A stretch of DNA of 64,000 nucleotides from an uncultured Acidobacteriota bacterium. Its GTDB lineage: Bacteria > Acidobacteriota > UBA6911. How positions within the stretch are numbered: position 1 is the stretch's first letter; each line of letters starts with the position of its first letter. Below are positions 1 through 64,000 of the stretch, one piece after another. The notes below the pieces were generated by a model, which saw only the letters and a program-made list of their open reading frames with translations, did not search any database and had not been told where the DNA came from. Where the stretch lies: contig CAWHCF010000023.1 of the NCBI GenBank assembly GCA_963827655.1, positions 480,001-544,000 of the forward strand, read 5' to 3'. The translations under genes were made by a program, and so were the position numbers.

Positions 1-1
1 T

Positions 2-739
2 CGTTTTGCCGGACACGTTCCTGCTGAGGTGGGATTGCTCCACGCGCTGGAAATGGGACAGGAAACGATCGATCACCTCGACGGTTACATTGAGTACCTG
101 GGCGGAGAGAGCGCCCTGGTCGACGAAGCAAAACTGGTCGAGGTCGCCGAGAAGACGAAGGGAAAGGGGGCGTGGGTAGTTCCCACCATGGTCCTGTGGG
201 AGACGCTTCTGGGGGTTCCCAAGCTCGAGAATCTGAGCAGCTGGCCCGAATTGAAATACATGCCTGCTCAACAGGTCACGAGCTGGGTCGACGCTCACAA
301 GAAACGTCTGAGCAATCCTCAATTCAACCGAGCCCAGGTCGAGCAGGTCGCCGCGAATCGGAAGCGGCTCCTGAAAGTTCTGAGTCAGCGTGGCGTCCGT
401 ATCCTGCTGGGGACCGACTCGCCGCAGCAGTTCAGCGTTCCCGGATTCTCGATTCATCGGGAGTTACAGGCGATGGCCAACGCGGGCATGACTCCTTATG
501 AGATCCTGCGCTCCGGAACGAGAAACGTAGGCGAGTACTTTAAAGACAAGGATAAGTTCGGAACCGTCGAAGCTGGAAAACGCGCCGATCTTGTGCTGCT
601 GGAGGCCAACCCCTTGCAGAATGTAGCCAACTTCGCCAAGCGGTCGGGCGTGATGGTGCGAGGGCGCTGGCTGGCGGAAAAGGAGATTCAGGAGCGGCTG
701 GAGAAGATCGCCGCTTCCAGTACCTCCGCCGGTAATTAG
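2..739 (+). CDS. Amidohydrolase family protein (5' end outside window)
   Basis: Frame is open from position 2 (RFAGHVPAEV...). Motifs TIDH, VPTM, LGTDSPQ and GTVEAGKRADLVLL are typical of metal-dependent amidohydrolases. Confidence 0.85.
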   Translation, partial: RFAGHVPAEVGLLHALEMGQETIDHLDGYIEYLGGESALVDEAKLVEVAEKTKGKGAWVVPTMVLWETLLGVPKLENLSSWPELKYMPAQQVTSWVDAHKKRLSNPQFNRAQVEQVAANRKRLLKVLSQRGVRILLGTDSPQQFSVPGFSIHRELQAMANAGMTPYEILRSGTRNVGEYFKDKDKFGTVEAGKRADLVLLEANPLQNVANFAKRSGVMVRGRWLAEKEIQERLEKIAASSTSAGN

Positions 740-755
740 CTTCCTGGAGTGCGGT

Positions 756-1736
756 TCATTTTGGTTGACCGGTCACGAACTTCTGGAAGCGGTTGGTCGA
801 AAGCTCCGCCAGGTATAAGGCGCCCGCAGGACCGGCCGCAATATGATGCACTCCGCCGAGCTGCCCAGGATCGTTTCCTTTGGTTCCAAACTCACCCAGT
901 ATTTTGCCCTCGGCGCTTACCCTCAGAATTTTCTGCCCATTGGCATCCGCGACATAAAAGTGTCCGTCGCTGCCCAGTGCCAGGCCGATGGGCCGGCCCA
1001 CGTGCTTCCACTGGTTGATGAACTTGCCGGCGGCGTCGAAGATCTGTATCCGCAGGTTTTCGCGATCCGCGACGTAGACCAGCCCGCGGGAATCAATCGC
1101 AATCGCGTGAGGCAAGTTAAACTCCCCTTCCGCGCTTCCCTTCTTGCCCCATGCCAGGATGTATTTCCCGCTCCTGGAAAACTTCACGACGCGCGAATTA
1201 CCGTAGCCATCGGTAACATAGAAGTCACCGTTAGGCGTAAAGGCCAGGTCGGACGGCCCGTTAAAATGTTCGGGATCTTCTCCCGGCTCTCCCTGCTTGC
1301 CCAGAGTCATGAGGAGTTTCCCCTCGGCGTTGAATTTCAGCACGACATGGCCTTTTCCCGGGATGCTGTCTGGTGTCGGCCACCAGCCCGTTCCTCCATC
1401 TGTAATCCAGACATTGCCGTCGGGGTCGACCCGGATTCCATGCGGCCAGCAGAACATACGGTCGCCCCAGTGATGGAGTAGTTTTCCCCTTGGATCAAGA
1501 ACCATGGCTGGATTCCGTCCGCGATGCAGCGCATAAACACGATCTCGCCCATCGGTCGCGATGCCCGATCCCTGGCCCAGAGTCCAGCCGGCCGGCAACT
1601 GCGGCCAATCGCTTACCAGTTTGTAAGGCATTGTCACGGGAACTTTATCTCCTCTTTGTGTCGTCGCGCCCTGGTTGTGGTTGTTGCCGAACAGACACAA
1701 GGCCGCAAAGACTGAAAGAGTGGCTGTGATTTTCAT
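756..1736 (-). CDS. Secreted NHL-repeat beta-propeller protein (peptidyl-alpha-hydroxyglycine alpha-amidating lyase-like)
   Basis: Signal peptide; NHL repeats PHGIRVDPDGNVWITD, FNGPSDLAF..YVTDGYGNSRVVKF, FNLPHAIAID..YVADRENLRIQIFD. Confidence 0.85.
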   Translation of the reverse strand: MKITATLSVFAALCLFGNNHNQGATTQRGDKVPVTMPYKLVSDWPQLPAGWTLGQGSGIATDGRDRVYALHRGRNPAMVLDPRGKLLHHWGDRMFCWPHGIRVDPDGNVWITDGGTGWWPTPDSIPGKGHVVLKFNAEGKLLMTLGKQGEPGEDPEHFNGPSDLAFTPNGDFYVTDGYGNSRVVKFSRSGKYILAWGKKGSAEGEFNLPHAIAIDSRGLVYVADRENLRIQIFDAAGKFINQWKHVGRPIGLALGSDGHFYVADANGQKILRVSAEGKILGEFGTKGNDPGQLGGVHHIAAGPAGALYLAELSTNRFQKFVTGQPK

Positions 1737-2923
1737 AGCTCACCCAAAGGATGCCGTCTGTCCTTCAACGGGAAAGCAGCGCGCCCGCCCTGGAGATGCG
1801 ACACGTAGACCGCCATGATCATCTCCAGCGTAGCCCGTCCTTCATATCCGCTCACGACCGACGGCTTTCCGGTTTCAATCGCTCGGATCAAGTCCTCAAC
1901 GGTGCGTTTGTTGGATGCCTCCGCGCCGGTCAGTCCCGATGGATCCTCGTTGCCGGGACATCCCGGGAGGGATCGCCATGCCGTTCCTGATTTGCCGGGC
2001 GACCACAGTGGATCAGCAAGAACGTAGATAGCCGGATTCTGATCGATATGGACCCTGACAATCCCCTTGGATCCGTACAGCGCGATTTCAAAGCGTCCCC
2101 CGGCACCGTCGCGGACTTTTTGCGACGCAAAGTATCCCTGGATTCCGCCGGCAAAGGCGTAGCTGGCATGAATCGCGTCTCCCGCGACCGGACCCAGCGG
2201 CTCGGTCGCCGCGCGGCGGTCTCCGACTTTAATGTCCTTCCCGTCCTGTGTCACGCGCGCGCAACACCATAGAGGCTCTCCGGCAAAGAAGCGCATCAGG
2301 TACAGGCAGTGGGTGCCGAGCACCATCAAGTCTTCCCCTCCGGCGCGATGGTCCTCCTTGCCGCGGGTACGCATCTCCAGGAGTTCTCCAATCAGGCCGC
2401 CCTCCAATTTCTCTTTCAGGTAAACGATCGCGGGTGCAACCCGGGCCTGGTGGGCCAGGGCGATTTGAATGCCGTGCCTCGAGGCTACCGTCAGGATGGC
2501 GTCGGCCTCCTCCAGCGAGCGAGCCATCGGTTTCTCCATGTATATGTGACTGCCGGCCTGGGCTGCGGCTGTCACCATTTCCAGCCGATCCTCGACCCAG
2601 CGCGGCCCGATGGTAACCAGATCCGGTTTTTCTTTGCTCAACATCTCACGCCAGTCGGCGTACGCGCGCAGGGCGCCCGTGCGCTGAACGGTTCGAAGCC
2701 TCCCGGGCGCGTCTTCGTCGGCCACTGCCACCACGGTGACGTTGGGAATTTTCTGAAAAGCCAGATCGAGCCCGTGCCCGTAGTTGCCCCGACCGGTGCG
2801 CCCGATCACGGCAGCCCGATAGGTTTTCACCGGGCCAATCCCGGCGCCCTCCATGTCTCCTGACAGCGCCGTAGCAGCGGCGAGTCCTGTCATTCCTACG
2901 AACTCTCTTCGGCTGATCGACAT
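1733..2923 (-). CDS. Gfo/Idh/MocA family oxidoreductase with Tat signal
   Basis: MSISRREFVG twin-arginine leader (start set at 2923); AVIGRTG nucleotide-binding start; HIYMEKPMA motif; LGTH. Confidence 0.88.
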   Translation of the reverse strand: MSISRREFVGMTGLAAATALSGDMEGAGIGPVKTYRAAVIGRTGRGNYGHGLDLAFQKIPNVTVVAVADEDAPGRLRTVQRTGALRAYADWREMLSKEKPDLVTIGPRWVEDRLEMVTAAAQAGSHIYMEKPMARSLEEADAILTVASRHGIQIALAHQARVAPAIVYLKEKLEGGLIGELLEMRTRGKEDHRAGGEDLMVLGTHCLYLMRFFAGEPLWCCARVTQDGKDIKVGDRRAATEPLGPVAGDAIHASYAFAGGIQGYFASQKVRDGAGGRFEIALYGSKGIVRVHIDQNPAIYVLADPLWSPGKSGTAWRSLPGCPGNEDPSGLTGAEASNKRTVEDLIRAIETGKPSVVSGYEGRATLEMIMAVYVSHLQGGRAAFPLKDRRHPLGEL

Positions 2924-2997
2924 AACTATCTCCCGACACAAGCGACGCCGGCGCCCTATTCCGCCGGTAAATAACCATATATTCAATACGACCTCTG

Positions 2998-3705
2998 TCA
3001 CCGGCTCCCGCCGGAACTGACAGACTCTTTTGAGAAGGGCGCGTTCAGGAAGCGCACCAATGGCATCAGCGCCCTGAAGTCCCGCACAATGAGGGGTAGC
3101 AAATCCGAGCTCCCGGCCAGTTCTGCCGGATTCGTGGAATAAGCCAGAAACTGCTTGTAACGGAGGAGATCAGCAGCCGGGTGATCGGATGGAAAACCTT
3201 TCGGCGGGCGGGACAGCCGATCCCCTTCCAGCCCACCGAAGAATTTCTTGAATTCCCGGTCGTTGATGATCTCGCGCAAATCCTCCGAGTGGGTTGCGAT
3301 GTGATGGCGAATCGCCCGGAGTTCGGCCGACCCCGGCATATAAGCTCCTCCGGCAATCAAAACCTCGTCCGGCGCTATGTGAAAGTAAAGGCCTCCTCCA
3401 GCGTGCTTGGGAGTTCCCCGGTCTGCGAATACGGCGGCGATGTGGGTCTTGTACGGTGTCTTGTCGCGACTGAATCGAATATCCCGGTAGATCCGATAGA
3501 TCGCTCGTTTCGGATCGGCATTCAACTCGGGGGCGAACCTGCTCATCTCGCCTCCCAATGCCAGCACCAGGCCGGTCATGGGAATCTTTACTTTCTGTTC
3601 GTAGATTTCCTTATGCTCGAGGAACCATTCGCGGTTGTTGTTCCGCTTCAACTGGCGAAGGAACTTCAGCCCTTCAGGGGGAAACCCAGGGAAAATCGTC
3701 TTCAC
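2998..3705 (-). CDS. DUF2461 / TIGR02453 family protein
   Basis: FLRQLKRNNNREWF and IYRIYRDIRFSRDKTPYKTH signatures. Confidence 0.9.
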   Translation of the reverse strand: MKTIFPGFPPEGLKFLRQLKRNNNREWFLEHKEIYEQKVKIPMTGLVLALGGEMSRFAPELNADPKRAIYRIYRDIRFSRDKTPYKTHIAAVFADRGTPKHAGGGLYFHIAPDEVLIAGGAYMPGSAELRAIRHHIATHSEDLREIINDREFKKFFGGLEGDRLSRPPKGFPSDHPAADLLRYKQFLAYSTNPAELAGSSDLLPLIVRDFRALMPLVRFLNAPFSKESVSSGGSR

Positions 3706-3721
3706 CGAAATTCGACCTCGG

Positions 3722-3802
3722 GTCTTTGTGACACTTTTTTCGAGTCTTTGTGTCCTGGTAGCTGGTTTTCCGTCCGGCCCGCTAACCGCGAAGACGCGAA
3801 GG
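3722..3802. repeat. Two oppositely oriented copies of the dispersed 9-nt-period repeat
   Basis: GTCTTTGTG..TTCGAGTCTTTGTGTCCTGGTA (3722-3760) and AACCGCGAAGACGCGAAGG (3784-3802). Confidence 0.6.
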
Positions 3803-3840
3803 ATCGGGTAGCGGCCTGCGCAATCGGGGCTGCTGGTGGG

Positions 3841-5553
3841 TCACTCGGTAGTACTCGCTTTACGCAACGACTTATTGACGAACTGGAACTGCAGCAGGGA
3901 TTCGCTTGGCACATTTTGACCGTCGTGCCGTGCGGGCGAGAAGGTCCATTGACGAGCCGCCTGCACTGCGATCTTCGAGAGATGGTCCATCAGGGCATTT
4001 CCGCGCGAGAGCGACTCGGCGCGAATAACCCTTCCGCTCCGATCAATGACGACTCTGACGTTGATCTGGACTTCGGGAACAATGAAAGGGTGCAACGTGA
4101 AAGATGGCTCCGGCTCCACCCTGTTAACCGGCCGAGCAGCGACGTAGCGACCTTCCTCGGTCGCGGCTCTGGCAAGCACTCGCGCCCGCGCCTCTTCCGA
4201 AGCGGAGCCCACTCCCTCTTTCCCTCCACGAGGTAACGAGGGCAGGCCTTTCGAACGAACCGTCAACCCTGAGGGATCGGCACCCGTACCCGCGCGCGGC
4301 GGGGTCCGTGGCTTGGCTCCTTCCCTGGCTATGTCGCTCGCGTCGGCGATGGCCGAGGAAAGTTCGCCCGGGGATCTGACCTCAGTCGAAGCCGCTGAGC
4401 GAGAGGCCGGAACGTTGCTTGCAGAAGAAGCCGGAGGCAAGAAGGTTCCGTCAGGATGAACGGATCTCACTGCCCGAATCGACTCGCTTGCGATCCCGTC
4501 GGCAGCTTCGATCTGGAGACGAACGGTCACGTCGGCCGCAAAAGTCGAATACACCAGGCTGCCGGTACGAAGCAGATGCGGATCCAGATCCACACTCTTG
4601 GTGCTGATTCCATCCTGGATCGAAACGTAGCCTCGCTTGGCAACTGCGATCACAGGAGAGTTCCTGTCCCAGCCGATTCGAATTTGATTTCTTTCTATCT
4701 CGACCTTTAGAGCCAGACTGTCCGTCTTGTATGCAAGCTCTCTCGCAGCCTGACCCTCAGGTCTCCGCAAGATGTGATAGGTGGTTCCCGCGATCACAGC
4801 AATAATCAGTCCCAGGGCGACCAACAAGGGCCAGCGGAACCATTGAGCAAGACCGCTCTTCTCGAGGAGCAAGGACGGACGCGGCTCCGAATCAAACATG
4901 TCGGACCAGGAATGGTCCGGAGAAGATGCCTCCGCCAGGAGCGGCTTCTCCTCCCAGAGCGAAGATGGCTCGTCTCCAGCGAGGCTCGTCCTGTTGAATG
5001 GAAACAGGATCTTCGAGTCGAGCTTTACTTCACCGTTTTCACAAAGAAACAACGCGCCTTTGCTGGTCTCTGTAAGCGAAGGCTTGACCAGGAGGAAAAC
5101 GCTGGTCGAACCGGGAAAATACTCTTTGCCCACGGCAGCATCTCGTTCGTCCGGGCTGAATTCTCCACTGCAATCGCTGCGGTAGTACCCGACCGCATAG
5201 AGGTTTTTTCCTAGACTCGGCTGCCACTGATCTATCTGCACTTTCAAAATGGGCTTGTCCGACGCGGAAAACCGATACGACAGGGCAGGTTCCTGCTCTC
5301 TTGGCAGCGAAGTGAACCCTTCAATGATGATGTTCTGTGAAGCGCCTGGCTCAGTGCGCCCGAGCAGCAAGCCGGAAACCTTCGCGCCCTGAGTCGGGAA
5401 CCGAAGTGCCTTCTTCATTTCAAAATCGACCCACTCGACTGTGCTGAGATGAAGGTTGATCTTCACACCCTTGTCCGGTATTTCCCAGGTACAGAATGTC
5501 GGCGTTGATGATCGCGTGGTTCCAGCGCCATTTCCGCTCGTCGACTGCGTCAT
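3841..5553 (-). CDS. Membrane protein: MPN/JAB-like N-terminal domain, TM helix, low-complexity linker, TonB C-terminal domain
   Basis: N-terminal SGLLLG...AVGYYRSD; TM WPLLVALGLIIAVIAG; C-terminal VRVVIDRSGRV..AVQAARQWTFSPARHDGQNV...FQF is a TonB-C pattern. Confidence 0.7.
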   Translation of the reverse strand: MTQSTSGNGAGTTRSSTPTFCTWEIPDKGVKINLHLSTVEWVDFEMKKALRFPTQGAKVSGLLLGRTEPGASQNIIIEGFTSLPREQEPALSYRFSASDKPILKVQIDQWQPSLGKNLYAVGYYRSDCSGEFSPDERDAAVGKEYFPGSTSVFLLVKPSLTETSKGALFLCENGEVKLDSKILFPFNRTSLAGDEPSSLWEEKPLLAEASSPDHSWSDMFDSEPRPSLLLEKSGLAQWFRWPLLVALGLIIAVIAGTTYHILRRPEGQAARELAYKTDSLALKVEIERNQIRIGWDRNSPVIAVAKRGYVSIQDGISTKSVDLDPHLLRTGSLVYSTFAADVTVRLQIEAADGIASESIRAVRSVHPDGTFLPPASSASNVPASRSAASTEVRSPGELSSAIADASDIAREGAKPRTPPRAGTGADPSGLTVRSKGLPSLPRGGKEGVGSASEEARARVLARAATEEGRYVAARPVNRVEPEPSFTLHPFIVPEVQINVRVVIDRSGRVIRAESLSRGNALMDHLSKIAVQAARQWTFSPARHDGQNVPSESLLQFQFVNKSLRKASTTE

Positions 5554-5722
5554 AGTGTCGGCCTCAAAAATCTCCGGTATCTTGCCATATCGGGCTTTGT
5601 TATCAGGCAGATTACAGAATTGAGTGATTCCAGAGCAACAGATTTTTTCACAATCCCTTAGCCGCCGATCAAGGCACGCAGCTCAGCTAGCGTCCGGCAA
5701 GGAAATAAGGAGCATTTTTTTC

Positions 5723-6949
5723 TCAAAGCTTCCGTCGTCCACTCGATTCTCCGCCCAGCGCCTGAACCTCATGCCCTGGCCGGCGCGATTCCTCGCCTCG
5801 CAGGGCCCCGTCAAAGTCCTCGATAAGATCCTCCGGAGCCTCGATCCCCACAGAAACGCGTACCAGGCTGTCACTGATTCCAGCATTGAGCCGGTCTTCG
5901 GGCGACATCCCGGAGTGCGAGGTGGTGGCAGGGCGTGTGATGAGCGTTTCAACGCCGCCCAGGCTGGGCGCGATGACAGGCAGCGTGGTTCGGCGCATGA
6001 AACGCTCCGCGGCTTCCACTCCTCCCTTCAGCTCGAAGCTCAGCACGGCGCTGAATCCGTTGAAAAGATCGCGGGCACGCCTGTGCGCCGAGTGGCTGGG
6101 AAGGCCGGGATAGTTAACCTTTTGGACCGCCGGGTGCGCTTCCAGAAACTGCGCGATCTGAATTGCGGTCTGGCTCTGATATTTCATTCGGACTGCCAGC
6201 GTTTTCATGCCGCGATGCAGCAGGAAGGCGGCATGAGGGTCGAGCGAGCCTCCGAGATGATTTAACTTGTGAGTGATCTTTTCCACCAGGGCGGCGCGGC
6301 CAATGACGGCGCCCGCGACGATGTCGGAATGGCCGTTGAGATACTTGGTACAACTGTGAAGCGAGAGATCGAAGCCCCATTCCGGCGGGCGAAAATTGAT
6401 CGGGCTGGCAAACGTGTTGTCGATGATCGATACCAGATTGTGCGCTCTGGCAAACGCAACGATCGCCTCGAGGTCGGCAACCTTCAACAGCGGATTGGTT
6501 AGAGTTTCTACGTAGATTGCCCGCGTATTCGGCTGCAGTTTCTTTTCCCAGGAATCGGGGTCCTCACCAGCAATGAAATTGCAAGAGATTCCGAACGAGG
6601 GAAAGTCCCTGGTCACGAAGTCGTGAGTGCCGCCATAGAGACAGTCTTGTGCGAGCAGATGGTCTCCCGCGGATAGAATTGTCAGAAGCGTGCTGGAGAT
6701 CGCAGCCATCCCGCTTGACGTCACGAGCGCCGCTTCCCCGTTTTCCAGCGCCGCCAGCTTCTTATGCAATACGAGGTGGTTGGGCGTATTGTTGAGACGT
6801 ATGTACCTGATGGCGTTGTAATCCGCCTCGCCGGTGTATTCGAACATCGCCGTTTGAAACACCGGCATGCTGACTGCGCCTTGAATCCGAGGTTCAGGTT
6901 CACCAGCGTGAATGAGCTTGGTCTCAACACAACGGAAGTTCTTCGTCAT
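5723..6949 (-). CDS. PLP-dependent Cys/Met metabolism enzyme (cystathionine gamma-synthase / methionine gamma-lyase family)
   Basis: YIRLNNTP, SSGMAAI, LYGGT, IDNTFASP, SCTKYLNGHSD (PLP lysine), SLGGVETLI. Start set at MTKNF (6949). Confidence 0.92.
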   Translation of the reverse strand: MTKNFRCVETKLIHAGEPEPRIQGAVSMPVFQTAMFEYTGEADYNAIRYIRLNNTPNHLVLHKKLAALENGEAALVTSSGMAAISSTLLTILSAGDHLLAQDCLYGGTHDFVTRDFPSFGISCNFIAGEDPDSWEKKLQPNTRAIYVETLTNPLLKVADLEAIVAFARAHNLVSIIDNTFASPINFRPPEWGFDLSLHSCTKYLNGHSDIVAGAVIGRAALVEKITHKLNHLGGSLDPHAAFLLHRGMKTLAVRMKYQSQTAIQIAQFLEAHPAVQKVNYPGLPSHSAHRRARDLFNGFSAVLSFELKGGVEAAERFMRRTTLPVIAPSLGGVETLITRPATTSHSGMSPEDRLNAGISDSLVRVSVGIEAPEDLIEDFDGALRGEESRRPGHEVQALGGESSGRRKL

Positions 6950-7244
6950 GACGACATGATATAAGAAACCAAGATCGCGTTCCAGTCGGAGGGAGCCAGA
7001 GGGACACCGTTCACCCCAAAAACGCGAAAAGCAAAACTTGCCGGCGGGCGGTGCGGCTCGCGCGGTAAAACCGATGGACAACGCGCCACAGAATCGCTAT
7101 CTTGAGTGTCCTGATTGCCGCCGCAACCCCAAGAAAGACCCCCGAGGCATTTTAGTGTAGCGGTTTCTTCCGACGTCACCGATGTTACCCTGTTGTTGAG
7201 AAGGCTAACCATTCATCGCAATCAAATATAAGAGGAGTGAATAA

Positions 7245-7529
7245 ATGCAACCGCAATCGAAGAAGGCCGGTACCCGGAGCACAACGAGGAAAAAAGCTGA
7301 CAAAAACCGCGTGACAGTTCCTGCAGTGCCGTCGAACACGAGTCCGCGCCAAGATCTCATCGAAGCCCGGGCGGTTGAGGCGAGTCCTCGTGCCCGGCTA
7401 TCCCCTGACCTGCAGACCGTTATTGCGGCGCGAGCGTACGAGCTCTATCAGAAACGCGGCGGGCAGGCTGGTCATGAGCTTGACGATTGGCTCGAAGCAG
7501 AGCGTGAGGTGCTCAGAGGTTCCGATTGA
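7245..7529 (+). CDS. DUF2934 domain protein
   Basis: IAARAYELYQKRGGQAGHELDDWLEAEREV; AGAGGAG RBS upstream. Confidence 0.88.
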   Translation: MQPQSKKAGTRSTTRKKADKNRVTVPAVPSNTSPRQDLIEARAVEASPRARLSPDLQTVIAARAYELYQKRGGQAGHELDDWLEAEREVLRGSD

Positions 7530-7681
7530 CGATTGACGATTGACGATTGACGATTTGACCAATTGACGGTTGGAGCATTGGCGAGCTGAGACTCAAACCT
7601 GAGGGGCATTCCGATTTACGATTGGAGTTTGGCGATTGACCATGTATTTTAATCGTCAATCGTAAATCGTCAATCGTCAAT
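7523..7681. repeat. Inverted heptamer tandem arrays (CGATTGA)x4 ... (AATCGTC)x4
   Basis: Four perfect CGATTGA units at 7523-7550 and the reverse-complement array at 7651-7681. Confidence 0.9.
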
Positions 7682-7685
7682 TCTT

Positions 7686-9047
7686 ATGGGAGATCGTGCT
7701 GTGAATTCCTTACGCCGGGTGCTCGATCATTTGACTATTTTAGTGTTTCTCTGTCTCGCATCTGCTGCCGTTCCTACGGCCGGTTCAGACGATTGGCCTG
7801 AATGGCGCGGACCAGGGCGACGTGGTCTGTGGCTCGAGTCGGGCATCCTCGAGGTCTTCCCAGCGGACGGGCTGTCTATAAAATGGAGGACGCCGATCCG
7901 GGCAGGATACGCCGGACCAGCCGTCACAGGCGGGCGAGTCTTCGTCACCGATTTTTCTCCATCGCAGGGCGTGAAGGGAATCGAGCGGGTTCTCTGTCTC
8001 GATGAGAAGACTGGCCAGGTTCTTTGGACTCGCGAATGGGAGACCGACTACAGCGGGCTGGCGAGGACCTACGCCACGGGACCCCGCGCCACTCCCACGG
8101 TGGACGCCGACCGAGTTTACGTCCAGGGCGCCAAAGGGGCGCTGTTCTGCCTGAGCGTCAAGAACGGCGACGTGATATGGCAGAAAGACTATGTGAAGGA
8201 CTACGGCACGCAGGTCCCGACCTGGGGCATGACCGGGGCGCCGCTGGTTGACGGCAACCGGCTGATTTGTCTCGTAGGCGGAGCGCCCGACGCGAAAGTA
8301 ATGGCCTTCGACAAGCTCACGGGAAAGGAAATCTGGCGAGCTCTGTCTTCCGAGGACTCGGAGCCAGGTTATTGTTCGCCGGTCCTGATCGATTCCGGTG
8401 GCCTGCGCCAGCTCATAATCTGGCACCCCAAAGCGGTGAGTTCCCTGAATCCCGAGACCGGGAAGATAAACTGGGAGGAGTCTTTTCGCGTGCAGATGGG
8501 GCTCACGGTCGCGACGCCGGTTCTGAGCGGTACCCGGCTCCTGGTGTCATCGTTCTATAATGGCGCGCTGATGATGGAGGTCAATCCTCGCGCCCCGAAG
8601 GCCGCCCTCCTCTGGAAGGGGCAAAGCAGTAGCGAAATCACCACCGACGGCCTGCACTCTTTGCTTACGACGCCGGTGATTGACGGCGACTTTATATACG
8701 GAATCTGCAGCTACGGCCAGTTCCGCTGCTTGAACGCCCGCACGGGCGAGCGCGTCTGGGAGAGCCTGGACGTGACCAAGGAGAAAGCCAGGTGGGCCGC
8801 GGGTTTCATTGTGCGAAACGAAAACCGCTATTTCATCAACAACGATCGTGGAGACCTGATCATCGCGAAGCTTTCACCGGAGGGGTATCAAGAAATAAGC
8901 CGGACCAGGCTGATCGAGCCGACGTCGTCGCCGGGCAACCGGCGCGAGCTGGGCTCCGTCAACTGGTCGCACCCGGCGTATGCCAACAGGCATATCTATG
9001 CTCGTAACGACAAGGAGATAGTGGCCGCGTCATTGGAAAAGAAGTGA
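7686..9047 (+). CDS. PQQ-binding-like beta-propeller repeat protein (secreted)
   Basis: Signal peptide, DWPEWRGP, repeated CLD.KTG..LW units, C-terminal WSHPAYANRHIYARND. Start may be GTG at 7701. Confidence 0.88.
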   Translation: MGDRAVNSLRRVLDHLTILVFLCLASAAVPTAGSDDWPEWRGPGRRGLWLESGILEVFPADGLSIKWRTPIRAGYAGPAVTGGRVFVTDFSPSQGVKGIERVLCLDEKTGQVLWTREWETDYSGLARTYATGPRATPTVDADRVYVQGAKGALFCLSVKNGDVIWQKDYVKDYGTQVPTWGMTGAPLVDGNRLICLVGGAPDAKVMAFDKLTGKEIWRALSSEDSEPGYCSPVLIDSGGLRQLIIWHPKAVSSLNPETGKINWEESFRVQMGLTVATPVLSGTRLLVSSFYNGALMMEVNPRAPKAALLWKGQSSSEITTDGLHSLLTTPVIDGDFIYGICSYGQFRCLNARTGERVWESLDVTKEKARWAAGFIVRNENRYFINNDRGDLIIAKLSPEGYQEISRTRLIEPTSSPGNRRELGSVNWSHPAYANRHIYARNDKEIVAASLEKK

Positions 9048-9216
9048 TTCTTTTCTGGATTAGCTGCCTCGGGCAAAGAAGATCGCGAGTCCCAGGATTT
9101 AGGATTTAGGAACGCTCTTCCCGGCCTCAGAAGCTGTGGAAGAATTCGGTCTGTGGCGCGGGTCTGATGAGGCCGTCGCAAGTAACGTGATCCGGAGGAT
9201 TTAGCCTTAAAAAGTT

Positions 9217-9374
9217 CTTTTCCTAGTCATTAGTCATTTTTCATTATTTTTCATTTGTCATTCATGGGGCGAAGGGATTGTAACAAGGCCCGCGTAGTCT
9301 GCGAGCGCAAACCCGGCCCGCAGCACCGACTAATGACAAATGACAGATGACGAATGAGAAATGACCAATGAAAG
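9217..9374. repeat. Inverted heptamer-like arrays (GTCATTN)n ... (NAATGAC)n
   Basis: TAGTCATTAGTCATTTTTCATT..TCATTTGTCATT at 9224-9265 and GACTAATGACAAATGACAGATGACGAATGAGAAATGACCAATGA at 9328-9371. Confidence 0.8.
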
Positions 9375-9474
9375 CTTTTGTGCTACTAGGGGGCCGGACG
9401 GGCTTGATAGCCCGTCCGCACATGAAGCTCGCGCACTCCAATAGGCTCTGATTACCCGGCCTGGCGCGGCAGAA

Positions 9475-9981
9475 TCAAGATAGCGCGCCCGCCAGAAACA
9501 TCGATCCGAAATGCAGGGTAAGAACCGCTTTACCCTCGAACTTCCCTTTACCGGGAGTGATGTCGATCAGCATGTGATCCGCTTTTCCCTCGGAGGAAAA
9601 CGCTGACTCGAGCTTGATCACCTTATCCATCTCGGGAGAGGCTCCTCTGGCAATGGTTCCAGGGTAGAGCCCCAGTGTCCAATCTTTGTCCCCGTTCTTG
9701 ATGGCTCCAATGACATATTCGCCGGCCGGAACGACGACCGATCCAGCCTTGATTTCGGCCGAGAGCTTCAGCCGGGGCTGGCGAGGGGTCACGAATGAGC
9801 CCACTGCAGCCTTGCCTGGGTGCATTTCATTAGCAGGGATCGTGTTGTAGGTGAGGGTTGCTTCGGCCCCGGACGGCAACTTGACGGTCAACGTCTTGTT
9901 GAAGTGGGGATGCGCAATCACGAAGGTCGCTCCGATCAGGAGCACAGCCAAGCCAGACAGAAGAATCAAGCGTTGCTTCAC
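9475..9981 (-). CDS. Secreted DUF2911-like protein
   Basis: GTG start with GGAGGA RBS, signal peptide, VVPAGEYVIGAIKNGDKDWTL motif. Confidence 0.65.
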   Translation of the reverse strand: MKQRLILLSGLAVLLIGATFVIAHPHFNKTLTVKLPSGAEATLTYNTIPANEMHPGKAAVGSFVTPRQPRLKLSAEIKAGSVVVPAGEYVIGAIKNGDKDWTLGLYPGTIARGASPEMDKVIKLESAFSSEGKADHMLIDITPGKGKFEGKAVLTLHFGSMFLAGALS

Positions 9982-10094
9982 GATGGTCCTCCTTAAATGG
10001 TTTGCGATAGAGTACACAGGTTTCTACGGCTTTGTCGAAGGATTTCCATATAAGGTCTCGCGCAGGAATACCCCAGCCCTCTACTGCCTACTGC

Positions 10095-11279
10095 TTACCA
10101 GTCGAGGGAAGCCGGCAGCGTGATCCGTTTGCCGGCGCGGCGATCTTCGATAATTATGGTTCGGCTTTCGAGCCTGACGTCATCGACTTTCGCAAACCCT
10201 TCGGGCACTCGAGTGTAAAACAGGACAAAGCTCGAGCCGATTTTGGACCTGGCAGGTAACCAGCGATAGGTAGCGGTATCGAACATCGAGTTGGTCCGGA
10301 TGACTTCGCGCCGCGGCACATCAAAGGGTTGAGTGCCGAACTCGAGTCCGCGCGCCATCTTAAGATCGGCAGGATAGTGTTCCCAGGTTTGAAGCCAGGG
10401 ATACTCCTCCCGTTTGAAAAGATAACCCAGGAGCAGTCGCTTCTCGGTGTGGAGAGCGGTTACGAAAACGAGTTTGCGCTCCGGGTCCATCAGGCACGCA
10501 GTGTGATCCAGCGAGTTCGGGTTGCCTGGCGCGGCGCGCAGATCAACCTGCTCGCCGCCAAGCGTCGGCGCCAACGGCCAGGTGAAGTCCTGGAACGAAG
10601 CCAGGCGGTGAGGTAGTGAGCCCGGTCGATTTTCGTGCGCGCGGGTCTTGCCACGTCGCGCTGACATATCGACCACGGTTTTCCCGGGCTCGAGAAAGGG
10701 AGACCCGATAGTGGCATGTTCTGCCCAGCAGACAGGCCGATCGAAAGACAGCAGGTTTTCCAGCTCGCTCTCGATATAGATGACGTTCTCGCCGTTCACG
10801 AGCCGAAGTGTGCGTGTGAAAAGTTCCTGCACCAGCGGGAGTTTTGTCGAGAGAGTGAGAGTTGCGATATTTCGGTTCTTTTCGGAAGAGCGCGTTTCCC
10901 ATGGTTGCGTGTGCGCTTCGCCGTGGCCCGGCATTCCAGCCGCCCGTTCTTCCGGCGAGACTGGGCCGAAGCCGTCTACACAGACAAAATGCCCGATCGA
11001 AAATCCGGTAGGGGGTTTGCGCCCTGCCTCGCGCGCCAGCCGGACGGGATTCCAAAGCGGACTCAGCTTTTCCGGGTCATCGCGCAGTGTCAGATGTGCG
11101 AGAGACCCGCCCTGGGCCAGCACCGTCAATTCCAGCGTCTCGTTCGACAAGACGAGGGCCGGCCGCTCTTCAAAGACGTCCTTTCTCGGAAATGCGGTCT
11201 CCTGACGCTGGGCAAGACCCGTGGTCTGAAACGAAATCAGCGCAAGGACCACAAAACGATTGCGGTTTCGTGAACTCAT
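10095..11279 (-). CDS. Secreted galactose-mutarotase / aldose-epimerase-like protein
   Basis: Signal peptide; LSNETLELTVL..GG, MPGHGEAH..PW, WAEHAT, YPWLQTW, ARGLEFGTQP. Confidence 0.6.
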   Translation of the reverse strand: MSSRNRNRFVVLALISFQTTGLAQRQETAFPRKDVFEERPALVLSNETLELTVLAQGGSLAHLTLRDDPEKLSPLWNPVRLAREAGRKPPTGFSIGHFVCVDGFGPVSPEERAAGMPGHGEAHTQPWETRSSEKNRNIATLTLSTKLPLVQELFTRTLRLVNGENVIYIESELENLLSFDRPVCWAEHATIGSPFLEPGKTVVDMSARRGKTRAHENRPGSLPHRLASFQDFTWPLAPTLGGEQVDLRAAPGNPNSLDHTACLMDPERKLVFVTALHTEKRLLLGYLFKREEYPWLQTWEHYPADLKMARGLEFGTQPFDVPRREVIRTNSMFDTATYRWLPARSKIGSSFVLFYTRVPEGFAKVDDVRLESRTIIIEDRRAGKRITLPASLDW

Positions 11280-11384
11280 ATTTGCGCATCCTCTCCGTGT
11301 GGTGTGCACCTGGCGGCAGGAAGTTCAAGTTTTGAAGCTTTGACGCTAGCTAATAAAACATGCTTTGGTTAGAATGGCGCTATT

Positions 11385-12443
11385 GTGATCGAGTGCATGC
11401 TATCCTTCCGAAGATGCGCCCGCAAGCTTTTCTCGCTAGCCTTCACCCTTCAGGTTGGGTTTTCACTCCACCCCGTCCCGGCGCTATTCGGGGCCGGCGG
11501 CGAGTCACCGGTCGAATTGCGCTGCAAGATCCTGCCCGACCGCGCAGATCGCGCGTACAAGCTTTGGAAGGTCGACCTCAGGAAAGCCACGGGCGAGCCT
11601 CTCCGCCAGGCAGTAGGAAACGCCGGCGGGACGGTGCGCTTCAAGAATCTCCAACCTGCGATTTACCTGGTCTGTCTCTCGGGCGACAAAAACCGAAGCC
11701 GCTGCCAGTCGGTCGATCTTGTGCCTCCGCCCGATCACAAAACGCCGGTTTTCGAGAAGAGCTTTGAGGTTCCGCCCCAAGTCACAAACCGCGCCGATGC
11801 GCACGGTGTGAGCGCATCGCGGTTAGGAGTGCCCGAGAAGGCACGCAAGGAGATGCTCCGGTCCGAAGAAGCCCAGCTTCGCGGCGACTCCGAGGGAGCG
11901 ATCAGACACCTGCAGCGCGCGGTTGAAATCTACTCGAAGTATACGGAAGCGCTGAACAACCTCGGGACTCATTATCATCGAGCCGGGAACTACACGCGGT
12001 CGATTGAATACTTCACGAAAGTGACCCAGCTGGATCCGCGGTTCTTTGCCGGTTGGGTAAACCTTGGGGGAAGCCTGCTTGCCGCCGGCAGGTTCGAGAG
12101 CGCCCTTGAAGCCAACAGGAAAGCCGTCGAATTGCGTCCCGATGAGGCTCTGGCAAATTCCCAGCTGGGAATGAACTATTTCTACCTGCGTAAGTTTCCG
12201 GAAGCCAAGACCTACTTCGAAAAAGTGGTGAGCCTGGATCCTTCCTCTGCCAAATCACCCCAGTTGTTTCTGGCCCACATTGCTTTCGCAGAACGACGGC
12301 CCGACGAAGCGGAACACCAGATTCGCCGGTATCTGGAATTGCATCCTAATTCCCCGCAAGCCGCCAGCCTCCGGCAAACCCTGCAAAATCTCGCGATCAC
12401 GGGCTCCCTGAAAAGCCAGGAGAATTCTCAATCGCCCCCTTGA
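11385..12443 (+). CDS. Tetratricopeptide repeat protein with N-terminal carboxypeptidase-regulatory-like domain
   Basis: VRFKNLQPAIYLV; TPR units ALNNLGTHY, GWVNLGGSL, ANSQLGMNYF. Confidence 0.85.
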   Translation: MIECMLSFRRCARKLFSLAFTLQVGFSLHPVPALFGAGGESPVELRCKILPDRADRAYKLWKVDLRKATGEPLRQAVGNAGGTVRFKNLQPAIYLVCLSGDKNRSRCQSVDLVPPPDHKTPVFEKSFEVPPQVTNRADAHGVSASRLGVPEKARKEMLRSEEAQLRGDSEGAIRHLQRAVEIYSKYTEALNNLGTHYHRAGNYTRSIEYFTKVTQLDPRFFAGWVNLGGSLLAAGRFESALEANRKAVELRPDEALANSQLGMNYFYLRKFPEAKTYFEKVVSLDPSSAKSPQLFLAHIAFAERRPDEAEHQIRRYLELHPNSPQAASLRQTLQNLAITGSLKSQENSQSPP

Positions 12444-12516
12444 CGGTGTCATGCTTCGCGCTGCTTTGAAGAAAATCGACCGCGAAGCCCCGGAAGGCGC
12501 GAAGAAGCTTGAGAAC

Positions 12517-13392
12517 ATGCGAACCAGGACTTCCGCCGCAAGCTCGGTGCTCGATTCGTTGAAGAGTGAAGATCTTTTCTTCTCAGCCGAGCTGCGCCCG
12601 CCGCGGGCTAATCTTCGGGGTGCGCAAAGCATGGATGATTGGATCGACACCTATCACTCGATCCGCCGTCTGACTCTGGCGGGGAGTCACGTCTTCATCA
12701 CCGATAGCGCGGTGGGACAACCGGAAGAAGAAAACCTGCGCCATCTGGTGACCAATCTGGGCCCCGACGCGCACAGAGCCCGCATCATTCCTTTTCTGAC
12801 TTGCAAGCACCCGCTGGAGTATTGTCTGCGCTACTCCGAGAGAGCCTATGCGCATGGCTTTCATACCCTGGTGATCCTGGGGGGAGACCGGCATGAGGGT
12901 GCTCCGCGTTGCGTCGAACACGCGTATCAACTTCGCGGCATGATCCGGGAGCTGGTCCCGGAAATGGCGCTGGGGGGCTGGGCCAATCCCCACGGCAATC
13001 CTGCCGAGCAGGCGAGGTATCTGAGCGAGCACGGCAGTGATGCGGATTTCTTCCTGACTCAGGTAGTGTCCCATCACAGCGCCTCGGCGGTGGCCCGGTT
13101 CCTGGAAGAGAGCGAAAGGGGCGGGATCAAGATCCCGGGCATTTTCGGAGTCTTCTACTACCGAAGCGCGAAGCCTCGCACACTGGAGACTCTCCACCGC
13201 TTTTTTCCGGTGCCGGCGCGGGAACTGCAGGCGGAATTCGAATCAGAAAAACTTCATCCGGATGAAATTTGCGCGCGGAGCATCCGCGCTCTTCGACTTC
13301 TGGGGATCCGCCGCATCTACGTCAGCAACCTGCCGATCGCGGATGCCCCGGCGCGGCTCGCCCGGATCGCGCAGTTATCCGCAGAGTCCTAG
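12517..13392 (+). CDS. Methylenetetrahydrofolate reductase-like FAD TIM-barrel protein (divergent)
   Basis: FSAELRPP, ITD, IPFLTCK, LVILGGD, ADFFLTQ follow the MetF motif order. Start at 12451 or 12517. Confidence 0.65.
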   Translation: MRTRTSAASSVLDSLKSEDLFFSAELRPPRANLRGAQSMDDWIDTYHSIRRLTLAGSHVFITDSAVGQPEEENLRHLVTNLGPDAHRARIIPFLTCKHPLEYCLRYSERAYAHGFHTLVILGGDRHEGAPRCVEHAYQLRGMIRELVPEMALGGWANPHGNPAEQARYLSEHGSDADFFLTQVVSHHSASAVARFLEESERGGIKIPGIFGVFYYRSAKPRTLETLHRFFPVPARELQAEFESEKLHPDEICARSIRALRLLGIRRIYVSNLPIADAPARLARIAQLSAES

Positions 13393-13451
13393 GGCGCGAA
13401 GCCACAACACCTGGGGTTTCTTTGCGTCTTTGAGTCTCTGGGGTGGACGGA

Positions 13452-13887
13452 TCAATCACTCTCTGTGGAGGGCGGGCCGCGCTCCGATTTACGCCGCGAT
13501 CGCCGGCGTTTCTCGCTCCAGCCGCCGCTCGCGGCTTCCCACGCCAGGGCGCGTCGGAATGCGTTCCTTTTCCGGAATGAGAGCCCGCGCGATCCAATCC
13601 TGAACCTTGCCGCGGGCATCCTCCAGATTTCGGTGCTGGTCTCGCGTGCGCTGGCTGGTCAGAATCAGCCTTCCCGCCCGATCCAGCCTGCCGGCCACCA
13701 GGCGAAGCAGCCGGCCGCGGCTGCCGTCATCGAGTCCCTGAATTCGTGAAAGGTCCACACGCAATTCAACTTTGGATGCCACCTTATTCACGTTCTGACC
13801 GCCGGGACCGGAGGCCCGCACCGCCCGCACCTCGACGGCGTCACCGGGAACAACGACTCGATCCGTCACCACTATGGGCGCAGGCAT
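13452..13887 (-). CDS. arfB: Alternative ribosome rescue peptidyl-tRNA hydrolase ArfB (apparent frameshift near 13510)
   Basis: RASGPGGQNVNKVASKVELR, SQRTRDQHRN, RIPTRP; basic tail EKRRRSRRKSERG lies in a shifted frame ending at TGA 13452. Confidence 0.9.
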
Positions 13888-13949
13888 TTCATGGTTCTTC
13901 GCGGCTTTGCGCCTTCGCGGCGGCCTTTGCTCTTACGCACACGACCGGG

Positions 13950-14975
13950 CTAGTCGCCGTCGATAAGGTTTCCAAACCCGCCCAGCAGGGAACCTTCATC
14001 CGTCCGAGAACGGCCGAGACCCGGCATCGCTTTGTAAATGCGATCCGCCAGGCGGCTGAGGGGGAGCGACTGCAGCCACACCTTTCCGGGGCCGACCAGT
14101 TGCGCAAAGAAGATTCCCTCTCCGCCGAACAGCGCCGTCTTCACTTTTCCGACAAACTGAATGTCATAGCTCACACTGGGCTGCAAGGCGACCAGGCATC
14201 CTGTGTCGACGCGCAGCTGCTGACCGGGACCGAGCTCGAGCGCGTGAATGGTGCCGCCAGCGTGGACGAAGCAGAGGCCATCCCCCTCCAGCTTCTGCAT
14301 AATGAAGCCTTCTCCTCCGAACAAACCTACGCCGATCTTCCTCTGAAAAGCGATTCCGATCGACACCCCGCGGGCTGCGCACAGAAAGCTGTCCTTCTGG
14401 CAGATCAAGTGCCCACCGATCTTGGAGAGATCGAGCGGGACGATCTTGCCAGCATAGGGTGCGGCAAATGCAACGTGCTGCTTACCCTGGCCCATATTGG
14501 TGAAGACCGTCATGAAAAGGCTCTCTCCCGTGATCAATCTCTTCCCGGCACCCAGCAGCTTGCTCATGAAGCCGCCGCTGGCTGAACTCTGGGAGCCATC
14601 ACCGAAAACGGTATTCATGTCGATCCCCTGGGTCATGTACATCATGGCGCCGGCTTCGGCAACCGTACTCTCTCCGGGATCCAGTTCGACCTCGACGAAC
14701 TGCAAGTCCTCGCCAAAGATTTTGAAGTCTATTTCGTGAGCAGTGCGGCCCGGGGCTTGCGGAATGACTACCGGTCCGGCGCCCTTCGAATACTCAGAAG
14801 CGAAGGCCGCAACGTTCTTGACCGGGGTCCATTCCGTCATCCCGGAGGTAAACACCAGCGTATCGGGTTGCAGACTGCCATTGCGAATATTGGTGACAAT
14901 TTCATCGGCGTTTACCGGCCCGATCTGATGACCGCCGATCGCCATATACCATTGCTGCAAGTTACTCATTGCCAT
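13950..14975 (-). CDS. TIGR00266 / AIM24 family protein with N-terminal GYF_2 (DUF4339) domain
   Basis: [28 protein letters not shown] (GYF_2); [34 protein letters not shown] (AIM24). GAGGAG RBS before 14975. Confidence 0.9.
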
Positions 14976-15193
14976 GCTCCTCATAATGTGACAGCGCCGT
15001 CCCTACGGCGGCCTGGATGCGACGATATCATAGTCAATTCCGCCGCAGAATATTCGACTCGTTTTTGAGGTTCCGCCGATTTCTTAGGATTTCTTCGAGT
15101 CTTCGTGTCTTAGCGGAGCCGTCAGCTGTCAGTCGCAAAAAGCTGCTCGCGCATCGGCGCAGGTTTCTATAAAATAGACATAATGTCATCTTA

Positions 15194-15437
15194 GGGTTCG
15201 CGCAGAAATAGGTTCACGTTCTGCTGCCGGCCCCCAGGCCCGCTGGCGAGGCGTGAGCGACGATGCGTACCCGGGCGGTACGTGAGGAGCGAGCAACAAA
15301 GCCAGCGGGCCTGCGGGCCGCAGCCCGAAGGGGCGCGGATCCTGAGGGAGCCAGACTCGGCAGCTTGATAGAGAACACGGTTCAAGACTGCCCGCTGACT
15401 GGGGCGCCAGAATGTGAAGTTATTTCTGCGCGAGCCC
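15194..15437. mobile_element. MITE (non-autonomous miniature inverted-repeat element), 244 bp
   Basis: Terminal inverted repeats GGGTTCGCGCAGAAATAGGTTCACGTTCTG / CAGAATGTGAAGTTATTTCTGCGCGAGCCC (26/30 match), flanked by TA on both sides; internal hairpins; no transposase. Confidence 0.85.
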
Positions 15438-15508
15438 TAAGGATGAACCCAGTCAAAATCGATGTCCACCGGGCGGTGCGCGGCAGGATGGAGGGGGATC
15501 AGAGAACC

Positions 15509-17435
15509 ATGGATGAAAAGAATCTTTCCAAGAAGGCGACCGAGTTGGAAGCGCGGGAAGTGGCCGAAGCGGCTCGCGAGAAGGAGTGGGTCCAGCCCAG
15601 CTTTTTACGCGACCTCTTCATGGGCCGATTCCATCTCGACCTGATTCATCCCCATCCCGAGCAGGACCCTCAGGAAGAGGCGCGCGGGTCGGAATTCCTG
15701 GATAAACTCGGCGAATTCATGCGCACACGCGTGGACAGCGATGCCATCGACCGCGAGGGAAAGATCTCGGAAGAGATCGTTGAAGATCTCCGGCAGATGG
15801 GAGCCTTTGGAATCAAGATTCCACGGGAATATGGAGGCTTGGGATTCTCCCAGCTCACGTACAACCGCGCCATGGAGCTGGTGAGCAGCCAGGATGGCTC
15901 GCTGACTGCGCTGCTCTCGGCTCACCAATCCATCGGCGTCCCTCAACCCCTCAAGCTATTTGGCACGCCCGAACAGAAGAAGAAGTATTTTCCGCGGCTG
16001 GCCCGAGGCGCGATTTCGGCATTCGCTCTCACCGAAACTCATGCGGGCTCCGATCCGGCCAACATGTCTACCTTCGCGACCCCAACCGACGACGGCCAAG
16101 GCCTTCGTTCTGAACGGAGAAAAGCTGTGGTGCACCAACGGCACGCGCGCGGAGCTTCTGGTCGTGATGGCGCGGACGCCCTCCAAGATTATCAACGGCA
16201 AGGAAAAACGGCAGATCACGGCCTTCATCGTTGAAGTGGATTGGCCCGGCGTCGAAATCGTGCGCCGGTGCCATTTCATGGGGCTCAAGGCGATCGAGAA
16301 TGGAATCATTCGCTTCACAAACGTCCGCGTCCCGCGCGAAAACATCCTGTGGAAGGAGGGGGCCGGCCTCAAACTCGCGCTGATTACGCTGAATACCGGC
16401 AGGCTCACGCTCCCTTCCAGCGCGACGGGCGCCGCCAAAGCAGCTCTGGAGATCTGTCGCCGATGGTGCAACGCCCGGATTCAGTGGGGCGTTCCCATCG
16501 GGAAGCACGAGGCCGTGGCCGAGAAGGTCGGCCGGATGGCCTCCACGACGTTCGCGATGGAAGCCATCTCGGAACTGTGCGCGTCGATGGTCGATCGCGG
16601 AGGGTACGATATCCGTCTCGAAGCGGCGATGGCCAAGCTGTTCAACTCCGAAGCGGGCTGGAACATCATCGACGATACCGTGCAGATCCGCGGCGGCAGA
16701 GGATACGAAACGGCTGCCTCCCTCGCAGCCCGCGGCGAAGAGGCCCCGCCGGTCGAAAGGATGATGCGTGATTATCGCATCAATCTCATCTTCGAAGGCT
16801 CGAGTGAGATCATGCGCCTGTTTCTCGCCCGGGAGGCGGTGGATTTCCACCTTCAACTGGCCGGAGAACTGGTTAATCCCAAGGCAACCGGCAGCGCCAA
16901 AGCCAAGGCCTTCCTCAAAGCCGGGTTGTTCTACGCCGGCTGGTATCCGCGGCTCTGGTTGGGCGCCGGGTATCTCCCCAGTTTCGGAGAGTTCGGTGTC
17001 CTTGCGCCACATCTTCGCTTCGTGGAGCGTTCCTGCCGCAAGCTGGCCCGCATGCTTTTGTATACGATGATGCGCTACGGAGCGAAGCTGGAGCGCAAGC
17101 AGATGACCCTCTTCCGATTTGTCGATGTGGGGGCCGAGCTGTTTGCCATGACCGCCTCCTGCGTTCGAGCCCGTATGCTGGTCAAGCAAGGACGAAACGG
17201 AAGCGAGGCGATGCAGCTGGCAGACCATTTCTGCCGGCTGGCGCGCCGGCGCGTGGCGGCGGGGTTTCGCTCGATGTTCCACAACGACGATGTCGCGACT
17301 TACAAGCTGGCCAGGCAAGTCCTGGAGGACAACCACGTCTGGCTGGAATCGGGTATCGTAGGGTTATCCCAGGCGCTCCACGAGGTGGGCCACACGGCTC
17401 CGGAGACCCGCGAACAGGAGCCGATTCACACGTAG
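15509..17435 (+). CDS. Acyl-CoA dehydrogenase (long-chain / ACAD9-like; frameshift near 16095)
   Basis: [21 protein letters not shown], then in the shifted frame [36 protein letters not shown]. Confidence 0.92.
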
Positions 17436-17926
17436 GTGGTCTTCGCGCCTTCGTGTCTGTGCGGTGGTCGTTGTTGCGCCTCAGCATGCCAGTGACGAAT
17501 CTTCCAGGGGACAATCTTGATTACCGGCCGGTTCTCTAACAACATCCGGCGGTACTGAGGGTATTTTCTACGCAGCAGCTCCAGCGCCCGAACGTGCTCC
17601 TTCCCTGAGCGGAGCATCCTCGCGCGTCCTCGAACGAGAATGAACCACAACCGGTTCCAGTCTTCCTCGTAATGGTCCAGCACAAACGCGACTTCCGGGT
17701 TGCTCAGGATATTCCGGCTCCGCCTCAGCTTCTCGGGAGCCACGCTCTTGGGCTTTTCGTCCAGTGACGAATAGAAGATCTTTCCGTCGTAAACAAAACA
17801 GAACGGGATCACGACCGGCCGCCCCTTGGCGTCGACGGTCGCAAGGCGTCCGACTCGCTGTTTGCGCAAGAGCGCTTCGACGGCTTTAGGTTTGTGTCCT
17901 GTTAGCAGGGCCTGTTTTTCCGACAA
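17426..17926 (-). CDS. PPOX-class flavin/F420-dependent oxidoreductase (TIGR03668-like)
   Basis: [60 protein letters not shown]. Start uncertain (TTG at 17926). Confidence 0.85.
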
Positions 17927-17990
17927 GGTCCTTGGCGTTTCTTCGAGTCTTCGTGTCTTGGTGGTTCGTTTTTGTTCCGTCGGGCCGGCC

Positions 17991-20191
17991 CTAACCCGTG
18001 TTTCCGCCGCGCTGCAGCATGTCCCGGTAGAGAGTCTGGGGAGTGTCGGCCGGCTTGCGCCGCAGGATACGGAGCTCCTTCTCCGCTCCCGCGCGCCGGA
18101 AGGCCTCGAGCGATCGGGCATAGTGCTTGTTCGCCTCCGCCAGCGCGGCGAGCTGGCCCAGCGGATCGACCGGATCGACGAGCCAGACCGGCCGCGGAGC
18201 CAGACCGGCGACGAGGTCCGCGAAATCATAGTGGCGCAATGCCCCGCGCACGATGCCTTCGAAAACCTGCCGGTGAATGCGGTGCGTGACGACCGACTCG
18301 TAGCTCAGGAGCATTCGCTCGAGCGCAACCTTGCGAATGCGCGGGTCGAAAGCCGCCGCGTAGAGCAGCGGCACCGCCCCGGCTTCGCGGCCGAAACCGT
18401 ATATCTTTTCCGGGTCGACCTCGGCGCGGCCGGCGAGCAGATCGACGCCGCGGCTCACGTCCTCGGCGCGCATGGCGACCAGCGGCTTGCCGAGGAGCAG
18501 AGCAGTCATTGCGCTCTCGAAGTCGCCGAAGTAGCGTGGCCAATCCGAGCCATTGTTTTCGGTTGCAGTCCGCGTCTCCCCCAGTCCCCGCGCATCGATC
18601 GACAGAACCACAAGCCCGGCCCGGACCAGGTCCTCAATCTCCGCGCGGCCCGCCCGCCTTGCCCTGGCCATGAACAAAAAGGGCGGCGGGCTTCCGCCCC
18701 GGAGGCGCGTCGGGAATGAAGAGCAGAGACGGGATCAAGATTCCCGGCTCGCTCTCGTAGACCAGTTTTTCTATACGGTAGCCGGCCCGCTCGATTCGAC
18801 CAAAACTACGCGGCTCTGAGGCGGTCTTTCGGGCCTCGAATCGAACCATGCGCCTCACTTCATCGATCGAAGCCGGAGTCCGGCGCCCTACTTCCGCGAG
18901 GCGCTTCTGGTTCAGGCTGGTCACGGTCTCACCTCCGAGCGACCGGCTCACCTGTCCCGAGTCGGTGCAATTGAGCTCCTCGTCGGTGGCTACGGGAGCC
19001 TCCGGCTCCTGCTGGTTGTCTTCCGACCCCCGGAGCCACCGCTCGAACCAGCGATAGGCCGCAAGACGGCGGGGTTTCGAGTAACCATGGCCGTCATCGG
19101 CCTCGACCATGGCCAGCTTTTCTGGGGCTCCCAAAGCGGTGTAGACGCGTCGCGCCTCCTCAAAAGTCTCGCGCGCGCCCCGGATCGAAAAGAAGTCCCG
19201 AATGGCCGAGAGGATCATGTAGGGCTTGGGCGCGAAGGCATAGATGAAATCGGCATGATCGAGCCCGTCGCCGAGCCAGGGTGGGAGGCACTGCTCGGCA
19301 TCCTGCGGGACCAATGGTTTCGAGCAGCCGCTGCCACGACGTGATGTAGCAGGAGGGGGCCGCGACGTGGATTCGATCGTCGAGCGCCGAAAGATACGCG
19401 GTGTGCGTCCCTCCTCCCGAGTTCCCCGTGCAACCGATCCGGCTGGAATCGACTTCCTTGCGCGACAGCAGGTAATCGAGGGCGCGCAGGCCGTCCCAGA
19501 TGGTGTAGCGCGCCAGGCTGTCGCCTACCAGAAGGCATTGAATTCCAAGCACAGTGTGCTCGGTCGTGGAACGTACGACCTTCGATTCGCGGAAGTCTTC
19601 ATCATAGAGCTGCACGCGCTCGCCCTGGCCGACTGTGTCCCAGGCGAGCGCCACGTAGCCCCTGCGAGCCAGCGAAACCAGTATCTGCTGCCAGACCGGG
19701 TTCGCCTTTGCGCCCGCTTCATGCCCGAGCGGAAACAGGATGCCTGGAAAGGGAGCCTGGCCTCGTTTGGGCAGATAGAGGTTGGCCGTCACATAGAAAC
19801 GGGGCTGGCTTTCGAAAATCACCTTTTCGATCCGGTAATCGTCCTGCTCGATTACGCCGACGACACGCGCATTGAGGGGCGTGCGCTCGGGAAACCCGCC
19901 CAGGGCCTCGAGCATACGCTCGCGGACGTACCGCTTGCGTCCGGCGACATCAGACGCGCTCGAGAGGCGCGAGACTGCGCGGCGTCGTTCGGCAAGCGCT
20001 TCCGCCGCCCTGGACTTGAGATAGGACGCCAGCATGCCACGGTAACTCTGGCTGTCCGGAAGGCCTCTCAGGAAGTTCAACTCGTCCGGCGACTGGCCCG
20101 GGAGCGAACCGAGGGCACCCAGCACGACGAGCGCCAGGACAGATATAGGGGCGGGGCGGAGCCGGAATCGCAGCCAGTGGGATCGAAGCAT
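17991..20191 (-). CDS. Secreted acetylxylan esterase-like double alpha/beta hydrolase (two frameshifts, near 19305 and 18640)
   Basis: YRIEKVIFESQP, GQGERVQ, IGCTGNSGGGT nucleophile elbow, DAEQ, HGYSKPRR, second YRIEKLVYESEPG module; three consecutive ORF pieces. Confidence 0.85.
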
Positions 20192-20317
20192 GGTTCGCAG
20201 GGAACCTAGCACTCTTGCTCCCGAGCGGGCAAGCGATTTCCGGACGCAGCTAAACCACGAAGACGCTAAGACACGCACCGCCGATGGCGCAACCAAACGC
20301 GGCCAACCCCCGCAGAG

Positions 20318-20350
20318 GCTATCAGCGGTCAGCTATCAAGCTATCAGCTT
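20318..20350. repeat. Short degenerate heptamer array (GCTATCA-like x4)
   Basis: GCTATCA GCGGTCA GCTATCAA GCTATCA GC. Confidence 0.6.
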
Positions 20351-20562
20351 TGGCGAAGGCCGTTGCTAGTTTCTGAATGAGAGACGTAAGCATTCGTTTT
20401 ACTTCGATTGCTTGGGCTTCAAATCAACGTCTGCAACTCGCGGCACAAAAATGTTGCTCGAAAACACGATTTCACAGTCGTGTAATGCAAAGACACCAAG
20501 AATATTTTCTTTGAGGCCCATCGGTGATATTTTCTGAGGAACCATCCCGACCGGAGGTAGTC

Positions 20563-20785
20563 ATGATGCGAACGTCAGTCAGGTCTTTACCTGCCTTGCT
20601 GGGCATCCTTGCGACGGCCTCTCTTTCGGCGGACGTGAACGACAAAAAGGACAAGAGGCTTACCGCCGAACTTTACTTCCAGTGGGAGGATGCGCAGACA
20701 AAAGGAAGCTGTCGGATGGTGCGCGTCCCGCGATGAGCCTCACGGACTGCCGAGTAATTGATGCGCAGTCTGGTGGTTGGTAGTT
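20563..20785 (+). pseudogene. Remnant of an S9 prolyl oligopeptidase: N-terminus joined to a decayed C-terminus
   Basis: GGAGG RBS, signal peptide and KRLTAELYFQWED, followed by MVRVP / DEPHG / PSN / MRS across frameshifts. Confidence 0.6.
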
Positions 20786-20872
20786 CTTTGAGGCTTCGCG
20801 TTCGAGTTTAGCGTTGATAGCGGAAGCGCGAAGAGAATGCGGACGAGCTTAACACATGATCCAGGGGGAGAT

Positions 20873-23800
20873 ATGGCTCATCGGTTGATTGGCGTCAGTC
20901 TGATTTCGTTCTTGGTTTTGCTGTCCGCTCCGCCGTTGGTCTATGCTCAAACGGGGGCCGGAAATATCCAGGGTACAGCGAAGGATCCTACGGGAGCCGT
21001 TGTTCCAGGCGCTGATGTCACCGTGCTGCATCTGCAGACAAGCCGGCAGCATGAAACCATTACCAACGATACCGGCTTCTTTATCTTCCCGTCGCTCCAA
21101 ACAGGAAACTACAAGATTACGGTGCAAGCGCCTGCCATGCAGACCTGGCAAGGGGAGCTGCTTCTTCAAGTCGGCCAAACGGCGGTGGTTGATGCGGTGC
21201 TAAGAATTGCCGCCACTTTGACCGAAGTCACCGTCGTCGGTGATGTAACCCCGCTGGTCACGAGCAGCGACGCCACGCTGGGCAATGTCGTCGAACGCGC
21301 TCGCATCGATCAGCTTCCCCTTAACGGCCGCTTCTTTCAAACACTGGTGCAGCAGACCACCCCCGGGCTCGAAGGCTCGTCCTCCAGCCCGCGCGTATAC
21401 GGTCTTCGATCGACGTCGATGGAATTCTTGCAGGACGGCTCCGTGCTGACTAACCGGGATACCGGAGAGCTTTCCGGCCGCCCTCCAGGGCTCGACACCA
21501 TTGACGAATTTCGCGTGGAAACGAACAACTCGTCGGCGAAAATGAACCGTCCGGCGGCGACGATCATCTCGACCAAAAGCGGTTCCAACGAGCTCCACGG
21601 AGCGTTATTCGAGACTCACCGTAACAATGCGGTCGGTGTAGCGCGGCGCCGGCAGGACTACTACGACAAGCCGCCTCACCTGGTGCGCAACGAATTTGGC
21701 GCTTCTCTAGGCGGACCCGTCTACATTCCCAAAATCTACAACGGCACTGGGAACACATTTTTCTTCTTCGCCTACGAGGCGTACCGCAACTTTTCGAATA
21801 CGACGACCAGCACGACCATGCCGACGATGGCGATGCGGCAAGGTGATTTCAGCGGGTTGATCGACAGCGCGGGGCGACGCATCACGATCTACGACCCCTG
21901 GACTACCGATCCTGTCACCTGGCAGCGACAACCCTTCGCGAACAACATCATCCCGCTCAGCCGTCAAAGCCCGCTGGCCAAGTATTTCTACAGCGTCACT
22001 CCGGAACCTACCTTGCCGGATGTTAATCCCCTGGTGGCGGCCAACTATTTCGGTCCCGGTGTTTCAAACCGCGTCGATCACACGGAAACAGTGCGACTGG
22101 ACCATCGTCTCTCCTCCCGAGATCAATTGTTCGGCCGCTTCTCGCACGGCAATCGCTGGGCGAAAAACCGCTCGGGTCCCAATGGTTCTCCCGAAATGCT
22201 CGACGAGGCCGGCAATGTAACCTTTCGTCCCGTCCGGGACGACAGCGCCGTGGTTTCCTGGACCCGCACCTTCTCCCCGACGTTTTTCAGCGAGACGCTG
22301 GGATCCTGGTCGCACGAGAATCTGACGATATTCGTCGGGACCGATCACATCAATCATGCCGACCGGCTCGGGATGCCAAACCCTTTTCGTGAGACAGGCC
22401 TGCCGAACTTCAGCGAAACCGGCTTCGATATGACTTACGCATATGCCGACAACAAGCGCACCAACATAACCAAGGTGTTGAGCGTGGACCAGAATTTCAC
22501 CAAGGTTGCCGGACGTCACGCGCTGCAGTTCGGGGGCCGCTTCCGAAACGAGGGGTTGCACGTGCTTCCGGATCAGCAGCAGGTCCAGGGCAGTCACAAT
22601 TTTGCCAGCCTGGCTACAGCCCTGTACGATCCGGCGAGTGGCTCGAATTACAACGCTGTCCCCCGCACCGGCCATAACAGTGCCAACCTGTTTCTGGGTA
22701 TTGTCGGGTCCTATTCCGCGCAGTTCGTCCGGAAGTGGTATTACCTGACGGCCCGTGAGTACGCCGGCTATTTTCAGGACAATTTCAAGGTGAATTCCAG
22801 GCTGACAGTGAATCTGGGGCTGCGCTGGGAGTTCTATCCGGTTATCCGGGAAAGAAACAATGTCCTGACCGGCTTCGATTCGGGAACCAAATCGATTATC
22901 AACGGGGTTAGTCTCAGCCGGTTATACGAGCTGGGGGTCACGTCACCGGCAATCGTTGCTAACTTTACGGATATCGGCGCTAAATTCATCACGCCGGGCG
23001 AAGCAGGCTTGCCGGACACTCTGATGTATTCCAATCCCTGGGACTTTGGCCCCCGCGCGGGTTTTGCGTACCGCATCGGCTCGGACTCCCGATCGACGGT
23101 ATTGCGCGGCGGTTATGCCCTGTACGGTTTTCCGATTCCCCTGCGGACGTTCAACGCCCGCTCGCGGCAGAATGCTCCTACCAACGCGCGTTTCACCCAG
23201 TCGGTGACGAGTGCGGCCCAGAGCCCGGACGGGCTGCCTAACCATGGCTTGCGCTCTGTCCCGACGATCATCGCAGGCGTGAACAGTCGTGATGTACTGG
23301 ACCCCAACACACCGGGGGGCGTGACGCGCGGTTCATTCCTGACCAGCTATTTCGATCCCAAGCAGCCCACCACGCGCGCCCACGAGTGGAACCTGACACT
23401 GGAACGGGAGTTCATGGCCAACACCGTGATTCGCGCCGGCTACGTCGGGACGCACGGCAGCAAGCTCGAGCAGTTCTACACCTTCAACGAGCAGGCCCCT
23501 GACTACGTCTGGTTCGTCAACAGCGGGCAACCGCTGCCGACCGGTGAGTTCGCTCCTGTGGCGCGCCGCTACTTCGACCAGACGACGTATGGCAACATCG
23601 AAGCTTATCGCAAGACCGGCTCGTCGAATTTCAATGGAATGCAGATCGAAGTCCAGCGGCGCTACTCACAAGGCTTCGGTTTTCAATTCTTCTATGTTCT
23701 GAGCAATGCGTTCCGTGCCGGAGGAAACGGATGGAACGAAGACTTCGTCCAGGAAGCGAACATGTTCCTGGCCGGCGCGGTTCCTGCCGACTTGCAAGAA

Positions 23801-24558
23801 CGCAACCGGATGTTAAATTACCGCCGCGACCCCGAGATCCCCAAGCACCGCATACGCTGGAACTGGATCGTGGACCTTCCCTTTGGCCGCGGTCACAGAT
23901 TCGCGAGCAATGCCGGGGGATTCCTGGATCGGGTTATTGGAGGCTGGCAGATCGCCGGCTTCGGAAACCTCCGGAGCAATTACTGGCTGCTCCCCACATC
24001 CAATTGGGGAGAGTCGGGGCCCACCGAGATTTACGGCACGAAGTATCCGATCCAGGATTGCCGCAGCGGCCGATGTTTTCCTGGATACCTGTGGTACAAC
24101 GGTTACATTCCGGCGCACCTTGTCAATAGCGTCGATGCCCAGGGTCGCCCGACCGGCGTCATGGGGGTTCCGGCCAGCTACAAGCCCTCTTCTCAGCCGG
24201 TAATTCCGACGCCGGCCAACGGAGGCAGCCCAGCGATCCCAATTTCCAGTTCTACGAAACGAACACAGTGTCTGTGCGGCTCAATAACGGAATGTTACAG
24301 CGCACGTTGCTCAATACGAACCTCCATCCCTGGCGCAACCAGCTCAGGCCGGGCCCGGGTACCGTAGGTCTCGATGTCTCCTTGTTCAAGAACATACCGA
24401 TTAACGAGCGCTGCGCCCTGCGTTTCAACGCGGATTTCTTCAACGTTCTGAATATGCCGGGCCTTCAGCAGCCCAACTCGGTCAGCGGCATCGTCAGCCT
24501 GCAGAATTCGGCGAATGAACCCCGGCAGTTGCAGCTCACGCTTCGGTTGACCTGGTGA
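20873..24558 (+). CDS. TonB-dependent receptor, acidobacterial type with carboxypeptidase-regulatory-like domain (frameshift near 24230)
   Basis: GNIQGTAKDPTGAVVPGA, LPLNGR, TKSGSNELHG, RNEFGASLGGP, YFQDNFKV, LGLRWE; C-terminal RFNADFFNVLN..RQLQLTLRLTW in the second frame. Confidence 0.92.
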
Positions 24559-24580
24559 ATTGCCAAAAAAGCGAAGAGAG

Positions 24581-24712
24581 GCTGACACCCCTGCTCCCTC
24601 AACTCGCGCTCCCAGCCGCGGTCGTTTCCGGAGGGAGTCAGGTTGTCAGGCCAAGCCGGCCGGCCTGTTTTGCGGAACTCGCGAGTTCCCGACCGGACCG
24701 GCGAGCGGGCTG
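24581..24712. repeat. Two intergenic hairpins between convergent genes (REP-like or terminator)
   Basis: GCTGACACCCCTGCTCCCTC ... GAGGGAGTCAGGTTGTCAG (imperfect stem), then GCCGGCC..GGAACTC GC GAGTTCC..ACCGGC. Confidence 0.5.
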
Positions 24713-24789
24713 GTGGACGAGGTTCATGCGGCCGGTGATGCACGACGGCTTCAACTTGACAATACGCTCGTTTCGGCTAGGCCCCCGGT

Positions 24790-25050
24790 TCATGCACTTA
24801 AAAGGCGCTCGTAATCTCCATGACTGCCCACCCAGAACCAGATGAGAGTCCCCTCTTCCTCAGTGGCGAGAGCGCGGTAACTCGCACCGATTCGAATGGA
24901 CCAAGTGTCGGCTGCAACTTTCTTGAAATGGAGCGAGGGATGACGGGGGTTATCACGCCAAACGCGATATGTCTTTCGGGCGAGCGTTCGTATGTCGGCC
25001 AGGAGGTTCTGATATGCTTTCCAGAACCTCTCGTTGGCATTGCTTTTCAA
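24790..25050 (-). CDS. RelE/ParE/HigB-superfamily toxin
   Basis: FWKAYQNL, NPRHPSLHFKKV, WSIRIGASYRALA, WFWVGSHGDYERLL. Confidence 0.88.
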   Translation of the reverse strand: MKSNANERFWKAYQNLLADIRTLARKTYRVWRDNPRHPSLHFKKVAADTWSIRIGASYRALATEEEGTLIWFWVGSHGDYERLLSA

Positions 25051-25253
25051 CGAAGGGGGCGAGTCCTACCGTTTTTGAAATCCGCCTTGGCCTCGTCGAT
25101 GAGTTGACGCAGGCGCCCACCCGGCTGTGCATCCTCAACGATTTGGCTGTCCCATAAGCGGGCCTGGTACTCGGTCAGCCATTCGGCAAGACGCCTTACC
25201 TCTGCGGCAGGAAGTTTTTCGATCTCGGCTTCGATATCCTCAATGCTTCGCAT
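25047..25253 (-). CDS. Putative antitoxin of the RelE/ParE-like pair
   Basis: MRSIEDIEAEIEKLP..LAEWL..WDSQIVEDA..G.L..LIDEA..G.TRPL; 4-nt overlap with the toxin. Confidence 0.82.
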   Translation of the reverse strand: MRSIEDIEAEIEKLPAAEVRRLAEWLTEYQARLWDSQIVEDAQPGGRLRQLIDEAKADFKNGRTRPLR

Positions 25254-25313
25254 GCGAAAAAGATACGTCAACAGAAAGCCGCCCACAAGCCAGAACTTGA
25301 CCGAAATCGTGAC

Positions 25314-25336
25314 AATTGACGTCACCGTGGTCAATT
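25314..25336. promoter_or_regulatory. Candidate operator AATTGAC-N9-GTCAATT in a divergent promoter region
   Basis: Perfect 7-bp inverted repeat between the antitoxin and PNPOx genes. Confidence 0.35.
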
Positions 25337-25356
25337 CTCTATGGTAAATAACATCC

Positions 25357-25803
25357 ATGACCAAGCCGACGCCTCAACCGATCGATCCGAGTGAACTGGT
25401 AGACCTTGCGCTGAGCGTGGTCCGCGCCGATCGCTTTCCCTACCTCGCGACCATCGACCAGGACCAGCCGCGCGTCCGCCCTGTCTCACCCGTTCGAACC
25501 GACGGATTCACAGTCTACGTCGCGAATCTGCGCAGCTATCACAAAACGGGCGAGCTTGCGGCCAACCCCCGGGTGGAACTCTGTTACATGGACCAGGAGC
25601 ATAATCACGTGCGACTGACCGGCACGGCTGAAATCGTCACCGAGCGCCCGCTGCTGCAAGAAATCTGGGATACCAATCCGCTGCTTCGCCAGTATCTCGG
25701 CTCGCTGGATAACCCCGAGCTGATTGTCTATCGAGTCGTTCCCCACAGGGTTCGCTATATGCGTGAATGGGCGCTTGAATACCACGAGGTCCCGCTGAAT
25801 TAG
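25357..25803 (+). CDS. Pyridoxamine 5'-phosphate oxidase family (split-barrel flavoprotein)
   Basis: YLATIDQDQPRVRP, KTGELAANPRVELCY, VRLTGTAEIV. Confidence 0.88.
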   Translation: MTKPTPQPIDPSELVDLALSVVRADRFPYLATIDQDQPRVRPVSPVRTDGFTVYVANLRSYHKTGELAANPRVELCYMDQEHNHVRLTGTAEIVTERPLLQEIWDTNPLLRQYLGSLDNPELIVYRVVPHRVRYMREWALEYHEVPLN

Positions 25804-25865
25804 GGAGAGACGGCTCTTGTCTTGCTCACCGCCATGGCGCGAAGACGCAAAGAAAGGACGGCCTC

Positions 25866-26249
25866 ATGCTCCAGGGTCTGCGAACGACCATCTACCCGGT
25901 AAGCGATCTTGCGTCAGCGAAGAGCTGGTACAGTCGTGTTCTGGGTTTCGACCCTTATTTTGACCAGCCTTTCTACGTCGGCTTTAATGTCGGGGGCTTT
26001 GAGTTAGGTCTGGATCCAAACGGGTCGCTTGCTACCGAGGGGGGTGGCCCGATCGCTTACTGGGGCGTAGACGACGCCGGCAGCGCCCTGGCACGGCTGC
26101 TTGAACTCGGCGCGAAGCCGCACCATGAGCTTCAAGACGTGGGGGGTGGGATTCGCGTTGCCGCTGTGAAGGATCCCTTCGGGAACGTTTTCGGTATCAT
26201 CGAAAATCCTCACTTCCGCATCGCCGATCCATCGCAGCATTCCCATTGA
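25866..26249 (+). CDS. VOC / glyoxalase family protein
   Basis: YPVSDLASAKSWY, GFELGLDP, YWGVDD, VKDPFGNVFGIIENP. Confidence 0.92.
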   Translation: MLQGLRTTIYPVSDLASAKSWYSRVLGFDPYFDQPFYVGFNVGGFELGLDPNGSLATEGGGPIAYWGVDDAGSALARLLELGAKPHHELQDVGGGIRVAAVKDPFGNVFGIIENPHFRIADPSQHSH

Positions 26250-26310
26250 CGAGCATTATTGAACGCGGCTGGCTTTCATTCGAGAGTGCTTCAAGGACGG
26301 CGGGGAGAAA

Positions 26311-26745
26311 CTACGGCTTGGTCCCGGAAGTTTTGGGATAGATCTTAGTGCCTTTGTAGTCGCGCAGGCCGCAGAACCCTGCCGTTTTGAATCCGTGCTT
26401 CTGTAGAATAGCCGCGGCACGCGCGGCACGCCCGCCGCTGTTTCAAGCCGTCAGGATGGTCTTGTCTTTCGGCAGCTCGCTGAGCCGCCCTTCGAGTTCG
26501 CCAATTGGAATGTTGATGTAGCCCTCGCGCGTGCCAAGCTCTTCGAGCTCCTTGGGCTCGCGCACGTCCAGAAGTATAGCCTTGCCATCCGCGAGAAGCT
26601 TGTCGATGGCGTCGGCCGCAATGCGCTGATCCTCAGACACTGGCGTCCCCTGCGATGGCGGAGGAGGAGCGCTCTGGTTAGGAGGTTGTTGCGCGGCCAG
26701 GATCGCCGCTCCCACCAGCATCAGCTCCAGCACGAGTGATTTCAT
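26311..26745 (-). CDS. Rhodanese-domain protein with in-frame UGA at the active-site Cys (candidate selenoprotein, 144 aa)
   Basis: LLDVREPKE, INIPIGEL..RLSELPKDKTILTA-[TGA 26443-26445]-NSGGRAARAAAILQKHGFK..FCGLRDY; frame continues to TAG at 26311. Confidence 0.85.
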
Positions 26746-26916
26746 GCTTCGCCTCCCTCGATGCTCGCATTGTAATTTGCGCCCATCTGCTTAAGCAAGG
26801 TCTCGTAGAAACAAAATCCACCACGAAGACGCAAAGGCGCGAAGAAATGCCAGGAACGAACCTTTCGCCGCTCTGGTCCATCTAATTGAGAAGAAACAGA
26901 TGGGCCACCATAATCC

Positions 26917-27462
26917 ATGACAAGACGAAAGCTTGCTTCTCTGGCTCTGCTCCTCGCTCTCACGGCCGCCCTCGCGATCATCCTCAAACACGGCAGACGT
27001 TCAAATCTGCCGCGCACGCAGCCGCAAGACGCAACCGATGCGGGCCTGATTCTTTCACCACAAAGGAACAAGGCAATATCCTTCAAAACTGAAAAAGGGG
27101 AGACCCAGGTCTGGGTCGTGTCGTATCCGGAAAACAGTCGCCGCATGGTGGCGAAGTTCAGTGCTGAAGAATCGGCCCGATACGCCAGCTGGTCGCCGGA
27201 TGGCCGGCTCTTCGCGTACGAATCCTACAGCCTGGCCGGGCATAGTCCCATGACTACCACCCATGTCTGGATCGCCCGCTCAGACGCCGCCGAGATCAGA
27301 CAGATCCGGCTTCCGCTGCCGAACGAAAGGTTTTCGACCTACCTGGATAAATGGGTCGACAGCGACACCCTGCGAATTCGCAGCACCTTGCTGGAGCGTC
27401 CCGAGGACGTGTTTTACCATTACCGGTATTCCACCGGGAAAATCCAGGGTCCGCCCGGTTAA
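26917..27462 (+). CDS. Membrane-anchored protein with a PD40/TolB-like repeat
   Basis: N-terminal hydrophobic helix; YASWSPDGRLFAY..HVWIARSD. Confidence 0.6.
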   Translation: MTRRKLASLALLLALTAALAIILKHGRRSNLPRTQPQDATDAGLILSPQRNKAISFKTEKGETQVWVVSYPENSRRMVAKFSAEESARYASWSPDGRLFAYESYSLAGHSPMTTTHVWIARSDAAEIRQIRLPLPNERFSTYLDKWVDSDTLRIRSTLLERPEDVFYHYRYSTGKIQGPPG

Positions 27463-27467
27463 TCCAC

Positions 27468-28577
27468 ATGAACAAGAGCTGCTTGATCTTGTGTCTTACC
27501 GCGCTCTCCGGAGTCTATCCCTTGGCCGCCCAGTCTGGTTTTCCGTTCTTTGACGAGAACAAGTATGTCGGTAATGTCGTGGGCTCGGTCATTGATTCAA
27601 AGACAGGCCGGGGTATTCGTGGCGCTTCGGTTCTGCTGATCAAGGAACCCTGGCGCAATCGATCAGGCTCGGCCGGATGGACGGAAAACCTCCGCAACGC
27701 GCTTCTGGGCTCCAGCGTGCGGCGAGGATCTACCGATTCAAGCGGTCAGTTCATTGTCAACAACGTGCCGACCCCGTACCCATTTGAAACTTATACCGTG
27801 GTTACCATGGCGCCCGGGTACAAGGTGCAGGTCTTTGACCAGATTCCAGTTCTTCCTGGCGCTGTGATGTCGCTGGACTGCAGGTTCGCTCTTACTCCCG
27901 GAAAGGGGGCGGGTCTCGTGTTTGGCAGGAACGACCGGGGGGCGCCGTACCATTACAGCCACGAGAAGAGGCTCCGCATCCCGCCGATTCCTCGAGACGA
28001 CCGGGCTCTTGCAGGTGCGCAACGCATCTTCGCCACGCGCGAAGGCCTGGTCGGCCGGACGACGGCAAACGGGCATGTCATTCGCAAAGGCGACCAGTTC
28101 GCGTCGCTCCCCTCGCGACGCGCCTTGTCCGGCAAGGGTGAACGCTCGTTTCAGGTGAAGCTTAGTTACCGGGGGAGATCCGTGGTCGTCCCGGTGTGGG
28201 ACGTGGGGCCGTGGAACATACGCGACGATCACTGGAACCCGTCACGCTCGCGAGAACAGTGGCGTGATTTGCCTCAGGGACTGCCCCAGGCTCAAGCGGC
28301 TTTCGAAAAAGGTTACAACGGCGGCAAAGACGGTTTCGGCCGGCGTGTGTCAAATCCCGCCGGCATCGACCTCGCGGACGGAACCTTCTGGAACGATCTT
28401 CGGATGCGCGACAACGACTGGATTGGAGTCGAGTATCTCTGGCTGGATGGAGAAGTCGCATCGACTCCAGGCCGGCAAGAGCCTTCGGGCCGTCCAAGAC
28501 GCCCGCGCGGCGAGCCATCCCGCGGTATCGAAATCGTTGATGACATCCTGGCCGCAGTCAGGGTAATTCTGCGGTAA
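27468..28577 (+). CDS. Secreted protein: carboxypeptidase-regulatory-like domain plus RlpA-like double-psi beta-barrel domain
   Basis: Signal peptide; GNVVGSVIDSKTGRGIRGASV; FATREGLVGRTTANG, ASLP, VPVWDVGPW, GIDLADGTF match the DPBB pattern TA.G...V.D.GP...IDLS..AF. Confidence 0.65.
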   Translation: MNKSCLILCLTALSGVYPLAAQSGFPFFDENKYVGNVVGSVIDSKTGRGIRGASVLLIKEPWRNRSGSAGWTENLRNALLGSSVRRGSTDSSGQFIVNNVPTPYPFETYTVVTMAPGYKVQVFDQIPVLPGAVMSLDCRFALTPGKGAGLVFGRNDRGAPYHYSHEKRLRIPPIPRDDRALAGAQRIFATREGLVGRTTANGHVIRKGDQFASLPSRRALSGKGERSFQVKLSYRGRSVVVPVWDVGPWNIRDDHWNPSRSREQWRDLPQGLPQAQAAFEKGYNGGKDGFGRRVSNPAGIDLADGTFWNDLRMRDNDWIGVEYLWLDGEVASTPGRQEPSGRPRRPRGEPSRGIEIVDDILAAVRVILR

Positions 28578-28626
28578 CTAGAAATACCACCAAGACTCAA
28601 AGACACGAAGTCCCCTGTTACCCTCA

Positions 28627-28656
28627 TTGACAGAGGTTTCAGAATGTGGGTAAATT
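28627..28656 (+). promoter_or_regulatory. Sigma70-type promoter for the FHA/kinase operon
   Basis: TTGACA (28627-28632), 18-nt spacer, TAAATT (28651-28656), upstream of ATG 28711. Confidence 0.55.
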
Positions 28657-28710
28657 TTACCGTCTGCTTATTCCGCGAGCATTCCATCGTCTCCTTCGTA
28701 CCTCACCGTT

Positions 28711-29502
28711 ATGAATGCGAAAGCGGTTGGAAGAGATATCATCCTGGCGATCATAGACAACATGCGAGAGTCCAAAGAACCTCTCCTGTACAGCACCGTC
28801 GTGCCCAGTCTGTACGACGTTTACCTTCATCCTGACGATCACGAACGGCTGGCCGGGATCTTTCCTCAAATACGTGAGCAGGCTAAGAGAGCTCTCCGCG
28901 AGGGGTTGAACGAGCTCAATGGCGCGAAGCGTTCGTTCCTCCCCGGGTTGAAAGCGCGCCGGTCCAAGCATGAGCCGGCCGAAGGAGACTGGTACATCAA
29001 GTTTCATAAGGACGAAGACGAGGAACTTGCCCCCGGAGATATTCTGGTAGATTCACAATTGACGCTGCCGCCGCAGAAGGAATTCGGCGCCGGGGGAAAG
29101 ACCCAGCGGACTGTTACCGTTCGATCGGGCGGGGAAACCAGGAAATTGAGAACCTATCAGGAAAGCCAGCCTACGGCGCCGGCGGCCCTGGCAAAGCTTG
29201 CCTACCAGGACAAGAAAGGCGAGCGGCGCGAGTTTCTCATGACGACCCCCGAGATCGCCATCGGCCGCGGCGGCCGGGCGGAGTACTGCGATCTGGAACT
29301 CGACGGGCCGGTGGACATTTCGCGCCAGCATTTTTACTTGAGACAAGACGAGAAGACTCGGGAGTTCTTCCTGCAGGACGTGAGCAGGTTCGGCACCACC
29401 GTTAACGGAAAGGAAGTTGCGCCCAAAGAATGGGTTCAAATCCCCGCAAAGGCGAAAATCGGCCTGGCCGGAAAAATGGTAATCGAATTCGAGAGTTTAT
29501 GA
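28711..29502 (+). CDS. FhaA-like protein (DUF3662-like N-terminus plus FHA domain)
   Basis: VVPSLYDVYLHPDDHERL (DUF3662-like); IGRG..DISRQHF..LQDVSRFGTTVNG (FHA). Confidence 0.85.
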   Translation: MNAKAVGRDIILAIIDNMRESKEPLLYSTVVPSLYDVYLHPDDHERLAGIFPQIREQAKRALREGLNELNGAKRSFLPGLKARRSKHEPAEGDWYIKFHKDEDEELAPGDILVDSQLTLPPQKEFGAGGKTQRTVTVRSGGETRKLRTYQESQPTAPAALAKLAYQDKKGERREFLMTTPEIAIGRGGRAEYCDLELDGPVDISRQHFYLRQDEKTREFFLQDVSRFGTTVNGKEVAPKEWVQIPAKAKIGLAGKMVIEFESL

Positions 29503-29637
29503 CCTCAACCGCAAGAACCCCAAGGGTCGCACGTCCATGATTGCTCTCTATTGGGCCCGCTACTTGTTCCTGCTTTGGTTTGCGCTGGTGGTGACCTACC
29601 TGGTCTGCGCGCACGTGTTTTCGGACGCTCGACGCCG

Positions 29638-31318
29638 GTGAAACCTGTGCCGAATCACAACGAGAATCCTGCCTGGAATGCCTGGGGAGACACACATCCT
29701 GGCAAACAACGGGAAAATAATGAGGACCGCATTTATTGCGATCGCGACCGGGGGATATTCATTGTAGTGGACGGCATGGGAGGGGAGGCCGCAGGTGAAG
29801 AGGCCGCCCATCGCGCTCTAGACTGCATACGACAGAGGCTCGAGAACGAAACCGGAACGGTCGCGCGGAGAATTCGCGAAGCCATTACGTCGGCCAACAA
29901 TGATGTCTATCGTCTCTCTCAGGCCAGGCCCGAGTGGCGCGGGATGGCGTGCGTACTGACGGCCGCAGTTATCGAGAACGGACACGTCCACATCGGGCAT
30001 GTGGGCGACACACGCCTCTACCAGATCAGCGACGGTGAAATCCGCAAGGTAACCTCAGATCATTCGCCCGTCGGAAGGCGAGAGGAGGCCGGCGAGCTTC
30101 ACGAGTTGGAAGCCATGCGCCACCCGCGCCGAAACGAGGTCTATCGCGACGTTGGGTCCAGGCTCCACAAGCCCGATGACGAGGATTTCATCGACTACAT
30201 TCAGATCTCCTTTGAGTCTGACTCGGCGCTTCTACTGTGCTCGGACGGCCTGACCGACATGGTAACCTCCGCCGAGATCCTCAAGACCGTTCGGCGCAAC
30301 GCCGGAAACCCGCGCCAGTGCGTGCGCGATCTCATTGACCTGGCCAATGAGGCCGGAGGAAAAGACAATATCTCGGTTATCGTGGCGGAGGGGAAGGATT
30401 TCCCGTGGGCCGGTAACCCTGTGAGCGGATCACGAGGCTGAGCCGGCGGGAGATAACGAGGGCAGGGCCGCGAGCCCCGGCGCGCGCGGCAGGTTCCTGG
30501 GAACTTTAACCAGCCGCTGGCTCGTATTTCTGTATGGCCTTATTCTCGGGATGGCTCTGCTCGGCGTTCTGTCCTCACGCATTCCGATCCGGCTGCCGGT
30601 CATAGGAGGAGTATCACAGACCGGTCCGGCGCGAGCGACACTGGTTGTCGAGCCGGGCAGCGCGGAGTTCCCGACCATCACTAAGGCCCTGGAGAAGGCG
30701 CGGGCGGGCGATGTAATTGAAGTCGGCGCCGGTGAATATAACGATCCTATCCGCTTGACCAAAGATGTGAGCCTGGTCGCCCAAAAGCCCGGCGAGGTCG
30801 TGATCCAGATATTGACCTCGCTCCCCGAGGGCGAAGCCGCCGTCAGCGCGGATGGATTACAGGGAGGTCGATTATCCGGGATTGTCATTCGGCCAGGTCC
30901 CGGTGTCACTCTGCCGGTCGGGATTAAAGTCAACAATTCGGAGATCGATATTTCCACTGTAGAGATTTCCGGCACCAGCCGAGCCGGCGTCTGGATCGAC
31001 GGTCATTCGCGGGCGACCCTGACCGCCGGTTACATCCACTCGAATTTAGGACCCGGCGTCATAATCGGAGGGGTCTCGACGCCCCGCCTGCTGAGGAACG
31101 TGATCGCGCGTAACGGCCTGGCAGGGGGAAAGCCCCAACCCGGTATCCAGATTGTCGATGAAGCCTGGCCGGAAGTGGTTCACAATGTGATCAGCGAGAA
31201 CGGCGCCGAGGGAATCCAGATTCCAATACGGATTCTGCAGGAAAGAATGGAAAATAACTTTTTCAGCGCGGGGGAAAAACGCAACCAGGCGGGCGACATC
31301 GGTACCGCGCGCCGTTGA
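29638..31318 (+). CDS. PP2C/PPM Ser/Thr phosphatase, probably fused via a TM helix to a right-handed beta-helix domain (frameshift near 30430)
   Basis: RENNED, VVDGMGG, HVGDTRLY, TSDHS, LLCSDGLTD, GGKDNISV. The second frame is open from 30425 and encodes a TM segment then FPTITKAL..AGDVIEVGAGEY and NG..GI repeats. Confidence 0.85.
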
Positions 31319-33168
31319 CTGCACCCATGAAGAGCTTCCTGCAGAACGTCGGTCACTATCAGATCCTCGAAAAACTGGGACGGGGCGGAATGGCCGATGT
31401 CTATCTTGCGCTCGATACGACGACCAACAGGCAGGTGGCCTTGAAGCTGGTCGAGCGGGGCTCGAGCCAGGACGCGCAGGAGATACTTGCCGCCGAGCGG
31501 CTGGGCGCCAGGCTCCAGGCCTATCTTTGCACTGTCGACCCGAGGATACCCCGGATTCACACCTGCGGAGATATGGATGGGCACTTCTACATCGACATGG
31601 AATATGTAGCGGGCCGCGATCTGGCCGAGATTCTTCGGGAAGGTCCTCTCGAAGCTCGCGCTGCGGTGCGCATCGCGATTGAACTCTGTGACATTCTGAG
31701 CAAGGCCCATAGCTGCTCGCTCCAGATAGAGGGGAGGGAAATCCGGGCCATCGTCCACGGGGACATCAAGCCCACGAACGTGCGCCTCGATCGGGAGGAC
31801 CGGGTTCGCGTTCTCGACTTTGGCATAGCCAAGGGTCTCTCGCTGACTCGAAAACTCACCATCAACGCTTTTGGCAGCGCGTCCTATTCCTCTCCTGAAA
31901 GGCTCGAGACGGGCCGGATCGACGCGCTGTCAGATCTGTGGGCAGTGGGGGTTGTGTTGTACGAGATGGTCGAAGGAAGATTGCCCTTCGAAGCCCCTTC
32001 GGCTGAAAAGCTGGAGACCATCTTAAAAGGGCGCATTCCCCCGCAGCCGCTCAGTAACAGCTGCCCCAAAGAATTGCAGGAGATCATTTTCAAGTCTCTG
32101 GCGCGTTCCCCGGAAAGAAGGTATCAAAACGCCGGTGAGTTCGAATCGGACCTGAAAGCTTTCGAGGACGGCCGTCCGACCCTGGCCGGCCGCGAGAACG
32201 AGCAGACGCGGCGTTCGGAGTCGGAGGAGGCGCTAATCGATCCGGGCGTGACGCGGCGCGAGGCTGCGGCGCCGGGTTCCGAAGCCAAAGCGACTCGGAG
32301 GCATCTTTCACGCCGGACCAGGATGATTTTGATCTCGGCCGGAGCGGGACTTTTCCTGCTCCTCGCGGTTGCGGTCTTTTGGGAAGCGCTCGTCTTACGG
32401 TCGTCGGGCAGCCTGGCAGCGACCTTTGACAGCCAGCAGATAGACGGCGACACCGCCTGGGTTCAGTATGAAGACATCAAGGCCCGCAGTCTCGTGGGAG
32501 TTGCTCCCCTGGCGCTGCGCCCTTCCCTCAAGAGATTACTGGTCGCTAACTGCGAGCGTGTGATTGACGAGTACCGGAACAATGACGTCCCCAGGGCACG
32601 GGAGGCGGACTGGGCGCGCTGCAAGCGCTACATGACTCATGCCCGCGAGCTCGATCCGACGGACGCGAAAACGGTCGCCATGGTCGAATATTCGGACGGG
32701 CACCTCCTCCGCATCAGCCGCAAGGATGCGGACGCAGTAGCGGCTTTCCAGCGCGCCGCCTCCCTGCAACCCAGATGGCCGGATCCTCACCTGGGAATGG
32801 CGCGCTCTTATATTTACGGTTTGAAGGATGTCGAGCGCGGCATCCGCGCCCTCAAGCGCGCGGATGATCTGGGGCACAAGCCCGGGAAACGCGAGCAGGC
32901 CCAGTTTGCCGACGCTTACAAGATCCGCGGAAACCAATTCTGGAGTGGATCGAAGAAACTGCGCAACACGCCTCAGGAGGAGGAGCTGCTGTCCAAGGCA
33001 AAGGAGGACCTTGAACGAGCGCTCGATCTCTATTCAGACATCGCCCCCTGGGGTGAAAGCACGACTCAGATCCGGTTAACGCAAGAGCTTCTGACCGAAA
33101 TCAAAACCCGCCTTGAAGTTGTTGACCCGCCGAGATCCATATTCAATTGGAAATGGTGGAAGCCGTGA
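31315..33168 (+). CDS. Membrane Hanks-type Ser/Thr kinase with C-terminal TPR-like helical domain
   Basis: LGRGGMADVY, VALK, HGDIKPTN, DFGIAK, YSSPE, SDLWAVG; TM ILISAGAGLFLLLAVAVFW; AVAAFQRAASLQPRWPDPHLGMAR. Confidence 0.92.
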   Translation: MTAPMKSFLQNVGHYQILEKLGRGGMADVYLALDTTTNRQVALKLVERGSSQDAQEILAAERLGARLQAYLCTVDPRIPRIHTCGDMDGHFYIDMEYVAGRDLAEILREGPLEARAAVRIAIELCDILSKAHSCSLQIEGREIRAIVHGDIKPTNVRLDREDRVRVLDFGIAKGLSLTRKLTINAFGSASYSSPERLETGRIDALSDLWAVGVVLYEMVEGRLPFEAPSAEKLETILKGRIPPQPLSNSCPKELQEIIFKSLARSPERRYQNAGEFESDLKAFEDGRPTLAGRENEQTRRSESEEALIDPGVTRREAAAPGSEAKATRRHLSRRTRMILISAGAGLFLLLAVAVFWEALVLRSSGSLAATFDSQQIDGDTAWVQYEDIKARSLVGVAPLALRPSLKRLLVANCERVIDEYRNNDVPRAREADWARCKRYMTHARELDPTDAKTVAMVEYSDGHLLRISRKDADAVAAFQRAASLQPRWPDPHLGMARSYIYGLKDVERGIRALKRADDLGHKPGKREQAQFADAYKIRGNQFWSGSKKLRNTPQEEELLSKAKEDLERALDLYSDIAPWGESTTQIRLTQELLTEIKTRLEVVDPPRSIFNWKWWKP

Positions 33169-33180
33169 AGGCGCGCTGAT

Positions 33181-36100
33181 ATGGCCATCACCCGCAGCAC
33201 CGCGGCAGAACGGGCACTGCGCGCTCCTCGCTATGCCTCCCTGGGAACAACGGGCACCCGCGCACTGGAAACTTATCTGCTCCTGGCCGCCTCGAGCGTG
33301 ATCGCTCTGGGCCTCTTCCTGGTTTATCAGGCCAGGATGTCGGAGCTCGAAAACGAAGCCGCCCGGGGGCAAAGGGTTAACTTGAATCAGGTGCGGACCG
33401 TTGAGGAACTCCTGCCGCGCCTCGGCCTGTTCCTGGACCCCGAAGACCGAACTTTCGCGGCCAGACGAATCCGTGATCGCCTGCGCGAGCGCGAACTCGA
33501 GAGCGTCGGCGAATTGGGTTCGATTCGCGTCACTGCCGATGAGATCCGCCGTACCCGTGGTCTGGACCTTTACGCGTCACGGTTGAGCGATCTCATCGAG
33601 CAATCAGGAAAGAACGCATCTCCCTCCCTTCCCTTGCTGACCGGTGCTCAGCTGCGCCAGGTCCGGCCTTTTTTCGTGGTGCGAACAGAGCATGAGTTTC
33701 GGAGCCTGCTGATCGTCTATTCGTTCATTCTGTTCGCAGCGGTATATGCCGTACACTTGGCCTGGCGCCTCGTGCGCTTCGGGGGAGACTTGATTCTGCT
33801 CCCTCTGGGTCATTTCCTCACCGGAATCGGTACCCTCATGATGCTGAGCCTGCGCGATCCCCTTCGGGATCGCGCGCTATTCCCGGATTTTATCCTGGGT
33901 ATCGCCCTGGGCTGCATCTTGCTCTTTTTCTGCAGCCGGCCGGACTACGAAAGCACGCTCCTGCGCCGCCTGGCCTACATCCCGCTGCTTGCAAGCTTTG
34001 GGTTATCGGTGATGCTGGTGGTCTTTGGATCGGGGCCCGGAGTGAGCGACGCCAAGGTCAATCTGGCTCTTGGACCGTTCTCCACCCAGCCGGTAGAGCT
34101 GATCAAGATACTTCTGTTACTGTTCCTGGCCGGGTACTTCGCGCAGCGCTGGGAGTTTTTTCGGGAACTCCAGGAACCGCGAGTCAGGCTGCCCCGCTGG
34201 CTGCGGGGCTTTGATGTGCCGCGCCTGCAATACGCCGTTCCGGTGGTTGCCGGAGTCGCGCTGGCTATCGGGTTTTTCTTCCTGCAGAAAGACCTCGGAC
34301 CGGCGCTGGTCTTCGCGCTGCTGTTCTTGACCCTTTATGCGATCGCGCGCGCCAGGGCCCTCGCGCTGGTCCTCGGCTGCGCGGCCCTCATCCTTACGTT
34401 CGCTGTCGGTTACCAGCTGAAGATGCCTCGAACCGTGGCCGCCCGCGTCGCAGTGTGGCTTTCCCCTTGGGACAACTACATCCGGCCCGGCGGCGATCAC
34501 CTCGCGCAATCATTGTGGACCTTCGCTTCGGGAGGGACTTTCGGCAGCGGCCTCGGGCTGGGAGATCCGGAATCAGTTCCTGCCATCCATACGGACTTCG
34601 TTCTGGCCGCTGCCGGCGAAGAGCTCGGCTTCGCCGGGCTGCTGGGGATATATCTCCTCTACGGGTTGCTCATCGATCGCGCCCTTAAAATCTCGCTCGG
34701 CGCCCGCGGCCATTACACCCTCTTCCTGGGGTTGGGACTTGCGCTGCTGCTGGGCTTCCAGGTCGCGCTGATCTCAGGAGGAATCCTTGGGCTGGTCCCC
34801 CTTTCCGGTGTGGTCACGCCCTTTTTGAACTACGGCAAGTCTTCGACTATTGTGAACTTCATAGCCCTGGGAATCCTGGCTTCGATCTCTGCCCATCCCG
34901 GCCCGCCGGGGCAAAACGAGATGTTTCGCAAGCCGGTCCGGTGGGTGGGCGGAGTCCTGGCGGCGCTTGCGGCGGCGGTCTTGATTCAAGCCGCGCGGAT
35001 CCAGATCGTCGACAGTGATAATTTCATGGTCGCAGGAATTCTGGGGGTGCAGGCTGACGGCCACCGACGTTACTCTTACAATCCACGAATTCTCGCGGCC
35101 GCGCGCCAGATTGACCGCGGTTCGATTTTCGACCGGAATGGAATTCCACTGGCGGTTAGCTCGAGGGAGCCGCTGGAATCTCGCCGAGCGGAATTCCAGA
35201 AGCTTGGGATCGTGCTGGAGGAAACCCTGGATCCGTACGCCGGCAGGCAGTACCCGTTCGGAGGGCTGACCTTCCACCTGCTGGGCGACCTGCGATCGAG
35301 GATCAACTGGGGAGCGCCCAACACCGCTTTCGTCGAGCGGGATTTCAATGTCAAGCTCCAGGGCTACGACGACGGCGCGCGCGTGGTCCGCGTAAGGGAC
35401 ACACCCGAGGGCGTCGCACACCCGGTCCTGAAGCATGACTACCGCGAGCTGATCCCGCTGGTCCGGTATCGTCACCGCCCCGAACATGAGCAGGTGCAGG
35501 AACTTCTCCGACGCGACCGCGACCTCCGCGTTTCCATCGATATCCGGCTGCAGAAGCAGGTTGCGGAGATACTCGAGCAGCACATCCGCGGCGCCGGGAG
35601 CGAGAAGGGTGCCGCCATAGTCCTGGATCCCGTCACGGGCGAGCTGCTGGCCTCGGCGACCTACCCCTGGTCGGAGGCGATGGACGGAGGCGGACTGCTG
35701 GAAGATGGGGATGAGAATTCCGGCCGCAACGAGAGTCGTCTCGACCGGCCGCGATTCGGACTCTATCCGCCAGGGTCGGTGTTCAAGCTGATCACGGCAA
35801 GCGCCGCGATGGAGGCGCAGCCCGATGCGGAAAAGGAGACTTTCGTCTGCAAGCGGCTGCCCGATGGCCGGGTGGGCAACGTTGTTCGGGGCAGGAGCCG
35901 GCCGGTTCGTGACGATGTCCTCGACACGGCTCCTCACGGAAGCGTCGATATGGCGCGCGGAATCGCGATCTCGTGCAACGCCTACTTCGCACAGCTCGGG
36001 ACTTACGTGGTGGGACCCGAGAAGTTGCTGCGAGTCGCGGATTTCTTTGGCATACGTGTCGCATCCCCCAACACTCCCGCCAAGCTTATGGACGCCCTCC

Positions 36101-36534
36101 CCCAGGCCTCTTACGGTCAGGGACAGGTGGTCGCATCGCCCATGCAGATGGCACGCGTGGCCGCGGCTATCGCTAACGGCGGCAAGACTCAGACCGTAGG
36201 GCTGATCGCCGGAGTAACCACTCAGGGGCAACAGGTGTTCCGTCCGGAGCACGCGCGGCTGCTGGCGGCCGCCATGCGCGCCGCAGTGACCGGAGGGACG
36301 GGAAAGGCGCTGAAAGATTTACCGATCCCGGTCGCCGGAAAGACCGGCACGGCCGAGCTGAGCGCCAAACCCTCGCATGCCTGGTTCGCCGGATTCGCGC
36401 CGTATGACAGTTCGGCTCGCAAACGGATCGCCTTTGCGGTGATCGTCGAGAACGGCCGGTACGGAGGGCGCGTGGCGGCGCCGCTGGCGGGAGAAATTAT
36501 TAATGCGGCGGCGCGGCAGAAACTTATTGAGTAA
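33181..36534 (+). CDS. FtsW/RodA (SEDS) glycosyltransferase fused to a class B penicillin-binding transpeptidase
   Basis: SEDS: QPVELIK, QKDLGPAL, GSGLGLG, PAIHTDF, PLSGVVTPFLNYG. PBP: RGSIFDRNG, RQYPFG, PPGSVFK (SxxK), SCN (SxN), GKTGTAE. Confidence 0.93.
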   Translation: MAITRSTAAERALRAPRYASLGTTGTRALETYLLLAASSVIALGLFLVYQARMSELENEAARGQRVNLNQVRTVEELLPRLGLFLDPEDRTFAARRIRDRLRERELESVGELGSIRVTADEIRRTRGLDLYASRLSDLIEQSGKNASPSLPLLTGAQLRQVRPFFVVRTEHEFRSLLIVYSFILFAAVYAVHLAWRLVRFGGDLILLPLGHFLTGIGTLMMLSLRDPLRDRALFPDFILGIALGCILLFFCSRPDYESTLLRRLAYIPLLASFGLSVMLVVFGSGPGVSDAKVNLALGPFSTQPVELIKILLLLFLAGYFAQRWEFFRELQEPRVRLPRWLRGFDVPRLQYAVPVVAGVALAIGFFFLQKDLGPALVFALLFLTLYAIARARALALVLGCAALILTFAVGYQLKMPRTVAARVAVWLSPWDNYIRPGGDHLAQSLWTFASGGTFGSGLGLGDPESVPAIHTDFVLAAAGEELGFAGLLGIYLLYGLLIDRALKISLGARGHYTLFLGLGLALLLGFQVALISGGILGLVPLSGVVTPFLNYGKSSTIVNFIALGILASISAHPGPPGQNEMFRKPVRWVGGVLAALAAAVLIQAARIQIVDSDNFMVAGILGVQADGHRRYSYNPRILAAARQIDRGSIFDRNGIPLAVSSREPLESRRAEFQKLGIVLEETLDPYAGRQYPFGGLTFHLLGDLRSRINWGAPNTAFVERDFNVKLQGYDDGARVVRVRDTPEGVAHPVLKHDYRELIPLVRYRHRPEHEQVQELLRRDRDLRVSIDIRLQKQVAEILEQHIRGAGSEKGAAIVLDPVTGELLASATYPWSEAMDGGGLLEDGDENSGRNESRLDRPRFGLYPPGSVFKLITASAAMEAQPDAEKETFVCKRLPDGRVGNVVRGRSRPVRDDVLDTAPHGSVDMARGIAISCNAYFAQLGTYVVGPEKLLRVADFFGIRVASPNTPAKLMDALPQASYGQGQVVASPMQMARVAAAIANGGKTQTVGLIAGVTTQGQQVFRPEHARLLAAAMRAAVTGGTGKALKDLPIPVAGKTGTAELSAKPSHAWFAGFAPYDSSARKRIAFAVIVENGRYGGRVAAPLAGEIINAAARQKLIE

Positions 36535-36583
36535 AATCGCGTCATATTTGGGGTCTTGGCGCCTTCGTGGTAAATGGTAGAAT

Positions 36584-37399
36584 ATGCGATTCCTGGACAC
36601 CCTCCTGAGGGCGGAACACAAGATCCAGAAGCGGGTTGATAAAGTCTTCGGGCGCGGCGCAGCGCGCACTCCGTTGGAAATCCGGCGGGAAATCCTGGAC
36701 CAGGTGGAAAACAGCATCGTCAGGGATGGTCGGGGGAAACACTTTCCCTTCAGCCGGATAACGGTCCGTTTCCAGCCAGAGGGGGACGATCAGCGAGCGA
36801 TACTCTGCGCCGCATTCCTCGAGGGGAAGTCTCTGGAGCAGGACATTCGAGATCTTCTTCACCACTCCGGCTGTCAGCTGCACGATAGCCTGGAGATCGC
36901 ACTTGATTTCGGCGACCCGCCCGGCGCCGGATCGGCAGTGAATCCAGAAGACAGGTTTCACCTGGAGTTCACCCGCCCGGCCGAGCAGAAATCCCGATCG
37001 AGGAAGAGGCATCGGCTGCCGGAGGTCGAGTTTGAAGTCCTGAAAGGGGCGGCGGAGCAAGCCGTCTTTCGTATCGCGAAGACGAGGATTCACTTGGGAC
37101 GCCTGAAAGAGGTCGTCGATCGAGAAGGACAGATAGTAAGAAGAAATGACGTCGTCTTCCTGGACAGCGGAGATGAAGTCAATTCCACGGTTGGACGGGC
37201 GCACGCAATGGTGTTCTTCGACGAGGCCAGGAATGAGTTCCGCATTGTCGACGAGGTGAGCAAGTACGGAACTCGGATATTCCGTGAGAGCCGCCCGATC
37301 GAGATTCCACCCGGAAAGCCGCGCGGAATCGGGCTGCGTCCCGGTGACGAGATTTACCTGGGCCGCGCTTGCCTCCGTTTTGGAATCCCATCAGTTTGA
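36584..37399 (+). CDS. Second FhaA-like protein (DUF3662-like plus FHA domain)
   Basis: PLEIRREILDQVE; IHLGR..TVGRAHA..DEVSKYGTRI..LRPGDEIYLGRACLRF. Confidence 0.82.
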   Translation: MRFLDTLLRAEHKIQKRVDKVFGRGAARTPLEIRREILDQVENSIVRDGRGKHFPFSRITVRFQPEGDDQRAILCAAFLEGKSLEQDIRDLLHHSGCQLHDSLEIALDFGDPPGAGSAVNPEDRFHLEFTRPAEQKSRSRKRHRLPEVEFEVLKGAAEQAVFRIAKTRIHLGRLKEVVDREGQIVRRNDVVFLDSGDEVNSTVGRAHAMVFFDEARNEFRIVDEVSKYGTRIFRESRPIEIPPGKPRGIGLRPGDEIYLGRACLRFGIPSV

Positions 37400-37454
37400 A
37401 TTTGCCCGCCGTCACGACAAGCCCTGAGAATAAAGATTGGATGAGAAGCCGACT

Positions 37455-38237
37455 ATGAAATCGAAATACGTTGAGAACTATCCCGGAAAGCGGTGGCTGA
37501 AAGCCGAAATGCACTCACACTGCAGCCTGGATCCTGTTGACTACAGGATGTGTGCTCATTCCCCGGAGCAGCTGATTTCCGAGGCCGCCCGCCTCGGCTA
37601 CGAAGTGCTGGCCATTACCTGCCACAACCTCGATATATGGAGCCAGGATCTCTCCGACTACGCAGCGAGCCTGGGGATCACGCTTGTTCCCGGCATGGAA
37701 GTGTCGACGGAAGGACGCCGCCATACGCTGGTCTATAACTTTCGAACCGGCGCTGAGAACCTCAATACGCTTGAGAAGATTCGCCGTCGCTCACGCGAGG
37801 ACACTCTGGTTGTGGCTGCGCATCCCTATTTCCCGGGCAAAGTATGTCTCGGATCTCTCCTGGAGCGGCATATCGACCTTTTCGATGCCGTCGAATCTTC
37901 GGGCTTCTTTGCTCCAGGCCTCGACTTTAACCGGCGGGCCAGAGCGGTCGCGCAGGAGCACAGAAAACCGTTGGTCGGCAATGGCGACGTTCATTTCCTG
38001 TGGCAGCTGGGAAGAACGTTTACCTGGATTTACGCCGAACCGAATGTCCGCGGGATTCTGGATGCCGTCAAGCGAGGCGATGTGCGCGTGGAGTCTCAGG
38101 CGCTGGCTTATGTTGATCTCGCGCGCTGGTGGGCGACTGCGCTCTGGCATCGCGTTTTCCCGATTCGTCCGGCTCCTGCGCCAGCCGGGGAATCAACGCA
38201 CTGCGCCTCGCCGGCTTTCAAATCCTCGATACCGTAA
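37455..38237 (+). CDS. PHP domain (polymerase/histidinol phosphatase) protein
   Basis: LKAEMHSH, LAITCHN, PGMEVS, AAHPY, GNGDVH. Confidence 0.88.
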   Translation: MKSKYVENYPGKRWLKAEMHSHCSLDPVDYRMCAHSPEQLISEAARLGYEVLAITCHNLDIWSQDLSDYAASLGITLVPGMEVSTEGRRHTLVYNFRTGAENLNTLEKIRRRSREDTLVVAAHPYFPGKVCLGSLLERHIDLFDAVESSGFFAPGLDFNRRARAVAQEHRKPLVGNGDVHFLWQLGRTFTWIYAEPNVRGILDAVKRGDVRVESQALAYVDLARWWATALWHRVFPIRPAPAPAGESTHCASPAFKSSIP

Positions 38238-38522
38238 AACGGCTTGACGATCGGGAGATGACATGAAGCGCCACAAGTGGGCTGGGAATTGGTGCTCACG
38301 GCCCGCTTCGCGGACGACGTCGAGGTGCCCATCAGATTGGCCGACGGGAAGACGCGGCCTGATTTCGACCCGGATAACCGATCTCCCGAGGCGGGCCGGA
38401 TGACTCGCCGATGAAGATACTGATTCCTACGTGCGCCAAGTCCGGCAGGCCTGGAAAGGTTGATTCTTAGTCGTTTCTTTGTGTCTTCGCGTCTTAGCGG
38501 TATTTGTTCCCAGCGCCACCGA

Positions 38523-39401
38523 TCACTCGCCGCGGCGGACGATATACACCCCGAATAAAATCAGCGCGGCGCCCGCGATTTGCGACCTTTCCGGCGCCTC
38601 TCCAAGCATGAGCCATCCTCCTGCCAGCCCGATCAGCGGGGTCAAGTTGGAATAGAGGGCCGTGCGCGAGACGCCCAGGTGGCGGAGTCCATAGGACCAG
38701 CCGAGATAGCAGTAAACGATGGAAAGAAAGGTCGAGTAACAGAATCCCAGCCATCCTCGCAGAGGAATGGAGAGCCAATCCTGTCGCACCATGGACGGAA
38801 TCACAAGAGGAAGCAAAACCGCGGTGCCCGCCATCATCACCCAGAGGGTGAGCCGCAGCGCGCCGTACTTGACTATCAGGTGCGCCGCGTTTCCTGTGTA
38901 CCATCCCCAGCACAATGCCGAGCCCAGAATCATGGCGTCTCCGCGCCAGTCGACCCCGAAAGATAATTGTTGCGAGCTGGACAACACGACGGCCGCCACG
39001 CCCGCCACCGAGAGCCCAATGCCGCTGAGCACCTTGGTGCTGAAGGATTCCCCCTTCGAGAGCACGCCTGCGAGATAGGCGAAGACCGGGGTCGAGGCCA
39101 TGAGCAGGCCGACGTTTCCTGCTTTTGTTTGGGCGAGCCCGAAGACGAAGAGGATCTGGTAAACCGTTGTGGAAACAATCCCGAGACCAATGATGGACGG
39201 CAGGTCCTGGCGATTCAACCTGAGAGGCTCGCCGCGTATTTTCAGAATGGCCGCCAGAGTCATGACGGCAACACAGAAACGCGGGCCGGTGAAAGCCAGA
39301 GGACTGAAATAGGTGTAGAGATGCTTCATGATCGAAAAATTCAATCCCCAGATCAGGATCACGCTCAGCAGTATCAGGTCGGCCCACACGACTCTCTTCA
39401 T
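38523..39401 (-). CDS. DMT / EamA family transporter
   Basis: About ten hydrophobic segments; IWGLNF, RF, GDAMILGSALCWGWY, YSNLTP, LGE. Confidence 0.92.
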   Translation of the reverse strand: MKRVVWADLILLSVILIWGLNFSIMKHLYTYFSPLAFTGPRFCVAVMTLAAILKIRGEPLRLNRQDLPSIIGLGIVSTTVYQILFVFGLAQTKAGNVGLLMASTPVFAYLAGVLSKGESFSTKVLSGIGLSVAGVAAVVLSSSQQLSFGVDWRGDAMILGSALCWGWYTGNAAHLIVKYGALRLTLWVMMAGTAVLLPLVIPSMVRQDWLSIPLRGWLGFCYSTFLSIVYCYLGWSYGLRHLGVSRTALYSNLTPLIGLAGGWLMLGEAPERSQIAGAALILFGVYIVRRGE

Positions 39402-39402
39402 T

Positions 39403-39605
39403 TCGGATTTTGGACACCGATCAGTTTAATTGCGATTTCCGATTGCGGATTCAAGTAAGCGTCGATGAAGACGTCTGCTGCTGCCGCGATTTCACGACCG
39501 GCTTTGACCTTGTCGAGAATCGCGACCCACAATCGGAAATAGTTCACCCCCGGGGTGCGCAGAATCGATGTCGGCCGAGCATCCAACGCGCAATCCGCAA
39601 TCGAC
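39403..39605. repeat. Degenerate inverted GATTGCG / CGCAATC heptamer arrays
   Basis: TTGCGATTTCCGATTGCGGATT (about 39430-39452) versus AATCGCGACCCACAATCGGAAAT and CGCAATCCGCAATCG (about 39518-39603). Confidence 0.65.
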
Positions 39606-39610
39606 AAGGC

Positions 39611-40954
39611 TTACAACAAATCAAAAATTGAGGATGCCTGCGAACCGCGCAGCAGGGAATGCAGGCGAATCGCATCCATATCGGTGAGGAGCGCCAGAAA
39701 ATTACACACTCCTCGCGCCGCCTCCATTTCTCCCCTGCCGATGCACTCTTCGATGATGGGACGATAGTAGCGCGGAAACAGAGCGTTGCTCCGTTTCTTG
39801 ACCAGCTCTTCCATGAGCAGATGAAACAAGTCTCGAAGAATCTCCTTTCCCTTTGAGCTCATGGCGGCGACACGCGGATCGGTGATTACGGCTTCCCAGA
39901 TGACGGCTTTGCAAAGCACCGACAGGATGCGGGGCTCGGAAGGAACCACGAGCGTCCAGGAATAATCGGCTCGCCGGCTCTCTGCAAAAAATTCAACCGA
40001 AACTGAAATGACCAGCTCGTTGACGATATTCCGGAGGGCCTTTTTCCGGTGGGCGCGCTCATCACCAGTCCCCGGAGGGCGGATTCGTTGACCCAGGCAC
40101 CGCAGCCGCTCCCGGATTTCGGCGCGGCTCAGCTCGGGGACACCTTCGCTCTCGCGCGTTTCCTCGTAGCGTTTGACGACGCATCGCACAAAGGCAGCTT
40201 CCGCGAGATCGCCCGGGCGTAAGAATTGCGCCTGGAGAGCATCCTCCACGTCGTGGACCGAATAGGCGCAGTCGTCCGCCCAATCCAGGATCTGGCAGAT
40301 AAGAGACGTTCGGGAGCGTTTGCCTCTTTTTTTCTCTCGAGCCGAGAGCAGCTGGGTTCCTCCCCGTATCGCCCAACGGGCACTCGGAATATCCGAGGTG
40401 AAGATGAATTTTTCATTTCCGATGTCCTGCTCATACGGATACTTCATGACTCCGGCCAAAGTAGCGCGCGTCAGGTTGAGGCCCGGATAGTCGGGGGATT
40501 TCGGTTCCGCGGCCACCAGAATGTGGAAGGTCTGGGCGTTACCTTCGAAGCGGAGCGCCCGGTTACCTCGCAAACGAGCGCGGCGGCTGACCTCGCGCAT
40601 GCACGAGTCGAGGGTCTCCTCACCGGCGTGCCCGAAAGGTGGATGGCCCAGATCATGCGCCAGCGTCGCCGCTTCGGCCAGTTCGGGGGTGAGGCACCGG
40701 GCGAGAGCAGGCTGGTCGAACAGAAGGTTGTGACTGATTGCGCGGGCCAGCTGTGCTGCTTCGATGGTGTGGGTCAGCCGCGTGCGATAGAAGTCGGCCT
40801 GCCCAATGCCGAATACCTGGGTCTTGCCTTGCAGCCTGCGGAAAGCTGCACTATGCAGAATGCGGTCCCGGTCTCGCTCGGTGGGATGACGATGATCCTT
40901 GGGGGACGGAGGAGGTTCGTCGTGCTCGCGCTCGAGAAGATACTGATCCATCAT
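39611..40954 (-). CDS. dgt: Deoxyguanosinetriphosphate triphosphohydrolase (HD-domain dNTPase)
   Basis: RDRDRILHSAAFRRLQGKTQVF, RTRLTH, LAHDLGHPPFGHAGE, FEGNAQT, ADDCAYSVHDVED. Confidence 0.93.
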   Translation of the reverse strand: MMDQYLLEREHDEPPPSPKDHRHPTERDRDRILHSAAFRRLQGKTQVFGIGQADFYRTRLTHTIEAAQLARAISHNLLFDQPALARCLTPELAEAATLAHDLGHPPFGHAGEETLDSCMREVSRRARLRGNRALRFEGNAQTFHILVAAEPKSPDYPGLNLTRATLAGVMKYPYEQDIGNEKFIFTSDIPSARWAIRGGTQLLSAREKKRGKRSRTSLICQILDWADDCAYSVHDVEDALQAQFLRPGDLAEAAFVRCVVKRYEETRESEGVPELSRAEIRERLRCLGQRIRPPGTGDERAHRKKALRNIVNELVISVSVEFFAESRRADYSWTLVVPSEPRILSVLCKAVIWEAVITDPRVAAMSSKGKEILRDLFHLLMEELVKKRSNALFPRYYRPIIEECIGRGEMEAARGVCNFLALLTDMDAIRLHSLLRGSQASSIFDLL

Positions 40955-40955
40955 T

Positions 40956-41028
40956 TCGATTGCGGATTGCAGATTGCGGATTGCAGACTGCACCAATCGG
41001 AAATCTGCAATCCGCAATCCGCAATCGA
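40956..41028. repeat. Palindromic heptamer array filling the LOG-dgt spacer
   Basis: CGATTGCGGATTGCAGATTGCGGATTG ... CAATCGGAAATCTGCAATCCGCAATCCGCAATCG. Confidence 0.9.
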
Positions 41029-41874
41029 TTAAAGGTGGTGGATCCTTGTCAGCTCGGCCCTCAGATAATGAAATGCCTCTTCCGGGTCATCGGAGTGATG
41101 GACTAGATTGACATCACCGGGGGATATTGTACCCCACCGCACCATGGCATCGAGGTTGATCACCTCTTTCCAGTATTCCGAGCCGTATAGAAGCACCGGC
41201 ATCTTTTTCCGGGATTTTCCCGTCTGAACCAGGGTCAGGACCTCGAAAGTTTCGTCAAGGGTACCGAAGCCGCCCGGAAACATCACCAGGGCTTTTGCCA
41301 GGTAAACAAACCAGAACTTCCTCATGAAGAAATAGTGGAATTCGAACGCCAGCTCGTCGGGGACGTAGGCGTTGAGCCCCTGTTCGGCCGGAAGTGTTAT
41401 CGAGAGTCCGATAGACTGGCCGCCGGCTTCCCTGGCTCCACGATTGGCCGCTTCCATGATGCCTGGGCCGCCTCCGGAGCAGATCAGGAGCCGTTTCAGC
41501 CCGGTACTTAGCGTCTTGGCCCATTCCACGATGAGACGCGCCAGAACGATGGCATCTTCATAATATTTCGCCAGCCTGACCTGTTGTTCAGCTCTCGTCA
41601 GAAGATATTGCAGCTGGGGCGATGGTTCCGGCGCCGCCCTGAGACGTTCGCGCGCTTCGGCCAGATTCCGGTCGGCCATTTCGCGGGAGGTCGCCCGGGC
41701 GGAACCGAAGAATACAACCGTATCCTCGACACGCTGCCATCGCAGCCGGCTGGCGGGCTCCAGGTATTCACTCAGGATTCGCAAGGTCCGCGCGTCTCTG
41801 CTCTTGAGAAACTCAACATTCTCGTACGCCTTGCGCAGCTCCTTGCGTCTATTGGAAAGATCACCCATATTCAT
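41029..41874 (-). CDS. LOG family (TIGR00730) nucleotide monophosphate phosphoribohydrolase
   Basis: [46 protein letters not shown]. Confidence 0.93.
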
Positions 41875-42003
41875 CTCGACTTGATCCGTGCAAAGACTAA
41901 CTGAAAACAAAGGCAGAAGAAAGATCTCCGGGATTCGCTCACAGTTCTTCGGAGTGGCGGCCGAGCGCGGCGCTGGGCGGTCGAACTGTCTATCCGAGCC
42001 ACG

Positions 42004-42032
42004 TTGACAAAGTAACTACCGGTGGTTACCAT
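42004..42032 (+). promoter_or_regulatory. Sigma70 promoter with overlapping palindromic operator; probably leaderless transcript
   Basis: TTGACA-17nt-TACCAT, then 6 nt to ATG 42039; GTAACTAC-CG-GTGGTTAC palindrome at 42012-42029. Confidence 0.75.
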
Positions 42033-42038
42033 CCCTTC

Positions 42039-42341
42039 ATGAAAGCCGTGGGGGTCAAAGTCCTCAAAGCCAGACTCAGCGAGTATCTCCGGCTGGTAAA
42101 AGCCGGGGAGGTTGTTCTTGTGACGGAGCGCGACACGGTGGTGGCGGAGTTGCGTCCCGCCAACCGTCAGAATAGAGCACCCGCAGACCTGGGGGAGCAA
42201 CTCGAGGTCCTCGCCGAGCAGGGAAACGCAACGCTGCGCAGCGAAAGCATCCAGGGTTGGCCCGGACCCAGGGAAAAGCTCAGGCTCAAGGGTTTCTCCA
42301 CTCAGTCCCTCCTGGACGACATCCGTGAAGATTCGCGATGA
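42039..42341 (+). CDS. Phd/YefM-type (prevent-host-death) antitoxin
   Basis: MKAVGVKVLKARLSEYLRLVKAGEVVLVTERDTVVAELRP. Confidence 0.9.
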   Translation: MKAVGVKVLKARLSEYLRLVKAGEVVLVTERDTVVAELRPANRQNRAPADLGEQLEVLAEQGNATLRSESIQGWPGPREKLRLKGFSTQSLLDDIREDSR

Positions 42342-42736
42342 GCGCCATTTTCCTCGAAACCTCCGCGCTGTTGCGCATGCTGTTTCAGGAAGACGGAGGC
42401 GATACTGTTGTGAAGCGTCTTCGCGCCTCGGAAAGGGTCATCTGCTCGAGACTCATCCGGGTCGAGGCGGAAAGGGCTTTGATCCGCCTGAGTCTGAACT
42501 ACTCCAAGAGCCACAAGCTCATCGCGAAACTACAGCACGAATTGAGGCTTTTCTGGCCCAAGGTGGACTTCATCGAGATAACGCGCGAGATCTGTGATCG
42601 CGCCGGCAGAATCGCACCGGGTTCGAGACTTCGTACTCTGGACGCAATTCATCTGGCGACCTATTATCGCGTCAGGGAATTGGATCCAATGATCGAGATG
42701 CTCACTTTTGACGAGCGGATAAGGGGGGAGGTTTGA
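42338..42736 (+). CDS. vapC: VapC PIN-domain toxin
   Basis: IFLETSALL, VEAERAL, LRTLDAIHLAT, TFDER; ATGA overlap with the antitoxin. Confidence 0.9.
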   Translation: MSAIFLETSALLRMLFQEDGGDTVVKRLRASERVICSRLIRVEAERALIRLSLNYSKSHKLIAKLQHELRLFWPKVDFIEITREICDRAGRIAPGSRLRTLDAIHLATYYRVRELDPMIEMLTFDERIRGEV

Positions 42737-43707
42737 AACGACGATACTTTTTCGCTGGGTTGTTCGTCCTCTTCAACGTCGCGGCCGCGGGTCAGCCCCA
42801 GCGCCCGCCCTTTACGCCTCCCGAAAACATCGATTATCGCAAAGCCGGCATCATCAGCGAAGGCACCCGCATGGCGGCGGAGTTGTTCGCGCTCAAGAGC
42901 CTTGCCGGGCAAGCACTCCCCACGATTCTCATGGCCCATGGCTGGGGAGGGACCGCGGCGCAGCTTCGCACCGTGGGACTCGACTTTGCGCGCGCGGGGT
43001 ATTTCGTCGTCACCTTCGACTACCGGGGGTGGGGGGAGAGCGACTCGCGCCTGGTTCTGACCGGGCCCGCACCCGCGGAGAAGAAAGCCAACCGCTTCAG
43101 CGCGGAAGTGCAGGAGGTACGTGAAGTAGTGGATCCGCTGGATATGACAACCGACTGGCTCAATGCGCTGCACTGGCTCCAGGGAGAACCTCAGTGCGAC
43201 AAAGCCAGGATTGGGCTCTGGGGCACCAGCTACTCCGGGGGCCACGTCGTTTATGTCGCGGCGCGCGACCCGAGAGTGAAAGTGATCGTGAGCCAGGTCG
43301 GAAGCCTGGATTCGCGTTCTCTGGAACCGAAGCTGGCGTTTGAGGAGGGGACGAAGCGGGCCCGGGGTGAAATCGGCTATCCTCCACCGCGCGCTCGAAC
43401 TGTGGGCAACCTCTCCGGCGCCCCGGTGCGCGAGAAACTCCTGCTCTACGCCCCCGTGGAAGATGTGGAGAAGGCTGCCAATTGCGCCATGCTCTTCATC
43501 ATTGCCGAAAAGGAGGAACTGTTCGACAACAAAGATCACGCCATCAAAGCCCACGACCGCGCGAAGGGACCCAAGAAGCTTATAACCATCCCCGGGATAA
43601 CTCACTACGGGATCTACACGACGGCGCGAGCAGACGCGACGCGTCACGCCCTTGAGTGGTTCGACCAGTATCTTAAAACGGTGCAGGCAGCCTTTTCCCA
43701 TTTTTGA
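42733..43707 (+). CDS. Secreted alpha/beta hydrolase (serine peptidase/esterase type)
   Basis: Signal peptide; MAHGWGG, FDYRGWGESD, IGLWGTSYSGGH, ITHYGIY. Confidence 0.88.
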   Translation: MKRRYFFAGLFVLFNVAAAGQPQRPPFTPPENIDYRKAGIISEGTRMAAELFALKSLAGQALPTILMAHGWGGTAAQLRTVGLDFARAGYFVVTFDYRGWGESDSRLVLTGPAPAEKKANRFSAEVQEVREVVDPLDMTTDWLNALHWLQGEPQCDKARIGLWGTSYSGGHVVYVAARDPRVKVIVSQVGSLDSRSLEPKLAFEEGTKRARGEIGYPPPRARTVGNLSGAPVREKLLLYAPVEDVEKAANCAMLFIIAEKEELFDNKDHAIKAHDRAKGPKKLITIPGITHYGIYTTARADATRHALEWFDQYLKTVQAAFSHF

Positions 43708-44603
43708 GTTCGGTGAAAGGCCAAATTGCGTTGCAGGAGACCAATTATGGGCCCCGACTGCGCGATTTGGAGCCTGTCAGTCGAACTTCCGCTCACAAAT
43801 TGGGAAAAGCGTAGCCTGTACCATTTTACAATCGCGTGGTGATTGACCGGACCGAATCCTTTGCCCAGGGATGGATGAGACTCAATCGCCGCGCTAATGA
43901 ATCGTTTGGCGATTGATACAGCGTCCGGCAATTCCCGCCCCTTTGCCAGCTCTGCCGTGATCGCCGCCGAGTAGGTGCAACCCGTTCCATGCGTGTGCGG
44001 CGTGTTTATTCGGCGCGCCCTGAATTGACTGGTGGATCCCTTCCAGAAGAGGACATCGACGGCATCCTCCTCCAGGTGCCCTCCCTTGATCAGCACCGCT
44101 TCCACTCCCTGCCGGGCGATGCGCCGGGCGGCTTCCTCCATCCCGGCTATATCGCGCACCGGCCCGCCTGAGAGAATCGCTGCCTCCTGCAGATTGGGCG
44201 TTACCAGAAAGCTCCGCGGCAGGAGAACCTGTGCCAGGACCGCCTGCCCTTCCTCTGAAAGAAGAATCGAGCCGTGCTTGCTTACCATTACCGGGTCTAC
44301 CACGAGCGGAAAAGCAAACCTGGCGGCTCTTTCCGCCACGGCGCGGATCACGGCGCCGTTCCCGAGCGCGCCGGTCTTCGCGGCGCCAGGCGGTATGTCC
44401 TCCAGAATCGCCTCGAGTTGAGCCTGGACGAATTCGGGCGAGAGGGTCTCTACTGCATCGACTCTTTGCGTATTCTGGACCGTCAGCAACGTTATGACGC
44501 TGGTCCCATAGACGCCCAGCTGATGAAAGGTCTTGAGATCTGCCTGAATGCCGGCGCCGCCCGACGGATCCGAACCCGCGATGGTCAATGCAACCGGCAC
44601 CAT
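43644..44603 (-). CDS. thiD: Hydroxymethylpyrimidine/phosphomethylpyrimidine kinase (3' end probably over-extended; domain ends near 43830)
   Basis: ALTIAGSDPSGGAGIQADLKTF, VVDPVM, TPNLQEA, LIKGGH, HTHGTGCTYSAAI, GPVNH. Confidence 0.95.
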   Translation of the reverse strand: MVPVALTIAGSDPSGGAGIQADLKTFHQLGVYGTSVITLLTVQNTQRVDAVETLSPEFVQAQLEAILEDIPPGAAKTGALGNGAVIRAVAERAARFAFPLVVDPVMVSKHGSILLSEEGQAVLAQVLLPRSFLVTPNLQEAAILSGGPVRDIAGMEEAARRIARQGVEAVLIKGGHLEEDAVDVLFWKGSTSQFRARRINTPHTHGTGCTYSAAITAELAKGRELPDAVSIAKRFISAAIESHPSLGKGFGPVNHHAIVKWYRLRFSQFVSGSSTDRLQIAQSGPIIGLLQRNLAFHRTQKWEKAACTVLRYWSNHSRA

Positions 44604-44648
44604 GAATTTCAGCCTCGGCCCTTCACCGCAAAGACGCCAAGAAGCCTG

Positions 44649-46028
44649 CTACAGCAGGGACCCTCGCAAGACGAACATTGCCACGGTGAAATAGATAATC
44701 AACCCTGTGACATCCACGAGCGTGGCCACAAAAGGAGCGGAAGACGCGGCCGGGTCGAAACCCATCCGGCGCAGAATAAAGGGAAGCATAGAACCTGTAA
44801 GCGTGCCAAACAGAACCACTCCCAGAAGACTGAGCGCTACCGTGACGGCCAGAAGAACGTAATGGGGACCATAGATGGTCTCACGGTTAGGCCAGAGAAG
44901 GATCCGGACGATCGCGATCGAACCCAAAAGACCGCCCAGGGCCGTTCCGGCGGCTACTTCGCGGCGCATGACGCGCCACCAGTCCCGCAGCCGAATTTCC
45001 TCCACAGCCATGGCGCGAATCACCAGGGATGCGGCCTGGGATCCCGAATTGCCGCCGCTGCTGATGATCAGCGGAATGAAGAGCGCCAGCACCACGGCGC
45101 GCGCAATCTCGTTCTCGAAGTATCCCATGGCCGTTGCGGTCAACATCTCTCCAAGAAACAGCGCGGACAGCCAACCCCCGCGCTTTCGCACCATCTCGAA
45201 AAACGGAGTTTCGAGATAGGGAAAATCGAGGGCCTCCATGCCCCCCATTTTCTGCATGTCTTCGGTGGCTTCTTCTTCGGCAACGTCCAGCACATCGTCG
45301 CTGGTGACAATCCCAAGCAAGAGACCGTCAGAGTCCACCACGGGAAGCACGAAACGGTCATACTCCTTCATGACCCGGACGGCTTCTTCGCGATCGTCCG
45401 ACGCGCGCAGTGCGACGAATTTTCGATCCATGATCGACTCCACCGTGGCCTGCGGGTCGGCCAGGAGGATGAGACGCAGCCGGAGGTCATCGACGAGTCT
45501 CAGCCGGTCTTCAACCACGTAGATCATGTTGATCGTCTCGGCGTCGTGACCGCGCCTGCGGATATGATCAAGGGCTTGTTGAATGGTCCAGTGGGCGCGA
45601 ATCGCCACGTAGTCCGGGGTCATCAGCCTACCGACGCTCTCTTCAGGGTATCCCAGCAGCGTGCGAGCTTCCTTCAGATCCTCCGGGCTCAATACTTCGA
45701 GCAGCCGCCGCGTAACCTGAGCCGGCAATTCTTCCAGCAACGCCGTTCTGTCGTCAGGGGTCAGATCCGCCAGGATGTGGCGGGCATCTTCATTGGTCAG
45801 GTTAAGGATGAGCTCGTTCTGCTTCCCGTGTTCCAGGTAGGCAAAAACCTCGCTGGCCTGTTTCCGCGGCAGCGCGCGGAACAACATCATTCGATCCGGA
45901 GGATCCAGCGCCTCGAGCTTGTCGGCCAGCTCCGGCGCCGGCATTGCGGAGAAGGCGTCCTTCAGCTCGCCCCAGCGTCGCTGGTCGATCAGTTGTTTTG
46001 TTTCTTCGTCGGACAGTACCCTTGCCAT
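44649..46028 (-). CDS. mgtE: Magnesium transporter MgtE
   Basis: YPEESVGRLMT, CBS pair, EEATEDMQKMGG, SSGGNSGSQA, DPAASSAPFVATLVDVTG. Confidence 0.96.
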   Translation of the reverse strand: MARVLSDEETKQLIDQRRWGELKDAFSAMPAPELADKLEALDPPDRMMLFRALPRKQASEVFAYLEHGKQNELILNLTNEDARHILADLTPDDRTALLEELPAQVTRRLLEVLSPEDLKEARTLLGYPEESVGRLMTPDYVAIRAHWTIQQALDHIRRRGHDAETINMIYVVEDRLRLVDDLRLRLILLADPQATVESIMDRKFVALRASDDREEAVRVMKEYDRFVLPVVDSDGLLLGIVTSDDVLDVAEEEATEDMQKMGGMEALDFPYLETPFFEMVRKRGGWLSALFLGEMLTATAMGYFENEIARAVVLALFIPLIISSGGNSGSQAASLVIRAMAVEEIRLRDWWRVMRREVAAGTALGGLLGSIAIVRILLWPNRETIYGPHYVLLAVTVALSLLGVVLFGTLTGSMLPFILRRMGFDPAASSAPFVATLVDVTGLIIYFTVAMFVLRGSLL

Positions 46029-46122
46029 TTTCTATTCCGGACGAATTGGATTCCTGGTTGGCTGACGATGTGGAACAAAGTCAACCACGAAGACGCGCAG
46101 CAACACTGGAATCTCGCCAGTG

Positions 46123-46836
46123 CTAATGACACCCCATGCAGGTAAACTTTACACCGTGACAGACTTTACATGAACTCTTGTCGGGCACTGCCAGGCGGCT
46201 GGAATGGGAGTCGGTGAAGCCAGGCGTGTGGCTGGCCGGTTTTAGCACGGTCTCCGGCGTGTGACAGTATGCGCAGCTAAAGGGCGGGTCAATCCTGGTG
46301 TGACAGACCAGACAGTCAGCCATCCTCGGCAGATGGGCTTCTGTGGCAAGATCCGTCTCGGTCACGCCACGATGACACGCCAGACATGAATTATCGGTAT
46401 TCAGAAAGCGCCGCAGGTCGCCGGGGGGCGACAGATAGCGGCCGCCATCGACGGCGCTGGCGAGAACGGGCGCGACATTCCCGAGACTGAGGTGGAACTT
46501 GTGATTGAAGCGAAAACTCCGCACAGGAAATTGAACCGCCACCGCCTTCTGCGGGTTCCGATGACAAACCGTGCATTCCTTTCTGGCTTGCGCGCCGTCG
46601 TGGCATACCAGACAGGTTTTTTCTTCAGGGCGATGGTTATCCTGAGCGGCAACGCTGGAAAGCGCGGAGGCGTGGCAAGCTTCACATTGAGTTGCCCCAC
46701 GCGCCAGATGATTTCGATGAGAAAAGATCAAATCCTGGCCGTTGACGACGCGAAGACCGAGTGCAAGGAAAGTCGACGCGATTCCCAGCACGAGAGCCGT
46801 CTTTGAATTTCTCTGCCAGTCTCCCAGGCACACCAA
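46123..46836 (-). CDS. Octaheme cytochrome c (cytochrome c3-like repeats)
   Basis: Eight CxxCH motifs (CEACH, CLVCH, CTVCH, CLACH, CLVCH, CAYCH, CKVCH, CMGCH); FSHRNH and FNHKFH distal-His motifs; N-terminal hydrophobic leader. Start uncertain. Confidence 0.88.
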   Translation of the reverse strand: MVCLGDWQRNSKTALVLGIASTFLALGLRVVNGQDLIFSHRNHLARGATQCEACHASALSSVAAQDNHRPEEKTCLVCHDGAQARKECTVCHRNPQKAVAVQFPVRSFRFNHKFHLSLGNVAPVLASAVDGGRYLSPPGDLRRFLNTDNSCLACHRGVTETDLATEAHLPRMADCLVCHTRIDPPFSCAYCHTPETVLKPASHTPGFTDSHSSRLAVPDKSSCKVCHGVKFTCMGCH

Positions 46837-46897
46837 AACCAGTGCAAAGACCCGACCACTCCGGGCCCGCCAGGCGCGTACGGTTGCGCCGGCCTCT

Positions 46898-48122
46898 CTA
46901 CCCCTTGTAGGTGATGCGCCAGATCTTGTTTCCGCCATCCTCGCTCATCAGCACAGATCCATCCGGAAGTTGCAGGAGGCCGACCGGCCGTGCCCCAGAC
47001 TTCCCGCTTGTCCGGTCCCAGCATAAACCCTGAGAGAAATTCACGCGGCTCTCCCACCGGCTTCCCCGCCTTGAACGGAACGTAGACTACGTTGTAGCCG
47101 ATGCGCATGGCGCGATTCCAGGAGCCGTGCTGCGCGAGGAAAGCTCCACCCTGATACTCATTCGGGAACATCTTTCCGGTGTAGAAAATCCCGTCCAGAA
47201 CCGCGACGTGCGCGCCAAGCACCACGTCAGGGACCAGCGTCTTCTGAACTAACTCGGGATTCTTCCCTTTGTTGCGGGGTTCCTCGTTGGGGCCAATATA
47301 GGCATAGGGCCAGCCGTAGAAGCCGCCCTGCTTGATCGACGTGAAATAATCCGGAACCAGGTCATCGCCCAGCCCGTCCCGCTCCTGGACCGCCGCCCAC
47401 AGTGTGTCGGTTCCCGGGTACCAGCGCATGCCGATCGTGTTGCGCACCCCGGTGGCGAAGATTTCGTGCCCGCTGCCATCGGGGTTATAGCGGTTGATCG
47501 CGGCGCGGCGGGGATCCTCTCCCGTGTCGACATTCGAGCCGGAACCCACGCTCACATACATCTTCTCTCCCTTGCGGTCAAACAGAAGCGTTCGCGTCCA
47601 GTGTCCCTTCCCGTGACCTTTGAGTGACACCACCTCCTCGCCAGGAGTCGCCACCTTCATTGTCTTGGCATCATACTTGTAACGCTTCACAGATTCCGGC
47701 TCGGCCACGTAAAGGTATTCCTTCCAGAATGCCAGTCCATACGGGCGATACAGGCCCTCCAGAATCGGCATTTTCTCGTCCGGCTTTCCGTCGCGGTTCT
47801 TGTCCACGAGAACATAAACGCCGCCTTTGTCGTCACTGTCGGAGAGAACGATTTCGTTGCCGCTGCCCAGGAGCATGAACCGTGGTTTCTTGAATCCGTC
47901 GGCGAAGACTTCGATATTGAAACCCGCGGGAACTTTGACCTGAGCACCGTCGGGCTGAGGAATGACCTGGGGCCGGTTATTGGCCGACGGCGTGTGAAAG
48001 GGGGGCGGAAGTTGTTTGGGGGCGAGCTGGTAAGCCATCGCTCCCGCGAGGCCCAGCAGCAACAGGATGAAGCCGAAGAGCGCAATTCCAGGTACCCTGG
48101 CGGTTGGAAAATTCTTTTTCAT
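46898..48122 (-). CDS. PQQ-dependent sugar / L-sorbosone dehydrogenase family protein (frameshift near 46990)
   Basis: VPAGFNIEVFA, HWTR, VSVGSGSN, GVRNTIG, ERDGLGDDLVPD, FYGWPY, HGSWNR; tail RPVGLLQLPDGSVLMSEDGGNKIWRITY in the shifted frame. Confidence 0.9.
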
Positions 48123-48273
48123 ACTCTCTCCCACGAAAGTGAACTCAAGCGTCTTGAAACGAACCCAAAAGTAATTATAGTTCGAGAACCCACAGGCCGC
48201 CTTTGAGTTTCTTTTTTTCCTGTCCAGAAGCAAAAGTCACGAAAAAACGGGAAGCCGGCAGCGAGAATGACCG

Positions 48274-49654
48274 CTACTTGAGGGTATAGACAAACCTCAG
48301 GATCTCCTTCTCCCGCTGGAGCACGCTGGTTTCCAGCGCCTTTCGCTGCTTTACCGACTGCTCTGCGGCTTCCTGCGCCTTCTTCTGATTCCCAACCATG
48401 GCGTAGGCCCGGGACAAGCGGTAGTACGCTTCGGCGAACGTCGGCCTGAGAGACACGGCTCTCTCGTAGGCGCCGATTGCTTGCGGATAATTTTCCTCGT
48501 CGAAGTAGATCTTGCCCAGTTCGAAATGAGCCTCAGGAAACTTCGGGTCAAGATCGAGGGCCTTGTTGAGCAATCGGACCGCTTCCCTCCGGTCGGGATT
48601 TGTCCCCTGGGCAGGTCTCAGAAGAGTGGCGGCGTACAAATAGTAAGGATAGGGATTCCCCGGCTGGAGCTCCATGTATTTCTTGAACTTTTCACCCAGC
48701 CAGTCGCCCGCGAACAGAGACTCATGAGCCGACAGGAAAACGAAAGCCTGGCCCAGAAAAAAATAGCCCGCGTCGGATTCAGGATCCGCGTCAATGGCCG
48801 CCCTCAACGCCGCAATCGCCTCTTCGAACTGATCACGCGCGATGTACACGGCCGACAGTCCCAGGTGCAACTTGGGTCTTCGCGGGAGCCGGCTGATCGC
48901 ACTCGTGAATATTTTCTCCGCGAGATCGAAGTTGCGATGGGAAAGAAATTCGTAGCCCAACGCAAACCAGTACTCTTCCTTTTCAGGCGCCAGGCGCACG
49001 GCAGCCTGATAGGCCTCGACGGCCTTGTCATAGTGATCGAGGCCCTTCGTAGACGTCACCGAGAAGATGCTGCAACTCCGCGGAGTCAGGCCAGGACTGG
49101 CGCGCGCGTTCGAGCACCCGGAGCGCGGTTTGATGGAATCCTTTCCTGGCGAGGGGCTCGGCAAGCTGGACGAAAAAACCGGGCTCGGCCGGGGCGAGAT
49201 CCAAAAGTCGTCGTACTGTTTCATCGACGCCTCCCCTTTCTCCCAGCTCGAGCTGGGCGGCCAAAAGGCCCTGCAACATTGCCATGTCCCTGGGATGCTG
49301 TGCGACGGCCTTCTTCAGATGCCGCGCGGCATCCGGAAACCGCTTGTGTTTGAGTTCGATCAGTCCCAGGTTAAAAAGTGCGTTAGCGTCGTTGGGCGCG
49401 AGAGTCAACGTTCTGCGAAAGTAGCGCGCCGCGGCGCCCTCATCGCCCCGGTGCAGAGCGTTGACTCCCAGATTGTTCAGTATGGGGATTGAATTCGGCT
49501 GGAGCTCCAGGGCCTTCAGAAAAGCGGTCTGAGCCCGCGCATGGTCACCCTCCTGGGTATAACGGATACCCAGGGCAAAGTATTGCTCGGCGGAGTTCTG
49601 CGGCGCGAAAGGGGCGCCGCTCAACAGAAGGGCCAAACCAACGGCGAATGCCAT
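48274..49654 (-). CDS. Secreted tetratricopeptide repeat protein (frameshift near 49040)
   Basis: Signal peptide; continuous TPR units across two frames (..HLLGDVYE / GLDHYDKAVEAYQAAVRL..). Confidence 0.85.
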
Positions 49655-49656
49655 TA

Positions 49657-52600
49657 TTACCAGAAGAACTTGAGAGCGAACTGGATCTGCCGGGAAACAC
49701 GGGCGAAAGTCACCGGGATGCCTGCGCCCGAGATGCGGCCAAATGCGGTCGAGCCCAGCGAGGCATTCGGCACATTAAATTGCGGCGTGTTGAAGAGGTT
49801 AAAGAATTCTGCGCGAAATTGCATGTAGCGCTCTTCGTCAAAACGGACGTTCTTGAGCACAGATGCATCGATCTGCTTGGTGCCCGGTCCCTCCAGAATG
49901 CCAATACCCGCATTGCCGTAGGTTAAAGGCGCAGGAGTGGAAAAGCACGCGGTGTTGAACCAGCGTTCGGGAGTCGGCTTTTCAACCTCGAGGTCACAGG
50001 GAAAGACACGGTCAGCCCGGCTGCCCAGGCCGGTGTTCGCCACCGATGTCGCCAGCCCCACTGTGAAGGGTTCCCCACTTTGAAGATTCAGGATTCCGCC
50101 CAGGTTCCAACCTTCAATCAGCTTGCCGACCAGGCCGGATGCCCCCGAACCGAGTTTCTTGCCTCGTCCGAAGGGGAGCTCGTAGTTGTAACTCAAAACA
50201 AAGCGATCGCGGATATCCCAGTTGGGCCGGCCCCGGTCGGCGCGGCGGTTGAGGAAGTTCTGCGCCTTGGAGCCCTCGCCGGCGAAGTCGCTGAGTGTTT
50301 TCGCGAACGTGTAAGAGGACAGCAAGCTCAAACCGTGCGAATAGCGCTTCTTCACCGTGAACTGGAAGGAATGATACGTTGAGCTGCCCGCGTCAGCCTG
50401 GCCGTTGATGTTGGCGAAAGCCGGGAAAGGACGGCGCGGAGCGACCGCTCCAGGGCCGGGCGGCGGATCGTTAATACCGAGATTCACAAAGAACTTGGTC
50501 CCCTTGTTTCCCACATAGGATCCGGAAAGCGCCAGATCCCGCGTGAGCTCGCCCTCGAGCGTGAGGTGCCATTGCTGGACATAGGTCGTGCGCAGGTTTG
50601 GATCCTGCCACCGGCCGCTGAAGATGAACCCCGGCACCGCCCCAGGACCCACCAGGCCATTGGTCACCGGCACCGGAGACAGCGCCGGAAAGCCGTCTTC
50701 GAGCCGGTTGGTCGGCTGCGTGGTACTGTTGACCACGTTCTGACCTGAGGTGAACGGCGGGTTCTGCACCATGGTAAAAATCGTCCCCTGAAAACGAGTG
50801 CTTCCCGTGAGATCGTAGAAAACACCGTAGCCTGAGCGAATCACCATGTTGCTGGCAATCCGATAGGCCAGACCGAAGCGGGGCGAGAAGTCGTTCTTGT
50901 CGATCGCCCGCAGCCTGCGTCCCAAAGGCGCATCGGGAGAAGCGACCCGGAAGGCGCCCCCCGGAACGTCGGTATCGAAATTGGACTGGCGGTCGTCCAC
51001 TTCCAACCGCGGCGCGGTCAACTCGTAGCGCAGCCCAAGGCTAAGGGTCAACCGCGGGGTCATCTGCCAGGTATCGCTGAAATACCAGCTCCACTCCGTA
51101 GTCCGCTGCCCTGTGACGCTGTTGAGCTTGGCCTCCTGGCTGGAAGTCGCCGGTATGCCCAGCAAGAAATCCGCCATGCCACTTCCCGTATTTCCAGGAG
51201 AGGTAGGGCTATTCGTGAACGCCCCGCTGAAGGTAAATTCCCCGCGCTGCGTAGGAGGCTGAAAGAAATTGTATTGGCGGCGTCGGACATCGCCCCCGAA
51301 CTTCAGAGTGTGCCTGCCTTTGACCCAGCTAAGATTGTCGATGTATTGAAAAGTGTTGATGACGTTGATGAACGGAAGGAACGTCAGCTCGCCGATGGCG
51401 CTGAACCCCGAGACATTGATCGAGGGAAGCCCGCTGCTGAAAGGCACCTCAGGTCGATTGACGTTGTGGATGCCGAGACGCTCTGCCGCGTCGATCCCGT
51501 GAAGCCGGTTGTTGGCGACCTCATTAAAGCGCGTATAGCCAAAACGAAATTCATTGATCAAATTCGAGCGGAATGTGTGGGTCTCGCCCAGAGCGACAAA
51601 CTGATTCCGTACCGTCACCCCATCGGTATCCAGCGGCATGGTCGTTCCTAGCAGGGCGCTGGGAAGGACCGGCCGGGGTGAAATCGTCAGCCCGGCATCG
51701 AAATCCGACAGGCTGTAGCGCGCGAAGGAACTGTCCTTTTGCGAGATCTGATGATCGACGCGGAGGTCAAAAGCCTCCTGGTTCGAGGGTCGAATTGGAT
51801 TATAGATGAAATTATTTCCCGTCCCCGGGAGGTTGGGCAACGGGTACTGGGCGTCGATCGTGTTGCGCGCCGCCTGGCTCTGGCGCGTGGCCGGGATGCG
51901 GTTCTGGGAAAAAGGTTCGCGCGAGTTCGTGCCGGGATTATAGGTCAGGGGATCGAAGATCGTCCTTCCCAACTCGGTGAAGTCCCCCTGGCGCATCAGC
52001 GGAGTCGGCACCGTCAACACAAAAGTCTGGCCCTGGCGGATACGGCTCCCCTCGTAATCGCCAAACCAGAAGGTTCGATTCGGCTTGATCGGTCCTCCGG
52101 CGGTGAAGCCGAACTGGTTCAACTTGAAAGGGGGAATAGGAGCGTCGGCGCGGTCAAAGAAGTTCTTGGCATCGAGCGCTTCATTGCGCAGGAAGTAAAA
52201 CAGGTTGCCATGAAAGGCATTAGTGCCCGACTTGGTGGTGACGTTCACCTGCCCGCCTCCGGTGACACCGAATTCAGCATCGGAGGTTGCGGTCTGCACC
52301 TTGAACTCCTGAATGGCATCGATGGGCGGGAAGATGATGATACCCCCGATGCTGGTCTCCATGTTGTCGATGCCGTCAAGCAGGAAATTCGTCGCCAGGT
52401 TGGTCTGGCCGTTGATCTGCACTGCCGAGGGCGCGCGCACGCTGCTCAACGAGGCGCCCGAGGACTGAGCCGTGCGCGAAATGCCTGGTGTCGCGCCGGC
52501 CGTCAGGGTCAACAGTTGCACAAAATTTCGGCCGTTGAGCGGGAGCTCTTTAACCTGTTTCTCATCGACGACGTCGCCCAGAGTTACGCTCTGCGTCTGG

Positions 52601-52986
52601 ATGAGCGGTGCCGCCACGGTTACTTCCGCAACCTCGGATACCTGGCCGACCTGCAATGTCATGTCGACCACGGCGACGGCGTTAACTTGCAGCACGATGC
52701 CGCGGCGCACTTCCTTCTTGAACCCCGCCAACTCGGCCGCCACGGCGTAGTCGCCCACCCTCAGCGCCGGAGCCGTATAAGTGCCTGCGTCGCCGGTCAC
52801 GGTATTGAAAGAGATGTTGGTCTGCGTGTGGGTAACGGTGATGGCCACGCCGGGGATGACGGCGCCGCTTTCATCGCGCACGGTGCCGGTGATCGTGCCT
52901 GTATCTCTTTGCGCCCAGACAAAAGGCTGTAGCAAGAAGAAACACCACAGCCCGATTCCAAGAATTCGGAAGGTTCCTCTTCGCAT
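49657..52986 (-). CDS. TonB-dependent receptor, acidobacterial type
   Basis: GTITGTVRDESGAVIPG, LPLNGRNF, TKSGTNAFHG, NQFGFTAGGP, LGLRYE, FRAEFFNLFN, RQIQFALKFFW. Confidence 0.95.
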   Translation of the reverse strand: MRRGTFRILGIGLWCFFLLQPFVWAQRDTGTITGTVRDESGAVIPGVAITVTHTQTNISFNTVTGDAGTYTAPALRVGDYAVAAELAGFKKEVRRGIVLQVNAVAVVDMTLQVGQVSEVAEVTVAAPLIQTQSVTLGDVVDEKQVKELPLNGRNFVQLLTLTAGATPGISRTAQSSGASLSSVRAPSAVQINGQTNLATNFLLDGIDNMETSIGGIIIFPPIDAIQEFKVQTATSDAEFGVTGGGQVNVTTKSGTNAFHGNLFYFLRNEALDAKNFFDRADAPIPPFKLNQFGFTAGGPIKPNRTFWFGDYEGSRIRQGQTFVLTVPTPLMRQGDFTELGRTIFDPLTYNPGTNSREPFSQNRIPATRQSQAARNTIDAQYPLPNLPGTGNNFIYNPIRPSNQEAFDLRVDHQISQKDSSFARYSLSDFDAGLTISPRPVLPSALLGTTMPLDTDGVTVRNQFVALGETHTFRSNLINEFRFGYTRFNEVANNRLHGIDAAERLGIHNVNRPEVPFSSGLPSINVSGFSAIGELTFLPFINVINTFQYIDNLSWVKGRHTLKFGGDVRRRQYNFFQPPTQRGEFTFSGAFTNSPTSPGNTGSGMADFLLGIPATSSQEAKLNSVTGQRTTEWSWYFSDTWQMTPRLTLSLGLRYELTAPRLEVDDRQSNFDTDVPGGAFRVASPDAPLGRRLRAIDKNDFSPRFGLAYRIASNMVIRSGYGVFYDLTGSTRFQGTIFTMVQNPPFTSGQNVVNSTTQPTNRLEDGFPALSPVPVTNGLVGPGAVPGFIFSGRWQDPNLRTTYVQQWHLTLEGELTRDLALSGSYVGNKGTKFFVNLGINDPPPGPGAVAPRRPFPAFANINGQADAGSSTYHSFQFTVKKRYSHGLSLLSSYTFAKTLSDFAGEGSKAQNFLNRRADRGRPNWDIRDRFVLSYNYELPFGRGKKLGSGASGLVGKLIEGWNLGGILNLQSGEPFTVGLATSVANTGLGSRADRVFPCDLEVEKPTPERWFNTACFSTPAPLTYGNAGIGILEGPGTKQIDASVLKNVRFDEERYMQFRAEFFNLFNTPQFNVPNASLGSTAFGRISGAGIPVTFARVSRQIQFALKFFW

Positions 52987-53106
52987 GGCGGGTCTCCGCA
53001 GTTGTCCTTCCGTACCACACGCAATAAAGCGATGTCAAGCAGACGCGACGCCGCGCGACGCACCGACAATGTGCGCGCGGCGGATTCGAAGACCCCCGAG
53101 CCGATC

Positions 53107-53345
53107 GGCGAAGCTTGCCACGCGCCCTGAAAGGGCGAAGGAAATTAGCCGGGGGCCAAGCGCAGCGCTGCCCCCGGTCTACACAATCGAAAGAGACGCG
53201 CCCCGGAGGGGCGCTGGGACGCTGCCTCGATGCTCCTGCGCCCCTCGCAAGGCGCGTCGGACGAGAATTGGCCTTACAAGTTCCCTGGGCCGCTTCGCTA
53301 GCCTGCGGGCTAATAACCCGTCGCCCCTCCGGGCGAAGCTTGCCA
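53107..53345. mobile_element. Palindrome-rich REP/MITE-like element bounded by 14-bp direct repeats
   Basis: GGCGAAGCTTGCCA at 53107-53120 and 53332-53345; internal hairpins CGCCCTGAAAGGGCG, CCGGGGGC..GCCCCCGG, GCGCCCCGGAGGGGCGC, CGCCCCTCCGGGCG. Confidence 0.7.
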
Positions 53346-53397
53346 AAACTTCGCATGAGATGCGGTTCAGAGCAAGCTACCGCAGTCCGAAGGACTC

Positions 53398-54093
53398 TTA
53401 CTGGCGCGGCGTGTCACTACGAGTTCGTCGAAAACCAAGGTGCGCCGGCCCCATCCTCGTGACCTCAAGACCGGCAACCCCCGACAACCGGACACACTCT
53501 CTCAATTCCCGCAAGGTGTAGGCAGAGCGAACAGAGGCTTCAAACAGCTCGCGCATTTTACCCTCGTAGTTGCGCCCATGCTGACGGACGTGATAGCGGT
53601 AGATCAGGCGGTTGGGCCGGCGCAGGTCGCGGAGCAGAAGAGCTCCGGAAGGCTTGCAGACGCGAGCCATTTCACGGATGAGCTGAACCGGGTCGGGCAC
53701 ATGATGGAGGACGGAGTTACACAAAACCGCATCAAACAGCCCGCCGTCGTATGCGGTGCGCTTGACATCTCCGTAATTAAACAGAATCCGCATTTCGACT
53801 CCCCACCGATTCGCGTCCATAGCAGCTTTGCGAAGCATGGCGTCCGACAGGTCGATCGCATGAATTATCAAGGACGGGTTGCGAAGCGCCAGCTTTATTG
53901 GAATTTGACCGGGACCGGTCCCGAGATCGAGAACCATACCCTTTTCCACCCCGAGCTGGAGGGCCTGGTCTACAAATGAATCGTCCAGGGCCTCGAGATG
54001 TCTCAGCGCCGTTGCAGAGGCGTAAGCTTCGGCTTCTTCCTCGTCCGCCATGATCTCGGGCTCCGGTATCCTCGAAATATCCAGGAGTCCCAT
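53398..54093 (-). CDS. Class I SAM-dependent methyltransferase
   Basis: RIPEPEIM, VLDLGTGPG, IDLSDAML, FDAVLCNSVLHH, RVCKPSG..RDLRRP. Confidence 0.92.
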   Translation of the reverse strand: MGLLDISRIPEPEIMADEEEAEAYASATALRHLEALDDSFVDQALQLGVEKGMVLDLGTGPGQIPIKLALRNPSLIIHAIDLSDAMLRKAAMDANRWGVEMRILFNYGDVKRTAYDGGLFDAVLCNSVLHHVPDPVQLIREMARVCKPSGALLLRDLRRPNRLIYRYHVRQHGRNYEGKMRELFEASVRSAYTLRELRECVRLSGVAGLEVTRMGPAHLGFRRTRSDTPRQ

Positions 54094-54230
54094 ACCTTGT
54101 GCTCCCGTAAAATCCTTCGCGTCTTTGCGTCTTCGTGGTGCATGCGAGACTCGAACAGTCGCCAACCAGCGGGTTGACTTGTATAATAGAAGGTTACGTT
54201 TCCACAACAATAACCATCAGGGGATATGCA

Positions 54231-55151
54231 GTGGAAAAAGAGAGAATCGAAGGAGCAATCATCGAGGAGCCCGAAGAGGTTCCTCAATCCACCTGGGTAT
54301 TGGTCGGGCAGTTCTTTGTTGTCCCGGTGGTTATCGTGGCATTGTGCGTGGGCATTTTTATCCTGTTCGGGTTGATCACCGGCGATGCCAGGACCGCCCG
54401 CGACTACCTCGAGGAAGTCCGGGCTGGCAAAGGCAATCGCCGTTGGCAGGCCGCCTTTGAGCTGTCCAAGTACCTGAATCAGAAGGGCAGCCAGAACAAG
54501 GAGCCGCGGCTTGCTCGGGACATCAGCTCAGCCTTCAGGAATGCCAAGGATGACGATCCCCGAGTCCGGCAATACCTGGCTCTGGCGATGGGCAGTCTTC
54601 GAGACGGCGTGGCCGTCGAACCATTGCTCGAATCATTCGACGACATCAGTCCTGAAGTTCGTTTGTTCTCAGTCTGGGCCCTGGGTGAAATACGAGATGC
54701 GCGGGCCGTAGAGCCGCTGCTCAAGATCGTCGAGACGCAGGACCACGACCTTAGAAAAATGACTATCTACAGCCTGGGACTCCTGCAGGATGCGCGCGCG
54801 CTTCCGGCGCTCCACGCGGCTCTGAATGACAATCACCAGGACGTTCGGTGGAATGCCGCTCTCGCCCTGGCGCGGTTTCAGGACGCTTCCGGGATGGAGA
54901 TTCTCCATCAAATGCTCGACCGAAAATCGCTGGATTCCTCATCGGAGATCAACGAGCAGCAGAAGTCTGAAGCTATCATCAACGCAACGCGCGCCGTCGC
55001 TCTGCTCAAAGATTCATCCGCCCGGCCGCTGCTGGAAGAGCTCAAAGCGAATGATCCCGATGTGAAAGTCCGCTCAGCGGCCATCGAAGCTCTCAAGGAA
55101 ATTGGGGTATCGGGCAGCGTCGACCACAGAAAGAAGGCCGGATCTCCTTGA
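54231..55151 (+). CDS. Membrane-anchored HEAT-repeat (PBS lyase-like) protein
   Basis: TM FFVVPVVIVALCVGIFILFG; repeats DPRVRQYLALAMG, PEVRLFSVWALG, QDVRWNAALALA, VKVRSAAIEAL. Confidence 0.85.
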   Translation: MEKERIEGAIIEEPEEVPQSTWVLVGQFFVVPVVIVALCVGIFILFGLITGDARTARDYLEEVRAGKGNRRWQAAFELSKYLNQKGSQNKEPRLARDISSAFRNAKDDDPRVRQYLALAMGSLRDGVAVEPLLESFDDISPEVRLFSVWALGEIRDARAVEPLLKIVETQDHDLRKMTIYSLGLLQDARALPALHAALNDNHQDVRWNAALALARFQDASGMEILHQMLDRKSLDSSSEINEQQKSEAIINATRAVALLKDSSARPLLEELKANDPDVKVRSAAIEALKEIGVSGSVDHRKKAGSP

Positions 55152-55263
55152 CTTGGTAACGATTTGAAATAGAATAAAAACCGTTGTCGGGTGGCCGTAG
55201 GTTATCTTACGAGCCGCCAATAGTTTATGTAAGTTCGCAAAATCTACCTTACAGATATTCAAC

Positions 55264-55842
55264 ATGACACCGAACGAGAAACAGAGTGCCGCGCCTGTGG
55301 CGGCGGCCCCCGGGCCGGCAGCACCCGCGCGTCCAGCTGCTGCGAAAAAAGAGGAGACGGTCAGTCGAAGAGAATTCAACTGGCTTGCCGTCGCCTGGAC
55401 CGCTTTTACCGCAGCCAGCATTGCTGGCCTTACCGCGACCATGCGGTTTATGTTCCCGAATGTTCTTTTCGAACCGCCCACCATCTTCAAGGCTGGCCTT
55501 CCCGAGTCGTACAAGCCAGGTGAAGTGGATGAGCGCTACAAGGACAAATTCGGGGTCTGGGTGGTCCGGACTGAGGAGAACATCATTTATGTTCTATCCA
55601 CAGTATGTACTCACCTGGGATGTCCGCCAAACTGGCTTCCAGCGGAACAGAAATTCAAGTGCCCGTGTCACGGGAGTGGCTATTACAAAAACGGTATCAA
55701 CTTCGAAGGACCCACGCCCCGCCCGCTCGAACGCTTCAGGGTGACACTCGGCGACGACGGCCAGCTTATCGTGGACAAGAACCGGAAATTCCAGTACGAG
55801 AAGGGCGAGTGGAAGGATCCGGAGTCGTTTCTGAAGCTGTAG
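55264..55842 (+). CDS. qcrA: Rieske iron-sulfur subunit of a quinol:cytochrome c oxidoreductase
   Basis: SRREF Tat-type anchor; CTHLGC and CPCHGS boxes; GPTPRPL. Confidence 0.95.
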   Translation: MTPNEKQSAAPVAAAPGPAAPARPAAAKKEETVSRREFNWLAVAWTAFTAASIAGLTATMRFMFPNVLFEPPTIFKAGLPESYKPGEVDERYKDKFGVWVVRTEENIIYVLSTVCTHLGCPPNWLPAEQKFKCPCHGSGYYKNGINFEGPTPRPLERFRVTLGDDGQLIVDKNRKFQYEKGEWKDPESFLKL

Positions 55843-55996
55843 TCGCGGGCAATCCTGAGAATACCGGGCTTGCTTGCTGGAAGCGCGTGGGAAAGCTTTG
55901 CTCTGCCCGAGGCTTCCCGCTTTTACGGGAACGCCATTTAAACCTCCATAGAAAGAGCCTCTACCGGCGAACTAATACTTAACTGGAAACGAAGGT

Positions 55997-56782
55997 ATGG
56001 GAAAAATCAAAGAATTCCTCGATTCTTTTTCAAACACTCAAGTCTGGAAATCGATCGTACGGCATGGCATCCCGCGCACCGATCGCAACCGGGCCCTTGC
56101 CGTTCTATCGAACGTCTTCTTACACCTTCACCCGGTCAAGGTGCGCAAATCCGGAATCAAGCTCAAGTACACGTGGTGCATGGGTGGGATTACCTTCTTC
56201 CTCTTCCTGGTCGAGACCTTCACGGGACTCCTGTTGATGTTCTACTATCGGCCCACCGTGGAATACGCGTACGTCGACATCATCGATCTTGCGGAGCAAG
56301 TGCCCCTGGGCATCATGCGCGAGCTTCATCGCTGGGGGGCTCACGCCATGGTGATTTCGGTCATGCTCCACATGTTCCGCGTCTTCATGACCGGATCGTA
56401 CAAGCCTCCGCGTGAATTCAACTGGAGCATCGGGGTGTTGCTGCTGGTTCTGACCTTTCTTCTCAGCTTTACCGGATACCTCCTTCCCTGGGATCAGCTG
56501 GCAATGTGGGCTATTACGGTCGGCAGCAACATGGCCCGGGCGACACCGATGCTAGGTAACGAAGGACCCGGGTCTGCCCTGCTAGCACTGGGCGACATCC
56601 GGCTGGTCCATGCCGGGGATGACGCGCGCTTCTTCCTGCTGGCGGGAAAAGTAGTGGGAGCCGGCGCGTTGCTTCGATTTTACGTGCTCCACTGCGTTGC
56701 AATCCCCGTGATAGCCGGATTCCTGATGGCGGTCCATTTCTGGCGCGTGCGCAAGGACGGCGGGATTTCCGGACCTCTATAA
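55997..56782 (+). CDS. qcrB: Cytochrome b6-like subunit (N-terminal half of split cytochrome b)
   Basis: WCMGGITF (heme ci Cys position), [30 protein letters not shown]-x14-H, GISGPL end. Confidence 0.95.
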
Positions 56783-56801
56783 AATCAGCTGGGGGACTTA
56801 C

Positions 56802-57878
56802 ATGGAATTTATCAAAGCGACTATTAACTGGCTTTCAGATCCGACGCGCTTGCTGCCCATAGCTGCCATCTTGTTCTTGATCTCGATCCGCATCCCTGCA
56901 TTCTGGTCAAAAAGAGGGGGCTTAATCGCCCTCTCGCTGGTGACCGGATTCATGGGAATAAGCCTTCTCGATCCCAATTTCAGAATCATCATCACCAAGC
57001 CGGACAACGTTCCCATCGTCGGACTGATCTTTCTGGTCGGGTTCTTCACCTGGCTCGCCCTGCACCAGGGTTTTGCCAACGACCGGCGCATAGCTGAGGG
57101 GAAGCTCCCGGCCGAGAAGGAGACGACAAGCGACAAGGTCTGGGTCTGGCCCGATCTGGTTTACACCGAGCTTATCTCGATGGTGATTTTCGGCGCCGTG
57201 ATGATCGTCTGGTCGGTTTATCTCAAGGCGCCGCTGGAGGAGCCGGCCAACCCGAGCGTGGCTCCAAATCCTTCCAAGGCTCCCTGGTATTTCCTGGGCC
57301 TCCAGGAAATGCTGGTGTACTACGACCCCTGGATCGCGGGAGTCTTTCTTCCCAGTTTGATCATTGTCGGGCTCATGGCGACACCATTCCTGGATGTGAA
57401 TCCGAAAGGAAATGGTTACTTCACGTTCAAAGAAAGGAAATACGAGATCACCGTGTTCCTGTTCGGGTTCGTGATCCTGTGGGTCCTGCTGATCATTCTC
57501 GGCACTTTCCTGCGCGGCCCCAACTGGAACTTTTTCGGGCCCTACGAATACTGGGACGTGCACTACCTCTTACCGCTCAACAACGTCAACTTGAGCGAGT
57601 TTATTTTTGTGAAATGGTTTGGGACAGGGCTGCCTCAGTTTTGGTTGTTTCGCGAACTGCCCGGGATCATCCTGGTGATTCTTTATTTCGTGGTCACGCC
57701 GCTCGTGTTCGCCAAAACGTGGTTCAGGAAATTCTTCCTTAGCATGGGTGCGGTGCGGTTTCAGATCATGATGTTTCTGCTGCTGTGCATGTTCAGCTTG
57801 CCCATCAAGATGGTGCTCCGCTGGACCATGAATCTAAAATACATCGTGGCTATCCCGGAATACTTCTTCAATATCTAG
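56802..57878 (+). CDS. Subunit IV-like C-terminal cytochrome b subunit with extra TM helices
   Basis: VWPDLVYTE, APLEEPANP..PNPSKAPWYFLGLQE (Qo motif variant), TPFLD.NP. Confidence 0.88.
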   Translation: MEFIKATINWLSDPTRLLPIAAILFLISIRIPAFWSKRGGLIALSLVTGFMGISLLDPNFRIIITKPDNVPIVGLIFLVGFFTWLALHQGFANDRRIAEGKLPAEKETTSDKVWVWPDLVYTELISMVIFGAVMIVWSVYLKAPLEEPANPSVAPNPSKAPWYFLGLQEMLVYYDPWIAGVFLPSLIIVGLMATPFLDVNPKGNGYFTFKERKYEITVFLFGFVILWVLLIILGTFLRGPNWNFFGPYEYWDVHYLLPLNNVNLSEFIFVKWFGTGLPQFWLFRELPGIILVILYFVVTPLVFAKTWFRKFFLSMGAVRFQIMMFLLLCMFSLPIKMVLRWTMNLKYIVAIPEYFFNI

Positions 57879-57891
57879 GATAGGTGGATGA

Positions 57892-60762
57892 ATGGCTACC
57901 GAAAGACCGGATCGCAATTATGACAGTCGAGACTTGAACAAGTGGTTTGCCATTGGCAGCCTCGTCCTGCTGGTTGTGACGCTTCTCATGGTCGCGGATG
58001 ATTATTCCCGCCAGTGGAAAGACTTCCAGCGGCAGTTTCATCGGCTGGAGGCCGGCCGCACGCAGCGCGAGATCAGGGAAGCCGAGAAAGCGCTCAACAG
58101 CGCCGACATGAAGAAACTGGAGGCGGAGCTGAAACAGGCGCTGGGCGAAATCGACCAGCGGAGGTCCGAGTATGACAAAGCGTTGAAGACTCTGGAGCAG
58201 GCTCGATGCCGACTTCTACGGCAAAGACCTCGACTATCGCTTCGCGAAAGCGAATTACGATTCAAAGAAATACGAAACCGAGCTGCAGATCGAACATTTG
58301 CGCGCGCAGAAGAAAATCAAGGAAGGCGACGCCAGGCAGGCCGAGCTCGATGCCGTCAAGAAGACAATGGACGAAACCAGGGTGGCCCTCGAGGCCGTGA
58401 CCACTCAGCAAGACGCGGCCAAAGCAGAGGTAGCCCGGCTTGCAGGCGGGCTCGACGACATCGAAGCCAGAAAGAAGAAGATGGAGGCCTCCCGGGACCG
58501 GCTGCAGAAAAGACTCGCCACCGTCGAACCCGGCTTCGTAACCTGGCTGGTGAACGCTCCCATGCTCGATTTCATGGCCCCCACCCTCCAGGTACAGCAG
58601 GTGGTACTGCCCAAGCTAAGACACGACATAAACTTCATGGAGATCCCGCGCGTCGATCGCTGCATGACCTGCCACACCGTCATAGACAAGCCGGGATATG
58701 AAAAAGGCGCTCAGCCCTTCCGCACCCATCCCAATCTCAAGCTATATGTCGATCCGGGCTCCAAACATCCGATGGAGAGCTTCGGGTGCACAGCCTGTCA
58801 CGGCGGCCGCGATCGTGGAACTTCCTTCAACAACGCCGCGCACACCCCCGACAACGAGAAACAGGAGAAGGAGTGGAAAGACAAGTACGACTGGGAGGCC
58901 ATGCACTACTGGGAAACTCCGATGCGGTCTCGGAGCCATTTCTTTGCCGGCTGTTACCAGTGTCACTCCCAGGAGGCCGGATCGCCGAAGCCGCTCCTCT
59001 CGACCGCGGTCTGAGAATCCTGGAAGTTTCCGGTTGTTATGGCTGCCACCAGATCAAAGGATTCGAGAAACTCCGCAAGGGCGGACCCGATCTGGATCAC
59101 ATTGCCAGCAAGACGGACAAGAACTGGGTGTTTCGGTGGATTCGCGATCCGCGCAGCTTCCGAACCAGCGCCCGAATGCCCAGCTTCTTCCTGCAGAGTA
59201 ACCAGCAGGAAGGAGCCGTCGGCGATCGTCCGTCCGACCGTGAGCTGAACGATGCCGAAATCGAGGGAATCGTCACCTATATCTGGGACAAGGCGACCCC
59301 GATCAAGTATGACCCGGTCAGCGGAACGGGAGATCCGCAAAAGGGGAAAGAGCTGGTCCAGAGCATCGGTTGCCTCGGATGCCACACCGATGATCCCAAG
59401 GAGACCTTCCCGGACCGTGCGCAGCCGCGCGCCTTTGGGCCCAATCTCGCAGGTCTAGGGAGCAAGACCAGCCAGACCTGGGTCTTCCGCTGGCTCAAAG
59501 ACCCGAAGCATTACTGGAAAGATGCTTTCATGCCCAATCTCCGTCTTTCCGATCAGGAGGCGCTGGACGTCTCCTCTTACTTGCTGAGCCAGCGAAATGC
59601 GGACTTCGACAAGATCCAGGTTCCCGCGATAAGCGCCAAGGCGAGAGACTGGTTGACGCGGGAATACCTGAGCGCCCGCATGAGCCTGGCTGCAACAGAC
59701 GCCAAGATGAAAACGATGACCGAAATGGACAAGAAGCTCTATCTTGGCGAGAAGATGATCAACAAGTACGGCTGTTTCGGCTGCCATCAGATCAAGGGGT
59801 TTGAGAACACCCAGCCCATCGGAACCGAGCTGACCGAAGAAGGGAGCAAGCTGGTAACCCGGCTCGACTTTGGTCTGGAAGAGACGCTGGAGCACACCCT
59901 TCCCGCATGGATGAGAGCCAAGCTGGAGAATCCACGGCGATTCGACCGGGGAAAGATCAAGACCTGGGACGAGAAGCTCAAGATGCCCAACTTCCATCTC
60001 AACAAGCAGGAAATAACCGATCTGGTCACGGTCATCCAGGCGTTCTCCAAGGCCAGAATGGATACCGATATGCGCCCTGCCGTCACGGCGCAACGAGCCG
60101 CCATCGAGGAAGGACGGCGTATCATCCGGGATCACAACTGCACGGCTTGCCACATCCTTGGAAAGCAAGGAGGGGCCATCCGGGCCAAGATCAAGGACCC
60201 GGGGTATTTTCCACCGAGCCTGGATGGAGAAGGCGAGAAGGTAATTCCCGTGTGGCTGTTTACCTTTCTCAAAGGCCCGACGACAATACGCCCCTGGCTC
60301 AACGTACGGATGCCCACCTTTGGGTTGAATGACCACGAAACCGTCGCGATTTCCAGGATGTTTGCCAATCTCGACAAGGCGGAATATCCGTTCGAGAGCG
60401 AATATTTCAAATTGGAGCCTGCGACCCCGGATTTGTTGGCGGGAGGCTCGAAGCTGTTTACGGATTTCAAGTGTCTCCAGTGCCATTTCACGGCAGAGGG
60501 AAAGACCGAGCGCGACGCGGCGGATCTCGCGCCTAACCTGTCGCTGGCCCGGGCTCGACTAAGACCCGCCTGGATCGAGAAGTGGCTCCGCGATCCTCAG
60601 GCGCTGCAGCTGGGGACACGCATGCCGGCTTACTTCCCGGATATGAAGTCTCCTGACCCGCAGACGTTGGGAGGGGATGCGGCCTTGCAGATCAAGGCGC
60701 TGAAATACCACGTGCTCGGCTTGGGCCCCAAGGCACCTCCCGTGACTACGGGAAACGAGTGA
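57892..60762 (+). CDS. Membrane-anchored octaheme cytochrome c with coiled-coil stalk (frameshifts near 58205 and 58980)
   Basis: N-terminal TM, long heptad region, then CMTCH, CTACH, CYQCH, CYGCH, CLGCH, CFGCH, CTACH, CLQCH with GP.L and MP.F distal-Met motifs, across three frames. Confidence 0.88.
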
Positions 60763-61571
60763 GCGTGAGAACCAAATCGGCGATGAAGTCGCGTATCTGT
60801 CGTCTGTCTTTTGTTCGCACTCCTGCTGGCCGGCGTGCGCCTCTCCTCAGAAGGAGAGCCCGCCGCCGGCTGCGCCTCCCCCGGCAGCATCGACTCCCGC
60901 CACTCCGGTCTATGAGGAGGTTACGGTGGAGAACGCGGGCACGATCTCGGGGACTGTAAAATTCGCGGGGGCAAAACCCAAGCTCGCGCCCAGGCCGGTT
61001 TCCTGCAAGGAATCCCGAAGTCTGTGGACACGGCGCCAAGCCGTCGGAAGAGGTGCTGTTGGGTGAGGGCGGAGCCTTGCGCAACGTTGTCGTGTATCTC
61101 GACGGCATCAAGAAGGGTAAGAAAATGCCGTCGGCCAACCCGGTCCTCGATCAGAAGAAATGCGACTACATCCCTCATGTCCAGGCCGTCGCCGCAGGAT
61201 CGACACTCGATATTCTCAATAGCGACGATCTCTTGCATAACGTCCATGGAAAACTCAACGGGCGCGAGACAATTTTCAACTACGCGATGCCGCTCAAGGG
61301 GCAGAAGTTCTCAAAACAGCTTCCCAAACCGGGTGTCATCAACCTGCAATGCGACGCGGGCCATACCTGGATGAAGGCTTACATCGTGGTCGTGGATAAT
61401 CCCTACTACCAGACCACCGACAGCAAGGGAATCTTCGCATTGACGGAGGTTCCACCCGGTGATTATCGCGTCAAGGCGTGGCACGAGAAGTATGGCGTTC
61501 AGGAGCAGAACGTGACGGTAAGCGCGGGCGGCGACTCCAAGGTTACGTTTGAATTCAAGCCTGCCGGCTAG
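60759..61571 (+). CDS. Putative lipoprotein with carboxypeptidase-like and cupredoxin-like domains (several frameshifts in the 5' third)
   Basis: LLA/AC lipobox-like segment, Pro/Ala linker, GTISGTVKF, LDQKKCDYIPHV, NSDDLLHNVH, CDAGHTWM, VPPGDYRVKAWHE. Confidence 0.75.
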
Positions 61572-61592
61572 CCCCTGCTGTGAGCTTCCGCG

Positions 61593-61674
61593 TTTCTCGG
61601 TATCTTCGTGTCTTTGTGGTTAGAGCTGTCTAACAGATACCACGAAGACTCAAAGACACGAAGAAACACCAAGA
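61593..61674. repeat. Inverted pair of the 9-nt-period repeat
   Basis: TTTCTCGGTATCTTCGTGTCTTTGTGGT followed by ACCACGAAGACTCAAAGACACGAAGAAACACCAAGA. Confidence 0.8.
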
Positions 61675-61729
61675 ATCTTGCCAAAAAAGCAAGAAATTAC
61701 GACCTGGTAATACAAAGAGGTGGCTACTG

Positions 61730-64000
61730 ATGCCGGTAGTTGCTGGCGCTTGTCTTGACCATTACGAAATCCTCTCGCCGCTCGGTGCGGGCGGCATGGG
61801 CGAAGTCTGGCGATCTCGCGACATTCGGCTCAACCGCGAAGTCGCCATCAAAGTCCTGCCTGCTTCCTTTGCAAATGATGGTGACCGGTTGCGCCGTTTC
61901 GAGCAGGAAGCGCTGGCGACTTCGGCGCTCAACCATCCGAACATTATGACCATCCACGACATCGGCACAGCCCCACAAGAATTTGGGGGTGGGCCCTACC
62001 TTGTCACCGAGTTGCTTGAAGGTGCAGCACTGCGCGAACAATTGAATGAAGGGGCGCTGCCTGTCCGGAAGGCGATTGAGTACGCGCAGCAGATTGCCAC
62101 TGGCCTGGCTGCCGCGCACGAGAGAGGCATCGTCCATCGTGACCTCAAGCCGGAGAACCTGTTCGTGACCACAGACGGTCGGGTCAAGATTCTCGATTTC
62201 GGGCTGGCGAAACTGAAGCCACCGCAGGTTGGTGGCGTGGAGACTCAGGCGCCGACGCAGGAGAAGATCACCGCTCCGGGGACGGTGATGGGGACGGTTG
62301 GCTATATGGCGCCCGAGCAGGTGCGCGGGCAGGAGGCGGATCATCGGACGGACATCTTCAGCTTCGGCGTGATCCTGTATGAGATGCTGAGCGGCAGGCG
62401 CACCTTCAGCGGCGAGTCAGCGGTCGAGGTGATGAACGCGATCTTGAAGGAAGAGCCACCGGAGTTGAGCGAAACGAACACGAAGGTCAGCCCGCAGCTT
62501 GAGAAGATCGTGCGACGCTGTCTGGAGAAGCAGCCGGAACGGCGCTTCCATTCCGCGCACGACCTCGGCTTCGCGCTCGAGACCTTGTCCACACCATCAG
62601 GCTCGGAATTACCGGCGACGACGGAAAGCGCAGGCAAGTCGCGGCTGCTCGGCAATGCACGGCTGGCATGGCTCGCGGCGGCGGCATTGTTACTGGCAAC
62701 TCTGGCTTTTGCCTGGCCCTACTTCACACGCCGGCCGGCGGCGGATGCGCGCGTCATGAAGCTGTCCCTCCTGCCGCCCGAGAAGGCGAGCTTTGACCAC
62801 CTCGCCGTGTCGCCGGATGGGAGGTGGCTGGCCTTCACGGCGACGATGGGTGGCAGGGTGCAGCTCTGGGTGCGCGCCTTCAATTCCGCGGAAGCGAAGC
62901 CACTCGCAGGCACTGAGGGCGCCAGCCATCCTTTTTGGTCGCCCGACAGTCGTTTCATCGGCTTCTTCGTTCCCGGCAAGCTGAAGAAGATTGAGGTCTC
63001 AGGAGGGCTCCCCGCCACGCTGTGCGATGCCGGCGTTGCGACTGGCGGCGCGTGGAGCCGCGATGGCGTGATCCTCTTTTCAGAGCTGGGTGGCAACGGG
63101 TTGTCCCGCGTGTCCAGCACGGGCGGCGAAGTGACATCAGTCATCAGACCCGATTTTAACCGCCAGGAGTCGTCTGTTCATTACCCATGCTTCCTGCCGG
63201 ATGGCCGGCATTTTCTCTATTCCAAAGTTAGTGCGCAAAAAGAGGTCCGTGGGATTTACCTCGCTTCACTTGACGGCGCAGTGAACGAGCGGCTGCTCGG
63301 CGATGACTCGAACGCCGTGTATGCTGCCTCCGGTAGTGATGGAGGGTATCTGCTCTTCGGGCGTGAAGGGGCATTAATGGCGCAGCCCTTTGATGCGGCG
63401 CGCCGGCAAGTCACTGGCGAGCCGTTCCCTGTTGCCGGGCAGGTCGGGACAGTCTCGGGCGGTGCGACCAGTATCCGCCGCCGGAATTTTTCTGTCTCCG
63501 ACACTGGCGTACTGGTCTTTGATCCGCTCCCTGACCGGCAGCGCAACCAGTTGGTCTGGGTAGACCGCGGAGGCAGAAAAACCGGCTCGCTGGATGGAAT
63601 GGATAAAGTGGCCATGCTCAGACTCTCGCCTGATGATAAGCGCTTCGTGGTCAGCCCGCTCCGAAAGTAACGTCGATCTCTGGTTGTCCAATGTGACGGG
63701 CGGGAACGTCACGCGCTTTACCTTTGACCCGGCTAATGACCTATTTCCGGTCTGGTCGCCGGATGGGAGCCGCATCGCCTGGGCTTCCAACCGGGAAGGG
63801 GTCTTTCACCTCTATGAAAAAGCCGCCAGCGGCGCGGGGCAGGATGCGCTGCTGCTCAAGTCAGATTACTTCAAATTTCCCACCGACTGGTCGCGGGACG
63901 GCCGCTTCATCATCTACCGCGAAATCAACCCGAAAACGAAATACGATGTGTGGGTCTTACCCGTCGGCCCACAGACCGGCGATCAGAAGCCTTTCCCCTT
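61730..64000 (+). CDS. Ser/Thr protein kinase with C-terminal PD40/TolB-like beta-propellers (frameshift near 63655; runs off the window)
   Basis: [46 protein letters not shown] repeats; continues in another frame as [25 protein letters not shown]. Confidence 0.93.

What the first reader, a model, noticed from the sequence alone, without database searches (positions are those of the whole stretch)
26311..26745. Hidden selenoprotein candidate: exported rhodanese with UGA at the catalytic position
Seen: the ORF track stops at ...KDKTILTA, but the frame continues through TGA (26443-26445) as NSGGRAARAAAILQKHGFKTAGFCGLRDYKGTKIYPKTSGTKP to TAG at 26311. Known: single-domain rhodaneses have the loop C-x-S/T-G-x-R followed by AA..L...GF, so the TGA sits exactly at the catalytic Cys. 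Known: bacterial Sec insertion needs a hairpin just 3' of the UGA. Seen: two alternative hairpins follow it, GCGGC-GGGCGU-GCCGC (4 nt after) and GCCGCG-CGUGC-CGCGGC (15 nt after). The N-terminus looks like a signal peptide plus a Pro/Gln linker, and a second Cys (FCG) could act as a resolving residue. Inference: a periplasmic selenocysteine sulfur/selenium transferase. Sec-rhodaneses have been predicted before, but an exported one in this lineage would be unusual. Unlike the other defects in the window, this is not an indel.
Basis: partly seen in the sequence, partly recalled or inferred. Interest (0 to 1): 0.85.

Follow-up and report, generated by a model that had tools for sequence, protein, structure and literature searches.

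The report
Exported selenocysteine rhodanese gene, mis-called as truncated
This is a real gene for a small, probably exported sulfur-transfer enzyme whose catalytic residue is selenocysteine, encoded by a UGA "stop". It belongs to a predicted kind of selenoprotein that turns out to be common in soil Acidobacteriota.

Summary
The minus-strand ORF 26745..26443 ends at TGA 26443-26445, and the frame runs on to TAG 26311-26313, giving 144 aa.

- **Fold:** the read-through protein is a single rhodanese domain that spans the TGA (Pfam 46.9 bits; AlphaFold2 and Foldseek).
- **TGA position:** it falls on the catalytic Cys of the six-residue loop U-N-S-G-G-R.
- **Conservation:** of 59 related loci in species-representative genomes, 40 have TGA, 18 have TGC or TGT, and 1 did not align.
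- **Not an error:** contigs from four independent soil runs keep the TGA.
- **Machinery:** the genome has selB, selD, tRNA-Sec(UCA), selA (frameshifted in this assembly) and a TGA-containing formate dehydrogenase.
- **SECIS:** The first hairpin shows none.

Rhodanese selenoproteins with a UxxG motif are already listed in the literature. I therefore file this as a new member, possibly a subfamily, of a known kind. It is not unusual for the lineage. Export, sulfur transfer and a role for Cys125 are inferred, not shown.

The parts
26311..26745 (-). Full coding sequence of the selenoprotein: 144 codons plus TAG stop at 26311-26313. UGA 26443-26445 is read as Sec101.
   Evidence: frame open through the TGA; Pfam Rhodanese, residues 44-121, E 4.1e-12, spans the TGA; downstream part conserved as protein in 58 of 59 loci
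26752..26756 (-). Shine-Dalgarno-like GGAGG, 6 nt upstream of ATG 26743-26745
   Evidence: read directly; function inferred
26692..26745 (-). Residues 1-18 (MKSLVLELMLVGAAILAA): probable Sec-type signal peptide, with cleavage inferred before the nearly invariant Gln19
   Evidence: all 37 aligned family members begin with a basic and then hydrophobic N-terminus, followed by a nearly invariant Q (Q19); pLDDT 56 over residues 1-20. No signal-peptide predictor was run.
26632..26691 (-). Residues 19-38: Pro/Gln/Ser-rich linker of variable length
   Evidence: gappy, unconserved columns; pLDDT 56-72
26383..26616 (-). Rhodanese homology domain (Pfam match, residues 44-121). The confidently folded core is about residues 41-130.
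   Evidence: pLDDT 93-97 for the blocks covering residues 41-130; 81 PDB matches at E<=0.001, top ones rhodanese domains
26443..26445 (-). UGA codon for selenocysteine 101, at the catalytic Cys column
   Evidence: TGA in 40, TGC/TGT in 18 of 59 loci at this column; no difference at 26443-26445 in contigs of 4 runs
26428..26445 (-). Active-site loop U101-N-S-G-G-R106: the six-residue Cys-X4-Arg loop of sulfurtransferase-type rhodaneses
   Evidence: sequence; R106 is invariant in A2. The link between loop length and function is recalled knowledge.
26411..26427 (-). Proposed SECIS hairpin GCCGCG-CGUGC-CGCGGC. The stem starts 15 nt after UGA, and the apical loop is 26417-26421 with G-U. It lies within codons Ala107-Ala112.
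   Evidence: pair 21-33: CG 27, UA 4, GC 1; pair 24-30: GC 25, CG 6; covariation 0.194 vs 0.099 in shuffles, 0 of 500 reach it; loop codon CGT in 35 of 41 against 11.4% of Arg codons genome-wide; at least 5 of 6 pairs in 35 of 41 Sec forms
26414..26438 (-). Alternative hairpin 1, starting 4 nt after UGA. It is mutually exclusive with the SECIS hairpin and is the thermodynamic optimum in this sequence.
   Evidence: MFE structure; -19.1 kcal/mol; 0 compensatory changes in 41 sequences
26371..26373 (-). Cys125 (TGC) in the 'FCG' motif on the last beta-strand. It is a conserved second cysteine and a candidate partner of Sec101.
   Evidence: Cys at this position in 36 of 40 Sec-form loci, plus the window; in 5 of 8 orthologous Cys forms; in 0 of 10 distant rhodaneses, read by eye from the context strings; strand 121-126. 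Its role is inferred.

Best explanation
The gene at 26311-26745 (minus strand) encodes a 144-residue selenoprotein.

**How the UGA is read.** During translation the in-frame UGA at 26443-26445 is read as selenocysteine. SelB carrying Sec-tRNA(Sec, anticodon UCA) would bind a SECIS hairpin in the mRNA just downstream. That hairpin is most likely GCCGCG-CGUGC-CGCGGC, whose stem starts 15 nt after the UGA and whose loop has G-U.

**What the product is.** It is a single rhodanese domain with Sec101 at the head of the six-residue catalytic loop U-N-S-G-G-R, in place of the usual catalytic Cys. An N-terminal signal peptide and a Pro/Gln-rich linker probably send it across the inner membrane.

**What it probably does.** By analogy with Cys rhodaneses, Sec101 would take a sulfane sulfur (or selenium) atom from a donor such as thiosulfate or a persulfide/polysulfide, holding it as a Se-S(-) adduct, and pass it to an acceptor. 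The conserved Cys125 may assist or resolve this step.

**Shown:** the UGA is real, conserved and interchangeable with Cys. The fold is rhodanese. Hairpin 2 covaries. The genome carries Sec machinery and another selenoprotein.

**Inferred:** actual Se incorporation, export, the substrate, and the role of Cys125.
For: 1. **Sec/Cys pair.** In 59 related loci from species-representative genomes, the codon at the column of residue 101 is TGA in 40, TGC in 14, TGT in 4, and not aligned in 1.
   - Of 17 fetched database homologues, 5 stop at ...ILTA and 12 read ...ILTAC-N/Q-x-G-x-RA... at up to 75% identity.
   - In the 40 nearest genomes plus the window's own, the eight best non-self hits each carry exactly one TGA. 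It lies at the catalytic column in all eight.
2. **The part after the TGA is conserved as protein.** R106, A107, A110, L114 and P137 are invariant in 37 sequences.
3. **Rhodanese identity.** Pfam PF00581 scores 46.9 bits against a cut-off of 22.2, spanning residues 44-121. The AlphaFold2 model has pLDDT 93-97 over residues 41-130. Foldseek gives 81 PDB matches at E<=0.001, the best being rhodanese domains of CoA-disulfide/persulfide reductases and single-domain rhodaneses.
4. **Not a sequencing error.** Contigs from three DNA runs and one RNA library, from four studies, cover 26443-26445 with no difference there. The nearby differences are synonymous.
5. **Machinery**.
   - SelB: 380.1 bits against a cut-off of 242.
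   - SelD: 384.3 bits.
   - tRNA-Sec: 74.1 bits, anticodon TCA.
   - SelA: 372.8 bits.
   - A full-length formate dehydrogenase alpha subunit: 1381 bits, with one TGA.
6. **SECIS.**
   - Hairpin 2 has compensatory changes at synonymous third positions. Covariation is 0.194 against 0.099 in shuffles, reached by 0 of 500, and the slid controls give at most 0.074.
   - The loop Arg codon is CGT in 35 of 41 sequences, against 11.4% of Arg codons in the genome's long ORFs.
   - At least 5 of 6 pairs form in 35 of 41 Sec forms, against 0 of 10 distant Cys rhodaneses.
   - Two other TGA-rhodanese candidates in the same genome carry hairpins with loops CGUGC and CGUGU at the same distance.
7. **Export.** All 37 aligned members start with a basic-hydrophobic N-terminus followed by a nearly invariant Gln. 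One (L055) has a lipobox-like AAGC.
Against: - For this sequence alone the downstream folding energy is not unusual (z = -0.57; 51 of 200 shuffles fold as well).
- The most stable structure here is hairpin 1, not the proposed SECIS (-19.1 vs -11.1 kcal/mol).
- Six of 41 Sec forms do not form hairpin 2 at these columns (2-3 of 6 pairs). They have shifted hairpins instead.
- Five of 8 orthologous Cys forms still form at least 5 of 6 pairs, so the hairpin is partly a by-product of the Arg-Ala-rich coding sequence.
- selA is broken by at least two frameshifts in this assembly. I read these as assembly indels, because other genes here look frameshifted and all three DNA runs differ from the window by a 1-base indel at 26780. 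I could not check the selA reads.
- The window's own signal peptide has a Glu in its hydrophobic core (LVLELML), and no predictor was run.
- No conserved gene neighbourhood points to a substrate.
- No selenium incorporation, activity or localisation data exist.
- The RNA-library contig does not prove transcription.
Confidence: 0.85

Rival explanations
1. Sec is inserted as above, but the protein is not a sulfane-sulfur carrier. Instead Sec101 and Cys125 would form a selenenylsulfide redox couple. The protein would then act as an extracytoplasmic thiol/selenol oxidoreductase or reductase, for example of selenite, arsenate, peroxides or disulfides.
For: - Cys125 is conserved in 36 of 40 Sec-form loci plus the window, and is absent from the 10 distant Cys rhodaneses.
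- It lies on strand 121-126, next in sequence order to the strand that ends in Sec101.
- Most predicted bacterial selenoproteins are homologues of thiol oxidoreductases (passage in PMC9312934).
- The best structural matches are rhodanese domains of persulfide/CoA-disulfide reductases.
Against: - The catalytic loop has six residues (U-X4-R). From recalled knowledge, this is the sulfurtransferase type, not the seven-residue phosphatase/arsenate-reductase type.
- Four Sec forms (L089, L091, L092, L093) lack Cys125, and three orthologous Cys forms lack it too. It is therefore not obligatory.
- The Sec101-Cys125 distance could not be measured, because model coordinates were not readable.
Confidence: 0.2
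2. The UGA is a true stop. The gene would then be a truncated rhodanese remnant of 100 aa without a catalytic loop, and the downstream open frame would be a decaying relic.
For: - Gene callers stop there. Many database entries are about 100 aa and end at ...ILTA.
- selA is frameshifted in this assembly.
- The hairpin energy is not significant on its own.
Against: - The same 'stop' sits at the same column in 40 loci from different species, always followed by a conserved in-frame catalytic loop and C-terminal half.
- Differences to related strains around the TGA are synonymous.
- Synonymous sites covary to keep a hairpin.
- The genome has another TGA-containing enzyme, formate dehydrogenase.
Confidence: 0.04
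3. The TGA is an assembly or sequencing error for TGC/TGT.
For: The assembly shows indel-type defects elsewhere: selA and a 1-base indel at 26780 relative to three runs.
Against: - Contigs from four runs in four studies all agree with the window at 26443-26445.
- Forty other genomes have TGA there.
- The defect would have to be a substitution, unlike the indels seen elsewhere.
Confidence: 0.01
4. The protein is a selenoprotein rhodanese but is not released into the periplasm. The N-terminus would be an uncleaved membrane anchor, or in some members a lipoprotein anchor, holding the domain at the outer face of the inner membrane. Alternatively the true start lies downstream and the protein is cytoplasmic.
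For: - The window's hydrophobic segment contains a Glu, and position -3 of the inferred cleavage site is Leu.
- One relative (L055) has a lipobox-like AAGC.
- No predictor was run.
Against: - There is no alternative ATG/GTG/TTG with a ribosome-binding site between residue 9 and the domain, as I read.
- The A-Q junction is nearly invariant across 37 members.
Confidence: 0.1

Closest known systems
[quoted passage not shown] They are listed in the 2026 review PMC13188914 (table rows seen) and were first reported from genomes and the Sargasso Sea metagenome (PMC1088965, table and figure legends seen).
   Same: Single rhodanese domain, with Sec replacing the catalytic Cys. The motif is U-x-x-G (here U-N-S-G). 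A SECIS-like hairpin with a G in a small apical loop follows the UGA. Cys homologues exist.
   Different: - I could not fetch the representative accessions, so I do not know whether the acidobacterial family is one of these two forms or a further one.
- The passages I read do not mention a signal peptide, a conserved second Cys, or Acidobacteria. Those terms have 0 occurrences in the review.
NF041203 rhodanese_LYCAU, 'rhodanese-related (seleno)protein' (form 3, motif CxU)
   Same: Rhodanese-domain selenoprotein family. The same genome carries two TGA-containing candidates of this type (YCSU, YCAU), with a similar SECIS loop.
   Different: - The window protein scores 27.1 bits against a cut-off of 115.
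- Its Sec is at the Cys position itself, not two residues after a Cys. It is not a member.
PspE / GlpE: single-domain Cys rhodaneses of E. coli. PspE is periplasmic (from recalled knowledge).
   Same: Small single rhodanese domain and a six-residue catalytic loop. PspE also has a signal peptide and acts outside the cytoplasm.
   Different: - Only weak similarity: PspE NF007627 scores 24.5 bits against a cut-off of 102, and GlpE 16.7 against 102.
- Those proteins use Cys, not Sec, and have no second conserved Cys at the 'GG' position.
Rhodanese domains of CoA-disulfide reductase-RHD (3icr) and NADH-dependent persulfide reductase (3nta)
   Same: They are the best structural matches (Foldseek E 5e-8 to 5e-7, 33-42% identity over about 90-106 columns). 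Their rhodanese Cys handles persulfide sulfur.
   Different: Those are C-terminal domains of cytoplasmic flavoenzymes of about 550 residues and use Cys. This protein is a stand-alone domain with a signal peptide and Sec.
Formate dehydrogenase alpha subunit (TIGR01553), the classical bacterial selenoprotein
   Same: It uses the same decoding system (UGA plus a downstream hairpin). It is present in this genome with one TGA.
   Different: Unrelated fold and chemistry (a Mo-bound Sec). Its hairpin has a different sequence (loop GUC).

Membership tests
Rhodanese homology domain (PF00581) | Profile match above the curated threshold | tested here: met
   46.9 bits against a cut-off of 22.2, residues 44-121, with the TGA read through
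Rhodanese homology domain (PF00581) | Alpha/beta rhodanese fold | tested here: met
   AlphaFold2 model with pLDDT 93-97 over residues 41-130. Foldseek probability is 1.00 to many rhodanese domains, with 81 matches at E<=0.001.
Rhodanese homology domain (PF00581) | Catalytic Cys at the head of a six-residue loop ending in Arg (sulfurtransferase type; the definition is recalled) | tested here: met
   The loop is U101-N-S-G-G-R106. The column is Cys in 18 and TGA in 40 of 59 loci. R106 is invariant. Sec stands in place of Cys.
Bacterial selenoprotein (SelB/SECIS-dependent UGA decoding) | In-frame UGA aligned with Cys in homologues, with conserved sequence on both sides | tested here: met
Bacterial selenoprotein (SelB/SECIS-dependent UGA decoding) | Stem-loop just downstream of the UGA, with a small apical loop containing G (as described in PMC1088965) | tested here: met
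   The hairpin at 26411-26427 has loop CGUGC and shows covariation. However, single-sequence energy is not significant, and a competing hairpin is more stable.
Bacterial selenoprotein (SelB/SECIS-dependent UGA decoding) | selA, selB, selC and selD present in the genome | tested here: inconclusive
   selB, selD and tRNA-Sec(UCA) are intact. selA is present at 372.8 bits but has at least two frameshifts in this assembly. These are probably assembly indels, which I did not verify.
Bacterial selenoprotein (SelB/SECIS-dependent UGA decoding) | Selenium actually incorporated in the protein | not testable with these tools
   Needs 75Se labelling or mass spectrometry.
Rhodanese-like selenoprotein form 2 / form 4 (UxxG) of PMC13188914 | Motif UxxG in a PF00581 domain | tested here: met
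   U-N-S-G; table rows
Rhodanese-like selenoprotein form 2 / form 4 (UxxG) of PMC13188914 | Sequence relationship to the representative entries (MBM9537886.1, MCY3690685.1) | not tested
NF041203 rhodanese_LYCAU (form 3, CxU) | Score above the cut-off and a CxU motif | tested here: not met
   27.1 bits against 115. There is no Cys two residues before the Sec (T-A-U).
PspE (NF007627 / TIGR02981) | Score above the cut-off | tested here: not met
   24.5 bits against 102, and 19.8 against 126.3
Sec-pathway secreted protein | N-terminal signal peptide (n, h and c regions, with a signal-peptidase site) | tested here: inconclusive
   A basic-hydrophobic N-terminus and a nearly invariant A-Q junction occur in all 37 members. 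N-terminal pLDDT is low. No signal-peptide predictor was available, and the window copy has a Glu in the h-region.

The most novel reading that the evidence does not exclude
Acidobacteriota may carry a distinct, lineage-wide family of secreted rhodaneses in which Sec101 and the conserved Cys125 form a selenenylsulfide switch. That would make it an extracytoplasmic selenoenzyme for polysulfide, thiosulfate or selenium-oxyanion chemistry in soil. It would be separate from the catalogued cytoplasmic UxxG forms, and its SECIS would be written into the RAARAA helix that follows the active site. If so, it would be the first secreted sulfur-transfer selenoenzyme, and a common and previously overlooked use of selenium by a dominant soil phylum.
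Probability: 0.2. Interest if true: 0.6.

Novelty: new member of a known kind. Interest (0 to 1): 0.4.

Why it matters
**Annotation.** Gene callers cut this protein at the UGA. Many database entries of the family are 100-residue stubs called 'hypothetical protein' or 'SseA'. The catalytic half of a widespread enzyme is therefore missing from soil metagenome annotations.

**Biology.**
- The Sec form is the majority state among the acidobacterial species representatives found (40 of 49). Cys forms are nested inside the Sec clade.
- This is a good natural system for asking what selenium buys a sulfurtransferase.
- It also suggests that soil Acidobacteriota use selenium outside the cytoplasm.
- To my knowledge (recalled, not searched), no rhodanese-type selenoprotein has been characterised biochemically.

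The kind itself has been predicted since 2004-2005, so a specialist would not be very surprised.

Tried and rejected
- **Gene neighbourhood as a clue to substrate.** The window neighbours are a PNPOx-like protein, a glyoxalase/VOC protein, an unknown protein and a CarboxypepD_reg protein. Across 49 loci, no non-overlapping neighbour family recurs in more than 11 loci, and the window shares none. Those that recur are a sigma-54 activator, a GFO/IDH/MocA oxidoreductase, an AMP-binding enzyme, a xylose-isomerase-like TIM barrel and unknowns. This gave no lead.
- **Rfam scan of 26250-26800.** The only hit was a chance-level eukaryotic UTR family, on the + strand (opposite to the gene), at 20.4 bits against a cut-off of 38. 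It reported no SECIS family.
- **Single-sequence folding significance.** Not significant.
- **Hairpin 1 as the SECIS.** Rejected on comparative grounds, but not excluded for this particular sequence.
- **Promoter and terminator scan.** It found nothing on the gene's strand next to the gene. The two minus-strand terminator-like sites lie upstream, at 27102-27154.
- **Measuring the Sec101-Cys125 distance.** The model's coordinates are not exposed to the script box, so this was not done.
- **RNA evidence.** One metatranscriptome contig (X15, 26393-26609, 3 differences) spans the UGA and hairpin. Contigs from an RNA library do not prove transcription.
- **Direction of Sec/Cys change.** The tree needs at least 5 changes, and well-supported branches force at least 2. 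It has few columns (112), a quick search, and a root assumed on the L094-L096 clade. 'One gain, several reversions' is only a suggestion.
- **Literature.** Two full-text searches were made. The second (selenoprotein + Acidobacteria + rhodanese) found 2 papers, neither describing this family. I read only passages found by term, not whole papers. Supplementary tables are closed and may list acidobacterial rhodanese selenoproteins.
- **Unpublished genome.** G034 (locus L032) appears as one of the eight relatives with a TGA.
Full report
**Observation**

On the minus strand an ORF starts at ATG 26745-26743, with GGAGG six bases upstream. It is called as 100 codons ending ...KDKTILTA at TGA 26445-26443. 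Read through, the frame continues for 43 more codons to TAG 26313-26311 and gives a 144-residue protein. The second Cys of 'FCG' is residue 125.

**What the protein is**

- With the TGA read through, Pfam's Rhodanese model matches residues 44-121 at 46.9 bits (cut-off 22.2), so the match spans the TGA.
- NCBIfam gives only sub-threshold matches: MoeZ/MoeB rhodanese domains, rhodanese_LYCAU at 27.1 against 115, and PspE at 24.5 against 102.
- An AlphaFold2 model built on a 37-sequence alignment is confident over residues 41-130 (pLDDT 93-97). It is poor over the first 40 residues.
- Foldseek finds 81 PDB chains at E<=0.001. The best are rhodanese domains of CoA-disulfide and persulfide reductases and several single-domain rhodaneses.
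- The TGA is the first residue of a six-residue loop, U-N-S-G-G-R. From recalled knowledge, this is the sulfurtransferase type of rhodanese active site.

**Is the UGA a selenocysteine codon?**

Four lines of evidence agree.

1. *Sec/Cys pairs at one column.*
   - A six-frame search covered the window's genome and 40 relatives. The eight best non-self hits each contain exactly one TGA. Translating them shows the U at the catalytic column in all eight. Nine weaker hits have Cys there, and two have the known C-x-U arrangement.
   - A scan of one genome per species returned 59 loci. The first 49 (L049-L097) all carry Acidobacteriota-type titles (Vicinamibacteria, Bryobacterales, Terriglobia, Solibacteraceae and the like); the last ten come from other groups.
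   - At the column of residue 101 the codon is TGA in 40, TGC in 14 and TGT in 4. One locus (L097) did not align there.
   - Among the 49 loci L049-L097 the split is 40 Sec, 8 Cys and 1 unaligned.
   - In the protein database, close relatives are either about 100-residue stubs ending ...ILTA, or full-length proteins reading ...ILTAC-N-S-G-G-R-A-A-R-A-A... at up to 75% identity.
2. *The sequence after the UGA is conserved as protein.* R106, A107, A110, L114 and P137 are invariant in 37 sequences.
3. *The TGA is not an error.* Contigs of three DNA runs and one RNA library, from four different studies, cover 26443-26445 without a difference. The nearest differences (26431, 26449) are synonymous third-position changes.
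4. *The genome can decode Sec.*
   - SelB scores 380 bits (above cut-off), SelD 384 bits, and tRNA-Sec 74 bits with anticodon TCA. SelA scores 373 bits.
   - A full-length formate dehydrogenase alpha subunit carries a single TGA.
   - One weakness: selA is interrupted by at least two frameshifts in this assembly. I think these are assembly indels. All three DNA runs differ from the window by a one-base indel at 26780, and a large outer-membrane gene in the window also looks frameshifted. I could not check the selA reads.

**The SECIS**

- For the window alone, the 51 nt from the UGA do not fold better than shuffles (z = -0.57).
- Comparison reverses this ranking. In an ungapped alignment of 41 Sec forms, the second hairpin is GCCGCG-CGUGC-CGCGGC at 26411-26427.
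  - It has compensatory changes at synonymous third positions. Pair 21-33 is CG 27, UA 4, GC 1. Pair 24-30 is GC 25, CG 6. The flanking pair 18-36 is GC 8, CG 5, AU 2.
  - Its covariation score is 0.194, against 0.099 in shuffles (0 of 500 reach it) and at most 0.074 when the partners are slid.
- The first hairpin has no compensatory change at all.
- The loop codon for Arg109 is CGT in 35 of 41 sequences, although CGT makes up 11.4% of Arg codons in this genome's long open frames. This keeps a G-U in the apical loop.
- At least 5 of the 6 core pairs form in 35 of 41 Sec forms, in 5 of 8 orthologous Cys forms, and in 0 of 10 distant Cys rhodaneses.
- Six Sec forms use a shifted hairpin.
- Two further TGA-containing rhodanese candidates in the same genome (C17 and C26, of the C-x-U type) carry hairpins with loops CGUGC and CGUGU at the same distance.
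[quoted passage not shown] This hairpin fits it.

**Export and the second cysteine**

- All 37 aligned members begin with a basic and then hydrophobic N-terminus, ending at a nearly invariant A-Q junction. A linker of variable length, rich in Pro, Gln and Ala, follows. One member has a lipobox-like AAGC. This fits a cleaved signal peptide.
- No predictor was available, and the window's copy has a Glu in the hydrophobic core. Export is therefore an inference.
- Cys125 is present in 36 of 40 Sec-form loci and in the window. It is present in 5 of 8 orthologous Cys forms and in none of the 10 distant rhodaneses (read by eye).
- Cys125 lies on the last strand of the sheet. From memory, that is where other rhodaneses have the first Gly of a 'GG' motif close to the active-site loop.
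- A selenenylsulfide with Sec101 is therefore plausible but untested. I could not read the model's coordinates.

**Mechanism proposed**

SelB with Sec-tRNA(Sec) binds the hairpin while the ribosome is at the UGA and inserts Sec101. The precursor is exported and its signal peptide removed. The mature domain of about 125 residues uses the selenolate of Sec101 to accept a sulfane sulfur (or selenium) and hand it on, with Cys125 possibly assisting or resolving. Only the decoding part has comparative support. The chemistry is by analogy with Cys rhodaneses.

**Evolution**

- A quick maximum-likelihood tree of 61 core sequences was rooted on the Cys clade L094-L096. It places basal Cys forms outside a large clade of 54 rows (41 Sec, 13 Cys).
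- Within that clade Cys forms are nested in several places. At least 5 changes of state are needed, and well-supported branches force at least 2.
- This suggests one gain of Sec and repeated reversions to Cys. The tree has few columns and an assumed root.

**Comparison with what is known**

- Rhodanese-type selenoproteins have been predicted since 2004-2008. Examples are 'rhodanese-related sulfurtransferase' with 3 sequences in the Sargasso Sea and 8 in Olavius symbionts, and 'Sulfurtransferase COG0607' in the GOS data.
- A 2026 review lists five forms. Two of them are PF00581 proteins with a UxxG motif.
- The window protein has UxxG, so it belongs to this kind.
- I could not fetch the representative accessions. 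Whether the acidobacterial family, with its signal peptide and Cys125, is one of those forms or a further one remains open.
- The review passages I searched do not mention Acidobacteria, signal peptides or the periplasm (0 occurrences each). The only two papers holding 'selenoprotein', 'Acidobacteria' and 'rhodanese' together do not describe this family. Supplementary tables, which I could not see, may list it.
- It is not a member of NF041203 (rhodanese_LYCAU) or of PspE/GlpE.

**Verdict**

It corrects a systematic annotation error and shows that the Sec form is the common state in Acidobacteriota, not an oddity. It is a new member, possibly a new subfamily, of a known kind. Interest 0.4.

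Noticed in passing
G000:C23:243800-244800 (outside the window, same contig): selA (373 bits) is split over at least two frames. One shift is near 244671-244675 and another near the C-terminus. This is either assembly indels or a broken selA. It matters for whether this cell can make Sec.
   Followed up: partly
window 26780 and 26302: Contigs of all three DNA runs lack one base at 26780, in the upstream region of the gene. One run also lacks a base at 26302. This is a probable indel error in the assembly, or strain variation.
   Followed up: no
window 20837-24558 (+): A large CarboxypepD_reg + OMP_b-brl_4 outer-membrane protein of 1176 aa matches only profile positions 1-718 of 838. The next ORF in another frame (24268-24558) ends with a typical beta-barrel C-terminus. 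This is probably one gene broken by a frameshift.
   Followed up: no
window 24790-25364 (-): A ParE-like toxin domain protein (24790-25050, E 1.4e-10) is preceded by a small overlapping ORF with no Pfam match (25047-25364). This is a likely toxin-antitoxin pair.
   Followed up: no
G000:C17:32001-32321 (+) and G000:C26:23610-23939 (-): Two more rhodanese-like ORFs have one in-frame TGA, in a C-x-U arrangement (YCSU, YCAU). They score below the cut-off for NF041203 (66 and 95 bits against 115). Downstream hairpins have loops CGUGC and CGUGU.
   Followed up: partly
G000:C26:166295-169291 (+): Full-length formate dehydrogenase alpha subunit (1381 bits) with one TGA (...ARLUHGP...) and a hairpin with loop GUC. 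It serves as a positive control for Sec use in this genome.
   Followed up: partly
loci L030-L037 (relatives of the window's genome): The nearest genomes carry a more distant paralogous or orthologous group (35-46% identity). It has the same layout: signal peptide, U-x-x-G-x-R, and F-C-G/P. The closest relatives of the window's protein (64-71% identity) are instead in loci whose records are titled Vicinamibacteria, Versatilivorator or unclassified Acidobacteriota/Terriglobia. The distribution may be patchy, or the gene may have been transferred.
   Followed up: no
window 26332-26340 region (residues 136-138): A C-terminal motif Y-P-K (P137 invariant, K138 nearly invariant) lies outside the Pfam rhodanese match and is conserved across the family. 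Its role is unknown.
   Followed up: no
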